A stretch of 64,000 bases of DNA from NCBI GenBank assembly GCA_002408285.1, contig DHRG01000049.1, forward strand, positions 5,647 through 69,646. Reading direction: 5' to 3'. This DNA comes from Peptococcaceae bacterium UBA5318. Its GTDB lineage: Bacteria > Bacillota > Peptococcia > DRI-13 > UBA5318. The position numbers and the translations under genes are program-made. The notes under the pieces were generated by a model that did no database searches, had not been told where the DNA came from, and saw only the letters and a program-made list of their open reading frames with translations. Positions 1 to 64,000 of this stretch are shown here, piece by piece (position 1 is the stretch's first letter; each line of letters opens with the position of its first letter).

Positions 1-102
1 CAGCCCGCGGCCGCAATGATGATGGACATTTCCGGCATTCATTGGAACAACTTATATTATTTTCTTAAAGGGATGTATATAGCGGCCTATTCACTCTGAC
101 GG

Positions 103-624
103 TTACAGAAACAAAATGCCGCCAAGCCCGCATCCCAATATAATGAAAACGGGATTTAAACGGGTCGTCATCGTCAGGAGCAGGGCAATGAGAAAAAAGA
201 TCAGACCGGCGTAACCAATGATGGTGTCCTTTCCCACCAGGCAGGCGGCCCCCGCGATGAGTGACACCACAACAGGACGCAAGCCGCGGAAGGCCCCCTG
301 AAAAAGGGGGTTGTTTTTATTTTTGATACAGACCCCGGCCAGCGTGGAGATAAGGATCAAAGAGGGCAGGACGACGCCGATGGTGGAAACAACAGAACCT
401 GGAATCCCCGCCATTTTATACCCGACGTAGGTAGCCGTATTAATCGCGACCGGCCCCGGTGTTATTTCCGCGATCGCTATAATATCGGCGAATTGCGCCG
501 AGGTCAGCCAGGCATGGGTATAAACCACCTCCTGCTGGATGAGGGGGAGCATACCGTATCCGCCGCCGAAGCTAAAGGCGCCCAGAAAAGCAAACGTTCC
601 AAAAAGCTCTGGTAATAACATCAT
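103..624 (-). CDS. Chromate transporter family protein (short ChrA, downstream member of a pair)
   Basis: 173-aa polytopic membrane ORF with FGGGYGMLPLIQQEVV, a typical CHR-family motif. It overlaps the upstream partner by 4 nt. Confidence 0.8.
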   Translation of the reverse strand: MMLLPELFGTFAFLGAFSFGGGYGMLPLIQQEVVYTHAWLTSAQFADIIAIAEITPGPVAINTATYVGYKMAGIPGSVVSTIGVVLPSLILISTLAGVCIKNKNNPLFQGAFRGLRPVVVSLIAGAACLVGKDTIIGYAGLIFFLIALLLTMTTRLNPVFIILGCGLGGILFL

Positions 625-1220
625 CTTTCCTCCCCCGGTTGGCCGGGGAGTTTTTTGCTGTATAGAATGCCGGCGAGAGCGCCAAGAATAATCAATATAA
701 TGGGATGCACCCTAAAAAGCAGGAGTAAAATAAGGGCTGCAAGGGCCGCCAGGATATCAAAACGCTGGTGGAGCGCTTGCCTGCCCATGTTGAATGCGGC
801 GCCTAAGATGAGTGCGGCGACAGCCGGCCGGACGCCGTTAAAGAATTTTTGCAGGATTGCCTGTTGGCCCTGGGAAGCAATCAACATGGCAAAAAGCAGG
901 ATGATTATAAAGGAGGGGAGAACTGTGCCAAACAAAGCGGCGAGGGCTCCTTTTAACCCCTTGAGCCGATAACCCGCGAAGACGGCGGAATTAACCGCTA
1001 CAGGTCCTGGAGCAGCTTGAGTCACAGCCAGCATGTCAACAAAATCCTCAGGACTCATCCATTGATGGTTGTCAACAATCTCTCTTTGAATAATCGGGAT
1101 CATGGCAAATCCGCCGCCGAAGGTGGAGCTTCCGATTTTCAAAAAGGATGCAAACAAAGAGAAAAACGTTACGGGCTTTTGGAAACGGCAGGTCACGGGT
1201 CTTTCCCCCCTTTGACGCAT
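621..1220 (-). CDS. Chromate transporter family protein (short ChrA, upstream member of a pair)
   Basis: 199-aa membrane ORF with FGGGFAMIPIIQREIV. It is a paralog of the adjacent ORF, and paired half-size ChrA genes are a known arrangement. Confidence 0.8.
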   Translation of the reverse strand: MRQRGERPVTCRFQKPVTFFSLFASFLKIGSSTFGGGFAMIPIIQREIVDNHQWMSPEDFVDMLAVTQAAPGPVAVNSAVFAGYRLKGLKGALAALFGTVLPSFIIILLFAMLIASQGQQAILQKFFNGVRPAVAALILGAAFNMGRQALHQRFDILAALAALILLLLFRVHPIILIILGALAGILYSKKLPGQPGEER

Positions 1221-1347
1221 GATATATCTATATTATCATAACATAATGGAGCCTTAGGCTACTAATTTTAAGTTAATCATGCACAGGCGGAAGAAATATA
1301 ACATAAAAATAGTGGGGAAGAATAACGCAAAGGATGTGGGTGTGACA

Positions 1348-1626
1348 ATGGGCATGAACCAATTCATTCAAAGTTTGGCCGCCTTGCCGCAGATTGTGGA
1401 TTCGGTGAAAAATATGAATGAACAGGAAAAAGAGCAATTTGTCGGGCTGCTCGGGTTAGAAAATGAAGAGCGGGAAACGGCCATCAATCTGATAAGTTGC
1501 TTTCAGGAAGGAAGGTCCTTGGACCTTCAGGAGCAGCAGGCGGCTCAGGGATTATTTGAAAAAGCTCTGCAAATGAACGACTTGAGCGTGGCGGATTTGT
1601 TTAAAGTAACTATGAACGGCGGCTAA
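1348..1626 (+). CDS. Hypothetical small acidic protein
   Basis: ORF-track ORF 1279-1626. The internal ATG at 1348 is preceded by an AAGGA/GGGTG SD-like stretch, and a hairpin terminator follows the stop. No recognisable motif. Confidence 0.5.
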   Translation: MGMNQFIQSLAALPQIVDSVKNMNEQEKEQFVGLLGLENEERETAINLISCFQEGRSLDLQEQQAAQGLFEKALQMNDLSVADLFKVTMNGG

Positions 1627-1647
1627 AGGAGGCGGAGGCCTCCTTTT
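1625..1647 (+). terminator. Rho-independent terminator after the 1348-1626 ORF
   Basis: AAAGGAGGC-GGAG-GCCTCCTTT gives a 9-bp stem with a 4-nt loop, followed by a T run. Confidence 0.7.
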
Positions 1648-1700
1648 ACTATTGATCCGAACACTTTTTTGCGTGCAGAAACATATGATGAATAAAGTGT

Positions 1701-2318
1701 GTGAAAGAGGTGACAAGTGTGGCCAGTCTGCGTTTTACCTATAATGGGGACCGGCGTATGGAAAGAGGAAGAGTCCCTCTGTCCCCTTTTCTGCCAAGAT
1801 GCATACTCCCCCTGGAATATTCCCGTTTGAATCCGATAACATATGCCGCGAAACCTACAAAAGAAAACCAGGAATTAAAAACAGAAAACCAGGAACTAAA
1901 AACAGAAAATCAGGAATTAACCGGCGGTGCAGAACCTATAGCCACTCTGCCTGTGGCATATCCCGATCAAAATGATAGCGCTGAACAAGAAAAAGAAAAT
2001 ACGGCGCCTGTCAATGTCAGCGAACTTTTGGTAAATCGTTTGGATATATTGGAGGCTGGTCTGAATAAAACTTCCAGTCAGGTAGATCAGGCCAAGATTA
2101 TCTTAGATGATGTGATTTTTAAACTGGACAGCTTTTTACAGATTTTGCAAATCCTCTACGCCAATGAGGAAAAACGGCTGCAGGGACCGCAACTGCAGGC
2201 CGCTCCATCTCAAAAAACCACTAAGGATACCATTGATGAATTGCTTGAGCTATTGCAAACGCCTGCCATACAGGGAGTACTCCGTCAGTTTCTGATAAGT
2301 ATGATAGTTAAAAAATAA
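1701..2318 (+). CDS. Hypothetical coiled-coil protein with ENQELKT heptad repeats and a C-terminal IDxLLELLxxPAxQ motif
   Basis: 205-aa ORF whose start is uncertain (GTG at 1701 or around 1717). It has a 21-nt in-frame tandem repeat. Its C-terminal ~100 aa are paralogous to ORF 3216-3521. Confidence 0.6.
   Translation: MKEVTSVASLRFTYNGDRRMERGRVPLSPFLPRCILPLEYSRLNPITYAAKPTKENQELKTENQELKTENQELTGGAEPIATLPVAYPDQNDSAEQEKENTAPVNVSELLVNRLDILEAGLNKTSSQVDQAKIILDDVIFKLDSFLQILQILYANEEKRLQGPQLQAAPSQKTTKDTIDELLELLQTPAIQGVLRQFLISMIVKK
1863..1920 (+). repeat. 21-bp in-frame tandem repeat, about 2.8 copies, encoding ENQELKT
   Basis: GAAAACCAGGAATTAAAAACA / GAAAACCAGGAACTAAAAACA / GAAAATCAGGAATTAA, read directly from the sequence. 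Confidence 0.9.
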
Positions 2319-2332
2319 TTACGGGGTGGGAG

Positions 2333-2764
2333 ATGATGAATTATACCTCACCGTTTATGCCGGAGTTTTGGGAAAGTTACCGCCGCATGATGAACAATAC
2401 TTTGGAGCAGGCGCAGAATATGATGAAAAACATGGAAGCGCAAACAGGGATGCTTTCCCCGCATATGAAGGGGAAAGTAGAAGGAAACCAATGGATGAAT
2501 AACCAAGATCCTGATATACGGGTAGATAGTCATCACGTAACCGTCACTTTTCAGGTGGATAAGATCATTGATAAGAACAACACACAAATTCATTTAGAGG
2601 GATGTTATCTGATTTTAGATGGTTCCATTAAAGCCCGTATCGCATTGCCCGCAGCGGTTCAAAAATATGGAGGACGCGCTGTTTCCAAGCCCGGCGTATT
2701 AGAAGTAACGCTGCCCTTGGATAAGTATCATACCAAGCAAATCATCCCTATTGAAAATGTTTGA
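2333..2764 (+). CDS. Hsp20/alpha-crystallin-domain-like protein (CotM/CotP-like candidate)
   Basis: 143 aa. The C-terminal half has the ACD pattern (DIRVDSHHVTVTFQV...IHLEGCYLILDG...IALPAAV...GVLEVTLP). The SD GGTGGGAG sits upstream, and the gene is tightly linked to the preceding ORF. Confidence 0.6.
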   Translation: MMNYTSPFMPEFWESYRRMMNNTLEQAQNMMKNMEAQTGMLSPHMKGKVEGNQWMNNQDPDIRVDSHHVTVTFQVDKIIDKNNTQIHLEGCYLILDGSIKARIALPAAVQKYGGRAVSKPGVLEVTLPLDKYHTKQIIPIENV

Positions 2765-2828
2765 TAATTCGTAGGAACTCTTCTTTTTGTTCATACATAG
2801 GATACATAAACGGAGGAGGTAAGGATAG

Positions 2829-2939
2829 ATGAAAATATCATATGCTAAAGGCTTTGGCATTGTCTTTTTGGTTATTTTTATTCTTCTCTTTTTCCCTGGA
2901 ATAGGTGTTTCCAGTTCCAGTGTGAAAGGTAAGAGTTAA
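2829..2939 (+). CDS. Tiny hydrophobic peptide, YjcZ-like (36 aa), absent from the ORF track
   Basis: ATG is preceded by GGAGGAGG. Translation is MKISYAKGFGIVFLVIFILLFFPGIGVSSSSVKGKS. The G-x-G plus Ile/Leu/Phe core resembles the tiny-TM sporulation peptide family. Confidence 0.45.
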   Translation: MKISYAKGFGIVFLVIFILLFFPGIGVSSSSVKGKS

Positions 2940-2973
2940 GATCCACAAACAACTTATTTAAGGAGGGAGTCTT

Positions 2974-3096
2974 ATGGTAGAGGAAAGCTTAGGCACACCG
3001 TTTTGGGGTTCGGGGATAATATGTATTATCTTTTTAATCATCATTCTTGCTCTGATTTGCCCCTTTTTTTTCCGCGTCTGTGATCCGGTTTTTTAA
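2974..3096 (+). CDS. Tiny hydrophobic peptide, YjcZ-like (40 aa), absent from the ORF track
   Basis: ATG is preceded by AAGGAGGGAG. Translation is MVEESLGTPFWGSGIICIIFLIIILALICPFFFRVCDPVF. Confidence 0.45.
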   Translation: MVEESLGTPFWGSGIICIIFLIIILALICPFFFRVCDPVF

Positions 3097-3215
3097 GGCT
3101 GATTGGGGGCATATCTGGCCCAGTTTCGCCACTGGCGCCAACATTCATGTTGGCGCCTCGCTATTACTATCCTCACATCGCTAGGTCAGAGAGATGTATA
3201 AATAGAGGTGAAAAT

Positions 3216-3521
3216 ATGGCTAATATGACAGGTACATTGGACCAAATCACGATGATGACCGACCAAATCAATCAGGTCAAGGGAAAATGCGAAAATTACC
3301 GGCAATTAATGGACGAAGGGACCTATAAGCTCAATGCTGTTTTAAACATCGTCGATAGTTTAAAGGTTCGGGAGCAGAATATCATGACGACCGGCATGGA
3401 TCCCTCCGTAATTCAACAAATGAACGAGGAGCAAATTGACAGTTTATTGGAATTACTGAAATCACCCGCTTTTCAAAGCCTCGCCCGCCAGATCCTGATA
3501 AAATGGGCAGCTAAATCCTAG
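3216..3521 (+). CDS. Hypothetical coiled-coil protein, paralog of the C-terminus of ORF 1701-2318
   Basis: ATG at 3216 follows the SD GAGGTG (the track ORF starts at 3147). Its C-terminus QIDSLLELLKSPAFQSLARQILI matches TIDELLELLQTPAIQGVLRQFLI in the paralog. Confidence 0.6.
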   Translation: MANMTGTLDQITMMTDQINQVKGKCENYRQLMDEGTYKLNAVLNIVDSLKVREQNIMTTGMDPSVIQQMNEEQIDSLLELLKSPAFQSLARQILIKWAAKS

Positions 3522-3532
3522 TATGATACGTT

Positions 3533-3577
3533 AAAAGCCCAGCACGTGTTGAGTTACACAAGTGCTGGGCTTAAAAT
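3533..3577. terminator. Bidirectional hairpin terminator between convergent genes
   Basis: AGCCCAGCAC...GTGCTGGGCT forms a 10-bp perfect stem flanked by A and T runs. Confidence 0.7.
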
Positions 3578-3606
3578 TTGCCGTATGTATTACAAGGTCG
3601 GAAAAT

Positions 3607-3885
3607 CTATTTTTGGAAACAATCGCGGCAATAAACAGGTCTTACACCGGTCGGCTTAAAAGGGACCTGGGTTTCTACGCCGCAATTGGAGCAATTAACA
3701 GTATAAAACTGGCGTTCCCGGCCATCATTTTTACGATCATTGATCTGTTGTTTACGGGCTCTCCTGCAGGTTAAGCAACGTGCCGGCTCATTCTGGAACC
3801 CCTTTTCAGCATAAAACTCCTGTTCCTGTGCTGAAAAAATGAACTCATTTCCACAATCTTTACATACTAGGGTCTTGTCCTCCAT
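3607..3885 (-). CDS. Zinc-ribbon domain protein (two CxxC...CxxC units)
   Basis: 92 aa with CKDCG...CLTCR and CSNCG...CRDC. Confidence 0.7.
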   Translation of the reverse strand: MEDKTLVCKDCGNEFIFSAQEQEFYAEKGFQNEPARCLTCRRARKQQINDRKNDGRERQFYTVNCSNCGVETQVPFKPTGVRPVYCRDCFQK

Positions 3886-4109
3886 ATTCTCTACCTCCTG
3901 AGCGGATATTCCGGCCTACTTGTCGGATCCAGTATTATCTAACCCAGGATCAGAGAATAGTTTTACATAGCTATTCCCAACTTCAAGCAGGTGCTGGTAT
4001 TTTCAGTATACAATGAGATACAATATTTTGCAAATTTTTTCTTTATATTCTTGTTATATTTTCATATGCCAGTCTAATAAATCAATGAATAATAAGACAA
4101 ACTACGTAT

Positions 4110-4514
4110 ATGATAAAGCGATTTTTCTTATATGGGTCATTAGGGTGGACAATGGAGGTCTTTTGGACGGGACTGGGTTCCTTGCTGCAGGGAAATTGGC
4201 AATTACCGGCCTATACCTATTTGTGGATGTTCCCGATTTATGGCTTGGGTGCTTTTTTTGAAACAATTCATGACAAGATCCGCGGCTTACCCTGGTATCT
4301 AAGGGGTATATTGTGGATGCTGCTGATCTTTGCGCTTGAATATAATACCGGATGGCTCTTAGCTTCCTTTTTAGGACGCTGTCCTTGGGATTATGGAAGT
4401 AATACGCCCTATAGCATCCACGGATGGATCCGGCTGGATTATGCTCCGGTCTGGTTTGTTGTGGGTTTGATTTATGAACAGATTCATGATATTCTGGACC
4501 GAATCAGGATTTAA
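4110..4514 (+). CDS. Small polytopic membrane protein (putative ABC-transporter type IV / DUF1113-like)
   Basis: 134 aa and Trp-rich TM segments (GSLGWTMEVFWTG...CPWDY). The family assignment is from memory. Confidence 0.55.
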   Translation: MIKRFFLYGSLGWTMEVFWTGLGSLLQGNWQLPAYTYLWMFPIYGLGAFFETIHDKIRGLPWYLRGILWMLLIFALEYNTGWLLASFLGRCPWDYGSNTPYSIHGWIRLDYAPVWFVVGLIYEQIHDILDRIRI

Positions 4515-4583
4515 GGTCTTGCGGAGAGAGAAAAAAGAATATATCATCTGACTGTAATCAGTTTATTAAAAGGTGGTTTATTC

Positions 4584-5228
4584 ATGCGTATGCGGAGAAA
4601 AACCGGTATCCTTGAGAAATTGGCAGCTTCACCGGAATATATTATCTTTAGGCCATCCCTGGATATTAAGGGTTATTGGAAGAAGGCCTTTGGTAACGAA
4701 AACCCTCTTTATGTGGAAATTGGGAGCGGGAAGGGCAGGTTTATTACCTCTATGGCCTTAAAGTATCCGCATATTAATTTTATAGGACTTGAGAGAGAAC
4801 CGGAAATAGTTGCCCATGCTTTGGCGATACTCAAAAAAAGACCTGTGAATAATATTCGGTTGATTCTGGCAGATGGTGAAAACCTGGCGGCGTATTTGGC
4901 TCCTGGGGAAATTGAACGGTTATTTTTGAATTTTAGCGATCCCTGGCCGAAAAAGCGTCATACTAAAAGGCGGCTCACACATCCGGTATTTTTAAACCTC
5001 TATAAAACTCTTTTCAAAGGCCCCGGGGAAATTCATTTAAAAACGGACAACCTGGACTTTTTCGAATATTCCTTACTGGCGTTTGCGGAAAACGGCTTTT
5101 CTCTGCGAAGAATCACCTATGATCTTCATCAAAGTCCCTGGACGGAAAATGTGATGACGGAGTACGAGGAGAAGTTTTCTTTGCTGGGACGGCCTATCTG
5201 CCGTTGTGAGGCCGTCTGCCCATCATGA
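4584..5228 (+). CDS. trmB: tRNA (guanine46-N7)-methyltransferase
   Basis: 214 aa with the VEIGSGKGRF SAM motif and NFSDPWPKKRHTKRRL. Confidence 0.9.
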   Translation: MRMRRKTGILEKLAASPEYIIFRPSLDIKGYWKKAFGNENPLYVEIGSGKGRFITSMALKYPHINFIGLEREPEIVAHALAILKKRPVNNIRLILADGENLAAYLAPGEIERLFLNFSDPWPKKRHTKRRLTHPVFLNLYKTLFKGPGEIHLKTDNLDFFEYSLLAFAENGFSLRRITYDLHQSPWTENVMTEYEEKFSLLGRPICRCEAVCPS

Positions 5229-6601
5229 TTGTTAGTGTGGTGAATAAATTGATGCGGTTACCGGAAGAATTCAACATTCAGATGCGGGGTTTGTTAACGG
5301 AGGAATGGGAGGAATTTCTGGCTGTCTGGCATGTTCCGCCTCACCTGGGACTTCGTGTGAACACCCTGAAGATACCGGTGGATCAATTCCTCAAGCGCAC
5401 TTCTTTTCATCTGGAACCCATCGCCTGGACTACGGACGGTTTTTACTGCAGTTCTGAGGAAAGACTTGGTAAACATCCCTATCATCAAGCCGGGCTTTAC
5501 TATTTACAAGAGCCGAGCGCTATGGCCCCGGTGGCCTGCCTTGATGTGCAGCCGGGGGATAAAGTCCTGGATTTGTGCGGGGCTCCCGGGGGGAAAACGA
5601 CCCAAATCGCGGCCAGCTTGCAAGGAAAGGGTCTTTTGGTTACCAATGATATCAAAGCGGAACGCGTCAAATCCCTGGTGTGGAATGTTGAGCGCTGGGG
5701 GGCGGGGAATGTGGTCGTAGCCAACGAGGACCCCCATAAATTAGCGGTCAGTTTTCCGGGCTTTTTTGACAAGGTCTTGATTGATGCGCCTTGTTCAGGG
5801 GAAGGTATGTTTCGCAAGGATGAGCGGGCCATCCGCAGTTGGTCGGTCTATAATAATGAGTCTTGCGCAGCTTTACAAAAGCAAATATTGGAACAGGGCG
5901 CCCTCATGTTAGCTGAACAGGGGCGGCTTCTCTATTCCACCTGCACTTTTTCTTCCCAGGAAAATGAGGCTGTGATCGCTGATTTTTTAAGCAAACATCC
6001 TGAATTTACGCTGGCGCCCCTCCCGCTGGAGTACGGTTGGAGGCCTGGATTAGCCGGGTGGCCTGAAACGGCCAATGTCAGGAGGTTATGGCCCCATAAA
6101 GTAAGGGGCGAGGGACATTTCTTAGCGCTTTTAGAAAAGAAAAGTACCGGTGAAATTCGAGCGAAGACCGGCCCGTTTATGACCGCGCCCAAAGGGCTTG
6201 ACTCTTTTTGGAGCTTTATGGAAGAGAATTTACTGGCTATACCTGCGGGATCCTTAGTTTTGCAGGAGCCTTTTCTTTATTGCGTTCCCCCGGGGCTTCC
6301 GGATCTCCAAAACCTGAAGATTGTCCGGCCCGGGCTGTTTATGGGCATATTAAAAAAGGGGCGTTTTGAACCATCTCAGGCCTTAGCCATGGGACTAACC
6401 CCCGGAAGCGTACAAAGAAAGCTGCAGTTAGCAGTGGATGATAAAGGGATAGAACGATACCTGAAAGGCGAAACCCTGATGTACAGCGGTAGTACAGGCT
6501 GGACCCTGGTTTGCCTGGAGGAATTTCCGCTTGGCTGGGCTAAGCAGACAGGGGACTATCTGAAGAATTATTATCCGCCCGGATGGCGGTTAATGGGTTA
6601 G
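5225..6601 (+). CDS. rsmF: rRNA cytosine-C5 methyltransferase, RsmB/RsmF (NOL1/NOP2/Sun) family
   Basis: 458 aa with DLCGAPGGKT, DAPCSGEGMFRKD and a TC catalytic Cys (YSTCTF). It overlaps trmB by 4 nt. Confidence 0.85.
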   Translation: MIVSVVNKLMRLPEEFNIQMRGLLTEEWEEFLAVWHVPPHLGLRVNTLKIPVDQFLKRTSFHLEPIAWTTDGFYCSSEERLGKHPYHQAGLYYLQEPSAMAPVACLDVQPGDKVLDLCGAPGGKTTQIAASLQGKGLLVTNDIKAERVKSLVWNVERWGAGNVVVANEDPHKLAVSFPGFFDKVLIDAPCSGEGMFRKDERAIRSWSVYNNESCAALQKQILEQGALMLAEQGRLLYSTCTFSSQENEAVIADFLSKHPEFTLAPLPLEYGWRPGLAGWPETANVRRLWPHKVRGEGHFLALLEKKSTGEIRAKTGPFMTAPKGLDSFWSFMEENLLAIPAGSLVLQEPFLYCVPPGLPDLQNLKIVRPGLFMGILKKGRFEPSQALAMGLTPGSVQRKLQLAVDDKGIERYLKGETLMYSGSTGWTLVCLEEFPLGWAKQTGDYLKNYYPPGWRLMG

Positions 6602-6630
6602 CGCTGTCAGACAGTATTAAGGAGGACGCG

Positions 6631-7347
6631 ATGAAAGGGCTACTGCGTTTGGATAGGATTCTCGCCAATATGAGCTATGGAACAAGAAATGAGATCAAAA
6701 AACTCATAAAAAAAGGGCTGGTCAAGGTCAACGGGGCGGTGGAGAAGGATCCGGCCCGTAAAGTCCATCCCCGGGAGAGTCGGATCGAAATAAATGGAGA
6801 GCTTGTGGATTATCATGAATTCACCTATGTGATGTTGAATAAACCGGCGGGTTATATTTCCGCTACAGAGGATGTCCGGGAGCAAACGGTGCTAGAGTTG
6901 CTGTCAGCGGAATACCAGGCTCTGGAGCTTTTCCCGGTAGGAAGATTAGATAAGGATACTGAAGGGCTGCTGATCCTTACTAATGATGGCAAGCTGGGGC
7001 ACCATGTAACTTCACCCAAAAATAAAGTACCGAAAACATACTATGCCTTGGTTCAAGGTAAGGTTGGGGAGGCTGACGGGACAGCGTTTTCTCAGGGTAT
7101 CGTTTTAGAGGACGGGTACAAAACCTTGCCGGCTGAGTTAACCATTTTAAAACCCGCCGACCGGTCGGAAATTGAACTGGTTGTTTATGAAGGAAAGTTT
7201 CATCAGGTCAAACGGATGTTTCAGGCCAGGGGTAAAGAAGTACTCTATCTCAAACGTATTAAAATAGGCCGGTTAGGCTTAGATGAACGGCTGGCTCCGG
7301 GCCAATACCGGGAATTGACCGGGGAGGAACTGGCTTTAATACTATGA
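6631..7347 (+). CDS. rsuA: Pseudouridine synthase, RsuA/RluB family with S4 domain
   Basis: ATG at 6631 follows GGAGG. Motifs are an N-terminal S4 domain (RLDRILANM) and the catalytic GRLDKDTEGLLILTNDG. Confidence 0.85.
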   Translation: MKGLLRLDRILANMSYGTRNEIKKLIKKGLVKVNGAVEKDPARKVHPRESRIEINGELVDYHEFTYVMLNKPAGYISATEDVREQTVLELLSAEYQALELFPVGRLDKDTEGLLILTNDGKLGHHVTSPKNKVPKTYYALVQGKVGEADGTAFSQGIVLEDGYKTLPAELTILKPADRSEIELVVYEGKFHQVKRMFQARGKEVLYLKRIKIGRLGLDERLAPGQYRELTGEELALIL

Positions 7348-7350
7348 TCG

Positions 7351-8142
7351 CTATTTTTCCAAGGATTCGCGCAGGCTCTTAAAGGCGTTATCAATCTCCT
7401 GTGAGGCTGCAACCTGGTCGTGTGATAATTGATTCAACTGATTAGTTTGTTGGGCGATAGTTTCGATTTCTTTCCTAAGTTTAACAAGAATATTGTTAAT
7501 GGAGTTGGCAAAATCCTGGCTGTCTTCGGCCAGTTTGGAAACCTCTTTGGCTACAACCGCAAAACCCCGGCCGGCTTCGCCGACGCGGGCTGATTCAATG
7601 GCGGCGTTAAGACTCAGGATTTTTGTTTGGTTCGATATTTTATGAACATACTTGGTGATTTCATCTGTTTGTTCAATATAGGTTTCAGAGGTTTCTTTAG
7701 CTTGATTGAGTACATTGCTTACGTCGTTGATACTCTTAATACTGTGGATCAGCGAATTAAGCTGATTTACAACCTCTTTATCCGTATTCATGACGAGGGT
7801 AAACTGCTCTTCAATTTTGTTCAGTGTAAGCTGCTGTTTTTCAACCATCATCATCAGAAGCCTTGCCGCATTGGCTTCAATTATAGTGGAATCTTTTCCG
7901 TATAATTCCGCCAATTTATCAGCCACTTCTTTATGGCCGGTTACTTCAATGATGATATTAACGCCCGGCGGAAGTTCCTCGATCTGCTGCATGCAGGTGA
8001 TCCCCATTTCTTTGGCCAGGATTATTCCGGGACTTTCCATATGGCGGTCCACGACTGCTGAAATTGTGATTCCTTCCACTTTTCTCAAATAATTCAGGAG
8101 GCTGTACCCTCCTTTTCCTGCCCCGACGATCGCAATATTCAT
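7351..8142 (-). CDS. Soluble fusion of a Rossmann-like N-domain to a minimal methyl-accepting chemotaxis signalling domain
   Basis: 263 aa. The N-terminus [12 protein letters not shown] carries a GxGxxG fingerprint. The C-terminus has the MCP hairpin-tip core [33 protein letters not shown]. No TM or HAMP is seen. Confidence 0.75.
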
Positions 8143-8440
8143 AGTTGACCCTCCTGTGTTAGATTTATTTTTTGAATCAGCACATATAGATACTCATTCG
8201 ACCTAAAGATTACTTTTTCCTTGTGCATTTATGGACAATCGGCAATATTATTTTTTACGAAAGCTGGGAACCCAAAATATGGGATGCCAATCACTTGAAA
8301 GAGGGAGCTAAGAGGTATATAATAATATAGTCCACTGGATGTGGCTATGTAATCGCGGATGACGGCTATATTTGTAAAGACTGTTACCAGTCCCTAAAAA
8401 GAACACGCTATTGAAAATTATCCGGTAAATACCCTGCCAA

Positions 8441-8464
8441 CAAACAACCCTGCCTGCGGCAGGG
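8441..8464 (-). terminator. Hairpin terminator downstream of ORF 8509-9576
   Basis: CCCTGCC-TGC-GGCAGGG stem. On the minus strand it is followed by TTGTTTGTT. Confidence 0.5.
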
Positions 8465-8508
8465 ATTGTTATTTCCGCCCATAGGTTTGGCGAAAGACCA
8501 AGCTTTCT

Positions 8509-9576
8509 TTACACAGCCAGATCTATATGCTGCACTGTGCCCGCGGTTCCATTCTCCCGTAGAAAGACGCCGCTTTCTTGTAATTGACCGACATCCTGGT
8601 TGACGTTATCCTTAAATGTGAAAGGGGATTGAATATGGCCCAGATAAATGGCGCCGATTCCCACTTCACCAAGAACCAAAAGTTGATCGCGTCCTTGAGC
8701 GTCCTTAGACCAGATGCGCAGTTTATTAAAGATAGGGTCGTTTTCGTCGATCCAGTTATTACCGTCACTATCGAAACGTGCTAATTCACTGAACCCGTTT
8801 CCGCTTTGCGGACCGAATAATTCACCGCCGTTATTAATGATACCGTCGCCATTGTGGTCTAAGGCTAAAAAGCCGCTGCCGGATAAAAGATAAGAAATCT
8901 GTTCCGCAGTACCGTCATTATCAAGGTCGAAGGAGAATTTGGTATCACTGAAAGCCGGCAGGGCCCCGCTGTAATTGACGACCAGGGGATCGATCTTGGC
9001 GTCGCCGGCCCTGAAGCTGATCGAAGACTGGGACATAAATTCACGCTGCATTGTAAATTGCACATTAATAGAAATCTCTTTTCCATCCTGTGTTTTTACG
9101 ACGCCGGCGGCGGAGAAGGACAGGCTTTCCTTTTCGTAATAAGTTTCATGATAGTTGAAGCTGATACCCCAGCCTAATCTTCCGCCGTTTGTTCCGGCCG
9201 GGTTTATGACAGTTACGTTAAGTAAACTGTTTTGTGTTGTGTTGGCCGGCTGAAGACGGGGGATCTTAAGTTTCATTTTTTTACCGGTAATCGTTGCAAT
9301 AAAACCTTCGATCAGTTGGATTTTTAGTTTGTCGCCATCGGTTAGTTCCGGCTCATCTTCCGTGTGGATATTGTTTACACCGGCAGCGGCTTGCCCGGCG
9401 GCGGAAAGTTGGTTTTGGGCTTTTTGTGAAAGATCTAGCAGGTCCCGGATGCCGCTAATGAGAACAGTATTCGCCGGGGGCCGGTCTACCCAGGCAGTCA
9501 AATTTTCCGTTTTATCCTGCCTGACTATTTTTTGCTGATTGCTGGACATTTCCAGACTGGATTCGGCAATTCTCAT
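8509..9576 (-). CDS. Hypothetical protein with C-terminal DxDxDG-type calcium-binding loops
   Basis: ATG at 9576 follows GAAGGTGA (the track ORF starts at 9627). Loops seen are DLDNDGTAEQ, DHNGDGIINNGGELFG and DSDGNNWIDENDP. Confidence 0.6.
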   Translation of the reverse strand: MRIAESSLEMSSNQQKIVRQDKTENLTAWVDRPPANTVLISGIRDLLDLSQKAQNQLSAAGQAAAGVNNIHTEDEPELTDGDKLKIQLIEGFIATITGKKMKLKIPRLQPANTTQNSLLNVTVINPAGTNGGRLGWGISFNYHETYYEKESLSFSAAGVVKTQDGKEISINVQFTMQREFMSQSSISFRAGDAKIDPLVVNYSGALPAFSDTKFSFDLDNDGTAEQISYLLSGSGFLALDHNGDGIINNGGELFGPQSGNGFSELARFDSDGNNWIDENDPIFNKLRIWSKDAQGRDQLLVLGEVGIGAIYLGHIQSPFTFKDNVNQDVGQLQESGVFLRENGTAGTVQHIDLAV

Positions 9577-9707
9577 TTCTATCACCTTCAAAATATTTCT
9601 TATCACTAATATCGTAAATATTGTCAAAAAAGTTTAGCAGGATTTTATTCCGGTGATAGAGAATAAGCTATTTTTAAATAATATGTTCTTAGGGAGGCAA
9701 AGAAATA

Positions 9708-11383
9708 TGGAAAGTAGTCAAGTTACGCAAGGGATTGCCAGAGCGCCTCACCGTTCGCTTTTTTATGCTATGGGATATGCGCCTGAGGATTTGCAGAAAC
9801 CTTTAGTAGCGGTCGTCAACGCTCATAACGAGATTATCCCGGGGCATGTTCATTTAGATCAATTGGCCCAAGCTGTGAAATTAGGGATTGCGGCTGCCGG
9901 GGGAACTCCCATTGAGTTTCCGGCTATTGGGATTTGTGACGGGATTGCGATGAATCACACCGGTATGCAATACCCCTTGGCTAGCAGGGAACTGATCGCC
10001 GATTCCATCGAAGCTATGATGGTGGGACATAAGTTTGATGCGATGGTGCTGCTGGGGAGCTGTGATAAGATCGTGCCCGGTATGTTGATGGCTGCGGCCA
10101 GGCTCAACCTCCCGGCAGTATTTGTCGGCGGCGGGCCGATGCTGACGGGACGCTACAAAGGCGCTCCCGCCGATTTGATCAAGGGGCCTTTTGAAGGAGT
10201 CGGGGCCTGCGCCCGGGGAAATCTCAGCGAGGATGATTTGACGGAGATGGAACGGTCGTCCTGCCCCTCGTGCGGGAGTTGTGCGGGGGTCTTTACCGCC
10301 AATTCAATGAATTGTCTGGCCGAAGCTCTGGGCATCGGGCTTCCCGGCAATGGGACCATTCCCGCGCCCTATGGCCTCAGAAAAGCGCTGGCCAAAAAAG
10401 CCGGCCGGCAGGTCATGGAGATGGTCAAAAGGAATATCCGCCCCCGGGATATTATGACTTTAAAGGCTTTCCGGAATGCGATCGTTTTGGACATGGCTAT
10501 CGGCGGTTCCACTAATACGGCTTTGCATTTACCGGCTATTGCCTATGAGGCGGATCTGGATTTAAATCTGCAAGTGTTCGATGAAATCAGTAAGAAAGTA
10601 CCTAACATTACCAAGATAAGCCCCAGCGGGGATGACCGTATGGAAGATCTCTATGGAGCCGGCGGGATTTCCGCCGTGCTGAAGGAATTGGATGACGCCG
10701 GTTTCCTGGAAAGCGACACGATCACAGTAACCGGAAAAACCCTGCAAGAAAACATTGCTTTAGCACGTGTTCTCAATTCTGAGGTTATCAGGCCGTTAGA
10801 TAAGCCTTTCCATCAAGAAGGAGGCATCGCTGTCCTCAAAGGGAACATAGCCCCCCAAGGCGCTGTGGTCAAACAAGCTGCCGTGGCCCCGGAGATGTTG
10901 GTCCACGAAGGACCGGCGCGTGTTTTCAAGTGTGAAGACGACGCCTTTGAAGCCATCATGGGCGGTAAAATCAAGAAGGGCGACGTAGTCGTTATTTTGT
11001 ATGAAGGACCCAAAGGAGGCCCCGGTATGAGGGAAATGTTGAGCCCCACAGCCGCCCTTTGCGGCATGGGCCTGGATAAAGAAGTGGCCTTGATTACCGA
11101 CGGCCGTTTTTCAGGCGGCTCCAGAGGGGCGGCTATTGGTCACGTTTCACCCGAAGCGGCGGAAAAGGGTCCGGTGGCTGTACTCCGGGAAGGGGATATC
11201 ATCCGGATTGACATCCCCGGGCGCACCCTGAACGTCGATTTAAGTGACGAAGAAATTGCCCAACGTTTGCAAACATGGGTCAAACCGGCTCCCAGGGTTT
11301 TGGGCAAATCTTATTTAGCCCGTTACGCTTCTTTAGTAACCTCAGCCAGCACAGGCGCAGTAGTAAAGCCGAGGCTGGATTAA
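9708..11383 (+). CDS. ilvD: Dihydroxy-acid dehydratase
   Basis: ATG at 9708 follows AGGGAGG. Motifs are [14 protein letters not shown] and [10 protein letters not shown], at full length. Confidence 0.95.
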
Positions 11384-11385
11384 AC

Positions 11386-11426
11386 GATAAGGAGGTGTCC
11401 CATAAATAGTGGGATACCTCCTTATC
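11386..11426. terminator. Bidirectional terminator between ilvD and hsp20
   Basis: GATAAGGAGGTGTCCCA-N7-TGGGATACCTCCTTATC forms a 17-bp perfect stem. Confidence 0.85.
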
Positions 11427-11445
11427 ATTCGTTATCATTTGTTCG

Positions 11446-11898
11446 TTATTGGATTTGGATTTTGCCGACCTTTTTTAATTCAGGGTTTTTCTTGGACAAT
11501 ACCAGGGACAAGATGCCGTTTTCGAACTTGGCGGAAATGTTTTCGTCATCAACATTTTCTACTACGAATGAGCGTTTCATCGTTCCGTACCGGCGTTCTT
11601 TCCGGATATACTTTTCATTGTCTTCATTTATTTCTTCTTTGTGCTCCACCGAAATAGTCAGCAGATTATTTTCCAGTTCCACGCCGATCTCTTCTTTTTT
11701 TATACCTGGGAGTTCCGCCTCTACTAAAAACCCTTTTTTATTTTCCTTGATATCCACCTTCATTTGTCCGCTATTGGAATAAAAAGACGGCAAGACGGCG
11801 TCGTTGAAGAAGTTTTCGAAGACGGAGTTCATATCAAAGGAATTAAAAGGCTTGCCTAGACCTGTTTCCCTCCGGCGGAAGGGGGTTAATTCAAACAT
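11446..11898 (-). CDS. Small heat-shock protein, Hsp20 family
   Basis: 150 aa with a canonical alpha-crystallin domain (VDIKENKKGFLVEAELPGIKKEEI...LTISVEH...GILSLVL). Confidence 0.9.
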   Translation of the reverse strand: MFELTPFRRRETGLGKPFNSFDMNSVFENFFNDAVLPSFYSNSGQMKVDIKENKKGFLVEAELPGIKKEEIGVELENNLLTISVEHKEEINEDNEKYIRKERRYGTMKRSFVVENVDDENISAKFENGILSLVLSKKNPELKKVGKIQIQ

Positions 11899-11937
11899 TT
11901 TAAATCACTCTCCTGTTTTTATTTGGTTTCTAATGTA

Positions 11938-11966
11938 ATTATACTTAGAAGGTCAGGGAACATCAA
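11938..11966 (-). promoter_or_regulatory. Sigma-A-type promoter of hsp20
   Basis: The minus strand reads TTGATG-17 nt-TATAAT, about 40 nt upstream of the ATG. Confidence 0.55.
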
Positions 11967-11967
11967 A
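11950..11967 (+). promoter_or_regulatory. CtsR-like heptad direct repeat overlapping the hsp20 -35 and spacer
   Basis: AGGTCAGG GAA CATCAAA compared with the consensus GGTCAAA-NAN-GGTCAAA. This is a partial match. Confidence 0.3.
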
Positions 11968-12007
11968 CCCCGTTTTCCGGCAAAAATCATACTTATGACC
12001 AACGGTA

Positions 12008-12024
12008 TTTGACCAATACTGACT
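12008..12024 (-). promoter_or_regulatory. CtsR-like heptad direct repeat upstream of hsp20
   Basis: The minus strand reads AGTCAGT ATT GGTCAAA. Confidence 0.4.
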
Positions 12025-12121
12025 TTTAATAATTCTCTTCTTATTCCTTTGTAAAGCTTATTATTTCTCGATTTTATAAAATGTATTCCTTAATAACAGG
12101 GAGTTTTAAATAAGATCATTT

Positions 12122-14722
12122 TTATTTCCTTACCGAGATTTGCAGACGATTATTTACTATATTTGTTTCCAGAGTATCGCCCGGTTTTATCTCGCCTTTT
12201 ACCATCATGCGGCTCAAGGGAGTTTCCACCTCCTGCTGGATCAGGCGTTTTAACGGACGGGCGCCGTAACTGGGATCATAACCGGTTTTAGCCAGGTATT
12301 CCAAGGCATCGGGAGTCCAGGTCAGGTCAAACCTGGCGATTTCTTTGAGTCGCGCCGCCAAGTGTTCCAGCATGATACGGGCGATCTCCCGCATGTGCTG
12401 GGGCGCTAAGGCGTGAAAGACCACAATTTCATCGACCCGGTTTAAAAATTCCGGACGGAAATACCTAGATAATAAGCTGATAACGGATTCTTTCATTTTG
12501 TCGTAATCTGAAACACCCGTACGTTGCGCTTCCAAAATTTCCTGGCTGCCGATATTGGAAGTCATGATGACGACGGTGTTTTTGAAGTTGACCGTTCTTC
12601 CCTGCCCGTCAGTGAGCCTTCCGTCATCGAGGATCTGCAGCATCACGTTGAAGACGTCGTGATGGGCTTTTTCAATTTCGTCAAAAAGGATCACGGAGTA
12701 CGGATGACGCCGTACAGCCTCGGTTAATTGCCCGCCTTCATCGTAGCCCACATAGCCGGGAGGGGCGCCGATCAAGCGTGAAACGGTATGCTTCTCCATA
12801 TATTCCGACATATCCAGGCGGATCATATTGCGTTCGTCGTCAAAGAGGGCTTGGGCTAACGCACGGGCCAATTCTGTCTTGCCCACGCCGGTAGGCCCCA
12901 GAAAAATGAAGCTGCCAATAGGCCGCCGGGGGTCCTTTATACCCGCCCTGGCCCGCAGGACGGCGTCGGCTACAGCTTGCACCGCTTGTTCCTGACCAAT
13001 GACCCGCTGATGAATGAATTCATCCAGGCGGACAAGTTTTTCTTTTTCGCCCTCCACCAATTTGCTGACCGGAATACCTGTCCAGCGGCTGACAACACTG
13101 GCGATATCTTCTTCGTCCACTTCTTCCTTTAAGAGCAGGGTCTGCTTTTGCCGGCCGGATATCTGTTCTTCTTCTGCTTTCAGTTGGCGGCTTAGCTCGT
13201 CCATTTTGCCGTATTTTAGTTCCGCGGCACGGTTGAGGTCATACTCGCGCTCAGCTTTTTCCATTTCCAGACGGGTTTCTTCCAGCTCTTTTTTTAACCG
13301 GCTCATGCGGCCGATAGTCTGCTTTTCGGTTTGCCACTGGGTTTTCAGGACGTCGGCTTCGCCCTTTAAATCTGCCGATTGTGCCTGGATTTTTTTCAGA
13401 CGCTCCTGGGAAATGGGGTCGTTTTCTTTTTTCAGCGCCGCTTCTTCAATCTCCAACTGCATAATGCGCCGGGTGATTTCATCCAAGGCGGTCGGCATGC
13501 TGTCAATTTCGGTGCGCAGACGGGCCGCGGCTTCATCCATCAGGTCGATGGCCTTGTCCGGTAAAAAACGGTCGGAAATATAGCGGTCGGAAAGGGTGGC
13601 CGCCGCCACCAAGGCTCCGTCTTTGATCCTCACTCCGTGATGAACTTCGTAACGCTCCTTCAAGCCCCGCAGGATAGAAATTGTATCTTCCACACTGGGA
13701 GGGTTTACTAACACCGGTTGGAAACGCCGTTCCAGGGCGGCGTCTTTCTCCACATGCTTGCGGTACTCATCCAGAGTCGTCGCTCCAATGGCTTTAAGCT
13801 CGCCGCGCGCTAACATGGGCTTGAGAAGGTTCCCCGCATCCATAGCCCCCTCGGCGGCCCCGGCCCCTACCACAGTGTGCAGTTCATCAATAAAGAGGAT
13901 CACCTGTCCGGCCGATTGCTGGACTTCTTTTAAAACGGCTTTCAACCGTTCTTCAAATTCACCCCGGTATTTAGCCCCGGCAATGAGGGCGCCCATGTCC
14001 AAGGCGATCACTTTTTTATCTTTAAGTCCCTCCGGCACATCTTTGGCTACAATTCTCCGGGCCAATCCTTCGACGACGGCTGTTTTACCGACGCCCGGCT
14101 CCCCGATCAGTACGGGATTATTTTTCGTCCGCCGTGAGAGGATTTCAATGACCCGGCGGATTTCGTCATCCCGTCCGATGACGGGATCCAGTTTATTTTC
14201 CCGGGCCAGGACCGTCAGATCCCGGCCATACTTTTGCAAAGCTTCATAAGTTTCTTCCGGGTTCTCGCTCGTCACCTGCTGATTCCCTCTGATAGTCCGG
14301 AGCGAAGAAAGGAGGGTTTCCCGCCGCAATCCCAATCGCTGCAGCAGTTCCTTCAGGTCATTTTCCCCTTCGTCGATAAGGCCTAAAAGCAGGTGTTCCA
14401 CGCTGACATATTGATCCTTCATATCTTTGGCTTCTTTTTCAGCTTTGCCAAAAACCCGGGCCAAGCTCGAACTGAGCCTTAGGGTCCCTTCATAGCCATG
14501 GACGGCGGGGACCCGGTCCAGGAGTTCTTGGACCGCCTGGGTCACGGCGGCGCTCTGGCGCCCGGTATGCTCCAGCAGGCTGGGTATCATGCCCGCTTCC
14601 TGGAGCAAAAGCGCCAGCAAAAGGTGTTTCCCCAAAACTTCCTGGTGATGAGCCTCAGCAGCCAGGTTCTGGGCCTGGGAGATGGCTTCCCGCGATTTTT
14701 GCGTATATTTATTCAGATCCAT
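12122..14722 (-). CDS. clpB: ATP-dependent disaggregase ClpB
   Basis: 866 aa with two AAA modules ([18 protein letters not shown]), a long coiled-coil middle domain and an N-terminal Clp_N. Confidence 0.95.
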
Positions 14723-15024
14723 TACCTGTTCCTCCTTCGCAGATTCCTAATTTCTTGTTCTTTTTCTTCCAGACGGTCTAAGAGTTCCAGGATGACACAA
14801 GCGCCGGGTATATTGACGCCGAGGTTTTCACGCAGACGGATGATTTTATAGACTTTTTCCAGGTGTTCCTCAGGCAGTTTATGGTCTTGTATTTTGATTA
14901 CCCCAAGATCGGCCAGCGTTTCCAGCAGAAAGGGATGGATATCCAGGGACGCAATGTCTATCCACTCGCTTTCCCCGGCGGTATAAAGGGTGTGACGGTA
15001 AAACTGCAGATAATAGTTACTCAT
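14722..15024 (-). CDS. cbpM: CbpM-like chaperone modulatory protein (MerR_2-type)
   Basis: 100 aa, placed directly after the DnaJ/CbpA-like gene. The pattern [25 protein letters not shown] parallels E. coli CbpM. Confidence 0.65.
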
Positions 15025-15027
15025 CGT

Positions 15028-16020
15028 TTACACCCCTTTCCTGATTTCGGCAAGCTGCCGGTACAATTCTTCCTCTTTTGCAGAGAGGGAGTCGGGGATA
15101 TCAATCTGCAGTACTATGTATTGATCCCCCCGGCGTTCCAGGGAAAGCGGCCAGCCTTTTTGCCGCAAACGCAGCTTTTGGCTGCTGTGGGACATAGCAG
15201 GCACAGTTACCCAAAGAGAACCGTCCAGGGTTTTCACAGGGATTTTATCTCCCAGGACAGCTTGCTCAGGGGTTATTTCAGCCGTTACTTCCAGATCCGC
15301 CCCGTGCAGTCTAAAAAGAGGATGGGGGAGAAAGCTGATTTTTAAAAACAAATCGCCCTTTTTCCCCCCGGCCAATCCGTCGCCGCCCTGACCCTTTAAA
15401 CGGATCCTTTTCCCTTCCATGATGCCGGGCGGGATCTTCACGGACAAATTTTTGGTGACGCTTTTGCTGCCGGTTCCCCCACAATATTGGCAGACGCTTT
15501 TATGCAGATGACCTGATCCGCCACAGAATGCGCATAACTCCCGGGCATTGAGCCCTAAGTTTTTTTCACCGCCGTGGTAAGCTTCTTCCAGAGTCAAGGC
15601 CAGCTCGCTTTCAATATCTTGTCCGCGGGTGTTACGGGGTTGTTGAAAGCCGCCGGCAAAACGGCCGGCGCCCAGACCCCCGAAAAGCGTTTCAAAAAAA
15701 TCGCTGAAGCCTGTGTTTCCCGTTGCGCTCCAGGAAAAATCCCGGGTATCTTCCATATCGGGAGGCGGCTGCCATTCCTGGCCGTTGCGCCAATTCGCTC
15801 CCAACCGGTCGTATTTTGTTCTTTTTTCCTGGTCGCTTAATACTTCATAAGCTTCATTGATCTGTTTAAATTTTTCTTCCGCGGAGGTCTTTTCGCTGCC
15901 GGTATGAAGGTCGGGATGATACTTACGGGCTAATTTCCGGTAAGCTGTTTTGATCTCCTGTTCAGTGGCTTTACGGTCAACTCCCAGTATTTCATAATAG
16001 TCCCGATAAGTTGTAGCCAT
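15028..16020 (-). CDS. DnaJ/CbpA-class co-chaperone with a half-size zinc finger
   Basis: 330 aa with a J domain (YYEILGV...HPD) and a G/F region. Only two CxxCxGxG motifs are present ([16 protein letters not shown]). Confidence 0.85.
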
Positions 16021-16023
16021 ACT

Positions 16024-17910
16024 TTACTGCTCCGTATATTCCGCGTCAATAACGTCGTCTTGTCCGGCGTCCCCGTGGGGTGAGCCGCCGGGTGAGGGTT
16101 GTGCGGCGGACGGCTGTTCGGCATTTTTATAGAAAGCGCCGCCGGACTGGGTCAAATCACTGATGAGTGAGCGGAGCTTTTCGACGGAAGCATTTTCTTG
16201 GAGAGCCTTTTTCAGGTCGGAAACCAGTTGTTCGATCCGGCCTTTTTCATGTACCGCCAGTTTCTCCCCGTTTTCCTTCAACTGTTTTTCCATTTGATAG
16301 ACGATGGTATCGGCCTCGTTGCGCACTTCTACCTCTTCACGCCGTTTTTTATCTTCCGCCGCGTTAGCTTCGGCCTCCTGGACCATCTTGGCGATTTCCC
16401 CTTTATCCAAGCTGGTGGAGCCGGAAATGGTAACGGTCTGTTCTTTGCCGGTCCCTTTGTCTTTGGCGCTTACCTTGAGGATGCCGTTGGCGTCGATATC
16501 GAAAGTGACCTCGATTTGCGGAATACCTCTGGGCGCGACAGGGATTCCTTCCAGCTTGAATTGTCCCAGCGAGCGGTTATCTTTAGCCAGTTCCCGTTCG
16601 CCCTGCAGGATATTGATATCGACAGCGGGCTGGTTGTCTTCGGCGGTGGTGAATATCTGGCTGCGGCGTACCGGGATGGTGGTATTGCGTTCAATGAGCT
16701 TCGAGGATACGCCCCCCAGAGTTTCCACACCAAGGGAGAGGGGGGTAACGTCCAACAGTACGACGTCTTTGACCTCGCCGCTTAAGACCCCTCCCTGGAT
16801 GGAGGCCCCGATCGAAACGACCTCGTCGGGATTAACGCTTTGATTGGGATTGCGGCCGCCGGTTAAGGTGCGCACCAGATTTTGCACCGCCAGGATCCGC
16901 GTCGAGCCACCCACCAAAATGACTTCATCAATATCCTTGGCGGTCAACTTGGCGTCGGCTAAGGCTGCCATCACAGGCCCACGGCAGCGTTCCACCAGCT
17001 CATGGGTAAGTTCATCGAACTTGGCCCGCGTGATCTTCATGTCTAAGTGTTTGGGGCCGTTGGCATCCGCAGTTATAAAGGGCAGGCTGAGCTGGGTTTC
17101 AATGGCGCTGGACAATTCGATCTTAGCCTTTTCCGCGGCCTCGGTCAAACGCTGCAAAGCCTGTTTATCTTTACGAAGGTCGATCCCGTAATCTTTCTTG
17201 AATTCCTCAGCCATCCAATCCACCAGGACCTTGTCAAAGTTGTCGCCGCCCAAGTGGGTATCGCCGTTGGTGGATTTGACTTCAAAGACGCCGTCGCCCA
17301 CTTCCAGGATGGAAACATCGAAGGTCCCGCCGCCTAAGTCAAAGACCAGGATGGTTTCATTTTTCTTTTTGTCCAGACCATAAGCCAGGGCTGCGGCAGT
17401 AGGTTCGTTGATGATCCGCTGTACGTTCAGGCCGGCTATTTTTCCGGCGTCTTTGGTAGCCTGACGCTGGGCGTCGTTAAAATAGGCGGGCACCGTGATG
17501 ACTACGTCGGTGATCTTTTCACCCAAATATTTAGAGGCGTCGTCCACCAGTTTTTTCAGGACCATGGCGCTGATTTCCTCCGGCGCGTATAACTTGCCGG
17601 CGGTGTCAAACCGGACGGCGTCGTTGGGCCCCGCGACAACTTTATACGGGACCAGATTCCTTTCATCGGCTACTTCTAAAAAGCGCCGCCCGATAAAGCG
17701 CTTGATAGAATATAAGGTTTTATCGGGGTTCAGGGCGGCCTGGCGTTTGGCGATCTGTCCAACCAGCCTTTCGCTGCCGTCACGAAAGGTTACCACGGAC
17801 GGAGTGGTGCGGGACCCTTCCGCATTGACGATCACGGTGGGTTTGCCGCCCTCCATCACGGCTACACAGGAGTTGGTTGTTCCTAAGTCGATTCCCAGAG
17901 TTTTACCCAT
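16024..17910 (-). CDS. dnaK: Molecular chaperone DnaK (Hsp70)
   Basis: 628 aa with [16 protein letters not shown] and an acidic C-terminal tail. Confidence 0.95.
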
Positions 17911-17937
17911 TATCGTTACCTCCTTTAAGGTTAATTT

Positions 17938-17955
17938 ACTGACCTAATTTGACCT
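17938..17955 (-). promoter_or_regulatory. CtsR-like operator overlapping the predicted dnaK transcription start
   Basis: The minus strand reads AGGTCAAA TTA GGTCAGT. One heptad is perfect and the other matches 5 of 7. Confidence 0.45.
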
Positions 17956-17962
17956 TAATTCA

Positions 17963-17990
17963 ATTATACATTATTCGGGCCGCCCGGCAA
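17963..17990 (-). promoter_or_regulatory. Sigma-A-type promoter of the dnaK-dnaJ-cbpM-clpB operon
   Basis: The minus strand reads TTGCCG-16 nt-(TG)TATAAT. Confidence 0.55.
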
Positions 17991-18008
17991 AGGTCAGAAA
18001 AGGTTAAA
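17991..18008 (+). promoter_or_regulatory. Second CtsR-like heptad repeat abutting the dnaK -35, in inverted orientation
   Basis: AGGTCAGA AAA GGTTAAA. Confidence 0.35.
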
Positions 18009-18100
18009 TAAGGTGATTGACTGGTATTATTTGCATAATTAACTGGCTAGCTATTATTATCTCATTGTTTTAGGCCTTTTTATTCTTTGGATACAAGAAG

Positions 18101-18145
18101 AAAACACCGGGGTCCATTTGGCATGTACGACCCGGTGTTTTCTCG
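18101..18145 (-). terminator. Terminator of the phosphofructokinase gene
   Basis: GAAAACACCGGGGTC...GACCCGGTGTTTTC is a long stem followed by a T run on the minus strand. Confidence 0.8.
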
Positions 18146-18157
18146 GTCCCTCTTATA

Positions 18158-19405
18158 TTAGCTTGCCGGTTTTCTGCTGATAAGGTTCATTCTCTTATAC
18201 CCTTCCAGGGTTACAAAGACAGGCAAACCCTGATGCATGGGTATGGATATCTCCCCTTCGATCAGGGGACGGGCATAATCCAGGAATTCCTTCGTGATAT
18301 TATTGTGCTCCTCGTTGATCATGGAGAGAGGCATGGTTTTTTCCCGGTTGGCCACGCGGTCAAGATCAGTATAACCAAGAGAACTGAGATAGTACGGGTG
18401 GTCTTTCCTTTCCAAGGTAACCATGATGCCGCTCATTCCCCGGGCGGCCAGTTTGACAGCCTCTATACCCGCCATATAGGCCTCCGAGGCGTCAGTGCGG
18501 GAAGAATTATGAATAGCGCTGCGTTGGGAGGTTCCAAGGATATTGCAGCGAACCTTGAGGTTTGCTTCCTTTGTTATATATTCCTTGAGAGTAGTAGCCA
18601 GGCCATTGCCCAGCTTGACATGTCCAAAAGCGTCTGTAGCCTTTTCCGCCGCTATATAATTACCGTTTTTGTCGGTTAAACCTTCGGAGGCTACTACATA
18701 GGCATAGCCTAATTTATCATAGACCTTCAGCACGTCATTAACAAACCGTTCCCGATCGAAAGCCACCTCCGGGAGGTAGATCAGGTGAGGGGCTTCCTCC
18801 CGGTTATTTTTGGCTAACGCGGCGGCGGCTGTCAGCCAGCCTGCGTTCCGGCCCATTACCTCAAGGATGGCGATATCGCTGCTGGCCACGATTCCTTGCA
18901 GATCCAGCCCGGTTTCCTTAACTACCGTGGCAATGTATTTGGCGGCGCTGCCGTAACCGGGGCTGTGGTCGGTTTCGGGCAGATCGTTATCAACGGTTTT
19001 TGGCACGCCTACGACCGCCATATCATAGCCGGAGGTTTGGGCCAATTGATGGATTTTATTGGCTGTGTCCATCGAATCATTTCCGCCCACATAGAAAAAA
19101 AAGCGGATATCATGCTTTTTGAAGATCGCGAGGAGTTTCTCATAATCGCTGTCCTGAAGTTTATAGCGGCAGGAACCCAGGGCAGCCCCAGGGGTGTAGC
19201 GCAGGCCGTCGATGGTTTGGCGGCTTTCCAGGCCAAGGTCGATGAGCTGCTCGTCGAGAACGCCTTTAATACCGAAAATAGCGCCATATACTGTTTTGAT
19301 CCGGGTTTGACGCAAGGATTCTTTAATCAATCCACTGATACTGTTATTAATAACTGCAGTAGGTCCGCCTGACTGCGCAATTAAACAATTACCTTTCCAA
19401 GACAT
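18158..19405 (-). CDS. pfp: Phosphofructokinase, probably pyrophosphate-dependent
   Basis: 415 aa with GGPTAVINN, GGNDS and MGRNAGWL. The PKTVDNDL motif has Lys where ATP-PFKs have Gly, and an Asp fills the fourth position of GGxD. Both are the published PPi-type signatures. Confidence 0.8.
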   Translation of the reverse strand: MSWKGNCLIAQSGGPTAVINNSISGLIKESLRQTRIKTVYGAIFGIKGVLDEQLIDLGLESRQTIDGLRYTPGAALGSCRYKLQDSDYEKLLAIFKKHDIRFFFYVGGNDSMDTANKIHQLAQTSGYDMAVVGVPKTVDNDLPETDHSPGYGSAAKYIATVVKETGLDLQGIVASSDIAILEVMGRNAGWLTAAAALAKNNREEAPHLIYLPEVAFDRERFVNDVLKVYDKLGYAYVVASEGLTDKNGNYIAAEKATDAFGHVKLGNGLATTLKEYITKEANLKVRCNILGTSQRSAIHNSSRTDASEAYMAGIEAVKLAARGMSGIMVTLERKDHPYYLSSLGYTDLDRVANREKTMPLSMINEEHNNITKEFLDYARPLIEGEISIPMHQGLPVFVTLEGYKRMNLISRKPAS

Positions 19406-19510
19406 CCTGATTCATCTCCTGTTTGAGTTGCTGTAATAATCTAAATTATAGCAAATATAGCGGAGATGTTATACCAGAAGGTTTTACCATTCCCTTTAAG
19501 CCGGCGGGCG

Positions 19511-19954
19511 TTAGTGGTTGCGGGGCCGAGCCTGGCATTCACGGCAAAATCCATATATTTCGATCCGATGTGCGGTAGGAAGAAACCCGTTTGCTTTTAA
19601 AAGGGAGGCTTCCAGCTCTCCTACGGGACAGTACGGCAGGGGCTGTGTTTTATGGCAGGTTGTACAAATCATATGGTGAAGGTGACTGCTTTTATCCCGA
19701 AGTATATACTGGGTGGTGTTTTCCAGATTGAACTTTTCAACCAGTCCCGTTTGGACAAGATGCTCCAGGTTGCGGTAAACCGTCGAAAAATTGAGATGAA
19801 GGCCTTGGCGCCGTAATAAGTCGTAAATATCCTGCGCTTTGTAGAGTTGGCCGGGAAGTTTCAGGAATACTTCCATCATCGCTCTTCTGGCGGGAGTACA
19901 TTTTAAGCCCCGCAGTTTTAAGGTTTCTTTAATTAGTTGAGTCGCAGTATCCAT
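19511..19954 (-). CDS. zur: Fur-family metalloregulator, Zur-like by context
   Basis: 147 aa with a winged helix, HHMICTTCHK...CP and a C-terminal CxxC. It is the last gene of the metal ABC operon. Confidence 0.7.
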   Translation of the reverse strand: MDTATQLIKETLKLRGLKCTPARRAMMEVFLKLPGQLYKAQDIYDLLRRQGLHLNFSTVYRNLEHLVQTGLVEKFNLENTTQYILRDKSSHLHHMICTTCHKTQPLPYCPVGELEASLLKANGFLPTAHRIEIYGFCRECQARPRNH

Positions 19955-19984
19955 AAAAAAACACCTGCCTCGAAAATATTGAAT

Positions 19985-20848
19985 TCAGCGTAATACCGTT
20001 ATCCTAATGAGTAAAGTGCAAAAATAGGCCGCGGAGGCGCATAAAACAATGGAGGCCCCGGTCGCTGTGGCCCAATAATAGGAAATGACCAGTCCGGAGA
20101 TGCCGGAGATAGTGGCGAACAAAAGAGAGAGCAGATGGTACTGACGCATGTTGGTGGAGAGGATTCTTGCCGCCGCGGCCGGAAGGACCAGCAAAGAACT
20201 GATAATGAGCAGACCGACCCATTTGATAGAGAATGCCACGATCACGGCCGTCAAAATATTGAAGAGGATCTCCACCAGGGACACGGAAACACCACGGCTT
20301 TTCGCCAGGGACCCGTTTACGCTGACTAATAAGAGCCGGTTGAACAATACGAACCAGAATAACAACACCAAGAGAGCCATTAAAGCTAATCCGGTTATTT
20401 CCGCGGGTGTGATGCTTAACAGATCGCCGATCAAATAGCGGGAATATTTATTGAAACCGCCTCCCCGGGAAAGGATGACAATGCCCAGGGCTACTGCGGT
20501 CGTAGAAAAAACGCCGATAACCGTATCCGTCGAAGCAAGCTCCAAATTTTTAACAAGAACAATGGCGATTGCCAGCAACGCAGAGAAAAGAACCATTGAT
20601 CCAAGGGGGTCGCTAAGGCCCAGGATAACGCCGAGCCCAATCCCCGTCAGGGCGGAATGGCCCAGGGAATCGGCAAAAAAAACCATACGGTTGTTGACTA
20701 TCATGGTGCTAAGCAGACCAAAGGCCGGACAAACCAGCAAAACCGCGAGCAGCGCATTTTTCATAAAATTATGGTCGGCCCAGGCAAAAGGGAGGAGATA
20801 GTCCAGCACGCCATACAGAAAATGCAGAAGGGGGGATGCTTCAATCAT
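19985..20848 (-). CDS. znuB: Metal (Zn/Mn) ABC transporter permease, ABC-3 family
   Basis: Polytopic membrane protein. I chose the ATG at 20848 (MIEASPLL...) because the longer track ORF overlaps the ATPase gene. Confidence 0.8.
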   Translation of the reverse strand: MIEASPLLHFLYGVLDYLLPFAWADHNFMKNALLAVLLVCPAFGLLSTMIVNNRMVFFADSLGHSALTGIGLGVILGLSDPLGSMVLFSALLAIAIVLVKNLELASTDTVIGVFSTTAVALGIVILSRGGGFNKYSRYLIGDLLSITPAEITGLALMALLVLLFWFVLFNRLLLVSVNGSLAKSRGVSVSLVEILFNILTAVIVAFSIKWVGLLIISSLLVLPAAAARILSTNMRQYHLLSLLFATISGISGLVISYYWATATGASIVLCASAAYFCTLLIRITVLR

Positions 20849-20879
20849 CGTAATTACCTTCTTAATCTTAAAGTTTCGT

Positions 20880-21641
20880 TCAATCTCTCCAGATTCTTCC
20901 GAGAGAACGGACCACAACCTCTTGCTTCATAACTTCCTCCGGTTTGCCCATGGACTGGACCGTCTTGTTCAAAAAAATCATCCGGTCGGCATACTGGGCA
21001 ACCAGGGATAAATCGTGAGAGATCAGGATAATGGACATGTCCCATTTGTGGCGAAGGTCATTCACCAACTGGTAAAAAAGCGCCAGCCCGCTCTCGTCCA
21101 CTCCTGAAACCGGTTCATCCAGCAATAACAGAACGGGGGCAGGTTCTAAGGCCAAAGCCAAGAGTACCCTTTGCAATTCCCCCCCGGAAAGGCTGCCCAG
21201 TTTTTGGTCGATCAAGTGGTCCGCGTTGACGCGGGCTAAGATGGCGAGGATCTTCTCGCGAATTTTTCGCGGGCGAAAAAGCCATACCGGAAGAGAAGTC
21301 AGACTGGCCGTAAACAAATCCCGGACGCTGACCGGAGAGCCCAGGTCAAAGTCCAACCGTTGGGGGACATAACCCACCAAAGGGTTGTCCTGTTGATGGG
21401 CAAGGCTTGTAAAGCGTATTTGGCCGGTATGCGGTATTTCTCCCAGAATAGCCTTTAGGAGCGTCGTTTTACCGGCTCCGTTAGGCCCGATCAGGGCGGT
21501 CAATTCACCGCAGTGGATGTGGAAATTGATATCCTGAAGAATGACCTTCCTTCCCCGGGTAACGCCGAGATTTTCAATTTTTGTGCAGCATAAGTCACAG
21601 GTCGCGGGAGGGGCTTGGGGTAAACGCTCAGCCGTTCTCAT
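20880..21641 (-). CDS. znuC: Metal ABC transporter ATP-binding protein
   Basis: GPNGAGKTT, LSGGELQR and LLLLDEP. Confidence 0.85.
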   Translation of the reverse strand: MRTAERLPQAPPATCDLCCTKIENLGVTRGRKVILQDINFHIHCGELTALIGPNGAGKTTLLKAILGEIPHTGQIRFTSLAHQQDNPLVGYVPQRLDFDLGSPVSVRDLFTASLTSLPVWLFRPRKIREKILAILARVNADHLIDQKLGSLSGGELQRVLLALALEPAPVLLLLDEPVSGVDESGLALFYQLVNDLRHKWDMSIILISHDLSLVAQYADRMIFLNKTVQSMGKPEEVMKQEVVVRSLGRIWRD

Positions 21642-22528
21642 TTTAGCGCCGCCGCCAGCGTTTGCAGATTTTCCTCCATGATGTTCACATAGGCGTCCGG
21701 ATCTAAAGGACCGGTGACGGCGGGGTCGAGGGTATAGATCTTGATCCCTGTTTCGCCGGCTATCGTGCGGGCCGCATTGGCCGGGTACTGTGGTTCCGCA
21801 AAAATTGCTTGGACGTCCTTCTTTTTAATGATTTGAATAGTGTCCGCCAGTTCTGCCGCGCTGGGCGCCGAACCCGGTTCACGCTCAATAACGGCGGCGA
21901 TATTTAACTGAAACTCTTTAGCGAAATAGGGAAAGGCTTCATGGAAAGTAATGATATTCCTGTTGGTAATACTATCCAGTTCGCGGTGCATTTTATCCCG
22001 CAATTTTGTGAGCTTCCCGATATATACCTCAGCGTTTTTCCGGAAGCTTTCCGCATTTTCCGGGTCTTGGAGAGCGAGCTGTCCGGCAATATTTTGCACC
22101 TGCCGCATAGCGTTTTCGACGCTTACCCACAGATGTGGGTTGGGTTCGCCGCTTTGATCCGTGATAACGGCAAGGCCCTGGCCGGCATCCACTACTTTTA
22201 GTTCCGGCAGTTGCTGCGTGACTTTATCCAGAAAGCTTTCCATTCCAGCCCCGTTGATAATAAAGATCTGAGCCTTTTCTAAAGTAATCAAGTCTTCCGG
22301 AGTAAGCTGGTAATCGTGAAGACAGCCTGTGGTGGGCCTGACAAGGTTATAAATACCTATTCCCGGTATATCCTTGACTATATTGAGAGTCATTATATAG
22401 ACGGGGTAGAAAGAGGTAACGATCGTCAACTGTTTTTCAGTACTGTCCTCCGGAGTAATAGTTTGTTTTTCAGCGCAGCCTGTAAATAATACCAGGGCAG
22501 CCGTTAATAGAATCAAGATCCTTTTCAT
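21638..22528 (-). CDS. znuA: Metal ABC transporter substrate-binding lipoprotein (ZnuA/TroA family)
   Basis: ATG at 22528 follows AGGAGG. There is a signal peptide with lipobox LFTGC. No His-rich loop is present, so a choice between Zn and Mn is not resolved. Confidence 0.8.
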   Translation of the reverse strand: MKRILILLTAALVLFTGCAEKQTITPEDSTEKQLTIVTSFYPVYIMTLNIVKDIPGIGIYNLVRPTTGCLHDYQLTPEDLITLEKAQIFIINGAGMESFLDKVTQQLPELKVVDAGQGLAVITDQSGEPNPHLWVSVENAMRQVQNIAGQLALQDPENAESFRKNAEVYIGKLTKLRDKMHRELDSITNRNIITFHEAFPYFAKEFQLNIAAVIEREPGSAPSAAELADTIQIIKKKDVQAIFAEPQYPANAARTIAGETGIKIYTLDPAVTGPLDPDAYVNIMEENLQTLAAALK

Positions 22529-22540
22529 ACAACCCTCCTG

Positions 22541-22565
22541 ATTGCAAATGATATGCATTTGCAAT
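22541..22565. promoter_or_regulatory. Perfect 10-5-10 palindrome; candidate Fur-family (Zur) operator of the metal ABC operon
   Basis: ATTGCAAATG-ATATG-CATTTGCAAT lies between a TTGTAA-18-TATAAT promoter and the SD of the binding-protein gene. Confidence 0.55.
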
Positions 22566-22687
22566 TATTATAATCATTAGGATGGACAAATTACAAGGCT
22601 TTTATACATAATATCTTTACAATCCAGTAGTTATCTGCTATAAAATAGTAGTGCTATGTAAAATCAAACAAAAGGAGCTGCCCCAAA

Positions 22688-24091
22688 ATGAGTGAGGAAT
22701 TACTTCAAACAACTCCCGCTTGGCTTGGAAGATATGCTTATTACCGTTTAGGCAGCATGACGATTAATCAATTAAAAAAGGCGAAAATAATAAATAAGTT
22801 CTCCAAAAGCCTTTCCGACAAGAAACCTGATGGGCTGATTGTGCTGCCGGGCGGAATTGTCAAGGCGGTCATAGAATATAAAACCCCTCATGAGCTATCC
22901 GCAAGAAATAAGATCGAAGCTGTTGTTAAGCAAGAATTGGAAGTTGCAAGATTCCTCTGTAAGCTGCTTATTGTTACAGACGGGAATAAAACATTCTGGA
23001 TAAATGCGTTAAACGGAGAGGAAATACATAGAAACAACCAAAAAATAGAGATGGTTTTTGATGCGTCAAGAATTATCAATAGGCAAATTACTATTGAAGA
23101 ACAGATCAATTTAGAAAACTTGATAGACCAGGCGGACTATTCTCTTACTGAAACTTCAAGTTCTATTGTTGAGCCGGAAATTTTGGACCCTACCGCTTTA
23201 GCGAAAGAAGTTTGGCAGAAGATTTGGATCAATACCGGCAAGGAGCCGGAGAAATGTCTTTACAATGTCGTTGAGATTTTTGTATTTAAATTTCTCAGCG
23301 ATATCGGCGTTCTTAACTATACCAATAATTTCAACAGCGTCTACCAGATCAAGGAGAACATCGGGAATGAAGCGGCGCTTACCCGTTATGCGGACGTCTG
23401 CCGTAAGGCTGTTAAAGACGAAATGTTTCAAAAAGGCGACGACGGAACAACTATTCTCAATGGCACGATTTTCGTCAATGAAAAAGGAAGCGCGAATATC
23501 AGCCAAGCTGATTTATTTGCCGGGGCGTTGGAAAGCTTTCAAAAGTATGATGAAAAAAACGGCTCGTTCAAATACGTTACCAAAGAGTTTAAAACCCGTC
23601 TTTACGAAACGTTTCTAAGGCAAAGCGCCGGTGTAAAAAACCTCGGACAATACTTTACGCCCCGTAATGTGGTTCAGGCAATGGTAAAAATGTCTTGCGC
23701 CTCTTCTTTGAAAAGGGGTGCGCGTATCTGCGATCCTTTTTGCGGAGTCGGGGGGTTTATACTGGAAACTATCTTGTTGAATGAAAATATATTTCAAGAG
23801 TTTGAGCCGAGAAACGGTCTGATTGCTCCGCAGATCACATTAGTAGGTTATGATAAAGGGACCGATGAAAAAGACGATGAACGGACTATTATTTTAGCCA
23901 AGGCCAATATGCTGATTTATTTTTCCGATCTATTGTCAAAATACCATACCCGTGAACATTTGAACTCTTTTTCAAAAAACGCTTTTAATAGTGTATTTCA
24001 TTTAATAAAAACAAATCTGGGCACATTCGGCAAAATCAATGATGAAAAATACGATTTAATACTTACCAATCCCCCCCTATGTAACGAATAG
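22688..24091 (+). CDS. Type IIG-like RM enzyme, N-terminal fragment (PD-ExK nuclease motif plus N6-adenine MTase motifs X/I), truncated inside motif IV
   Basis: KPDGLIVLPGGIVKAVIEYK, GQYFTPRNVV and DPFCGVGGF. It ends TNPPLCNE* because of a C7 run. Confidence 0.8.
   Translation: MSEELLQTTPAWLGRYAYYRLGSMTINQLKKAKIINKFSKSLSDKKPDGLIVLPGGIVKAVIEYKTPHELSARNKIEAVVKQELEVARFLCKLLIVTDGNKTFWINALNGEEIHRNNQKIEMVFDASRIINRQITIEEQINLENLIDQADYSLTETSSSIVEPEILDPTALAKEVWQKIWINTGKEPEKCLYNVVEIFVFKFLSDIGVLNYTNNFNSVYQIKENIGNEAALTRYADVCRKAVKDEMFQKGDDGTTILNGTIFVNEKGSANISQADLFAGALESFQKYDEKNGSFKYVTKEFKTRLYETFLRQSAGVKNLGQYFTPRNVVQAMVKMSCASSLKRGARICDPFCGVGGFILETILLNENIFQEFEPRNGLIAPQITLVGYDKGTDEKDDERTIILAKANMLIYFSDLLSKYHTREHLNSFSKNAFNSVFHLIKTNLGTFGKINDEKYDLILTNPPLCNE
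24071..24077 (+). repeat. Poly-C tract (C7) causing the frameshift in the RM gene
   Basis: AAT CCCCCCC TAT. With C6 the text reads N-P-P-Y and joins the downstream frame. Confidence 0.9.
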
Positions 24092-24122
24092 TTCAGCCAA
24101 TATCAAGAAGTCGGCCGCTCAA

Positions 24123-25304
24123 TTGTCAGATACGGACCATCAACCATACTATAGGCTAAAAGGCCGGGGCATAGAAACGCTGGCCTTGGAGTGGATCGTC
24201 AAAAACCTTGCGCCCGGCGGAGAGGCAGTTATTGTTGTTCCGGACGGTTTGCTGACGCAAAAATCCGTATTGGATTTTATAAAATCTGAATGCAGAGTAA
24301 ACGTTGTGGTTTCATTGCCCAAAAACACATTTTATGCGACGCCCAAAAAGACATACATACTTTCTATCAACAAAAAATTTGCTCCTGGCCGCCAGTTGAC
24401 GCCGGTTTATACGTATATAGTCAGTGAAATAGGAGAAACCCGTGATACGAAGCGGTTTTCAAATGACGGGCAAGGTAATCCTGTACGCAACGATCTGGAT
24501 GAATGCGTTAAGAACTATAAGCTGTTTAAAACAGGGATAGATCATAGGGGCTCCGAACGGGTAAAAATTATTGACTATGATACTTTTGATCTTTTCCAAG
24601 ACTGGTTGATTGAAAAAAAATTGAGTGACGAAGAAAAATGCAGGATCGGTTTGATGAAACCGGTCCAGAAGATCACTGAAAATGAATTCTTATCCAGTTT
24701 ATCCGCTTTAAACAATTATATTTCAGCGGTCGTTGACCGAGGCGAATCAATCCCCTTAGGGGAGATCAAATATGTTTCCAAGCCTCTTTCCAAGCTGTTT
24801 GATTTTCCCCAAATAAAAGGCTTAACTGAAAAATTTATACGAAATAACAGCGGGAATATTCCGGTTTATGGAGGAAGACAGACTGAGTCGCCCGTTGGAA
24901 GCGTTGCGGATAATTTAAAAGGCGTTAAGTATTTTGAAAACTGCTTAGCCTGGAATAGAGAAGGCTCGGTGGGATATGTATTTTACCACGGCCATAAGTT
25001 TACGACGAATGACCATCACCGGCCCATGGTATTGAAAGAGGAGTACCGTTTCATAATTAATCTGCAATTTGTCCAAAAAATGCTGCAGACCAAGCTTCTG
25101 GAATCCGATTCTTTTGAATGGAGCAAAACTGCCAGCAAGGAAAAGGTTCGTGAAATTGAAATTCTTTTTCCCATTGGTAAAAACGGGAAAATAGATTTTG
25201 AGATGCAGGGTTTAATTGTTAAGCGAATTGAAAAGTATGAGCTGGTTAAAAAAAGTCTATTGGAAAAAATAGAAAATCTCAGTAAGTATAAACTGGATTT
25301 CTGA
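24123..25304 (+). CDS. Type IIG-like RM enzyme, C-terminal fragment (rest of the MTase fold plus an HsdS-like target-recognition domain); probably not independently translated
   Basis: This frame is open from 24078 and continuous with the upstream ORF after a -1 C. There is no ATG or SD at 24123. TRD-like segment: IPLGEIKYVSKPLSKLFDF...NIPVYGG...REGSVGYVFYH. Confidence 0.7.
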   Translation: MSDTDHQPYYRLKGRGIETLALEWIVKNLAPGGEAVIVVPDGLLTQKSVLDFIKSECRVNVVVSLPKNTFYATPKKTYILSINKKFAPGRQLTPVYTYIVSEIGETRDTKRFSNDGQGNPVRNDLDECVKNYKLFKTGIDHRGSERVKIIDYDTFDLFQDWLIEKKLSDEEKCRIGLMKPVQKITENEFLSSLSALNNYISAVVDRGESIPLGEIKYVSKPLSKLFDFPQIKGLTEKFIRNNSGNIPVYGGRQTESPVGSVADNLKGVKYFENCLAWNREGSVGYVFYHGHKFTTNDHHRPMVLKEEYRFIINLQFVQKMLQTKLLESDSFEWSKTASKEKVREIEILFPIGKNGKIDFEMQGLIVKRIEKYELVKKSLLEKIENLSKYKLDF

Positions 25305-25335
25305 AGCTTTGGATCCAAATGCGTAGGCATACATA

Positions 25336-25372
25336 AAAGGAGCCGTCCCAGCTTGAACGGGACAGCTCCTTT
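25336..25372. terminator. Bidirectional terminator between the RM gene and the M23 peptidase gene
   Basis: AAAGGAGCCGTCCC...GGGACAGCTCCTTT forms a 14-bp stem with one mismatch. Confidence 0.75.
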
Positions 25373-25417
25373 ATAATTTCCACAGATTTACAGATTAAAA
25401 GAAGCAGGGGATCCAAT

Positions 25418-26560
25418 TTACAGATAGTTCATAGGATTGACAGGATCGCCGTTTTTTCGGACTTCAAAATGGAGATGGGGTCCTGTACTCATTCCGGTAC
25501 TTCCCACTTTCGCAATAGCTTGCCCCTTCTTCACTTCTTGTCCGACTGACACCAGAGTTGCGGAAGTATGAGCGTACATCGTAGTGATATTACCGCCATG
25601 GCTGACAATGACGACTCGTCCATATGCGCCGCGCCAGCCGACTTCAATGACCTTGCCGTTTTCAGCGGCTACAATCTTGGCTCCGCTAGGGGCGCCGATA
25701 TCAACTCCTGTATGGTTCCTTTTCGTCTTGAGGATAGGGTGTATCCGCCAGCCGTACGGAGAAGTGATGCGTTTATAACCGGGCGTTGGCCAGGTAAAAC
25801 TCCCGCTGCCCATGTACTGGGAATTATCACCGCTCGTTAATTTGCGGATTTCCGCGGCGATTTGCCGGGAATCTTCCTCCAGTTGGTTTAAGGCTTGTTC
25901 GATCTGCTCTTTTTCCGATTTGACGGAGTTTAACAATACTTTTTGTCGGGAACTGGCCTGAGCCAGCTTATTTTTCTTCTCGTCCTGATCCTTTTGTAAA
26001 TTAGTCAGCGCGGCTTTCTTTGTCAAGACAAGCTGTTTTTGACTTTGTAACTTACTGATTTGTTCCTTGACCGTCTGGATTAAACTGGAATCATTTTCTG
26101 TGATACGGCTCAACAGGTCCCAACGAGTCAAAAAGTCTGTGACGCTAGCCGAACCCAGAAGGATTTCCAAGATATGTACGTCGCCCTGCTCATACATGGA
26201 ACAAAGGCGATTCGCTAATAATTGATTGTTTTGTTCCAAATCTTTGTTAGATTCCTGAAGGCTGTTTTCAAGGGAATTTAGTTCCTGTAGAGTTTGCTGG
26301 ATCTTGCTTTCCGTAGTGCGTAAATCCTTTTCGGTCGTATTAAGAGTATTATTCAAGGATTTGAGCTCCAGAGTCGCTTTATTAACCTCTTTATTTTTTT
26401 GCGCTAACAGGTTTTTGTTTGTTTCGATCTTTAAATTGAGAAGCTCCTGTTGCTGTTGAAGATCATAAACTGCCGCTTGGGCAGCGGATATGTAGCATGA
26501 GGATAGGATTAAAGTAGAAGCCAGGACCGAAACTGTTATTATTTTGCTAAATTTCCGCAT
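25418..26560 (-). CDS. Secreted M23-family metallopeptidase with an N-terminal coiled coil (EnvC-like)
   Basis: 380 aa with a signal peptide and a long Q/L/N-rich coiled coil. The C-terminus carries HTGVDIGAPSGAKI and GPHLHFEV. Confidence 0.85.
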   Translation of the reverse strand: MRKFSKIITVSVLASTLILSSCYISAAQAAVYDLQQQQELLNLKIETNKNLLAQKNKEVNKATLELKSLNNTLNTTEKDLRTTESKIQQTLQELNSLENSLQESNKDLEQNNQLLANRLCSMYEQGDVHILEILLGSASVTDFLTRWDLLSRITENDSSLIQTVKEQISKLQSQKQLVLTKKAALTNLQKDQDEKKNKLAQASSRQKVLLNSVKSEKEQIEQALNQLEEDSRQIAAEIRKLTSGDNSQYMGSGSFTWPTPGYKRITSPYGWRIHPILKTKRNHTGVDIGAPSGAKIVAAENGKVIEVGWRGAYGRVVIVSHGGNITTMYAHTSATLVSVGQEVKKGQAIAKVGSTGMSTGPHLHFEVRKNGDPVNPMNYL

Positions 26561-26810
26561 GTCACTCCCCCTTAGACAAATACATAGTTCGACAAGTTCG
26601 ACACAAAGGTTGCAAAATCCTGCCTAAGGAAGCAAATTTATATAGGAAAATGTTGACAATAGGGTTTGATACGTAACCAATAATATGGCAGAATATAATA
26701 AGTTATATTTGAATCATCAAAATTTGGCGACTATTACAAAAAACATTGCGTTGATAAAGACGGAATATGGCATGAGCAATCAGATTATCCTAATTTAAGG
26801 GGAGGGGTAA

Positions 26811-27890
26811 ATGGTGAAATGTGTTTCATGGGAAGTAATAGGACCCGGTGTGATGCAGAGAAAAGAGTTTAATTTACCCGTAATAGGCTCTCAGGAAATG
26901 TTAATGAGGGTAAATATGGTAACAATCTGTGGCACAGACCCTAAAATTTATGAAGGAAAATTCAAAAAGACTGCGTTCCCAATAATTTTAGGTCATGAGA
27001 TGTCAGGTACTGTCGCAGAAATTGGAGAGGAAGCCTCGGAAATGTATAAGGTATCTAAGGGTGACCGTATAACAGTGGAACCTTATATTCCATGCGGTCA
27101 TTGTAATTATTGTTTATCAGGATATTACCAGTTATGCGGCTATTCAAGATGCTATGGGGTAAGTATATCATCAAGTACGTATCCGCATATTTGGGGAGCA
27201 TATGGTGAATACATGTATGTTGCTCCTGGTTCCCTTGTTCATAAACTTGAAAAGGGGATTCATGATGAGTCCGGTTGCTTTTCATCGGTATTAGGTAACG
27301 GATTTAGATTTATTACAACCAAGGCAAGACTAAAGTCCCAAGAGAGTGTTTTGGTTTTTGGCCCGGGAGCGATTGGGCTAGCTGCAGTTATTGCTGCGAG
27401 GGAAAGTGGAGCAGGGCTAATTGTCGTAGCCGGCTTGTCTGGCAAAGATGAGGTAAACTTTTCATTAGCCAAAAAATATGGAGCAGATTATCTAATACCT
27501 GTTGATAAGGAAGATCTAGTATCCAGGGTAAGAGAAATTACCGGCGGAGAGATGCTTGACGTAGCGGTTGAATGTTCAGGGGCTTTGTCTGCAGTGGAAC
27601 AGGGGTTATCCTCTCTAAAACCGTTAGGGAGATTTGTAATTGCAGGTATGAACGGGAGTAAAAAGGTTCCAATCACAACTGACGACGTTGTCAACAAGGA
27701 ACTGGTAATTAGTGGAAGCTTAGGTCAGACGGGAAATGTTCAACAGGCTATGAAAGTAATAAATAAAGGTAAATATGAACTGGAAAAGATGGTTACCCAT
27801 AAGTTTCCCTTAGATGAAGCGGATAAAGCAATAAAGTATTTTATGGAAGGGAACCCTGATTGCGTAAGAGCTGCAATAGTCGTGAAATAA
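26811..27890 (+). CDS. Zinc-dependent medium-chain alcohol/polyol dehydrogenase
   Basis: GHEMSGTVAEIG, the structural Zn cluster CGHCNYCLSGYYQLC, and GPGAIGL. Confidence 0.8.
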   Translation: MVKCVSWEVIGPGVMQRKEFNLPVIGSQEMLMRVNMVTICGTDPKIYEGKFKKTAFPIILGHEMSGTVAEIGEEASEMYKVSKGDRITVEPYIPCGHCNYCLSGYYQLCGYSRCYGVSISSSTYPHIWGAYGEYMYVAPGSLVHKLEKGIHDESGCFSSVLGNGFRFITTKARLKSQESVLVFGPGAIGLAAVIAARESGAGLIVVAGLSGKDEVNFSLAKKYGADYLIPVDKEDLVSRVREITGGEMLDVAVECSGALSAVEQGLSSLKPLGRFVIAGMNGSKKVPITTDDVVNKELVISGSLGQTGNVQQAMKVINKGKYELEKMVTHKFPLDEADKAIKYFMEGNPDCVRAAIVVK

Positions 27891-27956
27891 GAACCCGGTT
27901 TCACCACTGCCGAGGTTTGGTAAAACCGGGGGTTCTTGTACTTGCTATAAGAAGGG

Positions 27957-29948
27957 TTAATAATTTTTAGCTTTTATGTATTGGATGAATCTTACCAGAT
28001 AACCTGTTTTACCTAACCAGGCAAAGAGGATAATCAGGACAAATGCAAAGACAAAACTGCCATAAGCATACCAAAGGGAGCGCAGGCGGACTTCCGTCTG
28101 CGTCATTCCATACAATTCTTGCAGCGACTGGGACCAGCTTTTGCCTTCCCCGATAGACACCAGGATGCCATAAAAGATATTGGGTTTTTTGTCCTGAAGA
28201 TATTTCAACATCAGCACATAGGGACCCTTGCCCAGCATCAGGGCGTTCCCCAGCTGTTCCAATTGCTGTTGCGGAAGGGTCTGCCAGCCCTTTCCATATA
28301 AAGAGCTTAGAAAATAACGGTGGAGTTGGAGATTGGTTTCTTCAAAATTAAAAGGCGCGGGGGTATATGAGAAAAAGAAGGGTCCGTCGTATTGCTGGGT
28401 CAAGGAGTTCGGTTTCCCCAAAAAGACAATATAAGGATAGGTATTTCCGGATGTCAGCGGAATAAAACGTGTTTCTTTGACCATCCTCAGATAACTATTA
28501 AACCATCTGGCAAGCTCATCCCGATCCTTTTCCGCATAATCTCCTAAGACCAGATTCGCGCCGCTGTAACGCAGCTTTGGTATTTCAAAGGAAAGCTGGC
28601 TGCTTAAGAAAAAGACGTCTTTGTTTCCGGTTGTGACCTGATGATGGTAAGCGTCCGCAGTCTTAAATTCATAGTACAAACGCTGCATAGACCGGTCGGC
28701 GGCAGGGATAAAAAACAACGGAAAATATTCGTATTGATAAGGCTGAAGCTGAAAGACCTTGGTTTGGACAGGCTCGTCTTCCCAGTTGTATTCTAAGATG
28801 ATGGTTTCAATGTCCCCGTCCGGATCCGTGACGTTGCAGCTTACGGTATATCCGGTATTCCCTTCGCCTAATTCCGCTTTAAGCAAGGAAATTTCCGGGC
28901 GGGCCGGCTTGATTTTGCCGGAAGGGATTTGGGCGGCCAACCAGCCCTGAATAAGAGGGTGTACCTGTAACTCGCGGGCCTGGTCGTATAAATCGAGCAG
29001 CTTGCCCGGAACTCGGGAGTAGAGATGTCCAACCTCCCAGTAAACGATGGGAGAGGTAGCCTCATCCTCATATAAAGACAGCCAGATCATCTTGGCTTCC
29101 TCAGTATTACCGGCTTTCTTCAAGTAATAAGCTTGGGCTATCCGGAAAGGTTCCCTGGCTTCAGGGTCTATTCGGTCGGCAATTTTACGGAACAGGGCAG
29201 CCGCTTCAAGATAATAGTGGTGTGCCAGATAACCCCGCAGGAGAGTTTTGTGTTCCCCGGACAGATTATCTTCCCATAATTCCCGGTCAGCTTTTAGATT
29301 GATCTTGATAAAAATATCTTCTATTTCTGAAGCATCGTTCCATTTCCAAACCATAGTATCGTCTTGAAAGTGAAAATCCCGGGGGCGGATATCGGAAAAC
29401 ATAGCGGGATGGATCTCGTTCAGATCAACTGTTACCGTAGCGGCGCCTTTTTCCGCCGCCCAAAAAGAATTTTTGGCTGGATGGTAGCCGCTGAATACTA
29501 TTTTGTTTGGCGATATACTTTCGAACTTATAAGTGAGGGACAAATCAAGCTCTGCGTTAGGCTCCAAAGTGATTTCCCAGGAATAGGCCTGCTTTTTTAT
29601 ATTGTAGGAGGCGTTGTATTCAAAACTGTCGTTCGCGGCTATGAAATAAGGCTTGCCGCCGGCCGTGGCGGGGTCTTCGCTGGAAGCGCGGGGAACAGGT
29701 ATCCATAAAGTAGCCCGGACCGCTTTTTCTGTAGGATTTACAAGATGATAAACCCCCTTCACGAGAGTATGGTCTTCATATAAACTGAGCGCCAGGTTTT
29801 TTTGGGTCAGTTCAAGGACGGTTTTTTTTGAGGGCTGGGGGTCGGTTGGTAAAAACAGGCTCCCCTCTTCCTGAGCCGAAAGGGGTTGCGCAAAACCCAG
29901 TTGAAGGAGTACAAAAAGTATTGGAATGACGATTAATTTATATTTCAT
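27957..29948 (-). CDS. Hypothetical exported protein with a C-terminal membrane anchor
   Basis: 663 aa with an N-terminal signal peptide (…GFAQPLSAQEE), a central TPR-like helical stretch and a C-terminal TM (SFVFAFVLIILFAWL). No catalytic motif recognised. Confidence 0.6.
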   Translation of the reverse strand: MKYKLIVIPILFVLLQLGFAQPLSAQEEGSLFLPTDPQPSKKTVLELTQKNLALSLYEDHTLVKGVYHLVNPTEKAVRATLWIPVPRASSEDPATAGGKPYFIAANDSFEYNASYNIKKQAYSWEITLEPNAELDLSLTYKFESISPNKIVFSGYHPAKNSFWAAEKGAATVTVDLNEIHPAMFSDIRPRDFHFQDDTMVWKWNDASEIEDIFIKINLKADRELWEDNLSGEHKTLLRGYLAHHYYLEAAALFRKIADRIDPEAREPFRIAQAYYLKKAGNTEEAKMIWLSLYEDEATSPIVYWEVGHLYSRVPGKLLDLYDQARELQVHPLIQGWLAAQIPSGKIKPARPEISLLKAELGEGNTGYTVSCNVTDPDGDIETIILEYNWEDEPVQTKVFQLQPYQYEYFPLFFIPAADRSMQRLYYEFKTADAYHHQVTTGNKDVFFLSSQLSFEIPKLRYSGANLVLGDYAEKDRDELARWFNSYLRMVKETRFIPLTSGNTYPYIVFLGKPNSLTQQYDGPFFFSYTPAPFNFEETNLQLHRYFLSSLYGKGWQTLPQQQLEQLGNALMLGKGPYVLMLKYLQDKKPNIFYGILVSIGEGKSWSQSLQELYGMTQTEVRLRSLWYAYGSFVFAFVLIILFAWLGKTGYLVRFIQYIKAKNY

Positions 29949-30064
29949 GGCCTGATTCCTCTCATCTGTGATATAGGTTTAACATTCCCATTTTAATAGA
30001 TATTTTAATTATGGTAAACACCTGATAGAATATAAACAGTTCATGAACTGGTAGGAGGAGAAGT

Positions 30065-31438
30065 ATGATAGACCTTATAGAAAAAACCATTCAGGCTGAA
30101 TGGAAAATAATTCTTTATAGGAATGTAATTAAGGACCCCTTGGTACAAAATTTCCTTGCGCTGTTAAAAGAACTTACCCGGACGATACCTGTCCCCTCTC
30201 AAGTTTTGCCCAGTTATTATAATTTTGCGGCGGCTTTTATTGACCGGGTTTCTTCTTTGGCCGATGAAGGGGGAAACTCCTGGAAGGATTATCTTCTTCA
30301 TTTGATCCTGCTGGATGAAAATCTCTTCAGCATCCAGGCGGAAGCCCATGATTATTCGGATATCCCCGCTTCATTAAGGAATATGGCTGAACGGGATATG
30401 GCCGAACTGCAAAAATTAGCCTCTCTATCAAATTTATTGATTCGGAAAACATTAGCGGAGAAAATAGGAAATTCTCCGGAAACAGAAAAATTACCGGACT
30501 GGGACAGCGTCTGCTTGCCTAAAGCTCAAGAAAATATCCGGCCTGAATACCGGCAAATCAGGCGCGTTTTTGAAAACGCGCCGCAATGGGAAACTCAGAC
30601 CCCGGTAGTGGCTGAATATTACCGCAAAAACGGGGTAGGCCAGTTCGGACGGTTTTACGCTTTCCGCTGGGTCAAAAATGGTCTTACGGGGGAGCTTACA
30701 GGAGTCAAACACCTTGATCCCATTCAGTTGCGGCATCTTTATGAGTACGAATTGGAACAGGGTAAGGTGATACAGAATACGGAGCAATTTCTCCTGGGGT
30801 ATGCGGCCAACAATGTATTGCTATATGGGGATCGGGGCACCGGAAAATCCTCTACGGTCAAGGCGTTGGTCAATACTTACGGTCATAAAGGGCTGCGGCT
30901 GGTGGAGGTAAGAAAACAAGACCTGGGGGATTTTCCTCAGGTTGTGAGTATGCTGGCTCAAAGGCGCCAGCGTTTTATCCTTTTTATTGATGACTTGTCT
31001 TTTAGCGAACAGGAAGGACAGTACTGCGAACTGAAAGCGTTGCTCGAAGGCGGATTGGAAGCCAAACCTGACAACGTTTTGGTATATGCCACCTCTAACC
31101 GGCGCCATTTGATCCAGGAGAGTTTTAGCGACCGGGCCGTTATAGGCTTTGATCCGGAGAGGGACGATGTGCGTCATATGGATACCATGGAGGAGAAACT
31201 TTCGCTGGCCGACCGTTTTGGGATCACGGTCACTTTTATAGCGCCGGATAAGAAACGGTATTTGTCTATTGTCGATAAATTGGCGCTGGAAAAAGGCCTG
31301 GATATACCTCAAGAGGAATTGCATCAACGCGCCATTAAATGGGAGATGAGCTTTAACGCCCGTTCAGCCCGAACCGCCAAGCAGTTCATAGATCATCTGG
31401 AGGGCCAGTTGGCTATGGAAAAAGGACAATCTATCTAA
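30065..31438 (+). CDS. AAA-type ATP-binding protein, DUF815 family
   Basis: 457 aa with Walker A GDRGTGKSS and Walker B ILFIDDLSF. Confidence 0.7.
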   Translation: MIDLIEKTIQAEWKIILYRNVIKDPLVQNFLALLKELTRTIPVPSQVLPSYYNFAAAFIDRVSSLADEGGNSWKDYLLHLILLDENLFSIQAEAHDYSDIPASLRNMAERDMAELQKLASLSNLLIRKTLAEKIGNSPETEKLPDWDSVCLPKAQENIRPEYRQIRRVFENAPQWETQTPVVAEYYRKNGVGQFGRFYAFRWVKNGLTGELTGVKHLDPIQLRHLYEYELEQGKVIQNTEQFLLGYAANNVLLYGDRGTGKSSTVKALVNTYGHKGLRLVEVRKQDLGDFPQVVSMLAQRRQRFILFIDDLSFSEQEGQYCELKALLEGGLEAKPDNVLVYATSNRRHLIQESFSDRAVIGFDPERDDVRHMDTMEEKLSLADRFGITVTFIAPDKKRYLSIVDKLALEKGLDIPQEELHQRAIKWEMSFNARSARTAKQFIDHLEGQLAMEKGQSI

Positions 31439-31564
31439 TAATTTATATGTTGACATCTCAATTCAAAGTTGTATAATAACCTATAAAAGAAAAGTCCACC
31501 GTAGAGAGATATATATCCGCCTAGGGTGGGCGTTCAAGATGAGCAGCAAGGGAGTTGGAGTCAT

Positions 31565-32584
31565 ATGAAAAAATACAAAATCGCAGTCGTGGGTATGGGA
31601 GCGGTCGGTCATGAAATGCTTACCATCCTTGAAAAATCTTCTTTACCGGTAGCGGAAGTGTTGCCGTTGGTGAGAAGAAACGAGGGTTCAAAAATCAAAT
31701 TCCGGGGCGAGGAATTTACGGTACAACTGGTAAAAGAAGGAATATTCAAAGGCGTGGATATTGCTCTTTTCTCGGCCGGCGAAGAGGCGAGCCGGGATTT
31801 ATCACCCCTGGCGATTCGCGAAGGGGCTGTAGTGATCGACAACAGTAACGCTTTCCGTATGGATCCCGATGTTCCGTTAGTTATACCGGAGGTCAATCCG
31901 GAGGCTGCCCGGAAGCATAAAGGATTGATCGCCAATCCGAATTGTTCTACCATTCAGATGCTGGTTGCCTTAAAGCCTTTGCATGATTTGTTCAAGATCA
32001 AAAGGATCGTCGTATCAACGTATCAGGCAGTATCCGGTACGGGCTACCAAGCTATTGAGGAACTGGAAAAACAGGTCGAGGCCCATGTAAAAAAGGAAAA
32101 ACTGGCTGTTAATGTTTACCCGCACCAGATCGCCTTTAATATGTTACCGCATATCGACAGTTTCCTGGAAAATGGTTATAGCAAAGAAGAAATGAAAATG
32201 TTCCATGAAACAAGAAAAATCTTCGCAGACCCTGATATCCAGGTCTGCCCAACTACAGTGAGAGTGCCGGTTGTATCTTGCCATTCCGAATCGGTGAATA
32301 TTGAAACTGAAAAACCCCTGCCCGGTTTTGACGAGATCGTAGAAATTCTCAACAATGCGCCGGGCGTAGAAGTGATGGACGATATCAAGAATAATGTTTA
32401 CCCGATGCCGGCTTTCTTGCAAGGAACCGATAAGGTCTATATAGGCCGTATTCGGAAGGATTTCACAATTGCCAACGGCCTAAACCTTTGGGTGGTCGCT
32501 GATAACCTGCGCAAAGGAGCCGCTTTGAATACCATTCAGATCGCTGAACTGTTAGCAGAAAAAAATTGGTTGAAGGGAGCTTAA
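31565..32584 (+). CDS. asd: Aspartate-semialdehyde dehydrogenase
   Basis: MKKYKIAVVGMGAVG and NPNCSTIQ (active-site Cys). The TTGACA-16-TATAAT promoter is near 31449. Confidence 0.9.
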   Translation: MKKYKIAVVGMGAVGHEMLTILEKSSLPVAEVLPLVRRNEGSKIKFRGEEFTVQLVKEGIFKGVDIALFSAGEEASRDLSPLAIREGAVVIDNSNAFRMDPDVPLVIPEVNPEAARKHKGLIANPNCSTIQMLVALKPLHDLFKIKRIVVSTYQAVSGTGYQAIEELEKQVEAHVKKEKLAVNVYPHQIAFNMLPHIDSFLENGYSKEEMKMFHETRKIFADPDIQVCPTTVRVPVVSCHSESVNIETEKPLPGFDEIVEILNNAPGVEVMDDIKNNVYPMPAFLQGTDKVYIGRIRKDFTIANGLNLWVVADNLRKGAALNTIQIAELLAEKNWLKGA

Positions 32585-32587
32585 CGA

Positions 32588-33745
32588 ATGCCCATCCTGG
32601 TTCAAAAATATGGGGGAACCTCCGTCAATACCATTGATAAGCGCAGTAAGGTTTTAGATAAGATTATTGCCGCCAAAAATAAAGGATACGATGTGGTCGT
32701 TGTCGTATCTGCGATGGGAAGAAAAGGGGAACCTTATGCCACAGATACTTTGTTGGATTTATTGCAGGCGGTAGGTCCTGACCCCCGTCCCAGAACCAAG
32801 GACTTACTTGCTTCCTGCGGTGAGATCATTTCGACTTGCGTTGTGGCCCATGCGTTGGAACAAAGGGGTTATCAGGCTTGCCCGATGACAGGCATTCAGG
32901 CGGGCATCGAAACGAACGAAGTCTATACGAATGCCCAGATTCAAAATATTGACTCCAATCGCGTTAAAGAGGCGCTGCGCAACGGAGAAATTGTAGTATT
33001 AGCCGGGTTTCAAGGCTATACCGGCGACATGTCCGTAACGACTTTGGGCCGCGGCGGAAGCGATACCACAGCGATCGCTATCGGGGGAGCGCTAGGCGCG
33101 GAAATGGTAGAAATATATACCGATGTGCCGGGCGTGGCTTTTACCGACCCCCGTTTGGTTCCGGAGGCTCCTTATTTAAAGAGTATTGACTTTTATCCAT
33201 TATATGTGTTGGCCAGAGCTGGGTCTAAAGTGGTCCATCACCGCGCGGTCCAAACAGCCATAACATATCGGCGGCCTTTTGTGGTCCGTTCTACCTTTGA
33301 CGATAAGGAAGGGACGGTAATAGGAGAAGCTGGGGAGAGCTTCAATGGTTTCTATGGTATTGCGCTGCAAAAAAATATTTTAGTCCTGCAGGTAAATGGC
33401 CAGGATCCTGATGGCTTCTGGAAAGGCAAAGCTGTAGATGAATTATTTTACCAAAACGATCAAAACGGCTGCGTCCTGGCCATACCCGCCGGCGCCTCCG
33501 GTTTCTTGCAAGAGGTCGGGAATACGGGATATGACATATCTGAGGAATGTGACCTCCTCACGGTGATGTGGGACCCCCAAAGTATGATTACCCCGAAAAA
33601 AATAGAGGAATTATTGGCAGAAGGGGACATCACCGCGCGGGGATTTTTTGATTTCAAATCCGGCGGGGCTTGGGCGGTTCCCGTTCCGCAAACCGGACCG
33701 GCGCTGCGGCTTCTTTTCCACAGCAGTAAAAAAGCGGTTTTTTAA
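32588..33745 (+). CDS. Aspartate kinase
   Basis: VQKYGGTSV, VVVVSAMG and GRGGSDTTA. Confidence 0.9.
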   Translation: MPILVQKYGGTSVNTIDKRSKVLDKIIAAKNKGYDVVVVVSAMGRKGEPYATDTLLDLLQAVGPDPRPRTKDLLASCGEIISTCVVAHALEQRGYQACPMTGIQAGIETNEVYTNAQIQNIDSNRVKEALRNGEIVVLAGFQGYTGDMSVTTLGRGGSDTTAIAIGGALGAEMVEIYTDVPGVAFTDPRLVPEAPYLKSIDFYPLYVLARAGSKVVHHRAVQTAITYRRPFVVRSTFDDKEGTVIGEAGESFNGFYGIALQKNILVLQVNGQDPDGFWKGKAVDELFYQNDQNGCVLAIPAGASGFLQEVGNTGYDISEECDLLTVMWDPQSMITPKKIEELLAEGDITARGFFDFKSGGAWAVPVPQTGPALRLLFHSSKKAVF

Positions 33746-33781
33746 ATCAGAGAAATTTAGTTAATAATGGATGAAAGAACA

Positions 33782-33825
33782 AGGCCACTATACTGCAATC
33801 GGCATAGTGGCCTGATGTATTATTT
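33782..33825 (+). terminator. Terminator after the asd-aspartokinase operon
   Basis: AGGCCACTAT-N12-ATAGTGGCCT followed by a T-rich tail. Confidence 0.65.
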
Positions 33826-33934
33826 CTTGAATAAAGTATTTTCCTTGAATAAAGAATAGTAAAGATGATATTGTTATAATATAAAAGATTACTGAATAGA
33901 AAGTAAACAGTGTTTCGGTGGTGGAGGCGAGAGA

Positions 33935-36900
33935 ATGAAGATTGACAAGTCAGTTCTAAAGTTTAAGGGTGTAAAATTAGTAACCGCCTTTGGCATTGTG
34001 GTGATAGCGTTTGCCTTGTTATTTACGGGCCTGGAACGGTTAGGATACTTTTTGCGCCCGGCCGCGACCGGGGAACTTAAGATCGTTGCTTTAAACCAGG
34101 ATAGTATAGGTGTTGCCGAGGATAGCGCGTTTTTGTTACAAAGCCCCAGCCCCCTGGATGAAAAAACAGTGTTAAAAACGCTTCAAGTCGAGCCTGGGTT
34201 CCAGTTTACCCTGGAAAAATCCGCCGGGGGCCGGGAATATACGATTATCCCTCAGGAAAGGCTGGCTTCGAATACCATTTATAAACTGTCGTTTGATACT
34301 ACCGGGATGGATAAAGATAATTTCCAATGGGCTTTCCAGACAAAGGGAAAATTTCGGGTTATAAGAACACTGCCTGCTGATAAAACCACCCATGTCCCGG
34401 TAAACACCGGCATTGAACTTACTTTTTCTTACGAGAAGTTTGATAATAATAAACTACAGGAATATTTCAAGGTTTCTCCACAGGTCGCGGGGCGTTTTGA
34501 AATACGCAAGAAGACCGTTACCTTTGTTCCAAAATCGCTTCAGCCGGCGACCGTCTATACCGTTACGGTAAAAAAGGGTTTTCCTCTTTTAGGGAGCGGG
34601 ACCGGGCTGGACGAAGATTATTCATTTAGTTTTGAAACTGCGCCGATAGAGAAAAAAACGACGCAGTTTACCTTTGATTTAGACGCTAAACTAATGGAGT
34701 TTTCTACTAAAGAAACGCCCGCTTACCCTGTTTATTTCTATTCGGACCGGAATAATCCGGTTGTTAACATATCTCTCTATTGCTACCCGGAATCAAAACC
34801 CTTTATCGAAGACCTTGCGGGCAGGGATGAAATTCCCTCCTGGTCATATTCCGCTTTAAACGGTTACCGTCAGGACATGAGTAAATTGTTTAAATATAGT
34901 GAGTTCCAAACAGAATTCCTGTCTGTGGATCCGTATAATCATTATCTTATTTTTCCTAAGCCCTTACCGGCAGGGTATTATACAGCGGAAATCAAAGCGG
35001 GAGAGGTTATCCGGCAGGTATGGTTTCAGGTTTCGGATTTGGCGGTTTATCAGGCTTTAAATGAGCAAAACTGTTTATTCTGGGCGAATGATCTTGAAAC
35101 GGGTAAACCTGTTCCAGACATCGCTTTATGGGTAGAAAGCCTTCAACAAAGCTTTTTTGGTAATAGCAGCGGGATTGTGTTAGTTGATAAAAACCTGCGG
35201 CGGAACAAAAAAGAGTACGCTTTACTGAAAGCCGCCGGGAAAGAATTAGTGGTCCCGTTAGAGGCTGCGGAGGCCGGTTATCAAAATAACAACAGTCAAA
35301 GCTGGCTGAAAGCCCGGGATTATTGGAAATACATATACTTGGACCGGGAACTGTATAAACCGGGCGATATAGTCCGTTTCTGGGGTGTTTTGGCGCCGCG
35401 GGCCGGGGATACCCGGCAAATCGAAGAAATTGAGCTGGAAGTGATGGGTACGGAGGGCCCGCTGTATGAAGGGGCTGAACACGCCCCCATTGTAACCAAA
35501 AAGGTAGCGGTCGCCGAAAAAACCTTTACGGGAGCAATACAACTGCCCGTACTCAAACCAGGTTACTATTATGTGAATGTTAAACTGGGAGCGGTAAATA
35601 TCATCTCCCGCGGTTTTTCAGTAGAAACATATCAAAAGCCCTCGTACCAGCTCGCTCTCGCTTCCGAGAAAGAGGCCGTTTTTTCCGGAGAAAAAACCGG
35701 TTTTTCAGCTACCGCCACTTTCTTTGAGGGTACGCCTGTACCGGGACAGGGTTTGACTTATTTTATAGATGGCGACAAGGGAACGGTTTACACTGACGAT
35801 AACGGGACAGCGGTTATTCCTTGTTCTCCCCAAGCGGGAGAAGACTTATTTCAACCCTATCGGTACCTTTATCTGGGCGTGAGCGCTACGATGCCGGAGT
35901 CGGGAGAAATCACAGCCTCCGGGGGCGTCTATCTGTTTAGAAGCAGCGTGTACCTGACAAGTGAAGTAAGACGCCAGGGAAATGCGTTTACTTTGCAAAC
36001 AAAATTATCTAATGTGGATTTAGACAGTATTAATTCAGGCTCCGATCCGACGGAGGAGAATTTTGTGCATAGCCCTGCGGGAAATAATTTGATCAAGGGG
36101 AGCATTTATCAAAATATCTGGGAGAAAGTAGAAGTGGGATCGCGGTATAATTTTATCAGTAAACAGGTTGAAAAAATATATTCTTATAAGCATTCCAGTA
36201 AACATATCAACGATTTTACCATGACCACCGATGACAATGGCGAAGCTGTCTACCACGGTAATCTTAATAATAGAAATTCTTACTATGCGGAGCTGGTCGC
36301 TCAGGACAGCCAGGGACGTAAAACAGGGAAACGGGTCACCTTATCCGTTGGCATGTATCAGGATGATCAAACGATGTACTATCACCTCAATGGGTCCCAG
36401 AAAGCCGAAGGGTACGCGGTGGGGGAGGATGTCGACATATCCTTTATGGGCAGCGAAAATATATTAGCCCCAAGGGAACAGGGATTCTTGTATTTCGGTG
36501 GGCAGAAAAGAATTGACACTTATCTGGTCAGCAACAGTCCGCAATACCGGTTTACCTTTAAAGATGACCACAGCCCAAATATCAATATATATGGGGTTTA
36601 TTTTGACGGCAGCGCTTACCATGAAACACCCTCCTACTTGATACCTTTAGATAAAAAAACCAAGCAACTGCAGGTTAAAATAGAAATTGACAAGAAAGTG
36701 TACCGGCCCCAAGAGAAAGTCAAACTCACCTTATATGTTACCGACTGTGATAATAAGCCGGTAAACGCCCAGGTGAATCTCAATCTGGTGGACGAAGCCC
36801 TTTATAGTCTGCAGGATCAACAAGTAAACCTTTTGACAGAGCTTTATAATGATTATATTTTTCCGCTGATGGTGACCCGGATATCCCATTTCCATCCTGG

Positions 36901-38803
36901 TTACATAGCAGGCGCGGAGTCGGGGGGAGAAGGAGATGGGAGCCGTGGGGACTTTCGTGATACCGTGCTTTTTACCAGTCTTAAAACGAACAGTAAGGGA
37001 AAGGCGGAAACGGAATTTTTCCTGCCGGATAATTTAACCTCCTGGCGCGTAACTTACCAAGCCTTCACGACTGACTTGCAGGGTGGGAGCGGGACCTGTC
37101 AAATTCCTGTAAAACAGCCCTTTTTTGTAGAAATGACGATGAATGATACAGCTCTGGAAGGCGACCAGCCCACCCTTATTTTACGCGCCTTTGGTGAAAA
37201 GCTTAGGCCAAATTATCTGGTAACCTATACAATGAAGCTGGTTAACCCCAAGGGCGAGGAATTCTTAGGAGCCGGGGTAGGGAAAGCCTTTCAGCCGTAC
37301 GATTTGGTTTTGCCGACGCTCATAAGCGGCAAATATCATTTGACGATAGAAGGAAGCAGCCAGGAATACCGCGATAGTATCACCCGGGATTTCATTGTTG
37401 AAAAGTCATTTTTGGAACAAACCGTGACCCGTTTTGATTTAGTAAAAGATGATTTGCGTTTAAAAGGATCACAGGAAGGAACCACGACCCTGATCTTTAA
37501 TGATTATGAGAAGACGCAGTATCTGACCGGACTATATAACTTGAGCTGCCTTTATGGTAGCCGGGTGGAACAACAAATAGCCAAAAGGGAAGCCAGAAAA
37601 TTATTAAATCAATATTTCCCGCAGGATAAATTCTTTTTCGACCCGGAGGATACGTCTTTGCAGCAGTATCAGAAACCGGACGGCGGGATCAGTATTTTGC
37701 CCTATGGCGAAAGTGATCTTGCGCTTTCAGCCTTGATAGCGTCTTATCATGCCGACGATTTCGATCAAAAAGCTTTGGCTGCGTATTTTTACCGGAAAAT
37801 TGACGACGGTGAAAACGCAGAAGATGAAACGTTAGCCCTCTTGGGTTTGGCCGCTCTTGACGAACCGGTGCTCACCGCCATTTATAACCGCTTGCAGGAT
37901 GTGTATCTGCCTTCGAGCGAAAAGATACATCTGGCTCTGGCTTGCCTCGAGATAGGCAACGGCGCTTTTGGGCGGCAGGTCTACCGTGAGATCATGAGTA
38001 AATATGGCGAAAATATGGGAACTTCTTTGCGGATGAATATCGGACTGGATCATAATGAAAAACTGCAAGCGACGGCCAAAATGGCCCTTTTAGCCGCAAG
38101 GTTGGAGCAACCGGAAAAAAACAAGCTGTATCAGCATCTCTTAGACTATCAGAATACGGAAACGCTTAATTCCATTGAACAGGTACAGATCTTACAGTAT
38201 CTTCTGCGCTATATGGACCCTGATCCGGTCGGCTTTACGTATAAACTAAATAATAACAAAGTAAGCAAAACCTTGAAGGACCGGGAGTATTTTAAGCTGA
38301 CCCTCCCTATGGGCGAGGCGGAGAATATCAGATTCAGCCAAATTCAGGGTAAAGTAGGAGTTATGTCTGCTTATACCAAACCCTATCAAATCCGAGACGT
38401 ATTGACCCAGGAGGGTTTGAATATCACACGTATGTACCGGGTCAATCAGAAGAAAGTAAATGTTTTGCACCGCACGGATCTGATCGAGGTGGTCCTTACC
38501 TATTCGGTCGGGGAAAAAGCGCCCGCCGGGGATTACGAAATCGTCGATATCCTTCCGGCTGGGCTGCGGTACATCACACGGCCCTATGTTTATGACCCGG
38601 AACGAAAAGTGAAATGGGTGTACCCCAGTGAGGTAAAGGGACAGAAGATCACTTTTGCCGTAGAAAAAGGAAGCGGCACGATTTCCTATTATGCCCGTGT
38701 TGTTACGCCGGGAAAATTTACTGTGGAACCGCCGCTTTTGAGTAATACCCGGAATTCAGGCATCCATTTCCTGGGAACCGGAAACAGGATCGAGATTAAA
38801 TAA
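33935..38803 (+). CDS. Membrane-anchored alpha-2-macroglobulin-family protein lacking an intact thioester motif
   Basis: 1622 aa with an N-terminal TM and repeated Ig/MG-like segments. It has the A2M hallmark FLPDNLTSWRV. At the thioester position it reads CLYGSRVEQ instead of CxEQ. Confidence 0.75.
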   Translation: MKIDKSVLKFKGVKLVTAFGIVVIAFALLFTGLERLGYFLRPAATGELKIVALNQDSIGVAEDSAFLLQSPSPLDEKTVLKTLQVEPGFQFTLEKSAGGREYTIIPQERLASNTIYKLSFDTTGMDKDNFQWAFQTKGKFRVIRTLPADKTTHVPVNTGIELTFSYEKFDNNKLQEYFKVSPQVAGRFEIRKKTVTFVPKSLQPATVYTVTVKKGFPLLGSGTGLDEDYSFSFETAPIEKKTTQFTFDLDAKLMEFSTKETPAYPVYFYSDRNNPVVNISLYCYPESKPFIEDLAGRDEIPSWSYSALNGYRQDMSKLFKYSEFQTEFLSVDPYNHYLIFPKPLPAGYYTAEIKAGEVIRQVWFQVSDLAVYQALNEQNCLFWANDLETGKPVPDIALWVESLQQSFFGNSSGIVLVDKNLRRNKKEYALLKAAGKELVVPLEAAEAGYQNNNSQSWLKARDYWKYIYLDRELYKPGDIVRFWGVLAPRAGDTRQIEEIELEVMGTEGPLYEGAEHAPIVTKKVAVAEKTFTGAIQLPVLKPGYYYVNVKLGAVNIISRGFSVETYQKPSYQLALASEKEAVFSGEKTGFSATATFFEGTPVPGQGLTYFIDGDKGTVYTDDNGTAVIPCSPQAGEDLFQPYRYLYLGVSATMPESGEITASGGVYLFRSSVYLTSEVRRQGNAFTLQTKLSNVDLDSINSGSDPTEENFVHSPAGNNLIKGSIYQNIWEKVEVGSRYNFISKQVEKIYSYKHSSKHINDFTMTTDDNGEAVYHGNLNNRNSYYAELVAQDSQGRKTGKRVTLSVGMYQDDQTMYYHLNGSQKAEGYAVGEDVDISFMGSENILAPREQGFLYFGGQKRIDTYLVSNSPQYRFTFKDDHSPNINIYGVYFDGSAYHETPSYLIPLDKKTKQLQVKIEIDKKVYRPQEKVKLTLYVTDCDNKPVNAQVNLNLVDEALYSLQDQQVNLLTELYNDYIFPLMVTRISHFHPGYIAGAESGGEGDGSRGDFRDTVLFTSLKTNSKGKAETEFFLPDNLTSWRVTYQAFTTDLQGGSGTCQIPVKQPFFVEMTMNDTALEGDQPTLILRAFGEKLRPNYLVTYTMKLVNPKGEEFLGAGVGKAFQPYDLVLPTLISGKYHLTIEGSSQEYRDSITRDFIVEKSFLEQTVTRFDLVKDDLRLKGSQEGTTTLIFNDYEKTQYLTGLYNLSCLYGSRVEQQIAKREARKLLNQYFPQDKFFFDPEDTSLQQYQKPDGGISILPYGESDLALSALIASYHADDFDQKALAAYFYRKIDDGENAEDETLALLGLAALDEPVLTAIYNRLQDVYLPSSEKIHLALACLEIGNGAFGRQVYREIMSKYGENMGTSLRMNIGLDHNEKLQATAKMALLAARLEQPEKNKLYQHLLDYQNTETLNSIEQVQILQYLLRYMDPDPVGFTYKLNNNKVSKTLKDREYFKLTLPMGEAENIRFSQIQGKVGVMSAYTKPYQIRDVLTQEGLNITRMYRVNQKKVNVLHRTDLIEVVLTYSVGEKAPAGDYEIVDILPAGLRYITRPYVYDPERKVKWVYPSEVKGQKITFAVEKGSGTISYYARVVTPGKFTVEPPLLSNTRNSGIHFLGTGNRIEIK

Positions 38804-38843
38804 ACTTATACATTTAAATAAATTTATACATTATAATTAAGTA

Positions 38844-38888
38844 GAAAGTATGCCGCCTGTTCTTAAAAAGAACAGGCGGCATACTTTC
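38844..38888. terminator. Bidirectional terminator
   Basis: GAAAGTATGCCGCCTGTTCTT-AAAA-AGAACAGGCGGCATACTTTC is a perfect ~20-bp stem. Confidence 0.9.
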
Positions 38889-38908
38889 TTTATTGTCCAA
38901 AGTGTAGA

Positions 38909-39037
38909 TCAAAAGCATGTGCGAAACGTAGGGAAGAGCAAAAGGAGTAAGATAATCAGGAACAGAATCGCGAAGGGCCAAATTCCAAAACCAGCACCGC
39001 AACCAGGACCGCAACCAGGGGCAGCAACTTCCGACAT
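38909..39037 (-). CDS. Tiny hydrophobic peptide, YjcZ-like (42 aa), absent from the ORF track
   Basis: ATG follows AAGGAGGAA. Translation is MSEVAAPGCGPGCGAGFGIWPFAILFLIILLLLLFPTFRTCF. The terminator lies directly downstream. Confidence 0.55.
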   Translation of the reverse strand: MSEVAAPGCGPGCGAGFGIWPFAILFLIILLLLLFPTFRTCF

Positions 39038-39200
39038 AGTATATTCCTCCTTAATGATAATTTAATGTGGTTTCTAGCCAATGTATTTTATGCACAATGG
39101 CTCTAATAGGTAACTAAACGGCAAAAGAATCTTCTTGGACCATGAAAATTATGGGAATAATACAGACAAAGCACACGGTTGAGCAGCGGGGGTTAGATGG

Positions 39201-39458
39201 ATGAATAAAGAATCCCGGCGGGAATTTTTTGTGACAGACCCTATTCAGGTCAAAAATTTAATTATACGGCCGGTGATAACCCTGCAAGTTAATTATGTTT
39301 ATCTGGGCGAAGGGAAGGAAATAGTGGGTATTACTTTTACCTTGTTATGGATATTTTTGCTGGAACAAGATGAGATCTATCTGGCCGGTTTTGGCAAGAA
39401 AGCTTCCTTGCGGGAGATAGAGGATTGCTATGAGGCTATAGGATGTTCTGAAGGTTAA
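39201..39458 (+). CDS. Hypothetical protein (weak call)
   Basis: 85-aa ORF with a weak SD (GGGGGT). Its 3-prime end overlaps the convergent DUF4363 gene by 23 nt. No motif recognised. Confidence 0.3.
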   Translation: MNKESRREFFVTDPIQVKNLIIRPVITLQVNYVYLGEGKEIVGITFTLLWIFLLEQDEIYLAGFGKKASLREIEDCYEAIGCSEG

Positions 39459-39828
39459 ACCTCTCTTTTTCCGGAATATGTTTGATGTAATGGATCAGAT
39501 TATTCAGCTCGGCCTCGGCGTCGCTTAATTTCTCATTTCTTAAATAACTTTTTAATTTAGACATACTTTCTTCGATCCTGTCTATTTCCTGATGATGAAT
39601 TAACATTGGCCAGTATACCCGGAACTTATGCCATTTGTTTTCTATTTCACGGTATATTAAATTCGCCTGGTTCCAGTCTTCTTTTTCCAGAAAACCCTGA
39701 ATCCGGCCAGCGGGGGTAAGCAGGGATTGCGCCCCGGAGCTTAATAGCTGAAAAGTACCCCAGCCGAATAAGAGCAAGGCAAAGAATAAAAGCAAGAGGC
39801 TTAAAGGGACAAGGTATTTTTTCAACAT
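39436..39828 (-). CDS. DUF4363-family membrane-anchored protein
   Basis: 130 aa with an N-terminal TM. It is translationally coupled to the upstream DUF421 gene, which is the usual pairing. Confidence 0.65.
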   Translation of the reverse strand: MLKKYLVPLSLLLLFFALLLFGWGTFQLLSSGAQSLLTPAGRIQGFLEKEDWNQANLIYREIENKWHKFRVYWPMLIHHQEIDRIEESMSKLKSYLRNEKLSDAEAELNNLIHYIKHIPEKERFNLQNIL

Positions 39829-40505
39829 TACAGTCCCTCTTTTCGCTGCCAGGTAATGGCGCCGGTATTATCAACACTGGCGAAAAACAGGTCTTTATAG
39901 TTATTGATTCCTTGCTCATGGAGGGTTTCCAGAAATTTATTTTCTGACAGCCGGGCCTTCTCAAGGTTGGCCCGAATCATTTTTCCATCAATAATGAGGG
40001 AAAGAGGGAGTCCAGGGTTGGGCGCCTTTATTCCCAGATCCTTGGTAATGAGGGGGCGGTTTTCAACTTTGGGGATCACACTTAATTCACCATTTGTTTC
40101 CAGGATGGCATAGTCCACTTCACTGAGGTTCGGGAAATTTTTAACGCGCAACTGTTCCAGGAGATCGTTGATGTTCATGCGAAGATGACGCAATTCGCTT
40201 TCCTTGATCAATCCTCTTTCGATCAGGATACTGGGGCGTCCGCAAATAATTTTCCGCATCTTTTCACTCTTCATGGACCAATAGGCTAACGTTATCTGGG
40301 CCAGAAGCAAAGTCACAATGGGGATAATACCGCTTAAAAGCGGTATTTCTGTGTCGGACATAGGGATGGCGGCCAATTCGGAGATCATGATAGCGATCAC
40401 CAGTTCGTAGGGCTGCAATTCGCCGATTTGAGGCTTCCCCATGATCCGCATGACGATCACGACTAAAAAATAAAGGATGAGAGTTCGAAAAAAGACGATT
40501 AACAT
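39828..40505 (-). CDS. DUF421 (YetF/YdfS-like) membrane protein
   Basis: 225 aa with N-terminal MLIVFFRTLILYFLVVIVMRIMGK..GELQPYELV and a soluble C-terminal domain. Confidence 0.75.
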   Translation of the reverse strand: MLIVFFRTLILYFLVVIVMRIMGKPQIGELQPYELVIAIMISELAAIPMSDTEIPLLSGIIPIVTLLLAQITLAYWSMKSEKMRKIICGRPSILIERGLIKESELRHLRMNINDLLEQLRVKNFPNLSEVDYAILETNGELSVIPKVENRPLITKDLGIKAPNPGLPLSLIIDGKMIRANLEKARLSENKFLETLHEQGINNYKDLFFASVDNTGAITWQRKEGL

Positions 40506-40643
40506 ACTGCCTCCCCGGGGGTTTTCTATAGTATGTGTTTTTATTCGGCGCCCCTATGCAATTTGATAGGGATAGTATAGAAGGTAAGAAGATGATAAAC
40601 TACTATTATATAGTATGATCTGATGAGAGGAGGAATTTGATTC

Positions 40644-41144
40644 ATGGCTAAAGATAATTCATTTGATATCGTATCGGAAGTCGATATGCAGGAAGTGGAC
40701 AACGCCGTAAACCAAACTATTAAGGAAATCAGCCAGCGCTTTGATTTTAAGGGCAGCAAAGCCGATGTGGAACTGGTTAAACAAGATGAAATCAAAATTA
40801 TAGCCGATGATGAATTTAAACTAAAAAATATCTTAGATATTTTACAGACAAAAATGGTTAGGCGCGGGGTTTCTTTAAAATTTCTCGAGTACGGCAAAGT
40901 AGAAGCGGCCTCAGGCGGGACAGTGCGGCAGTTCGTAACGGTCAAGAAGGGTATATCCACGGAAAAAGGGAAGGAGATCGTGGCCTCCATCAAACAATTA
41001 AAACTAAAAGTACAAGCCCAAATCCAAGATGATCAGGTCAGGGTATCCGCAAAAGACCGTGATGAATTACAGAAAATAATCAAACATATCAAAGAACAGG
41101 ACTTTGGAATTGAGTTACAATTCTCAAATTACCGTACCTTTTAA
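40644..41144 (+). CDS. yajQ: YajQ-family nucleotide-binding protein (UPF0234)
   Basis: 166 aa with [19 protein letters not shown]...RFDFKG. Confidence 0.85.
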
Positions 41145-41197
41145 TAACTCAAGTGTGGTAAAATGTTGTTTATAGATTTTACTAGGGGGAATTATTG

Positions 41198-42436
41198 ATG
41201 GGCATACATACTCTAGCAGCGTCCCACGCAACCGGTAAGGGGGGGCCTGATGCTGTATTTGCGGTATCGCAAAAGGCTAACGAGGCCATCGCCCGTTTAG
41301 GCAAGGAAAAGGTTGTCAACGCTTCCATCGGCGCTATTTTTGATGATGAAGGAAGATTTGCCGCTCTTGATACCGTAGACCGGCACTATCGCAGATTGTC
41401 TAAAGACGAACTGATGAATTATGCTCCTATTGCAGGATTGCCTCAATATTTACAGGCGGCTATTGACTTTACTTTTCAGGGTAACCAGCCGGCCAACACA
41501 TTTGCCAGGGCGGTAGCCACACCCGGAGGGACGGGCGCAATCCACCATGTGGTTTACAACTATACGGAACAGGGCCAAAAGATTTTGATCCCGGATTGGT
41601 ACTGGGGCCCTTACCAAACGATCGCTAATGAAAATTTGCGTGATGTTGACGCCTACCGGATGTTTAATGAGAAAAACCAGTTTACCCTGGATCCTCTGCA
41701 GAAAAAGACGCAGGAACTTTTACAAGTTCAGGACAATCTGGTGACTATCTTTAATACGCCTGCTCATAACCCTACCGGCTACAGTATGACCGAAGGGGAT
41801 TGGCAGGAGGCCATCCGTTTCTATAAGGAATGCGCCCGGGATCAAAGCAAGAAAATAATCCTGCTTTTGGATATGGCCTATCTTGATTATGCGGGACCCG
41901 CCCAGGAAACCCGTAAGTTTCTGAAACTCTTTACCGGACTTCCGGATAATATTCTCATTACGATCGCTTTTTCTATGTCCAAGGCTTTCCTGATTTACGG
42001 GATGCGTTCCGGCGCTTTGATTGGAGTGAGTCCCTCCCAGGAAATTGTTGAGGAATTTGCCCAGGTCAATGCCTATTCTAACCGGGCGACCTGGTCTAAT
42101 GGCTCCCGGGGCGCTCAGAGATTGTTAGCGGACATCGTGGCCGATCCCCAACTGAAGCGGCAAACCGATGAGGAAAGAGATAAATTCTATAGCCTGATCA
42201 AAAACAGAGCGGATATTTTCGTCCGCGAAGCCAAAGAAGCAGGGCTGGTCATGCTGCCTTACCACGCCGGGTTCTTTATCACCATCCCGGTCGGCGACCC
42301 CAAGGCTGCGGCGGAAAAACTGACCGGGTCCAATATTTTTGTAGTCCCGTTGAAAAAGGGAATACGGCTGGCGGTTTGCGCCCTTCCGACCTACCAGATC
42401 CCAGGATTGGCTAAAAGAATAAAAGAAGCGCTGTAA
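41198..42436 (+). CDS. Class I/II PLP-dependent aminotransferase (aspartate/aromatic type)
   Basis: ATPGGTGA, HNPTGY and the SMSKAF PLP-lysine context. Confidence 0.8.
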   Translation: MGIHTLAASHATGKGGPDAVFAVSQKANEAIARLGKEKVVNASIGAIFDDEGRFAALDTVDRHYRRLSKDELMNYAPIAGLPQYLQAAIDFTFQGNQPANTFARAVATPGGTGAIHHVVYNYTEQGQKILIPDWYWGPYQTIANENLRDVDAYRMFNEKNQFTLDPLQKKTQELLQVQDNLVTIFNTPAHNPTGYSMTEGDWQEAIRFYKECARDQSKKIILLLDMAYLDYAGPAQETRKFLKLFTGLPDNILITIAFSMSKAFLIYGMRSGALIGVSPSQEIVEEFAQVNAYSNRATWSNGSRGAQRLLADIVADPQLKRQTDEERDKFYSLIKNRADIFVREAKEAGLVMLPYHAGFFITIPVGDPKAAAEKLTGSNIFVVPLKKGIRLAVCALPTYQIPGLAKRIKEAL

Positions 42437-42485
42437 CGCTTCCGCGGCAATACTCCGCTCAAAAAAGAATATCGCAAGCAATGCT

Positions 42486-42516
42486 AAAGAAGATCTCTTA
42501 AATGAGATCTTTTTTT
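42486..42516 (+). terminator. Terminator after the aminotransferase gene
   Basis: AAGATCTC-TTAAAT-GAGATCTT followed by T7. Confidence 0.8.
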
Positions 42517-42636
42517 ATACTTGTCAGAAAGTATAAGTTAATCAAGGAAACAAGTACAGGTCTGCATCACCTCTGGAAGAATGTGGAATACTATTATATT
42601 GAAAGTTGAAAAGCCTGTCCGGCCGGAGGTGAAGAC

Positions 42637-43650
42637 ATGGAGATGACGATTGGTTTTCCACGGACTTTATTTTATTTTTTATACTACCCTTTTTGGTACG
42701 CTTTTTTCACAGAATTAGGTTTTAAAGTAGTTTCCTCGGACCCTACAAACAGATCCAGCTTGGATTTGGGGATGCGGGAAGCGGTGAATGACGCCTGTCT
42801 GCCGATCAAACTTTACCACGGGCATGTCACGGAATTGAAGGATAAAGTGGATATTTTATTTATGCCGCGGATGGTCAGTATCCGTAAATTGGACCGGGAA
42901 ACTTTCTGCCCGAAATTTTTAGGATTACCGGATATGGTCCGCAACTCCATTTCCGGCTTGCCCCGGGTGATTGACCAAAAGGTGGACCTGGGCAGGGGGG
43001 TTTTTCCCCTTTGGCGGCTCTGCCAACAAGTAGCCGGTGACTTGAATTGCCGGGGCTGGCCTGTCTGGAGGGCTTTTCAGAAAGCCCGGCGGATGCAAAA
43101 AACTTTTACAGATTATTTAGCCGCAGGGATTCCCGCCCACCAGGCCATTGAAGCCGCTATTACAGGGAGGGCCTGCCAAACTCCGGAATATCCGCCGTCG
43201 GATGTCCGGTTGGCTATTTTAGGATATCCTTATCTTATTTATGACTCTTTTGTTAATGTTTGCCTTTTTGAGAAACTGGCCCGGATGGGTATTCAGACTT
43301 TTACGGTGGAAATGGTGCCCTCTGAGCGGTTAAACGGGCAAGGAAAAAATTTGCCGAAAAACCTTTTCTGGAATTTCAGCAACCGGACGGTACAGGCTGC
43401 GTATTACTATTTAGAAGAAGAAAAGACTGACGGGATTATCCATATGACCGCTTTTGGCTGCGGTCCCGACGCAATGGTTGATAAACTGATGGAATTAGAA
43501 GCTAAGAAGCATGGAGGAGTCCCTTTTATAACGCTGTCCCTGGATGAACACACCGGGGAGGCGGGAGTAATGACCAGGATCGAGGCTTTTGTAGATATGC
43601 TGAGATTACGGAGGGAGCGTCATGAAGATATCATTTCCCGTCAGGGGTGA
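42637..43650 (+). CDS. Acyl-CoA dehydratase activase-related protein (DUF2229), copy 1
   Basis: 337 aa. The family call is from memory of CoA-enzyme-activase-associated domains. It is a paralog of ORF 44754-45839 (shared C-terminal ...LDEHTGEAG...R.EAF..M pattern). Confidence 0.65.
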   Translation: MEMTIGFPRTLFYFLYYPFWYAFFTELGFKVVSSDPTNRSSLDLGMREAVNDACLPIKLYHGHVTELKDKVDILFMPRMVSIRKLDRETFCPKFLGLPDMVRNSISGLPRVIDQKVDLGRGVFPLWRLCQQVAGDLNCRGWPVWRAFQKARRMQKTFTDYLAAGIPAHQAIEAAITGRACQTPEYPPSDVRLAILGYPYLIYDSFVNVCLFEKLARMGIQTFTVEMVPSERLNGQGKNLPKNLFWNFSNRTVQAAYYYLEEEKTDGIIHMTAFGCGPDAMVDKLMELEAKKHGGVPFITLSLDEHTGEAGVMTRIEAFVDMLRLRRERHEDIISRQG

Positions 43651-43693
43651 TTCGTATTTAACAAAAAATGCCCCGCGTTAAAAATAGGGATTG

Positions 43694-43723
43694 TTGGGGA
43701 AACATATATTGGGGAAACATATA
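43694..43723 (+). repeat. Perfect 15-bp tandem duplication
   Basis: TTGGGGAAACATATA occurs twice, immediately upstream of the activase ATPase start. Confidence 0.9.
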
Positions 43724-43761
43724 TCTTGACAGCATGGAAAAAAAGTCAGGGGGGCGGTATC

Positions 43762-44727
43762 GTGAAAGCATATCTTGGCGTAGATGTTGGTTCTGTCAGT
43801 ACTAATTTGGTTGTTATGGGCGAAAATGGAGGGATCATCGAGAGCCTGTACATTCGGACCATGGGGCAACCGGTCAAAGCGGTTCAGGACGGTTTGCGGA
43901 AACTGGGAGAAAAAATCGGTCACATAGTAAAAATCGCGGGCGTCGGTGTTACCGGCAGCGCCCGGATGCTGACCGCCGTGCTGGTGGGGGCGGACGCCGT
44001 CAAAAACGAGATCACGGCCCATGCGGTGGCAGTTTCTAAAACGGTGCCCGGAACCCAAACCATTATTGAAATCGGCGGACAGGACTCTAAAATTATTATC
44101 CTGCGGGACGGAGTGGTGACTGATTTTGCCATGAACACCGTTTGCGCCGCGGGAACGGGTTCATTTCTGGATCAACAGGCGGTGCGCCTGAATGTTCCTA
44201 TCGAGAGGTTCGGCGAATTGGCTCTTGCGGCCACAGCGCCCGTACGGATTGCCGGCCGTTGCGCTGTCTTTGCCGAGTCCGACATGATTCATAAGCAGCA
44301 GTTGGGTCATTCTCTGGAGGATATCATTGCCGGATTATGTGAAGCGCTGGTCAGAAATTATCTTAACAATGTCGGAAAAGGCAAAGAGATACTTTCTCCC
44401 ATTGTCTTTCAGGGCGGGGTGGCGGCCAATATCGGAATTAAAGCAGCTTTTGAAAAAGCCCTCAAAAAAGAATTAGTAGTTCCTGAACACTTTGATGTCA
44501 TGGGTTCGGTCGGCTGCTGTTTTCTGGCGAAGGATGCCACCCGCACTACGGCGACTCGTTTCAAGGGTTGGGAGGCGGCTGATTTTACTTTCAAACCAAC
44601 GAGCTTTGAGTGTAAGGGCTGCCCCAACCTCTGCGAAATTATCCAGATCTTCGAGAACGACGACTTGGTAGCCCGTTGGGGCGACCGGTGCGGTAAATGG
44701 TCCAGCGCCGGTGTCAAGGTGAGCTGA
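43762..44727 (+). CDS. BadF/BadG/BcrA/BcrD-type ATPase (CoA-substrate-specific enzyme activase)
   Basis: A GTG at 43762 gives MKAYLGVDVGSVSTN; the track ORF from 43726 is the alternative. The cluster-ligand contexts CAAGTGSF and RCAVFAESD are present, plus a C-terminal CKGCPNLC. Confidence 0.8.
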   Translation: MKAYLGVDVGSVSTNLVVMGENGGIIESLYIRTMGQPVKAVQDGLRKLGEKIGHIVKIAGVGVTGSARMLTAVLVGADAVKNEITAHAVAVSKTVPGTQTIIEIGGQDSKIIILRDGVVTDFAMNTVCAAGTGSFLDQQAVRLNVPIERFGELALAATAPVRIAGRCAVFAESDMIHKQQLGHSLEDIIAGLCEALVRNYLNNVGKGKEILSPIVFQGGVAANIGIKAAFEKALKKELVVPEHFDVMGSVGCCFLAKDATRTTATRFKGWEAADFTFKPTSFECKGCPNLCEIIQIFENDDLVARWGDRCGKWSSAGVKVS

Positions 44728-44753
44728 CAAGCGAGTGCCGAAAGGAGTTTTTT

Positions 44754-45839
44754 ATGCTGCTTTCATTCCCGCACATGGGAAAAATTCATCTGGCTTTAGC
44801 AGAGGCCTTGCAGGTTTTAGAAATTCCGTATCTGCTGCCTGCTGCGCCCGGTCCCAGGTCCTTGCTGCTGGGCCAGGAATTAGCCCCGGAAGGATCCTGT
44901 CTGCCCTTTTGCCTGGTTTTAGGCAATATGAGGGAGGCTCTGGATTTGGGAGCGGATACTATTTTGATGTTAGGGGGGTCCGGTCCCTGCCGCTTTGGTT
45001 ATTTTGTTTATCTGGCGGAACAGCTTTTACGCCAGGCCGGTTACCAGACGGAGTTCCTGGTCATTGATAATGGCCGCCATTTGCGTAATTTGATAACTTT
45101 AAAAAAGAAACAGCAGGTGCCCTGGACGTACCTGCTCAAGGCGGTGCAGTGCGGTTGGCACAAGGTGCTGACGGAAGAACTGCTGTCAGCCCTGGAACGG
45201 GAGTACCTGGCCCAGGCTGTAAATCCCCGGCCCTTCCGGGAGAAACTTGTCCAGTGGCGGAGCAGACTAGTATCCGCTCATGAAATTCCGGAAATGATAC
45301 AGATCCGGCAAGAGGCGGAAGATACTGTAAAACGGATGCCCCGTTATCCCGCCTCAGAGGTCTTACGGGTCGGTCTGGTGGGGGATATTTACACGATGCT
45401 GGAGCCTTTTGCCAATAACAGGATCGAAGAATTTCTCATCGGAAAAGGGATCAGTATTGTAAAGACCATGGCGGTATCCACGTGGCTGCCAAATATCCTT
45501 TTGCCATGGAAACGCGGTTCCTATCGGCAAAACCTGCTGCAGCAGGCCTATCCTTATCTGCGTTACTCCGTAGGGGGCTTTGGCTTGGAATCGGTGGCCC
45601 ACACCCGCAACCTGGCTTTACGCAAGGTGGACTGTATGATTCAGCTTTTCCCCATGGGTTGCATGCCGGAAATCGTGGCCTGCAGCGCCCTGAATAAACT
45701 TGGGCAGGACGAAAACATACCTATTCTTAGCATCACTTTGGATCAGCATGACAGCAGGACGGGGTTTGAAACCAGGGTTGAGGCTTTTTTGGAGATGGTG
45801 GAAGGAATCAAAGTGAATAAGAAAGCCCTTTGCCACTAA
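44754..45839 (+). CDS. Acyl-CoA dehydratase activase-related protein (DUF2229), copy 2
   Basis: ATG at 44754 follows AAAGGAG. The product is 361 aa and a paralog of copy 1. Confidence 0.65.
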   Translation: MLLSFPHMGKIHLALAEALQVLEIPYLLPAAPGPRSLLLGQELAPEGSCLPFCLVLGNMREALDLGADTILMLGGSGPCRFGYFVYLAEQLLRQAGYQTEFLVIDNGRHLRNLITLKKKQQVPWTYLLKAVQCGWHKVLTEELLSALEREYLAQAVNPRPFREKLVQWRSRLVSAHEIPEMIQIRQEAEDTVKRMPRYPASEVLRVGLVGDIYTMLEPFANNRIEEFLIGKGISIVKTMAVSTWLPNILLPWKRGSYRQNLLQQAYPYLRYSVGGFGLESVAHTRNLALRKVDCMIQLFPMGCMPEIVACSALNKLGQDENIPILSITLDQHDSRTGFETRVEAFLEMVEGIKVNKKALCH

Positions 45840-45872
45840 CAGAGTTCAGAGTCAGGGGCAAAGGGCTTTTTT
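45825..45872 (+). terminator. Terminator after the activase module
   Basis: GCCCTTTGCC...GGCAAAGGGC followed by T6. Confidence 0.75.
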
Positions 45873-45971
45873 GTACTATCGGAAAGTATAAGTCTTAATA
45901 GGATGATAGTATAAGTGCAACTAAGGCTTTCGCCGTCGCCAGAGGCTTGGCGTAAGCCAAGTTTTCTTTAT

Positions 45972-46604
45972 TTATTTTATTATCTTTCGGTATTCCAAAT
46001 AGGAATAAACGAAGGTGAACACCATCAGGGCCAATGTGCCTGCCATGAAGATGATAAAGTTGACCAGTCCCTGGAAGAAGGAAAGAACGATCATCAAAGC
46101 GCCCAGCGCTACGAAACAGATACCGCCAATGCGGTGGGTCTTTTTCCAAACCTCCTCGTTAGATAGGGTCCAGGGGGTGCGGATGCCTGCAAAATAGTTG
46201 AATTTCAGCTTCGGCATCACATTGCCCAGGATGATAAAGAGGACTCCCACGCTCATCTTCACGATAAAACCAACATCCTTGATTATTCCAAGGGCTGCCA
46301 GGATAGAAACCCAGTGTATGAACACCATTAGAACGACAATTGAGAAGGTGATCGTACCATAGGCTTTAGCATGTTTAAGATAATTCTCTTTTTTGGGGTC
46401 GATCTTGGGCACAACGAGCATTAAGAGATACAGCGCCGCAGGCAAAAGAGCCGTGATGAAAATACTGGTCTTACCTCCGATCCTGTCCACTTGGCCCCTG
46501 AAATTCCAATGGAGCGGGATCATATCGGGCAGGGCTGGATAAATAGCCAGGGTGGCTAGAAAAGAAGCTATGATAATCATCCAGAAAAATTTATTGCTTT
46601 TCAT
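45972..46604 (-). CDS. sdpI: SdpI/YhfL-family membrane immunity/signalling protein
   Basis: 210 aa with an N-terminal DUF1648-like PLHWNFRGQVDR and multiple TMs. It is coupled to the SdpR-like gene. Confidence 0.7.
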   Translation of the reverse strand: MKSNKFFWMIIIASFLATLAIYPALPDMIPLHWNFRGQVDRIGGKTSIFITALLPAALYLLMLVVPKIDPKKENYLKHAKAYGTITFSIVVLMVFIHWVSILAALGIIKDVGFIVKMSVGVLFIILGNVMPKLKFNYFAGIRTPWTLSNEEVWKKTHRIGGICFVALGALMIVLSFFQGLVNFIIFMAGTLALMVFTFVYSYLEYRKIIK

Positions 46605-46908
46605 GACGGTTCACCTCAACATCGTTATTATTTTCCGGCTTATTTGGAGAGGTCAAATCGAAGAACCAGCTTACCAGGTCCTGAAAAACGCTGGTATTCA
46701 GCGAGTAAAGAATATTTTGTCCCTGGCGCTCGTCCTGGATCAATTCAGCTTGTTTAAGGGTGTTCAGATGATGGCTGATACTGGGTTTGGAGATATTAAA
46801 CCGGTCTGCAATTTCTCCGGCTGTCATATCCCGGTCGTGCAACAATTGGAGGATCCTCCGGCGGGTCGGATCCGAGAGGGCTTTGAATCCATTATTAAGC
46901 GGGCTCAT
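46591..46908 (-). CDS. sdpR: ArsR-family autorepressor, SdpR-like
   Basis: 105 aa with ALSDPTRRRILQLL...MTAGEIADRFNISKPSISHHLNTLK. Confidence 0.8.
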   Translation of the reverse strand: MSPLNNGFKALSDPTRRRILQLLHDRDMTAGEIADRFNISKPSISHHLNTLKQAELIQDERQGQNILYSLNTSVFQDLVSWFFDLTSPNKPENNNDVEVNRHEKQ

Positions 46909-47097
46909 ACTACATCCAACCTTTACGTCAATTTGTCAGATATTTATATAGTTAGACAAATATCTAACTATCTTTTATTTTAATCATTCCGGGAGAATTG
47001 TCAAGAGCGCTTAATGATTACTCTTTAAAAAAAGGAGATAAAAAAACAAAAGAGAATATAAAGAGAATATAAAGAATAACAGAAAGGGGAGATAGGG

Positions 47098-48783
47098 GTG
47101 GCAAATCAAATATCGGAGCAGGGAAAAACAGTGGCGCTCGAACTGAACGGCTATACTATACAAGCCTTGGCCGGGCAACCGTTATCAACTTTGGCGGATC
47201 AGGAACAAGCTAAGCATGATTCGCCGATTGTCGGGGCTAAGTATAATCAAGAAGTTGTGGATCTTTATACAAAAGTTGCGGAACCGGGAAGCTTGGAATT
47301 CCTTGATTTGCGGACAGAAGCCGGCTTGCGGATCTACCGGCAGAGCCTTATTTTCTTATTGACCAGGGCAGTATATGAAATGTTTCCGAAGCGTAAAGTG
47401 ATAGTGGGACACTCTCTGGGCAACAGCTATTTCTGTCAGTTTAAAGATATAACAACGGTTTCGCCTTTTGATTTGATGAACCTGGAAACAAAAATGCGTA
47501 AGCTTGTGGAGGCCAACGACCCTATCGTTCCCCAACGGATCAGCGTAGAAAATGCGGTCAGGATCCTTGCGGCTTTTGGGCATGATGAAAAAGCCTCTCT
47601 TCTTGAGAGTTTGCAATGGGAGGATGTGGTGATCCATAGTTCAGGGTCTTTTTCCAACTATTCTTATAGCAGTCTTACGCCCGGCACGGGTATTTTAGAT
47701 ACCTTTAAACTGGAACCTTTTAATAATGGATTTCTGCTGCGTTATCCGGCCGTGGAGGACCCCAGTGTGGTTGCTCCTTTTACCGGCCTTCATAAACTGG
47801 AATATATTTTCCGGGAATCGGAGGAGTGGGCGAGGATCCTGGGAGTGAGCAATTTAGCCGGACTTATAAGTATTCTGGCCAAAGACCCCGGAGATAGCAA
47901 TAACCTGATCAATGTGGCGGAAGCCTTGCACGAAAAGAAAATCGCCTCTATCGCGGATCAGGTATATAGCCGGCGCGATCATATCAAACTAATTCTTATT
48001 GCAGGCCCGTCTTCTTCGGGTAAAACAACTTTTACGCAGCGTCTGGCTATTCAGCTCCGTGTCCTGGGTTTGCAATCCATCCCCATCTCGGTCGATAATT
48101 ATTTTGTGGATCGGGATTTAACTCCAAAGGATGAGCGGGGAGAGTACGATTATGAATCCCTTAAAGCTATTGACCTTCCGCTTTTTAACCAACAACTGAA
48201 GATGCTGATCGAGCGTCAGGAAATAGAGTGCCCGGTTTTCAGTTTCCAGCGGGGGATGCGGGAGGAGCAAGGGAAGAAAATTTTGGCCCATAAAAACAGC
48301 ATAATCATTATTGAAGGGATCCACGGACTAAATGAAGAACTGACAGCGTCAATTGCCAGGGAAAACAAATATAAAATCTATATTAGCGCTTTAACGCAAA
48401 ACAGCATTGATTATCATAACCGGATTTCTACCACGGATACCCGGTTGATCCGCCGTATGGTACGGGATAACCGGTATAGAGGAGTGGACGCTAAGCAGAC
48501 GCTCAGCCGTTGGCCTTCGGTCAGGCGGGGGGAGGAACGCAATATTTTCCCCTACCAGGAAGATGCCGACATGATGTTTAATTCCGCCTTGTTTTATGAG
48601 TTTTGCATTTTGAAAAAATATGCGCAACCGTTGTTAGAGTCGATACAAAAAGAAGATAATGAATTCTCCGACGCCCAACGGCTTCTCAATCTATTGGATC
48701 ATTTTCCGGAAATTTCCGATTCTCATGTTCCATATAATTCTATTCTGCGTGAATTTATCGGTAACAGCTGTTTTTTACACTAA
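47098..48783 (+). CDS. Uridine kinase/phosphoribulokinase-family nucleoside kinase with an N-terminal ThrRS-like extension
   Basis: 561 aa with a GTG start after GGGGAGATAGG and the Walker A GPSSSGKTT in the C-terminal half. Confidence 0.7.
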   Translation: MANQISEQGKTVALELNGYTIQALAGQPLSTLADQEQAKHDSPIVGAKYNQEVVDLYTKVAEPGSLEFLDLRTEAGLRIYRQSLIFLLTRAVYEMFPKRKVIVGHSLGNSYFCQFKDITTVSPFDLMNLETKMRKLVEANDPIVPQRISVENAVRILAAFGHDEKASLLESLQWEDVVIHSSGSFSNYSYSSLTPGTGILDTFKLEPFNNGFLLRYPAVEDPSVVAPFTGLHKLEYIFRESEEWARILGVSNLAGLISILAKDPGDSNNLINVAEALHEKKIASIADQVYSRRDHIKLILIAGPSSSGKTTFTQRLAIQLRVLGLQSIPISVDNYFVDRDLTPKDERGEYDYESLKAIDLPLFNQQLKMLIERQEIECPVFSFQRGMREEQGKKILAHKNSIIIIEGIHGLNEELTASIARENKYKIYISALTQNSIDYHNRISTTDTRLIRRMVRDNRYRGVDAKQTLSRWPSVRRGEERNIFPYQEDADMMFNSALFYEFCILKKYAQPLLESIQKEDNEFSDAQRLLNLLDHFPEISDSHVPYNSILREFIGNSCFLH

Positions 48784-48820
48784 GCCTGGCCAGTTATACT
48801 GATGCATAGGAGTTGGTGAT

Positions 48821-49540
48821 ATGGTCTGCAAAGTGATGATTGTTGATGATGAGGAACCGGCGCGCCGCGAGCTGCAGCATTTACTGGGCGGGATTGCGGG
48901 GGTTTCGGTGGCGGGAGAAGCCGCTAACGGTCAGAAAGCCATCAAAGAAATATTACTTGTGAAACCTGACGTCGTATTTTTGGATATCCAGATGCCGATG
49001 GGCGGACTGGAAGTTGCCCGGATGGTCAATCAGATGAAAAAACCTCCGTTCATCATTTTTGTTACGGCTTATGAAAATTTCGCGCTGGAGGCCTTTGAGG
49101 TCCATGCCTTTAATTATTTATTGAAGCCGATTCAGGAAGAAAAACTATTACAAACCATGCTGTGGATACAGCAACACTTGGAAAAAGAAGAACGCTCCAA
49201 GGTTTTACAGCGGATACCGGCGGAAAAAAAAGGACGTTTGGTGATGCTGGATCTGAAGGATGTCTGTTTTTTCTGCAGTTGGCAGGAGAAAGTAATTGCC
49301 AGAACCTATGATGAAGAGTTAATTATCTGTTATAACCTGAAAACTTTAGAGGAAAGGCTCAATAATGATTTTTTCCGCTGCCACCGGAAATATATCATAA
49401 ATTTGACCCAGATCCACGAAGTGCTGCCCTGGTTTAACGGGGTTTTTACTTTAAGCCTGAAGGATAACAAGAATACGGAAATACCGGTAGGGCGTCAAAG
49501 GGTGCGTGAACTGCGGGAATTATTAGGATTAGTAAAATAA
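48821..49540 (+). CDS. LytTR-family response regulator (LytT/BtsR-like)
   Basis: REC domain (MIVDDEEP...FLDIQMP) plus a C-terminal LytTR (FFRCHRKYIINL). Confidence 0.9.
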   Translation: MVCKVMIVDDEEPARRELQHLLGGIAGVSVAGEAANGQKAIKEILLVKPDVVFLDIQMPMGGLEVARMVNQMKKPPFIIFVTAYENFALEAFEVHAFNYLLKPIQEEKLLQTMLWIQQHLEKEERSKVLQRIPAEKKGRLVMLDLKDVCFFCSWQEKVIARTYDEELIICYNLKTLEERLNNDFFRCHRKYIINLTQIHEVLPWFNGVFTLSLKDNKNTEIPVGRQRVRELRELLGLVK

Positions 49541-49701
49541 TTTAGCCGTTTAACCCCTAATAAATGCAGTTGGGGGATTTTCTTTGGCATAGAAGAAAAA
49601 AAGTGTCATAATAAAATAAAGTGAAGATTAGAAATATAATAGAGAGGGGGGAATAGTACGTTCAAATAACTAATCTTCCAAAAAAGAGGAGGCGTTAAGA
49701 G

Positions 49702-51450
49702 ATGAATGTATCGTTATTACTGATCATAACGCTCGTGGGTTTTGGCTTAGGTTATAAGTATTATGGCGGTTTTATGTCCAAGTTGTTTGGTGAGGATGAC
49801 AATAATATCACTCCGGCCATCCAATATGAAGACGGGGTAGACTATGTTCCCACTAAACCTCTCGTGGTGTTTTCCCACCAATTTGCCTCGATCGCCGGGG
49901 CAGGCCCCATCGTAGGCCCCACAACGGCTATGCTCTACGGGTATATGCCAGTTTGGATGTGGGTTTTGTTTGGGGCCATATTTATCGGGGCGGTACATGA
50001 CTACACGGCCCTCTTTGTAAGTATGAGGGAAAAAGGCAAGTCTGTGGCAGAAGTTTCGTACCATACGATGGGCAAAGGCGGATTCATTTTATTCATTTCT
50101 TTTACCATTGTTATGATTGTCCTGGTTACTTCGGCATTTTTAGGACTTACCGCCACTTCGTTGACCTCCCTGGTGCCCTTGGAAAATATGAATATCGCTT
50201 CCGGGGAAACAATGCTGAAAACCGTGATGGTAGACGGCGTGGAAATGGCAAAGATCGGGGGTATTGCTTCCACTTCGGTCATCATTATTTCCATGTGTGC
50301 GCCGTTTATCGGTTTTCTTTTGTATAAGAAGAAACTAAATCCCCTGATCGCGGCTGCTATCGCTATTATTCTTTGTGTCGTGTCCGTAATGATAGGCGTG
50401 GCTAACCCGTTGATGTTACAGCCTAAGACATGGATGATTATCCTGACCTTTTATGTCATCCTGGCTGCCGGGATACCGGTGTGGGTAGTCTTGCAGCCCC
50501 GCGATTTCACCAACTCTTTTATGCTTTATGGCGGGATCGCCATGTTAATGTTAGGGATCCTGGGCGGCGGCTTCGGCGGCATGACCATGAGTTCTCCGGC
50601 CTTTAACGTAGCCGGGGGCACCAAAATAGCCGGCGCCATCTGGCCTTTCCTCTTTATCACGGTGGCGTGCGGAGCTATCTCCGGTTTCCACTCCCTGGTA
50701 TCCGGCGGAACTGTTTCCAAGCAGGCCATGAAAGAATCCCAGGCTAAAACCATCGGTTACGGCGCCATGCTCCTGGAGGGCATCCTGGCGGTCGTAGTTA
50801 TTATTACCGTGTCGAGCGGGATATCCTTCGATACCTATATGAATATCGTCTATCCCGCCAAAGGGGCTTCCAACCCGATCCTGGCTTTTTCGCTGAGTAT
50901 GGGCGGGATGCTTCACCATGGAATCGGTCTTCCTATAGCTTTTGGAACAGTTTTTGGTATTCTGATGGTCGAAGGCTTTGTTATCACCACCTTAGACACT
51001 GCCGTCAGATTGAACCGCTATTTGTTCGAAGAATTATGGGGGGTTATCTTCAAGGAAGTTCCGGCTCTATTGAAGAACTTCTGGTTTAATTCCGCTTTAT
51101 CCGCCGGTTTGATGTTTTATCTGGGCTACACCAACGCTTACACGGTTATCTGGCCGATCTTTGGTTCCGCCAATCAGTTGCTGGCGGCCTTAGTTCTGAT
51201 CACTGTTTCTGTTTGGTTAGCCAGCAGGGGGAAAAAGTTCTCCTTTACCATGATCCCGGCTGTCTTTATGATGGTCACCACCCTTATGGCTCTCTGGACG
51301 CTATTGACCACCCGGTATCTTCCCAAAGCCAACTATCCCTTAAGCTTAACGGCAATTCTGCTGATGGCTCTTTCAGTGGGGGTTATCTACCTGGCTGTTA
51401 AGAAGATCTCCGAAGCTAAGAAAAAAGCGGATACCGACATCAAAGCCTGA
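49702..51450 (+). CDS. cstA: Carbon starvation protein CstA family transporter (BtsT-like)
   Basis: 582 aa, polytopic, with FASIAGAGPIVGP and CGAISGFHSLVSGGT. Confidence 0.9.
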   Translation: MNVSLLLIITLVGFGLGYKYYGGFMSKLFGEDDNNITPAIQYEDGVDYVPTKPLVVFSHQFASIAGAGPIVGPTTAMLYGYMPVWMWVLFGAIFIGAVHDYTALFVSMREKGKSVAEVSYHTMGKGGFILFISFTIVMIVLVTSAFLGLTATSLTSLVPLENMNIASGETMLKTVMVDGVEMAKIGGIASTSVIIISMCAPFIGFLLYKKKLNPLIAAAIAIILCVVSVMIGVANPLMLQPKTWMIILTFYVILAAGIPVWVVLQPRDFTNSFMLYGGIAMLMLGILGGGFGGMTMSSPAFNVAGGTKIAGAIWPFLFITVACGAISGFHSLVSGGTVSKQAMKESQAKTIGYGAMLLEGILAVVVIITVSSGISFDTYMNIVYPAKGASNPILAFSLSMGGMLHHGIGLPIAFGTVFGILMVEGFVITTLDTAVRLNRYLFEELWGVIFKEVPALLKNFWFNSALSAGLMFYLGYTNAYTVIWPIFGSANQLLAALVLITVSVWLASRGKKFSFTMIPAVFMMVTTLMALWTLLTTRYLPKANYPLSLTAILLMALSVGVIYLAVKKISEAKKKADTDIKA

Positions 51451-51512
51451 TAAAGACATATTTCGTTGGCGGCGTCAGGCACATCCCGCGCCGCCGCCTT
51501 CCTTAATCAAGT

Positions 51513-51539
51513 AAAACGCCGCCTTTGGGGCGGCGTTTT
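51513..51539. terminator. Bidirectional terminator between cstA and the histidine kinase gene
   Basis: AAAACGCCGCC-TTTGG-GGCGGCGTTTT. Confidence 0.85.
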
Positions 51540-51583
51540 GCTTTCTCGTCAAAAACGGTAAGGCGAGTATAAGCTGAAGATGT

Positions 51584-53284
51584 TTACATCTCTTGTAATA
51601 CCAAAGGCGATTGTAAGGGCAGGTTCAGGGTAAAAACCGTCCCCTGACCGGGAGTACTCTCAATAAGCAGTTGGTGTTCTTTGCCGTAAATGGTCTTTAA
51701 GCGTTCATTCACATTATACAGCCCGATACCACAATATTTTTTGGAACTGGGAACAAGCAGCTCAGAAATTATTTCCGGGGGTATGCCTACGCCATTATCC
51801 CGGATAATGATTTTAACAATTTCGGCTTCCCGCAAAACATGGATAGAAACAGAACCCCCTTCAGACTTCGGCAGGATCCCGTGTTTGATACAGTTTTCCA
51901 CAAGAGGTTGTAAAATCAGGGCGGGCAACGGATATTGCAAAGTTAGAGGATCAATGTTCCTGTCTACCAGCAGCCGCTTGCCGAACCTGGCCTGTTCGAG
52001 AGCCAGATAGGCCTCGATTCTTTCCAGTTCTTCGGCCAACGTAATAATTTTTTTGCCTCTCAGCAACGATTTGCGGAAAAACTCTCCGAGCTGACGCAGC
52101 AAGCGGCGGGATGTTTCCGGTTCTATACGGGAAAACGAGATGATGGTATTGATGGCATTAAAGAGAAAATGCGGGTTTACCTGAGCTTGCAGGGCGTCCA
52201 ATTCAGCTTGCTTGAGCAGCTTGCTCTGCTGCTCTAAAGTGGCTATATCCAATTGATTAGAAAAAAGGGTGGATAATCCTTTGGCAAATTCCAAGTCGTT
52301 AGTGGAAACAGCGTGTTTTTTTTCGTGATAGAGTTTGAGAGAGCCGATCACCTGGCCCCGGCAAAAAAGGGGGACAATGACGGCGGAGTGTAAAGGACAA
52401 GAGGGATTTGAACAACAGATGTCTTCTTTTGTTTCAGCTATTTTACCGACGCTGTTTTCCAGGACCCACTTGGTGGCCTCTGTCCGGATAGGTTCACCGG
52501 GTAAATGATGATCGCTGCCGGCCCCTATATGGGCCAGAATCTTTTTTGAATCGGTGATGGAAACGGCGGCCACCGCTACAAATTTCTTTATGACCTGGCA
52601 GACGGTTTGGGCAGTTTCGTAAGTGAGGCCGTTACGAAGATAAGATAACGTAGTGTTTGCAATGGTAAGGGCCTTTTGCGTTTGGACCGCCGCGATACGG
52701 TCTTCTTCCTCCTGGGCATTTTTGACGATGATCATGAAGATGGCAATACCGATGGAATTCCAGACGATCATCGGTGCGCCAATGGCCTTGACGAGTTTCA
52801 GCGCCATATCAAACGGCTTCACAAGTAATAAAAGGAGCAGCATTTGCAGACTTTCGGCCATAATTCCGGTAAAAAGCCCCGCTTCCCAGCTCGCTTTTTT
52901 CTCTAAAAAGGTGTTGCGGATGACGCCTGCCAGAAGCCCTTCCACAAAGGTGGAGAGGCCGCAGGCCGGCCCTGTAACTCCGCCTAGGGCAAAGCGGTGC
53001 AGACCGGCGATCAAGCCGGCGCCGCCCCCCATGAGAGGACCGCCCAGCAATCCGGCCACTACAACCCCGATGACCCGGGAATTGGCCAAAGCGCCTTGGA
53101 TCTCCACAGCCGAATAAGTTCCAAAGATACCGATTAGTCCGAAGATACCCGTTAGACTCATGTATTCTTTCCGTCTAAGGGTTTGCAGCAATAGTTTGCG
53201 AAACATTTTGAAACGGGTCAGGATAAAGGCAATAGTGATGATCAAGGCCATTTTTTCCGCCATTTGATAAAACAAGGTGTTCAC
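51584..53284 (-). CDS. LytS/BtsS-type sensor histidine kinase (5TMR-LYT, GAF, His_kinase, HATPase)
   Basis: 566 aa with a Gly-rich 5-TM N-domain, the H-box NPHFLFNAINTI and the C-terminal ATPase motifs DNGVGI and GIGLYNV. Confidence 0.9.
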   Translation of the reverse strand: MNTLFYQMAEKMALIITIAFILTRFKMFRKLLLQTLRRKEYMSLTGIFGLIGIFGTYSAVEIQGALANSRVIGVVVAGLLGGPLMGGGAGLIAGLHRFALGGVTGPACGLSTFVEGLLAGVIRNTFLEKKASWEAGLFTGIMAESLQMLLLLLLVKPFDMALKLVKAIGAPMIVWNSIGIAIFMIIVKNAQEEEDRIAAVQTQKALTIANTTLSYLRNGLTYETAQTVCQVIKKFVAVAAVSITDSKKILAHIGAGSDHHLPGEPIRTEATKWVLENSVGKIAETKEDICCSNPSCPLHSAVIVPLFCRGQVIGSLKLYHEKKHAVSTNDLEFAKGLSTLFSNQLDIATLEQQSKLLKQAELDALQAQVNPHFLFNAINTIISFSRIEPETSRRLLRQLGEFFRKSLLRGKKIITLAEELERIEAYLALEQARFGKRLLVDRNIDPLTLQYPLPALILQPLVENCIKHGILPKSEGGSVSIHVLREAEIVKIIIRDNGVGIPPEIISELLVPSSKKYCGIGLYNVNERLKTIYGKEHQLLIESTPGQGTVFTLNLPLQSPLVLQEM

Positions 53285-53319
53285 TCGTGCATCACCTAAC
53301 TCCTCTACAAACCAAACCT

Positions 53320-54165
53320 CTAATAGATAAAAGTAAGTCCCAGTGTCCCCGGACCTGTATGAACACCAATGACCGGACCAACTTCTTTTACCAAATCAAC
53401 TTTTATTTCCAACGCTTCCTCAACCTTTTGTTTGAGATATGAAGCGGCTTCTTCTGCTGCGCCATGAGCGACAGCGATTTGTTTGGGCAGCTTATTGTCA
53501 AGTACCCGGAGCATATGGTTGACCATATTTTTGACGGCTTGTTTTTGGTTGCGTACTTTATCCAAAGGGATATAAATGCCATTATCAACTCTGATGACGG
53601 GCTTGATATTCAGGATCGTACCCAGCAGCGCGGAAACCTTCCCGATGCGTCCCCCTTTTTCCAGATATTCCAGGGTATCCAGGGAAAAAGTGACCTCGGT
53701 GTGTTCCCGTAAGGCTGTCAATTGCGTGATGATGTTGTCCAGGGAGAGATTATTCTTAATCATCTTTACGGCTTCCAAAACTTGCAGGGTGATACCTAAA
53801 CTGATGGATTTCGAATCAAAGACCCGGATTTTTCCCTGCAAAAGGCCGGCGGCTGTCTGGGCAACTCCCGCAGTGCCGCTTAGACCCGAGGAAATATGGA
53901 TCGAAAGGATGTCGTATCCTTCCCGCAGAATTTTTTCATAGACGCGGATAAAATCTTGGATCGTTGGCATTGATGTTTTCGGAAGGATGTTTTTCGATTC
54001 TTTCAGCTTGGTATAGAATTCGCGTGTTGTGATATCCACTTGATCCCGGTAGGTGTCCTCCGGGAAATTAACGTACAAGGGCACCACAGTGACATCATAT
54101 TTTTCTATAAATTCTTGGGGGAAATCAGAGGTGCTGTCAGTCACAATCTTTATTTTATTCGACAT
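53320..54165 (-). CDS. DegV-family fatty-acid-binding protein
   Basis: 281 aa with KIVTDSTSDFP and SGLSGT. Confidence 0.9.
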   Translation of the reverse strand: MSNKIKIVTDSTSDFPQEFIEKYDVTVVPLYVNFPEDTYRDQVDITTREFYTKLKESKNILPKTSMPTIQDFIRVYEKILREGYDILSIHISSGLSGTAGVAQTAAGLLQGKIRVFDSKSISLGITLQVLEAVKMIKNNLSLDNIITQLTALREHTEVTFSLDTLEYLEKGGRIGKVSALLGTILNIKPVIRVDNGIYIPLDKVRNQKQAVKNMVNHMLRVLDNKLPKQIAVAHGAAEEAASYLKQKVEEALEIKVDLVKEVGPVIGVHTGPGTLGLTFIY

Positions 54166-54247
54166 AAAAACATCCTTTCGCCAAAATTAAGAAACTTTTC
54201 TTCAGTTTATCGAAGATTTGAGGGATTCACAAGAACTATTTTAATAA

Positions 54248-54273
54248 TCATATGTTGACGTCATATGTTGACG
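54248..54273 (+). repeat. 13-bp perfect tandem duplication containing the pyr -35 hexamer
   Basis: TCATATGTTGACG occurs twice. Confidence 0.9.
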
Positions 54274-54296
54274 TGGCAAAAAAAAGAAATTATAAT
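54268..54296 (+). promoter_or_regulatory. Sigma-A promoter of the pyr operon
   Basis: TTGACG-17 nt-TATAAT. Confidence 0.7.
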
Positions 54297-54307
54297 GAAT
54301 TAAAAGT

Positions 54308-54342
54308 TCCCTTCAAATTAGTCCCGCGAGGCTAGTAAGGGG
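54308..54342 (+). promoter_or_regulatory. PyrR-binding (anti-antiterminator) hairpin of the pyr leader
   Basis: The loop AGUCCCGCGAGGCU matches 12 of 14 positions of the ARUCCAGAGAGGYU binding-loop consensus. It is flanked by a CCCTT/AAGGG stem. Confidence 0.7.
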
Positions 54343-54362
54343 TTTTCACAGCGTATTTGAAA

Positions 54363-54397
54363 CCAACCGCCTAGCCCGAGTACAGGTGGTTTTTTTG
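54363..54397 (+). terminator. Attenuator terminator of the pyr leader
   Basis: AACCGCCT...AGGTGGTT stem followed by T7. CTAGCC in its 5-prime arm can alternatively pair with GGCTAG of the PyrR loop, giving the antiterminator. Confidence 0.7.
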
Positions 54398-54441
54398 TTA
54401 CCTGTAAGTATTTAAACAGATGAATGTCAGGAGGTATCAAA

Positions 54442-55368
54442 ATGGGGATCAAGGGAAAAGACTTATTAACCGTGGAGCAGCTTACCAGGGAAGAGATGGA
54501 AACTATTTTTCATACCGCCAGGGAAATGAAAGGCATCATTAGCCGGGATATCAAGAAAGTTCCAACCCTCCGGGGGAAAGTGGTCATCACCTTGTTTTAT
54601 GAACCCAGTACCCGAACCCGCGCTTCCTTTGAACTTGCCGGCAAATATATGAGCGCCGATGTGGTAAACTTAAATATCGCGACCAGCAGCGTGGTAAAAG
54701 GGGAAAGCCTGAAAGACACCGGACTCACTTTGCAGGTGATGGGAGCCGATATTATCGTGATTCGTCACGGAATGTCGGGAGCCCCCAAAATGTTGGGACA
54801 ATACGTTCCGGCACGTGTAATCAACGCCGGGGACGGCTATCATGCCCATCCTACTCAAGCCTTGCTTGACATGATGACTATCAAGGAACATTACGGCGAA
54901 ATAAAAGGCCTGAAGGTTGCGATTGTCGGGGATATTTTGCACAGCCGTGTAGCCAGATCCAACATGGAGGGGCTTTTGAAGCTGGGGGCCGACGTTTGGT
55001 TTTGCGGTCCCCCGACTCTGCTGCCGGCGGGTCTGGAGAAAACGGGGGTTAAGGTGACGCCTGATATAGAAGAAGCGTTGCAAAACGCTCAGGTAGCCAT
55101 GATGCTGCGGATCCAGTTGGAACGGCAAAAAGCCGGTCTTTTCCCAAGCCTCCGCGAATACAGCCGGTTGTATGGACTTACTTCCCAAAGGCTGAAATTG
55201 GCGGATCCCCATTGTTTGGTGCTTCATCCCGGTCCTATTAACCGGGGCGTAGAGATCTCCGGTGAGGTTGCGGATGGGGTGCAGTCATTGATTAATGAAC
55301 AGGTTACGAACGGCGTGGCTGTACGGATGGCCTTGCTCTATCTGATGCTGGGACAGAAGGGAGAATAA
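54442..55368 (+). CDS. pyrB: Aspartate carbamoyltransferase catalytic subunit
   Basis: ATG at 54442 follows AGGAGG. Motifs are STRTR, HPTQ and HPGP. Confidence 0.95.
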
Positions 55369-55371
55369 GAA

Positions 55372-56661
55372 ATGGAATATATTTTAAAAGGCGGCGTCGT
55401 CATTGATCCCAAGACCGATATGGAAAAGCGGCTGGATATCCATGTAGATAACGGAAAGATTAAAGCCTTGGGTTCCAATATTACTGAAAAGAATATTGAA
55501 ACGATCGACGCGGCAGGCCGGATCATCGCTCCGGGTTTCATTGACCTGCATGTCCATTTACGGGAGCCTGGACTGGAGGCCCATGAAACAATTGCCACGG
55601 GATGCCGGGCTGCGGTTGCGGGAGGATTTACAACTATAGCCGCAATGCCGAATACAAAGCCCTGCGCCGACAACGAAGCAGTCCTTGAATTGATCAAAAA
55701 CCGTGCGGACAGATTGAAATTAGCCAGGGTGCTGCCCATTGGCGCCATTAGCAAGGGCCAGCAGGGAGAAGAAATATCCGAAATAGGGTCCTTATATCAA
55801 ACCGGGGCTGTGGCTATCTCTGACGATGGGAAGCCTGTAGTGAACAGCGAAGTGATGCGCAGAGCTTTGGAATATACTCAAATCTTCGGGATACCGGTGA
55901 TCTCCCATAGTGAAGAACTCCATCTAAAAGGAGATGGAGTAATGCATGAGGGGTATTGGTCCATGCTCCTTGGACTTGCGGGAATACCTGCCCAGGCCGA
56001 GGAGGTCATGGTAGCCCGCGACCTGATTCTGGCGGAGTTAACGGGCGGACAGCTTCACCTGGCTCATCTCAGCACCCGGGGGAGCGTGGAATTGCTGGAG
56101 TTTTACCTGGACAAGCAGGTTAAGGTAACAGCGGAAGTTACACCCCATCACTTGTTGCTGACAGACGAAGAAGTTAAGGAATACAATACCTCTACCAAAG
56201 TGAACCCTCCTTTACGGAGCCGGGATCATGTGGAAGCGGTCCGCAAGGCGCTGAAAAAAGGAACCATTTCGTGTATCGCTACGGATCATGCCCCTTGGTC
56301 TGAGGAAGAGAAGGAGCAGGAATACAACAAAGCGCCCTTCGGGATTTCCGGCCTGGAAACCGCGGTGGCCGTTTGCTGGGACACGCTGGTGGTAAAAGGA
56401 GGGTTTTCTCCGAAAGAATTAATTGCCCGGTTTACCACCGGACCGGCAGGGGTATTGCACTTGCCTTGCGGCACTATCGCCCAGGGCGCGGAGGCCGATT
56501 TTACGGTTATCGACCCGAATCTGACGAAACAGGTGGATACGGCCCTTTTTTACTCCAAAGGAAAAAATAGTCCTGTGAACGGCCGAAGTTTCCGGGGCTG
56601 GCCGGTCATGACTATTGTGGGCGGCAATATCGTGATGAAAGATGGTGTGGTGGCAGATTGA
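55372..56661 (+). CDS. pyrC: Dihydroorotase
   Basis: DLHVHLREPG and the ATDHAP motif. Confidence 0.95.
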   Translation: MEYILKGGVVIDPKTDMEKRLDIHVDNGKIKALGSNITEKNIETIDAAGRIIAPGFIDLHVHLREPGLEAHETIATGCRAAVAGGFTTIAAMPNTKPCADNEAVLELIKNRADRLKLARVLPIGAISKGQQGEEISEIGSLYQTGAVAISDDGKPVVNSEVMRRALEYTQIFGIPVISHSEELHLKGDGVMHEGYWSMLLGLAGIPAQAEEVMVARDLILAELTGGQLHLAHLSTRGSVELLEFYLDKQVKVTAEVTPHHLLLTDEEVKEYNTSTKVNPPLRSRDHVEAVRKALKKGTISCIATDHAPWSEEEKEQEYNKAPFGISGLETAVAVCWDTLVVKGGFSPKELIARFTTGPAGVLHLPCGTIAQGAEADFTVIDPNLTKQVDTALFYSKGKNSPVNGRSFRGWPVMTIVGGNIVMKDGVVAD

Positions 56662-57434
56662 AATATCATGTACGGGAAGTCCGGGTGGTTGACAATGTAA
56701 AAACCGGCGGGGATATTTACCTGTTGACCCTGGCAGCGCCGGCCATCGCTGCGGCAGCCCTGCCCGGACAGTTTATCCATCTCCGGTGCGGAGAAGGGCT
56801 TGATCCGCTTTTGCGGCGTCCTTTCAGTATTTATGGAGTGGACCGGAAAAACAGCTTGGTTCAGACCTGGTATCAGGTGGTGGGGAAAGGGACGGACCTT
56901 TTAAGAAAGGCGAAAGCCGGAAAAACACTGGACGTGATAGGCCCGCTGGGCAAAGGATTTTTTACGGATATAGCGGGCAGGAACGCAGGGTTGGTCGGTG
57001 GCGGGATGGGGATCGCGCCTCTGATGTTTTTAGGCGGGGAGTTGGCGCAAAATAATAGGGTGCATAGCTTTTTCGGGGTTCGCAGCAAAGCCCAGCTGCC
57101 TCCCGGCCTGTCTTTCCCGACGCCTCTTGTGGCTACCGAAGACGGGAGCGCCGGCCGGCGGGGATTGGTGACGGATGTGTTGGAACAGGAGCTGCAACGG
57201 CAAAAAATGGATATATTGTATGCCTGCGGCCCACGCGCTATGCTGCAGCAGGTTGTGAAGCTTGCGCAAAAGTATGATATACCGCTGCAGGTGTCCCTGG
57301 AGTCCGCTATGGCGTGCGGGGTGGGGGCTTGTTTAGGATGCGCCTGTGAGAAGAGCGGAGCGGACGGCGAATCTTGGCTGAAAGCTTGCCAGGACGGTCC
57401 GGTGTTCTGGGCTGCGGAGGTGAAATGGGAATGA
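56658..57434 (+). CDS. pyrK: Dihydroorotate dehydrogenase electron-transfer subunit
   Basis: TTG start overlapping the pyrC stop. It has an FAD/NAD fold and the C-terminal [2Fe-2S] motif CGVGACLGCAC. Confidence 0.9.
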   Translation: MKYHVREVRVVDNVKTGGDIYLLTLAAPAIAAAALPGQFIHLRCGEGLDPLLRRPFSIYGVDRKNSLVQTWYQVVGKGTDLLRKAKAGKTLDVIGPLGKGFFTDIAGRNAGLVGGGMGIAPLMFLGGELAQNNRVHSFFGVRSKAQLPPGLSFPTPLVATEDGSAGRRGLVTDVLEQELQRQKMDILYACGPRAMLQQVVKLAQKYDIPLQVSLESAMACGVGACLGCACEKSGADGESWLKACQDGPVFWAAEVKWE

Positions 57435-58363
57435 AGCCTGACCTTACCGTTTTTTTGGCCGGTATCAAGATGAAAAATCCTGTCATGACAGCATCCGGGA
57501 CCTATGGGTTTGGAGATGCTTATACCGATTTTTATGCCCTGGGGGAATTAGGCGCCTTGGTGGTGAAAGGAGTGACCTTGGAGCCGCGCCGGGGAAATCC
57601 GCCTCCCCGTTTGGCTGAAACGCCTGCCGGCCTTCTCAATTCTATTGGCTTGGAGAACCCGGGGGTGGAGGCGGTGTTGAAACATTATCTGCCCGGCTTG
57701 TCCCAGGCGGGTACGCCTGTTATTGTCAACATTGCCGGAAATAGCATAGACGACTATGTCCGGGTGGCTGAGCGCCTGCATGCTTCCCCCGTGGTCAAAG
57801 CCCTGGAAGTCAATATTTCCTGTCCGAATGTCAAATGCGGCGGCTTGGCTTTTGGCAGTGAGCCTGGGATGGCTTCCCAGGTTATCGGGGCGGTCAAACG
57901 GCATTCCCGCCTGCCGGTGATCGCCAAGCTTTCCCCCAATGTGACCGATATAGGAGAAATAGCCTTGGCTGTAGAAGAGGCTGGCGCGGATGCAATTTCG
58001 CTCATTAATACGCTGGTGGGCATGAAGATAGACATAAAAAAAAGAAGGCCCGCGCTGGCCAACCTGGTGGGCGGACTTTCGGGACCTGCCGTAAGGCCGG
58101 TGGCGGTGCGCATGGTTTATGAAGTATCTCAAAAAGTGAAGGTCCCCCTGATCGGCTTGGGAGGGATCATCACAGCGGAGGACGCTCTGGAATTCATCAT
58201 GGCCGGGGCTTCCGCAGTGGCCGTAGGCACAGGGAATTTTATCAATCCCTGCTGCTGCCGCGAGATCATTGCAGGACTGACGGCTTATTGTGAAACTAAC
58301 AAAATAGCAAATATCACGGCTTTGACGGGAGCCGCTTGGAGGTATGACGATGGATCCTGCTGA
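57431..58363 (+). CDS. pyrD: Dihydroorotate dehydrogenase, class 1B catalytic subunit
   Basis: ATG at 57431 overlaps the pyrK stop; 57425 is also possible. Motifs are NPVMTASGT, NISCPN and GLSGPA. Confidence 0.9.
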   Translation: MKPDLTVFLAGIKMKNPVMTASGTYGFGDAYTDFYALGELGALVVKGVTLEPRRGNPPPRLAETPAGLLNSIGLENPGVEAVLKHYLPGLSQAGTPVIVNIAGNSIDDYVRVAERLHASPVVKALEVNISCPNVKCGGLAFGSEPGMASQVIGAVKRHSRLPVIAKLSPNVTDIGEIALAVEEAGADAISLINTLVGMKIDIKKRRPALANLVGGLSGPAVRPVAVRMVYEVSQKVKVPLIGLGGIITAEDALEFIMAGASAVAVGTGNFINPCCCREIIAGLTAYCETNKIANITALTGAAWRYDDGSC

Positions 58364-59066
58364 TAAAATGATTGTGGCCTTGGATTATGCAAGCTGGCCG
58401 GAAGCGGAGGAACTGGTCAAAGCCCTTCCAAACGTGAAGTTTTTTAAAGTAGGGCTGGAATTGTACCTTGGAAGCTCAGGTTTAGCTGTACCGAAGCTTA
58501 GAGGGATGGGCAAAGAGGTCTTTTTGGATCTCAAGTTTCACGATATCCCCCATACCGTAGCTCAGGCCGCCCGGCGGGCTGTAAGCCAGGGGGTTTCCAT
58601 CTTCAACCTGCACGCTGCCGGAGGCCGGGAGATGATGGTCAAAGCGGCCCAGGCGACTTGCGAACAGGCCGATATCCTGAAAGTCAAAAAACCCTTACTC
58701 CTTGCGGTCACAGTCCTGACAAGCCTAAATGAGCAGGATCTGAGTGAAATAGGGTTGGGGCGCGTTGCAGAAACAGTGGCTACCTGGGCCGCTATGGCTC
58801 AAAAAGCGGGTTTGGACGGAGTTGTAGCTTCACCTTGGGAAATAAAAATGATCCGGGAAACGTGCGGACCTGATTTTACCATTATTTGTCCTGGAGTGCG
58901 GCCTGTCTGGTCGGCGTCCGGCGACCAAAAACGGATCCTTACACCGGGCGAAGCCATTTCCCAGGGGGCTGACTATCTGGTGATCGGACGGCCTATTACG
59001 CGATCTGGAGATCCCAGGGAAGCAGCCGCAAAAATATTGCACGAAATCGAAACAGCCGGGTTATAA
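58344..59066 (+). CDS. pyrF: Orotidine-5-phosphate decarboxylase
   Basis: IVALD and DLKFHDIPHT. Confidence 0.95.
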   Translation: MTMDPADKMIVALDYASWPEAEELVKALPNVKFFKVGLELYLGSSGLAVPKLRGMGKEVFLDLKFHDIPHTVAQAARRAVSQGVSIFNLHAAGGREMMVKAAQATCEQADILKVKKPLLLAVTVLTSLNEQDLSEIGLGRVAETVATWAAMAQKAGLDGVVASPWEIKMIRETCGPDFTIICPGVRPVWSASGDQKRILTPGEAISQGADYLVIGRPITRSGDPREAAAKILHEIETAGL

Positions 59067-59088
59067 AGATAGAAAGGATGAGAAAAAA

Positions 59089-59667
59089 ATGGATTCGATC
59101 ACAGTTTTAGAAATGTTAAAGAGTGTAGACGCCGTCCGGGAGGGCCATTTTAAATTCTCCTCCGGCCTGCATGGCGAAGTTTATGTACAATGCGCCCTCC
59201 TTTTAAAAGAGCCGGATTTGACGGGTAAAATATGTGCGGCCCTGGCCGACCATTTTCGCAAAGAACAACCGGAAATAGTAGTAGGACCGGCCATGGGAGG
59301 AGTTATCGCAGCCTATGAAACGGCGCGTCAATTAGGTGTGCCGGGGATTTTTGCCGAGCGGGAAAACGGGAAGATGACTCTGCGCAGGAACTTTTCTGTC
59401 AAGCCCGGACAGCGGGTACTGGTAGTGGAAGACGTAATCACTACGGGAGGTTCCTCCCAGGAGGTTGTAGACATGTTGGAGAGCCGGGGCGCCGTTGTGA
59501 TCGGAGTCGGGTCTATTGTGGACCGGAGCAATGGCACGGCCAAGCTTTCCGTACCCTTTTATTCCCTGCTGAAAATCAAGGTTAACAATTATGATCCTGC
59601 CGAGTGTCCGTTGTGTAAAGCGGGGAGGCCCCTCTACCGTCCGGGCAGCCGGGATATCAGTAAATGA
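59089..59667 (+). CDS. pyrE: Orotate phosphoribosyltransferase
   Basis: PRPP motif VLVVEDVITTGGS. Confidence 0.95.
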   Translation: MDSITVLEMLKSVDAVREGHFKFSSGLHGEVYVQCALLLKEPDLTGKICAALADHFRKEQPEIVVGPAMGGVIAAYETARQLGVPGIFAERENGKMTLRRNFSVKPGQRVLVVEDVITTGGSSQEVVDMLESRGAVVIGVGSIVDRSNGTAKLSVPFYSLLKIKVNNYDPAECPLCKAGRPLYRPGSRDISK

Positions 59668-59690
59668 TCCTGTATCTATCCGCCACAGGG

Positions 59691-60911
59691 TCAAATTATG
59701 TACACAAGATAACTGTAAAAGCAAGCAAAAGCCAGGATCAGTGCCAGCGGGAGGAAAACTTTACGGTACGTTTTGGCGAAATTGGCCGAGAAGTGTTCAA
59801 TGGACATAATAAAACATAAGTGCAGGGGCGATATCATAAGACCGACGTAGGCTGCGGCAAAAGCCAGACTTGTCAGCCCCGGCAGTTGACCGGGAGTAGC
59901 TATCGTGAGTACCATCGGCATGGCAACGGTGACGCCCGAGATCGTCATCCCTGTTAAAGCGCTCATCAAGAACGCCAGAATAACAATCAGGAGGATAGGA
60001 CTAATGTTTATTGTTTGAGTATAATTGAGTATTTGTTGAATGCTGCCGCTGATAACCAGGATATCACGAAGATAGATAGCCCCAAAAACCATGTAGAGGA
60101 GCTTAGGTAAAAAAGAGCTTTTCAGCATGGGCCAAAGGAGAGGGGCCGGGACCCGGCGCAAAAAAACGTTGATAATATAAAGCACTATATCGACAGCCAA
60201 AAGAGCCAGCAGGATATGGATATCAAAGGCCATAACGAGAAACATGATCGTAAGTATAGGAAACAATCCTTCCAGGATCTGTTTCCAGGCTTCCCGCGTA
60301 AAATCCCTTTTTTTTTCGTAAGCGGGCGGAGAAATTTTCCTGAAATTGAGCAGCCCAATCAGCAATGCGGCGATGGTATACGGGAACATTAAGAGCAAAA
60401 ATTTGCTAAAAGGGATCTGTAAAATTTCCACCGCCAAGATGTTGGCGGGGTATAAAGGAAGGGAAAACTCCCAGATGTGGCGATACCAGTAATTAACGGC
60501 GGCTTTTTGCTCTCTGTCCGCTTCAATACCCTGGGAGGCTTCTTCCACTAAAGGGGCCGAGAATCTGGCCCCGCCCGGGGAAGGGAGCATCCCGATGATG
60601 GCGGGCAGCGCGGCCATGGCGAAACGGGGATCGCCGGAAAGATTTTTCAAACCGGAAACCAGGCGGTTAAGACTGCCGGAATGCCGCATGATATTTTCCA
60701 GCAGGCTGATAAGAAAAAGAGCCCCGAACAAAGTTAAGGTGGAAGTCGAGGTAAGAGAAGTATAGATATTTATGCCTAAGTTGAGCGGGGAAACATCGTG
60801 CAAAAGCCCAAAGAGCAAGGCGCTCAAAAATAAAACATGGCCTATTTGCAGATTCTTTTTTGCTATATAGGCTAGAAAAGCCAAAACAGCGAGATCTTTG
60901 AGCGCTTCCAA
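59691..60911 (-). CDS. DUF401-family polytopic membrane protein (putative transporter)
   Basis: 406 aa with about 10-12 TMs. The family assignment is from memory. Confidence 0.6.
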   Translation of the reverse strand: MEALKDLAVLAFLAYIAKKNLQIGHVLFLSALLFGLLHDVSPLNLGINIYTSLTSTSTLTLFGALFLISLLENIMRHSGSLNRLVSGLKNLSGDPRFAMAALPAIIGMLPSPGGARFSAPLVEEASQGIEADREQKAAVNYWYRHIWEFSLPLYPANILAVEILQIPFSKFLLLMFPYTIAALLIGLLNFRKISPPAYEKKRDFTREAWKQILEGLFPILTIMFLVMAFDIHILLALLAVDIVLYIINVFLRRVPAPLLWPMLKSSFLPKLLYMVFGAIYLRDILVISGSIQQILNYTQTINISPILLIVILAFLMSALTGMTISGVTVAMPMVLTIATPGQLPGLTSLAFAAAYVGLMISPLHLCFIMSIEHFSANFAKTYRKVFLPLALILAFACFYSYLVYII

Positions 60912-61057
60912 AAAAACTCATTCCTTTCAAGAAAGGGTCAGTGCAGAGGACCTCTTTTATTTTACTATAAAATAAGTTGGATTTGTTAGATGCTACGTAT
61001 TAAAATAATACTGCAGCCGGAGCTGCTAAAGGAGATTAAACGAAGGAGGCGGCATTT

Positions 61058-61645
61058 ATGGAAAATAAAGGATATGTACAAGTATATACCGGCAATGGAA
61101 AAGGTAAGACTACGGCAGCCATAGGGTTGACAATGCGGGCGTTAGGCGCGGGAAAAAAGGTGTATTTTCTGCAATTCATGAAGGCTAAAGTCTACAGTGA
61201 GCATAAGATTCTGCCGGATATTTCCCCGAATTTGACCTTGGAAACCGTCGGAAAGCCTTTTTTTGTCATGAAGGAAGGCAGTATGCCGGAAGAAGAACTG
61301 ATAAAGTGGAAGGATAAGGCGGTTATTTTTCCGCCGGGCAACCCGCCGCAGGAGTACCTTGACCTCATTCAAAAGGGCATTGAAAAAGCCAGGGCGGCCC
61401 TGACTAGCGGCGAGTATGATTTAGTGGTCCTGGATGAGATCAACGTGGCCCTGCATTTTGACCTGGTTTGCTGGGAAACGGTGAAAAAGCTCCTGGACGA
61501 ACGCAAGAGCTCCGTAGAGGTAGTTCTCACCGGCAGGGGTGCGCCGCAGCAATTGATCGACAAGGCGGATCTGGTGACGGAAATGCGGGAAATCAAGCAT
61601 TATTATACCCAAGGGGTAAACGCCAGGACCGGAATGGAAAATTAG
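61058..61645 (+). CDS. cobO: Cob(I)yrinic acid a,c-diamide adenosyltransferase
   Basis: YTGNGKGKTTAA and FLQFMK. Confidence 0.9.
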   Translation: MENKGYVQVYTGNGKGKTTAAIGLTMRALGAGKKVYFLQFMKAKVYSEHKILPDISPNLTLETVGKPFFVMKEGSMPEEELIKWKDKAVIFPPGNPPQEYLDLIQKGIEKARAALTSGEYDLVVLDEINVALHFDLVCWETVKKLLDERKSSVEVVLTGRGAPQQLIDKADLVTEMREIKHYYTQGVNARTGMEN

Positions 61646-61651
61646 ACTTCA

Positions 61652-62335
61652 TCAGGGATAGGTATCCCATCTGTTTTTCTTCTTCATTATCAGCATGAGT
61701 ATCATACCGGATAAGAAACCGCCAATATGGGCCCACCAAGCTACTGAGTTACTCATAAGCCCAATACTGGTAAGGCCGTTGAAAAGCTGCAGGATAAACC
61801 AGAACAACAAAAAATAGACGGCGGGAATATCCCGGATGGTGATAAATATAAATATGACCAGAAGAGAAGTGATCCTGGACCGCGGAAAGGTGATGATATA
61901 AGCGCCTAAAACCCCGGCGATAGCTCCGCTGGCTCCCACTAAAGGGACTGGGGATAAAGGGTCGATGAGGACATGGGACAGGTTGGCTATAATACCGCAC
62001 AGGAGGTAGAAAACAAGAAAGCGGCCACGCCCCAGCCTGTCTTCGATATTATCCCCGAAGATCCATAAATACAGCATGTTGAAAATGACATGAAACCAGC
62101 CGCCATGCAAAAATAAGGATGTAACCAGCGGGGGATAGAGGACCGCCGACCAAAAAGAAGATTGCAGGCGTTCGGTGAGGAAGACCGGAACGAGCGCGTA
62201 TTGATGAAGAAACCGGTCTTCTTGAACAAGCGTCATGGCCCCTTGCTGAAAATATATGTATAAATTCACGATAATCAAAAGAACTGTGATGATGGGAAAA
62301 CTACGGGAACGGGTACTGTCACGCAGTGGTATCAT
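61652..62335 (-). CDS. Rhomboid-family intramembrane serine protease
   Basis: HGGWFH, GASGAIAGVLG (catalytic Ser) and HIGGFLSG (catalytic His). Confidence 0.9.
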   Translation of the reverse strand: MIPLRDSTRSRSFPIITVLLIIVNLYIYFQQGAMTLVQEDRFLHQYALVPVFLTERLQSSFWSAVLYPPLVTSLFLHGGWFHVIFNMLYLWIFGDNIEDRLGRGRFLVFYLLCGIIANLSHVLIDPLSPVPLVGASGAIAGVLGAYIITFPRSRITSLLVIFIFITIRDIPAVYFLLFWFILQLFNGLTSIGLMSNSVAWWAHIGGFLSGMILMLIMKKKNRWDTYP

Positions 62336-62497
62336 ATTATTACCTATAATAGCGTTGTTCTCTATTAGGAGGACGGCGCTATTATTTTTCTCCTTTCAAT
62401 CCTACTTAACCTTTAATAGTTATTCGCCTCATAATTATTCTATCAGATATCATTTTGTTATATTCCCTTAAAAATCCTTAAAAACTTTTATAATAAC

Positions 62498-62526
62498 TTT
62501 ACACTAACGTATTTATTTTGTATAAT
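62498..62526 (+). promoter_or_regulatory. Sigma-A promoter driving a ~190-nt leader upstream of oadG
   Basis: TTTACA-17 nt-TATAAT. Confidence 0.55.
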
Positions 62527-62715
62527 GTATACGGCAGCGGAGCAGGAAAAGGTGGAATGAAAATTTTAGGTCGGTGGATGTGTTGGCGAGTGCGTTAAAG
62601 TTGTCTGGGGCAATAAACTTTCCTTGCCGCTTGCTCTTATTTTTGTCTAAAAACAGGTTTGCCTATATAAATATTTTTTGTTTTTCTAATACGGGCGAAA
62701 GGAGATGTAAGGAAG

Positions 62716-63057
62716 ATGGAAGCTTTAACTTTTGGTTTAACTGTCGCTGTCATAGGTATGTCAATCGTTTTTATTGAATTAATATTTCTTGTATTCATAA
62801 TTAAAGGAATCAGTTGGGCTACCTGCAGCTTCGGTCAAAAAAAAAATAAAATAGAGGCTGCGGAAATTGAAACGTGTGCGGTTATACCTGAACAAAGCGG
62901 TATCAGCGAAGAAGAAGTGGTTGTAATCAGCGCTGCCATTGCCCACCTTTTGACAGGTAGAACGAGGATCAAGACTATAACCCGTAAACCGGGAATAGGG
63001 CTGAATCCCTGGACCATGGCCGGAAGCATGGAGATTATGCAGGCAAGACAAATTTAA
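62716..63057 (+). CDS. oadG: Sodium-pump decarboxylase gamma subunit (OadG family)
   Basis: 113 aa with the N-terminal TM LTVAVIGMSIVFIELIFLVFII, followed by the beta-subunit gene. Confidence 0.75.
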   Translation: MEALTFGLTVAVIGMSIVFIELIFLVFIIKGISWATCSFGQKKNKIEAAEIETCAVIPEQSGISEEEVVVISAAIAHLLTGRTRIKTITRKPGIGLNPWTMAGSMEIMQARQI

Positions 63058-63144
63058 GAAAAATATGCTGTCGACGCTGCTGGTACATACTAGTTGTGTT
63101 TGGTATGACAGTGGTAGGAATAAAGAAAGGGGCTGTACAATTCA

Positions 63145-64000
63145 ATGCATATAGATTTAGGAGAGGCCGTTTATAAGTTGGCGATTAGCACAGGCTTTGC
63201 GAATATAACCTGGCAGCAGATGCTGATGATAGCAATATCGTTTGTCTTAATGTACCTGGCTATTGTCCGGGGCTTTGAACCCTTGCTGCTCTTACCCATT
63301 GGCTTTGGGATGCTGCTGGCTAATTTACCTTTAGCCAATATGATGGCTCCTCAGCAAATGGTATTGAATCCCGTTACCGGGAAAGAGGAAATACAATTCG
63401 GGGGCTTGTTGTGGTATTTATATCAGGGTGTAAAATTAGGTATTTATCCGCCCTTAATTTTCATGGGTGTGGGAGCGATGACCGACTTCGGGCCGCTAAT
63501 TGCTAATCCCAAGACATTATTATTGGGAGCCGCCGCCCAGCTCGGTATTTTTACTACATTTATAGGGGCTCTTCTCCTTGGCTTTACCCCCCAGGAAGCG
63601 GGTTCTATAGGTATTATCGGCGGAGCTGACGGCCCCACGGCTATTTTCGTCACTACCCGTTTAGCGCCGCACCTTTTGGGGGCCATTGCCATTGCCGCCT
63701 ATTCTTATATGGCGCTGGTACCCATTATTCAGCCGCCTATTATGCGGCTGCTCACTACGAAGAAAATGCGGATGGTTGTTATGGAGCAGCTTCGTCCCGT
63801 TTCCAAGACGGAACGAATTATTTTCCCTATTGCCTGCGCAGTCATTGTATCGCTGCTGCTGCCTGATGCGGCTCCTCTAATCGGTATGCTTATGTTGGGG
63901 AATATTTTCCGGGAATCAGGTGTGGTGGGGCGCCTTAGCGACACCGCGCAAAACGCCTTGATGAACATTATTACCATCTTTTTAGGCGTTACGGTGGGGG
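63145..64000 (+). CDS. oadB: Sodium ion-translocating decarboxylase beta subunit (OadB/GcdB/MmdB), 5-prime partial, runs off the window
   Basis: This open frame is absent from the track because it has no stop. My own translation gives ...RGFEPLLLLPIGFGMLLANLP...IYPPLIFMGVGAMTDFGPLIANP...IGGADGPTAIF... An in-frame TTG at 63178 is an alternative start. Confidence 0.85.
   Translation, partial: MHIDLGEAVYKLAISTGFANITWQQMLMIAISFVLMYLAIVRGFEPLLLLPIGFGMLLANLPLANMMAPQQMVLNPVTGKEEIQFGGLLWYLYQGVKLGIYPPLIFMGVGAMTDFGPLIANPKTLLLGAAAQLGIFTTFIGALLLGFTPQEAGSIGIIGGADGPTAIFVTTRLAPHLLGAIAIAAYSYMALVPIIQPPIMRLLTTKKMRMVVMEQLRPVSKTERIIFPIACAVIVSLLLPDAAPLIGMLMLGNIFRESGVVGRLSDTAQNALMNIITIFLGVTVG

Follow-up and report, generated by a model that had tools for sequence, protein, structure and literature searches.

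A conserved cluster of small genes with putative late-sporulation promoters in Peptococcaceae bacterium UBA5318

Gene content and genomic context of the cluster

Near the start of the 64,000-nucleotide stretch of the Peptococcaceae bacterium UBA5318 contig DHRG01000049.1 analysed here (hereafter the window) lies a run of small genes, and the locus raises the question of whether these genes form a functional unit and, if so, in which process their products may take part. The ORFs named in a preliminary description of this DNA are all present, the sequence motifs quoted there were found exactly as given, and the six ORFs of the cluster all lie on the + strand. The cluster is real and conserved, with the gene order A-B-(C)-D-E-(G)-F being syntenic across eight lineages, in each of which it occupies the same site between sbcCD/DUF188/chrA and zf_Tbcl/trmB/rsmF. 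The A+B pair also occurs in the distant lineage L018, where it adjoins a GH18+SLH gene. An origin as the relic of a mobile element, of a prophage or of a defence island might be suspected, as all of the proteins are ORFans of narrow distribution. The constant position in eight lineages largely refutes this, and with neither an integrase nor repeats or tRNAs marking the borders, and PHROGs and PADLOC searches both empty, such an origin is scarcely credible.

The first gene, A (1348..1626, +), encodes the small acidic protein previously noted ahead of the other genes (92 aa, pI 4.2), which belongs to no known family. Its start was corrected from position 1279 to the ATG at 1348, since the former ATG falls within a promoter motif and the ribosome-binding site AAAGGATGTG is kept in all relatives. 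Gene A is located directly upstream of B wherever it was seen, including in L018. For gene B (1719..2318, +; 199 aa) a GTG start at 1719 was chosen because it yields the N-terminus MASLRF..., which is conserved in 20 of the 22 homologues. The accessory gene C (2336..2764, +; 142 aa) has its start placed at 2336, 15 nt past the B stop codon, and is followed by D (2829..2939, +) and E (2974..3096, +), coding for single-TM peptides of 36 aa (core FLVIFILLFFPG) and 40 aa, respectively. The last gene, F (3216..3521, +; 101 aa), codes for nothing but the helical module that it shares with the C-terminus of B.

Protein families encoded in the cluster

The paralogy of B and F through a C-terminal module of ~100 aa, proposed in the preliminary description, lies far beyond chance, both by BLASTP (E 5e-10, 26% identity over 94 aa) and by profile-profile comparison with hhalign (probability 98.9%, E 2.8e-17, 99 columns). 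Protein B begins with the conserved N-terminus MASLRFxFxGERRP and a Pro/Tyr-rich stretch, followed by a variable, acidic, low-complexity linker and the helical module. Within the linker, a 21-bp tandem repeat (x2.8, 1862-1920) encodes the heptad ENQELKT (x3), and the repeat number of B differs between strains. For F, AF2 predicts (pLDDT 74) one long helix (residues 2-58) and three short helices, and no match to this model was found in the PDB with Foldseek. The long helix of F and the heptads of B are the features that bear on the earlier designation of these proteins as coiled-coil, which is taken here as tentative. When 1.84 billion representative proteins were searched exhaustively with a profile, ~50 members or clusters of the module were recovered, and those traceable to a genome all derive from Peptococcaceae/Clostridia MAGs.

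None of the six proteins gave a significant match in Pfam, NCBIfam, PHROGs or PADLOC, nor did the peptides of relatives or the family alignments, and PDB profile searches with A, B and F returned noise only. The view that the larger proteins belong to no named family is upheld. Several weak resemblances of the module were rejected: YjlC (PDB chain 9snk_B) was a sub-threshold PDB profile match with E=1 only, DUF6241 was matched by 6 of 27 module members at E>=0.029, and the weak profile matches P0081-P0083 are repeat proteins rather than members of the module family. The HEAT-like repeat hairpin of P0081 contains a unit, RQAIDSLLAMLDNPxLxDSLR, that resembles the IDSLLELLxxPxxQ...RQ helix-turn-helix of the module, but the B/F motif is single-copy and shares no common architecture with HEAT-like proteins, YjlC or DUF6241. 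As these matches fall below significance or are driven by the summing of repeats, they were not counted as homology.

Protein C combines a helical, Met/Asn/Gln-rich N-terminus with a beta-rich C-terminal part that is weakly similar to small heat-shock proteins (sHSPs). It scores 13 bits against Pfam HSP20 (PF00011; E 0.11), short of the cut-off of 20.8 bits, the best of four C family members reaches E 0.024, and the NCBIfam Hsp20 and Hsp14 models are matched at E 0.012-0.013, far under their cut-offs. Eight of ten PDB matches to the C family profile are sHSPs, although weak ones (E 0.06-1.4), and hhalign aligns the last 44 residues only with Methanocaldococcus jannaschii Hsp16.5 (probability 81%, E 1.2e-5). 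The tail I137-P138-I139, invariant in all four C homologues, aligns with the tail of Hsp16.5 and conforms to the C-terminal I/V-x-I/V anchoring motif of sHSPs. The earlier assignment of an alpha-crystallin domain to C is weak: the C-terminal third and the IPI tail are sHSP-like, but the protein stays below the Pfam HSP20 cut-off. With an alignment of two sequences the AF2 model of C reached a pLDDT of only 51, and Foldseek gave no meaningful result with it. A word-indexed homologue search returned a single near-identical protein, and homologues at 45% identity were recovered only by scanning the loci of relatives. The synteny comparison rules C out as a core component: it is present in three of the eight lineages and absent from five, and the co-conservation of the Hsp20-like gene with the motif proteins, which the preliminary description had proposed to check, does not hold.

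The two tiny hydrophobic ORFs with Shine-Dalgarno (SD) sequences reported between C and F are confirmed, with D and E being hydrophobic (GRAVY 1.2 and 1.7) and preceded by strong SD sequences. Judging from the comparison with a ~93%-identical strain, in which three synonymous and no non-synonymous changes occur, both are under purifying selection. The peptide family has a FLVIxILLxFPG core with a Pro-Gly end, and in relatives D carries an additional charged N-terminal extension of ~45 aa that is missing from the D peptide of the window. A second paralogue in the window (38909-39037, -; 42 aa, ...FAILFLIILLLLLFP...) also has an SD sequence, as well as a downstream hairpin. As a group the peptides are tiny (<50 aa), single-TM and multi-copy with a Gly/aromatic-rich N-terminus, the Gly-rich N-terminus being absent in D and E of the window and present in the second-locus peptide. 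Their description as YjcZ-like comes down to a likeness in size and composition: of twelve peptides scanned, eleven had no hit to the YjcZ (TIGR01732) or Tiny_TM_bacill profiles, with D and E of the window (E<=1) and nine related peptides (E<=10) covered in both NCBIfam and Pfam, although weak matches may be masked by the HMMER composition filters. For the second-locus peptide (38912-39037) the scan covered Pfam alone (E<=0.01).

The occurrence of several paralogous hydrophobic peptides of 35-50 aa in tandem could also point to membrane-active toxins or bacteriocin-like peptides of the cannibalism type, with the helical proteins providing immunity or export. The peptides are, however, encoded on the chromosome in a syntenic setting, and they are conserved and do not diversify. 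They bear neither a leader nor a double-glycine motif, genes for a transporter, protease or modification enzyme are missing nearby, and neither PADLOC nor PHROGs gave matches, making this a very improbable explanation.

Promoter motifs and transcription units

A sigma-K-type motif, AC-N17-CATAnnnTA, is conserved across genomes ahead of A, B, D, G and F, with exact matches before each of these five genes in relatives. The consensus (-35 AC, a spacer of ~17 nt, -10 CATAnnnTA) was taken from PMC3789822. When AC-N16/17-CATAnnnT[AT] was counted at a distance of 16-60 nt ahead of these genes, 15 of the 38 regions examined in seven loci contained the motif as opposed to 0.29 expected from composition-matched resampling (maximum 5 in 2000), an enrichment of ~50-fold whose significance is overstated, as the related loci are non-independent samples. 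None of the 65 control upstream regions of the window contained it. Where the intergenic DNA has otherwise diverged, the alignments show conservation in nothing but the two promoter blocks (-35 and -10) and the ribosome-binding site. In both sequence and distance to the start codon, the motif corresponds to what would be predicted for genes of a sigma-K regulon.

The putative promoter of A (1283..1310, +) has the near-consensus form gcAC-N17-CATAAAAAT, and its -35 block GCACA and -10 block CATAnnATT are kept in L003, L005, L010, L012 and L014. The candidate promoter of B (1663..1690, +; AC-N17-CATATGATG) reads CATATGATA or CATATTATG in relatives with the 17-nt spacing unchanged, and even L018 contains GTAAC-N17-CATATTATG upstream of B. 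An exact match, ACTCTTCTTTTTGTTCATACATAGGATA, forms the putative promoter of D (2777..2804, +), and AAC-N17-CATAG(G/A)AT(A/G) is found at this site in all seven loci examined. Promoters of the type CATA(C/G)AATA precede F in L003, L005 and L013, while the window copy is degenerate. Within the window cluster only the D promoter fits the strict consensus, with those of A and B differing from it by one to two bases. Two of the eleven relaxed motif matches in the window precede an SD sequence and an ORF, and both of these ORFs encode peptides of the FPG family, 36 kb apart, the second being preceded by an exact match at 39084-39111 (-).

The -10 elements recognised by sigma-E and sigma-K are almost identical (PMC3789822), and the cluster could alternatively be a module switched on early in the mother cell by sigma-E, its products then serving engulfment, cortex synthesis or the coat basement at the forespore membrane. 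The -35 block of the A promoter, GCACAGG, is one base off a GCATA-like sigma-E element, and small TM peptides would need a membrane as their site of action. The conserved -35 element of B, D, G and F is nevertheless (A)AC at 17-nt spacing rather than ATA, and no homology to any sigma-E-regulated morphogenetic protein was found, leaving sigma-E control of the whole module an unlikely option.

A vegetative role has also to be considered, in which a divergent small heat-shock protein, PspA- or phasin-like helical membrane-associated proteins and membrane peptides would form an envelope or membrane-stress module read from housekeeping promoters, and the sigma-K-type motifs would be coincidental or serve another sigma factor. 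This would suit the sHSP-like features of C, the housekeeping nature of the neighbouring genes (chrA, trmB and rsmF) and a sigma-70-like match upstream of A (1212..1239, +; TTGACG-16-TATCAT, 10/12). The latter site is, however, alignable with L016 only and is not kept past the closest strains, and such matches are common in the region (13 versus 6.9 expected), whereas the sigma-K-type motif is both conserved and enriched. Furthermore, most lineages do not contain C, and searches for similarity to PspA, phasins or stress families in Pfam, NCBIfam, the PDB and with Foldseek yielded none. We consider a vegetative module improbable. Gas-vesicle, phasin/PHA-granule, PspA-like and defence-island readings, for which no supporting gene or match was found, were dropped, and the earlier suggestion of a granule-associated function is likewise without support.

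The layout of the cluster is one of many small monocistronic units with hairpins between them. A terminator-like hairpin with perfect 9-bp arms followed by TTTT is located after the A stop codon (1625..1646, +), with a similar one found 3' of A in L005. A second hairpin, with perfect 11-bp arms (3134..3157, +), separates the peptide genes from F and occurs in the same position in every relative, in L003 and L005 with a T-run behind it. The third (3535..3572; 15-bp arms), between the convergent F and zf_Tbcl genes, is likely a bidirectional terminator marking the end of the cluster. The hairpins were found by an inverted-repeat search and had been overlooked by a generic terminator scan because their T-runs are short. 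Rfam gave no RNA family for the region at E<=0.1 and none for the entire window at gathering scores. Since E is not preceded by a separate promoter motif, it is probably co-transcribed with D. The predicted transcription units would be A, B-C, D-E and F, together with the dispersed peptide paralogue.

A candidate role at the spore surface

The presence of a sigma-K-type promoter ahead of almost every gene suggests that these are separately transcribed late mother-cell genes for lineage-specific proteins that would belong to the coat or outer layers of the spore, a reading to which we assign a probability of about 0.6. The guess at a spore coat or assembly function made in the preliminary description gains independent support from the sigma-K-type motifs that precede almost all of the transcription units. 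A, B and F gave no significant match to described coat or exosporium families in Pfam, NCBIfam or the PDB, and none of the cluster proteins, peptides included, matched a known coat, exosporium or sporulation family in Pfam or NCBIfam. The sequences of the cluster evolve fast, with variation in repeat number, and its distribution is very narrow. Coat proteins are typically lineage-specific and narrow or patchy in distribution, unidentified low-complexity coat proteins have been predicted in other Firmicutes, and 11 of the 12 sequenced Peptococcaceae genomes analysed are listed as spore-formers (PMC3533761).

Under this late-sporulation reading, the units would be read by mother-cell RNA polymerase with sigma-K or, less probably, sigma-E, and their products would be structural or assembly proteins. 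The common helical module may allow B and F to associate, and A, as the constant companion of B, may be its partner or chaperone. The N-terminal MASLRF...GERRP and Pro/Tyr-rich stretch of B could attach it to the surface of the spore or to a further coat protein, and the variable acidic repeat region may be a spacer or lie exposed at the surface. All of these protein-protein interactions, like the dependence on sigma-K and the location at the spore, are features that we infer. Low-complexity, fast-evolving proteins are known as a class among coat and exosporium morphogenetic proteins, including SpoVID, SafA, CotO and the CdeC and CdeM proteins of Clostridioides difficile. With its terminal docking-like motif, variable acidic repeat linker and narrow range, B bears an architectural likeness to this class, which does not extend to sequence or domain similarity.

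The peptides D, E and G may insert in the outer membrane of the forespore or in the basement of the coat, a location proposed for other small mother-cell peptides. Such mother-cell peptides include SpoVM and CmpA, which along with YjcZ resemble D, E and G in their size of 35-50 aa, their one hydrophobic helix and their multi-copy occurrence. The cluster peptides further share with the YjcZ type an often Gly/aromatic-rich N-terminus (G-type: GYGCYPYPFGRGFAILFLVILILLLFPGFFGGYGY) and sigma-K-type promoters, but differ in their specific FLVIxILLxFPG core and in the long charged N-terminal extension of the D-type relatives. Where present, C may play an accessory role in coat assembly similar to that of CotM and CotP, the alpha-crystallin/Hsp20 coat proteins of Bacillus subtilis. 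Common to both are the late-mother-cell-type promoters and sHSP-like features, in C the strand pair LP..V....A....G.L.V.LP and the I-P-I tail. In contrast, C remains under the Pfam HSP20 cut-off with only its last ~44-70 residues aligning, its Met/Asn/Gln-rich helical N-terminus is unusual, and it is missing from five of the eight lineages. In B. subtilis, the sigma-K regulon includes both yjcZ, which codes for a tiny TM peptide, and cotM, whose product is an alpha-crystallin-like protein of the coat (PMC517825).

The cluster challenges no current concept, and its value lies chiefly in annotation. A, the B/F module and the FPG-type micro-peptides, each a new protein family, would provide candidate spore-surface markers, and the conserved set of sigma-K-type promoters could be used to predict the late sporulation regulon in MAGs of environmentally important anaerobes known from metagenomes only. 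To our knowledge, next to nothing has been charted of spore coats beyond those of Bacillus and C. difficile, and we know of no SpoVM/SpoVID/SafA-type coat-anchoring machinery in Clostridia. It may be speculated, as a tentative and rather doubtful extension, that A, B/F and the FLVIxILLxFPG peptides build a structure of the spore surface that is so far undescribed and specific to this clade of uncultured Peptococcaceae-like bacteria. Micro-peptides in the membrane would there anchor a helical B/F scaffold and replace such machinery. The window also holds DUF421/YetF and DUF4363 genes, which adjoin the second peptide gene (38909..39111 including its promoter, -) at a site unlinked to the cluster.

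Gene content and borders of the cluster

Six small genes on the forward strand are bounded by a divergent chromate-transporter gene pair and a convergent zf_Tbcl gene. They comprise A (1348-1626; 92 aa, pI 4.2), B (1719-2318; 199 aa, GTG start), C (2336-2764; 142 aa), D (2829-2939; 36 aa), E (2974-3096; 40 aa) and F (3216-3521; 101 aa). The preliminary description began A at an ATG at 1279, which is too far upstream and falls inside a conserved promoter block; A instead starts at 1348, downstream of the ribosome-binding site (RBS) AAAGGATGTG, which is kept in all relatives. Its start for B was likewise too far upstream, as the GTG at 1719 yields MASLRF..., the N-terminus of 20 of the 22 homologues. 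The chromate-transporter genes (Chromate_transp, ChrA-like; 103-1220, reverse strand) form a split pair divergent from A, found in some relatives and missing from the related loci L003 and L012, and the upstream border of the cluster is thus variable. At the other end, the gene at 3607-3885 (reverse strand) codes for a double treble-clef zinc-ribbon protein (zf_Tbcl and zf_Tbcl_2) and has a convergent orientation to F in all related loci.

Protein families, distribution and synteny

The C-terminal ~100 residues of B are homologous to the whole of F (BLASTP E 5e-10), and comparison of the two family profiles gives a probability of 98.9% (E 2.8e-17, 99 columns), confirming the earlier observation of a C-terminal module shared within a cluster of small genes. 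In the AF2 model of F (pLDDT 74), a long helix (residues 2-58) precedes three short ones, and the final two of these carry the IDSLLELLKSPAFQSLARQIL motif. B opens with the invariant peptide MASLRFxFxGERRP, continues with a stretch rich in Pro and Tyr and then a low-complexity acidic linker that varies strongly, and ends in the helical module. Its linker contains a 21-bp tandem repeat (x2.8, 1862-1920) encoding ENQELKT heptads, which is one unit shorter in the sister strain protein P0020; repeat number therefore differs between strains. Nothing significant was found for A, B, F, D or E in Pfam, NCBIfam, PHROGs and PADLOC, while sequence-profile searches of the PDB with A, B and F returned only noise and the F model had no PDB match by Foldseek. 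The protein families of this cluster are new; lineage-specific late-sporulation coat genes are, as a kind, well known.

Word-indexed searches recovered 14 F-type and 23 B-type proteins. When 1.84 billion representative proteins were searched exhaustively by HMMER profile, 53 hits resulted, about 50 of them true members (B-like, 150-340 aa; F-like, 105-127 aa). The three lowest-scoring hits are repeat proteins with no relation to the family. One of them, P0081 (1020 aa), has HEAT-like repeats (RQAIDSLLAMLDNPxLxDSLR) that echo the QIDSLLELLKSPAFQSLARQ motif. This suggests that the motif may form a HEAT-like helical hairpin, with the resemblance probably reflecting convergence, not homology. A single peptide pattern searched against 185,579 species genomes matched six species, all of them MAGs labelled as Peptococcaceae, Clostridia or Clostridiaceae.

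Eight lineages share the arrangement A-B-(C)-D-E-(G)-F, where G is a further peptide gene of the relatives, and the cluster occupies the same site on the chromosome in each, with sbcCD/DUF188/chrA on one side and zf_Tbcl/CmpB-like/trmB/rsmF on the other. A mobile or defence element, contradicted by this stable synteny and by the PHROGs and PADLOC results, is accordingly very improbable. In locus L007 the peptide genes lie across chrA on its far side and B directly adjoins F. The distant locus L018 has only A-like and B-like genes left (A-like against A, hhalign 98.7%), and since these are still neighbours, A and B constitute the cluster core. The L018 B-like protein is devoid of the MASLRF N-terminus, and the pair (2916-5708 region) adjoins a GH18+SLH gene and a multihaem cytochrome gene.

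Promoters and a candidate role in the spore coat

Comparison across seven loci of the 140 nt preceding each gene revealed a two-block element, (A)AC and CATAnnnTA separated by a 17-nt spacer, upstream of A, B, D and G, and of F in some genomes. Examples are AC-TCTTCTTTTTGTTCATA-CATAGGATA (D, window), AC-GCTTTATAAATGTCGGT-CATAGAATA (D, L012), AC-TCTTTACGTGTTTTCGT-CATATGATA (B, L003), AC-ATATAGAAGTGCGGCTA-CATACAATA (F, L003) and AC-CACATAAATTTTTACTT-CATACAATA (G, L005). In the otherwise diverged alignments upstream of A, conservation is confined to this element and the RBS. The pattern AC-N16/17-CATAnnnT[AT] is present in 15 of 38 upstream regions against 0.29 expected (composition-matched resampling, maximum 5 in 2000 trials), the exact significance being overstated because related loci are not independent, and in none of 65 control upstream regions within the window. 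Counted over all 64 kb of the window, the strict pattern has five matches where 1.1 would be expected. Only two of 11 relaxed matches precede a Shine-Dalgarno (SD) sequence and an ORF, namely D and a peptide gene at 38909-39037 (reverse strand), and these two genes are also the only ones in the window whose promoters match exactly.

The element corresponds to the published sigma-K promoter type, and both yjcZ and cotM belong to the sigma-K regulon in B. subtilis (PMC517825). An early, sigma-E-dependent role at the forespore membrane is unlikely. A sigma-70-like match upstream of A (1212-1239) is not kept in relatives, and a vegetative envelope-stress module is marginally less likely still. The transcription units are separated by hairpins, one behind A (1625-1646), one between the peptide genes and F (3134-3157; in the same place in every relative) and one behind F (3535-3572). 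Against the closest strains (L016/L017), the spacers at 1627-1718, 2765-2828, 2940-2973 and 3097-3215 each show one or two differing positions, while 15-18% of the A, B and C codons differ; the genes are thus less conserved than the non-coding DNA, which may reflect regulatory constraint with fast protein evolution, or recent recombination.

Judged from sequence, the cluster probably (roughly 60%) comprises late mother-cell genes with sigma-K-type promoters, coding for lineage-specific spore-coat or outer-layer proteins. The spore-coat guess of the preliminary description is thereby strengthened by the promoter evidence. The many tiny units each with its own promoter, the low-complexity, rapidly evolving sequences, the extremely narrow distribution, as known for coat proteins, and the mostly spore-forming family of the hosts all fit such a reading. 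Coat proteins are narrowly distributed, and unidentified low-complexity ones are expected in other Firmicutes (PMC3533761). In such a coat, B and F would associate via their shared module, A would be a partner of B, the B N-terminus could serve as a docking peptide, the small peptides would insert into the outer forespore membrane and C may be a CotM-like accessory protein.

The Hsp20-like protein, the peptides and a second locus

The idea that C is a core member is not upheld: it occurs in three of the eight lineages (the window, L010 and L013; 45% identity, same position), being missing from L003, L005/L011, L007-9/L015, L012 and L014, and is thus accessory. Pfam HSP20 scores 13 bits on C against a cut-off of 20.8 (best family member E 0.024), eight of ten PDB matches to a four-sequence C profile are small heat-shock proteins (E 0.06-1.4), and an hhalign comparison with M. 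jannaschii Hsp16.5 (81% probability) covers only the last 44 residues, including the C-terminal IPI. This IPI is invariant and represents an IXI-type tail; the AF2 model of C is of poor quality (pLDDT 51). C thus appears weakly and divergently sHSP-like, its family membership being unproven.

D and E are genuine genes: each has a strong SD sequence and is represented by homologues in all related loci. Their differences from ~93%-identical strains are all synonymous. A peptide toxin or bacteriocin system is a far-fetched explanation for the cluster. D in relatives is 83-94 aa long (L003 5448-5699; L005 5049-5333; L012 6560-6811), with a ~45-aa charged Lys/Glu-rich N-terminal extension, while D in the window is the 36-aa transmembrane (TM) core. 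Most relatives also have one or two copies of a third peptide type, G (...FAILFLVILILLLFPGFFGGYGY), which the cluster in the window lacks; G and D share a core of their own, F(A/G)I.FLVI.ILL.FPG. The peptides had been likened to YjcZ; they are alike in form but not by profile, as TIGR01732 and Tiny_TM_bacill matched neither D and E of the window (E<=1) nor nine peptides of relatives (E<=10), and membership was not upheld.

A paralogue of D and G, the 42-aa peptide MSEVAAPGCGPGCGAGFGIWPFAILFLIILLLLLFPTFRTCF, is encoded 36 kb away from the cluster at 38909-39037 (reverse strand) and has no Pfam match at E<=0.01. Its gene is monocistronic, with an SD, the exact sigma-K-type promoter match (unit 38909-39111, reverse strand) and a hairpin downstream. 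Beside it, at 39436-40505 (reverse strand), lie two adjoining genes, one for a DUF4363 protein (E 3e-27) and one for a protein with a DUF421/YetF C-terminal domain (E 2e-36). In Bacillus, DUF421 proteins belong to the spore membrane. In C. difficile, DUF421 is listed as sigma-G-controlled (PMC3789822). A very large ORF (33935-38803, forward strand; 1622 aa) codes for a protein with an N-terminal TM segment.

Follow-up and report, generated by a model that had tools for sequence, protein, structure and literature searches.

The window analyzed here is a stretch of 64,000 nucleotides from Peptococcaceae bacterium UBA5318 (assembly GCA_002408285.1, contig DHRG01000049.1, positions 5,647 to 69,646). 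On its forward strand lie two consecutive open reading frames, ORF1 and ORF2, which together hold a restriction-modification (RM) gene (Table 1). They are flanked to one side by a znuABC-like operon together with fur, and to the other by genes for an M23 peptidase and an alcohol dehydrogenase. [quoted passage not shown] The RM gene stands alone, its neighbors including no separate methylase, R subunit or translocase, and no hsdR-type gene for a Type I R subunit was found among the called genes in locus views of about 20 kb around it.

Table 1. Features of the split RM gene and its flanks, in window coordinates (aa numbers of domains and motifs are those of the repaired protein)
Feature	Position	Strand	Basis or remark
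Promoter-like site TGGACA-18-CATAAT	22583..22612	+	Consensus scan, 10/12 positions; consensus match only
Shine-Dalgarno (SD) AGGAG	22673..22677	+	10 nt upstream of ORF1 ATG at 22688; read from sequence
ORF1, 467 aa, ATG start	22688..24091	+	5' part of broken gene
N-terminal alpha/beta domain, aa 1-160, putative PD-(D/E)xK nuclease	22688..23167	+	Motif, AF2 model, Foldseek
P47-D48 codons	22826-22831	+	Putative catalytic motif
E63-Y-K65 codons	22874-22882	+	Putative catalytic motif
Gamma-class N6-adenine DNA methylase domain, aa 304-565	23597..24383	+	Pfam N6_Mtase; cut in two by frameshift
Motif I DPFCGVGGF, aa 349-357	23732-23758	+	Read from translation
Motif IV site AAT CCCCCCC TAT	24068..24080	+	C6 alleles, Asn-Pro-Pro-Tyr; C7 here, frame shifted, NPPL
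C7 homopolymer, single-base insertion	24071..24077	+	C6 in same-species orthologs L001 and L002
ORF2, 393 aa	24123..25304	+	Mechanical call from TTG; frame open from 24060
Single HsdS-type target recognition domain, aa 701-862	24789..25274	+	Pfam Methylase_S, 33.9 bits vs cut-off 22
GC-rich hairpin + T-rich tail	25339..25379	.	Read from sequence; scan lists it on minus strand

A frameshift within methylase motif IV

The run of seven cytosines (C7), with T on either side, sits where the methylase motif NPPY (motif IV) has its two Pro codons. ORF1, whose exact protein is present in public collections as P0121, comprises the N-terminal domain, a helical HsdM-N-like region and methylase motifs X and I, and terminates as ...DLILTNPPLCNE (NPPLCNE). 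Read from the point at which it opens, the ORF2 frame gives YLPIPPYVTNSS... and holds the 3' part of the gene, namely the remainder of the methylase fold, a linker and the recognition domain; searched alone against Pfam, ORF2 matched the C-terminal part of N6_Mtase (1.3e-06) and Methylase_S (9.7e-09). It has no credible start or SD sequence of its own: the window sequence offers no in-frame ATG for about 200 codons, and the best SD-like match upstream of the TTG is AAGAAG, 12 nt away.

In silico deletion of one C yielded a continuous 871-aa protein reading ...LILTNPPYVTNSSANIKK..., and insertion of one C (C8) gave a stop four codons further on. The Pfam N6_Mtase match of the repaired protein (E 1.6e-24) bridges the break, >3,700 database proteins match the repaired protein at E <= 1e-5, with the full-length ones aligning over the junction, and NPPYV is found at the junction in 50/50 aligned homologs. 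ORF1 and ORF2 are one gene split by a frameshift, and not a chance resemblance. A preliminary description, made from the letters alone, had proposed a single methylase-plus-specificity gene of ~870 aa, broken where the Pro-Pro codons of NPPY contain exactly one C too many, with an ORF2 devoid of its own start; the analysis agrees on every one of these points, as it does on the position of the run, the ORFs and the frames, and the motifs quoted there were all found (KPDGLIVLPGGIVKAVIEYK at aa 46-65, GQYFTPRNVV at 320-329, and DPFCGVGGF).

That the products of ORF1 and ORF2, each translated on its own, combine into an active enzyme is extremely improbable. Split versions of the family exist (a 686-aa RM chain with a separate ~370-aa gene in E. 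coli), but these natural splits follow a complete methylase domain and do not fall inside motif IV. Here the catalytic Tyr of NPPY is absent from both products, ORF2 has just a TTG without an SD, and no other database protein ends at this break; an independent ORF2 was rejected on the same grounds (no ATG or SD, loss of the catalytic Tyr, no homolog ending there).

Domain content and relationship to known systems

The methylase domain of the repaired protein scored 87 bits against Pfam N6_Mtase (cut-off 20.4) and E 1.2e-30 against PADLOC MTase_I, and it is matched by HsdM chains in the PDB. In all homologs, as in the repaired protein (NPPY at aa 461-464), DPFCGVGGF precedes NPPY, the motif order of the gamma class. 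Motif IV of the window allele reads NPPL and is predicted to be non-functional. The same chain carries the HsdS-type recognition domain, which is bracketed in the full-length AF2 model by long helices (664-684 and 837-865) and lies in a region hypervariable across the family. Of the profiles named in the preliminary description, N6_Mtase and Methylase_S exceeded their curated cut-offs.

The N-terminal domain contains the motif expected of a PD-(D/E)xK nuclease, P47-D48-x14-E63-x-K65, which is invariant in 50 homologs of 47-72% identity. In the AF2 model (pLDDT 88.8 for this domain), D48 stands just before strand 49-53, E63-x-K65 ends strand 57-64 C-terminally, and helix 73-90 and strand 93-97 come next; this predicted order of strands and helices around PD...ExK matches expectation for a nuclease. 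The top Foldseek matches to the domain were BpuSI (first, E 0.03), EcoR124I HsdR and DrdV (E 0.03-0.1, TM about 0.2-0.3). Matches to HSDR_N and HSDR_N_2 were sub-threshold (13-18 bits vs cut-off 25) and occurred in 8/23 and 6/23 relatives, respectively; in ten members scanned individually, all six HSDR_N/HSDR_N_2 matches seen sit in aa 39-110. A Pfam search with the N-terminal 310 aa of the window protein gave nothing meaningful (no match in aa 1-300), and a profile of the N-terminal 165 aa (alignment A3) returned only noise from PDB sequences (E 0.7 or worse). What weakly backs the HsdR-N/nuclease label of the preliminary description is the invariant PD...ExK, the strand/helix order, the Foldseek matches and the sub-threshold HSDR_N matches in other family members. 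Taken together, motif and model weakly suggest that the domain is a restriction nuclease, in which case it would be expected to cleave DNA.

The closest known form of the repaired protein is HaeIV/BcgI (Type IIB/IIC/IIG); HaeIV, BcgI and AloI forms have been described (PMC4081073, PMC4027205). HaeIV from Haemophilus aegyptius (Type IIB/IIC) is a single chain that joins a nuclease and a gamma-class adenine methylase to one recognition domain, and it needs no companion methylase. By description, the window protein shares this domain order, but its allele is frameshifted. In BcgI, an N-terminal PD...EXK nuclease with an essential Glu53 (PMC3592470) is followed by an HsdM-like NPPY methylase, as is the nuclease-like domain of the window protein. 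Relatives of the window protein that are 686 aa long, from E. coli and elsewhere, have the BcgI layout: an overlapping ~370-aa gene comes next, and each of its halves weakly resembles the window recognition domain. The RM chain of BsaXI (8w2p_A) was matched by the full-length model in Foldseek (E 1.7e-14), and phmmer detected no sequence similarity of the window protein to BsaXI; BcgI and BsaXI have a separate S subunit, whereas the recognition domain of the window protein is fused and single. We infer that the intact enzyme would act as a homodimer on a symmetric bipartite site.

BpuSI (Type IIG/IIC; PDB 3s1s) has the same nuclease-gamma methylase-recognition order at about 870 aa and was the second-best Foldseek match to the whole model (E 3.7e-18 over 945 columns), but identity is just 12-13% and the N-terminal match is not significant. 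BpuSI also comes with two separate methylases (PMC4081073), and the window recognition domain matches Pfam Methylase_S (HsdS-type). Type I HsdM/HsdS gave the best sequence and fold matches to the methylase core, and the recognition domain is of HsdS type; relative to these, the window protein adds a 160-aa N-terminal PD-ExK domain and a fused recognition domain, and, unlike a Type I R subunit, it contains no helicase or translocase domain. A classical Type I RM system was rejected (methylase and recognition domain fused, nuclease-like domain at the N terminus, no helicase-type R gene nearby), as were MADS MAD2 (NF047738, 64 bits vs NCBIfam equivalog cut-off 720, methylase core only) and BREX PglX (on score or architecture).

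GC content is 40% in the RM gene and 47% in the window, and relatives occur in Lachnospiraceae, Bacteroides, Endomicrobiellum and Lentibacillus; because of this lower GC and these scattered taxa, the gene looks like a horizontally moving defense gene and was probably acquired horizontally. With the E. coli relative as query, tblastn against plasmids returned distant matches only. Another member of the family has decayed through a different lesion.

Same-species strains and assembly quality

Assemblies from two other sequencing runs of the same species (L001 and L002) both carry C6, an intact 871-aa gene and the same neighbor layout, as the preliminary description had asked of orthologs. L001 and the window are 97.7% identical at the nucleotide level over 21 kb. 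The RM gene differs between the strains by 45 substitutions (28 synonymous, 17 non-synonymous) with no other indel or stop, so that the extra C is its sole lesion, and dN/dS is 0.16, compared with 0.19 in a neighboring 663-aa gene. Derived changes at conserved positions are even between the two lineages (about 3 vs 2). The insertion in the C run is the only gene-body indel in the 21-kb alignment, with the remaining indels being intergenic or at the extreme 3' end of a gene; one of these lies in the last codons of a kinase-like ORF. A long-standing pseudogene was rejected on the basis of the dN/dS, the lack of a second lesion and the balance of derived changes; the lesion appears recent relative to strain divergence. 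In a broken gene, a dN/dS of 0.16 is equally compatible with reversibility and with recency.

Searches for further copies of the allele did not extend this sample. The exact C-run context was not found in JGI metagenomes, a protein-guided scan of which gave relatives at 61-71% identity only and no further same-species copy, and GTDB representative genomes held relatives at 52-76% identity only.

That the true DNA is C6, the gene intact and the extra C a homopolymer miscall in the consensus is rather improbable. Homopolymers are the classic place for indel errors, coverage is modest (about 16x), the RM gene has no other signs of decay, and the same-species assemblies carry C6. Against this, a SPAdes short-read contig matches the window exactly, and short-read chemistry seldom miscounts 7-mers. 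The split protein pair is also recorded on five contigs from NCBI, ENA and Logan assemblies; the contigs differ in length, and therefore more than one assembly procedure yielded the identical split proteins, although all five may come from the same reads. The remaining 7-mers of the window, C7 at 21179-21185 and G7 at 41239-41245, are in frame, and no other coding indel separates the window from the sister strain in 21 kb. We infer that C7 is the true state of the DNA; it may instead reflect an error in the consensus or be the commoner length in a population mixed for C6 and C7.

Origin of the C run and interpretation

Nine orthologous loci (52-75% identity) spell the Pro-Pro of NPPY with mixes of CCA, CCT and CCG. 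Of the Pro codons in the window, 34% are CCC (12/29 in the RM gene), a usage at which about 12% of Pro-Pro pairs should read CCC-CCC. The window contains 3 G/C runs of at least 7 nt, vs 21.7 +/- 5.9 in shuffled sequence. The C run thus appears to be lineage-specific and explained by codon bias, and a dedicated phase-variation device is not supported.

A phase-variable switch is unlikely. Under such a switch, slipped-strand changes in C-run length would be reversible at a useful rate in a mixed C6/C7 population, with C6 cells restricting and methylating and C7 cells null, like the poly-G/C tracts of Campylobacter cj0031 and Helicobacter JHP1272. Length does differ between close strains, C6 vs C7, at exactly this run, which is the pattern that a slow reversible switch would give, in an RM gene that is otherwise intact and under purifying selection; joint loss of R and M is the safe design used by such switches, phase-variable Type IIG genes are well documented (PMC3936762, PMC6321876), and C7 meets the lowest Campylobacter phasome cut-off of 7 or more G/C (PMC6321876). 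For tracts at that cut-off, the same authors caution that mutability may be inefficient for reversible switching; longitudinal variability in C. jejuni NCTC 11168 was found in tracts of eight or more (PMC6321876), and it is mainly in runs of more than 8 bp that switching or reactivation is expected (PMC3936762). The ON state here is only C6, under every published cut-off, the run is missing from 9/9 of the more distant orthologous loci and is accounted for by codon bias, G/C runs in the window are depleted and not enriched, and the other C7, in a znuC-like gene, has the same length in L001. In C. jejuni cj0031 and H. pylori JHP1272 / HP1353-1354, a single-chain RM gene is likewise turned off by a one-base poly-G/C change (PMC6321876, PMC3936762), but those genomes have many frameshift-prone repeats.

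A contingency locus should have a repeat that is hypermutable in both ON and OFF states, that differs in length between close isolates and that is kept by selection. The second holds here (C7 vs C6, two populations sampled); the first does not (ON C6, OFF C7), and nor does the third, as judged from ortholog codons, codon usage and shuffles. The evolved ON/OFF switch put forward in the preliminary description was accordingly not borne out. That description had offered three options without choosing (assembly homopolymer error, fixed pseudogene, slipped-strand switch), and the evidence now favors a real and recent null allele.

Low-level expression of the C7 allele by +1 ribosomal frameshifting is very improbable. 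The peptidyl-tRNA-Pro would slip from CCC to the overlapping CCC with the rare CUA in the A site, restoring NPPY and with it the complete enzyme. CCC-C is a +1-prone context, CTA, the codon that follows in frame 0, is the least used of the Leu codons here (3.5% of them), and the slip would recreate the exact catalytic motif; but the arrangement is not conserved, the sister strains simply having C6, the sequence showed neither an SD-like stimulator nor any obvious structure downstream, and spontaneous +1 slippage at such sites is typically well under 1%.

The reading that we favor (probability roughly 0.55) is a young slipped-strand null allele of a solitary single-chain RM-specificity gene of the HaeIV/BcgI kind, and not a phase-variation device. 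Such a gene encodes, from the N terminus, a PD-ExK nuclease-like domain, a gamma-class N6-adenine methylase of the HsdM type and a single HsdS-type recognition domain; it would probably have been gained horizontally by an uncultured Desulfotomaculia/Peptococcaceae-like Bacillota bacterium, where host codon preference would have spelled the Pro-Pro of NPPY as CCC CCC, creating a C6 run. Replication slippage, the presumed mutational mechanism, would then have added the seventh C in the assembled strain, turning NPPY into NPPL, stopping translation five codons on and disconnecting the recognition domain. Since the recognition domain is disconnected, methylation and restriction would be lost together, a safe way to lose such a system. 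C7 would then be one of the alleles segregating within the species, a null of recent origin that arose at a mild mutational hot spot.

It is quite improbable, though conceivable, that the C6/C7 run, as a by-product of codon amelioration, works as a slow reversible ON/OFF toggle of a complete RM system. Residual expression of the OFF allele by a +1 slip at CCC-C before the rare CUA might help such a toggle. Its host would be a free-living anaerobic Firmicute, from a lineage without a tradition of contingency loci. If the toggle were real, the NPPY of adenine methylases would be an intrinsic phase-variation seed wherever codon bias favors CCC.

Both frameshift inactivation and phase variation of Type IIG genes are well known, and mixed C6/C7 reads, if present, would extend RM phase variation to an environmental anaerobe, a modest extension. 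For annotation, ORF1 and ORF2 should be treated as one frameshifted RM pseudogene or null allele and not as two methylase genes. Codon amelioration of the NPPY Pro-Pro can make a slippage hot spot within a catalytic motif. The family, of >3,700 matches, is labeled "N-6 DNA methylase / HsdM family" in databases and occurs in two layouts, fused (HaeIV-like) and split (BcgI-like); it probably carries an unannotated N-terminal nuclease and, if so, its members would be self-contained Type IIB/IIG restriction enzymes.

Reading frames at the C run

A run of seven C's at 24071-24077, with T on either side, divides the RM gene into two open reading frames, a layout in which the window sequence agrees with the preliminary description. 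ORF1 is preceded by AGGAG 10 nt 5' of its ATG. The +1 frame is free of stops from 24060 to the stop at 25304 and reads ...PPYVTNSSANIKK...; deletion of one C gives a continuous 871-aa protein, to which all amino acid numbers refer, while addition of one C gives a stop after four codons. ORF2 was said to lack a start of its own, and this holds: no Shine-Dalgarno sequence accompanies the TTG at 24123 and no in-frame ATG occurs for about 200 codons, so that, judged by its sequence, ORF2 has no credible start.

Features of the RM gene and of its repaired 871-aa product
Feature	Position	Strand	Remark
ORF1	22688-24091	+	ATG start; 467 aa; terminus ...DLILTNPPLCNE*
ORF2	24123-25304	+	Mechanical call from TTG
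Hairpin with T-rich tail	25339-25379		Follows the second ORF but not ORF1 (sequence reading and scan)
Helical region of the kind preceding HsdM catalytic domains	aa 165-310
Gamma-class adenine methylase	aa 304-565		Motif I DPFCGVGGF ahead of motif IV NPPY
Single HsdS-type recognition domain between long helices	aa 664-865		Full-length model

Two Pfam families named in the preliminary description were recovered, N6_Mtase (E 1.6e-24), whose match spans aa 304-565 and bridges the break, and Methylase_S (aa 701-862; 33.9 bits, cut-off 22). Relatives numbered more than 3,700 in a search of about 5.8 billion proteins and included one intact 871-aa protein from the same species (P0001, 98% identical to the repaired protein), about 20 proteins of roughly 870 aa (about 70% identical) and a large set of ~686 aa without the recognition domain. 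N461-P462-P463-Y464-V465 was invariant in an alignment of 50 relatives. On these sequence matches ORF1 and ORF2 are one gene, in line with the earlier claim of a single interrupted gene of ~870 aa.

Same-species comparison and the status of the frameshift

P0001 and a second same-species protein, P0123, come from two other sequencing runs (contigs L001 and L002, respectively). At the motif site both contigs read AAT CCC CCC TAT, and the alignment of orthologs proposed earlier thus gave C6 and an intact ORF in both copies. Where covered, L001 and L002 share the order of the RM gene's neighbors on one side (M23 peptidase and alcohol dehydrogenase); those on the other side, a znuABC-like operon and fur, were seen in L001. 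Identity between L001 and the window was 97.7% across 21 kb, and their RM genes differed by 45 substitutions and one inserted C, with no further difference. The Nei-Gojobori dN/dS of the RM gene was 0.16 (28 synonymous and 17 non-synonymous changes); neighboring housekeeping genes gave 0.05-0.06 and a 663-aa gene 0.19. When the 17 amino acid differences were polarized by the family, the window lineage showed about three derived changes at conserved positions and the other lineage about two. This balance and the dN/dS therefore give no sign of prolonged relaxed selection, and from the sequence comparison the frameshift is one of three things: younger than the strain split, reversible, or unreal.

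The 663-aa ORF (27957-29948, minus strand) is conserved in the sister strain (L001), has no Pfam family on record and exceeds the neighboring housekeeping genes in dN/dS. A 1-nt indel at 33728 relative to the sister strain changes the last few codons of an aspartate-kinase-like ORF (32588-33745; 385 aa versus 391 aa).

That the extra C is a consensus error appears unlikely. An ENA SPAdes contig (NODE_68, about 16× coverage) has exactly the sequence of the window, and five contigs, unequal in length and drawn from NCBI, ENA, and Logan assemblies, carry both split proteins; these contigs may share the same reads. The 64 kb hold two other G/C runs of at least 7 and none besides, a C7 at 21179-21185 (znuC-like gene) and a G7 at 41239-41245; each keeps the frame of an intact gene, and the former is likewise C7 in L001. 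Eight indels separate the window from L001 in 21 kb, and the C-run indel was the only one within a gene body, all others in that comparison being intergenic apart from the one at 33728 in the last codons of the aspartate-kinase-like ORF. These internal controls favor a correct C7 call, which may also be the consensus of a mixed population.

A genuine low-rate ON/OFF switch, with C6 as the intact and C7 as the frameshifted state, is also unlikely. Frameshifted and phase-variable Type IIG genes are well known in Helicobacter and Campylobacter (PMC3936762, PMC6321876). Here the sequence evidence goes against a designed switch, a phase-variable switch having been one of three explanations in the preliminary description. 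None of nine orthologous loci (52-75% identity; Lachnospiraceae, Bacteroides, Endomicrobiellum, Lentibacillus, and others) has a homopolymer at the Pro-Pro site, which is encoded as CCA CCA, CCA CCT, CCT CCA, or CCG CCA. CCC accounts for 34% of the window's Pro codons and is the commonest of them in the RM gene (12/29), and CCC-CCC is therefore expected from codon amelioration. Dinucleotide-preserving shuffles gave 21.7 ± 5.9 G/C runs of at least 7, compared with the three observed; this genome thus strongly avoids long G/C homopolymers and purges such runs. Lastly, the ON allele is merely C6; the most permissive published cut-off is at least 7 G/C, and its authors caution that tracts of this length may mutate too seldom for true phase variation (PMC6321876); in an H. 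pylori methylome study reactivation was expected mainly at runs of >8 bp (PMC3936762).

Recoding by low-level +1 ribosomal slippage and a functional split are, even taken jointly, very improbable. The CCC-C is followed by CTA (0-frame, 24077-24079), a codon that accounts for 3.5% of Leu codons in the window's genes, fewer than any other. CCC-C before a rare codon is a classic +1 slippery context, and +1 read-through at this sequence is a speculative proposal, against which stand the lack of conservation of the slippery context and the absence of a visible stimulatory element in the sequence. The most likely reading (probability about 0.55) is that slippage recently produced a real null allele of a HaeIV/BcgI-like RM gene.

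Domain architecture and known systems

The N-terminal domain is probably a PD-(D/E)xK nuclease. P47, D48, K59, E63, and K65 were invariant in the family alignment of 50, and in an AlphaFold model of aa 1-310 (pLDDT 88.8) D48 lies directly ahead of one strand (49-53), while another (57-64) carries E63-x-K65 at its C-terminal end and leads to a helix (73-90) and a further strand (93-97); this order of elements is that of the canonical PD-(D/E)xK core. The top Foldseek matches in the PDB (BpuSI, EcoR124I HsdR, and DrdV; E 0.03-0.1) are all restriction enzymes with N-terminal nuclease domains. Sub-threshold Pfam matches occurred in 8/23 (HSDR_N) and 6/23 (HSDR_N_2) family members, and in individually scanned members six of six such matches, also sub-threshold, lay inside aa 39-110. 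The window copy had no Pfam match in aa 1-160, and a family profile of the domain found no match among PDB sequences. The earlier HsdR-N/PD-(D/E)xK assignment is thus weakly supported, by the invariant motif, the modeled core order, and the Foldseek and sub-threshold Pfam matches.

The full-length model (pLDDT 84) aligned over its whole length with BpuSI, a Type IIG enzyme (E 3.7e-18); DrdV, the RM chain of BsaXI, and Type I HsdM proteins were matched as well. A helicase domain is absent from the protein, and the vicinity of the locus showed neither a companion methylase nor an R gene. Membership of MAD2, PglX, or classical Type I systems failed on score or architecture.

Three Type IIB forms share an N-terminal PD-(D/E)XK nuclease and a gamma-class NPPY/F/W methylase: BcgI (RM chain and a distinct S chain carrying two recognition domains), AloI (single chain, two recognition domains), and HaeIV (single chain, one recognition domain), which works as a homodimer at a symmetric, bipartite site and cleaves to either side of it (Pingoud et al., PMC4081073). 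The essential Glu53 of BcgI is part of such a motif (PMC3592470). The window protein (~870 aa, one fused HsdS-type domain) has the layout of HaeIV, whereas the ~686-aa relatives have the BcgI-like A+B layout. In Escherichia coli O55:H7 RM12579 and relatives (L013-L015, 6001-9166), RefSeq labels the ~686-aa chain just "HsdM family methyltransferase"; after it, and overlapping it, comes a "hypothetical" gene of 370 aa whose two halves each show weak resemblance to the recognition domain of the window protein. Both genes belong to a defense island and have as neighbors KwaA/KwaB (Kiwa), an integrase, and a gene of HNH/ScoMcrA-like type. The intact C6 protein would be expected to dimerize via the helices flanking its recognition domain, to methylate a single adenine in either half of a symmetric, bipartite target, and to cleave close to that target when the DNA is unmethylated.

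Probable acquisition and loss

The host is an uncultured Bacillota bacterium of Desulfotomaculia/Peptococcaceae-like affinity; its DnaK shares about 82% identity with such MAGs. The GC content of the RM gene (40%, versus 47% for the window) suggests horizontal acquisition, and the gene has its nearest relatives dispersed over Lachnospiraceae, Bacteroides, Endomicrobiellum, Gastranaerophilaceae, and Lentibacillus. Both observations are consistent with a single-gene insertion between the znuA-like operon and the M23 peptidase gene. Another family member, P0049 (77% identical), carries an internal deletion of aa 559-670 and a frame change (L026, 3001-5267; L027, 2285-4551) on a small element that also carries Mob_Pre and an integrase; lesion and setting indicate a mobile family lost by varied lesions. 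In Lachnospiraceae orthologs (L016-L019, 5808-6008), a 66-aa HTH_17 gene that may encode a controller or excisionase-like regulator overlaps the RM-gene start by 8 nt; none lies upstream of the window copy.

The ORF1 product retains the nuclease-like domain together with half the methylase and loses the catalytic Tyr and the recognition domain; as ORF2 has no start that is credible, the two activities disappear jointly, and self-restriction is thereby avoided. By-products are a corrected annotation of the split RM gene and the indication that the proteins of a very large "HsdM family" group are probably restriction enzymes complete in themselves.
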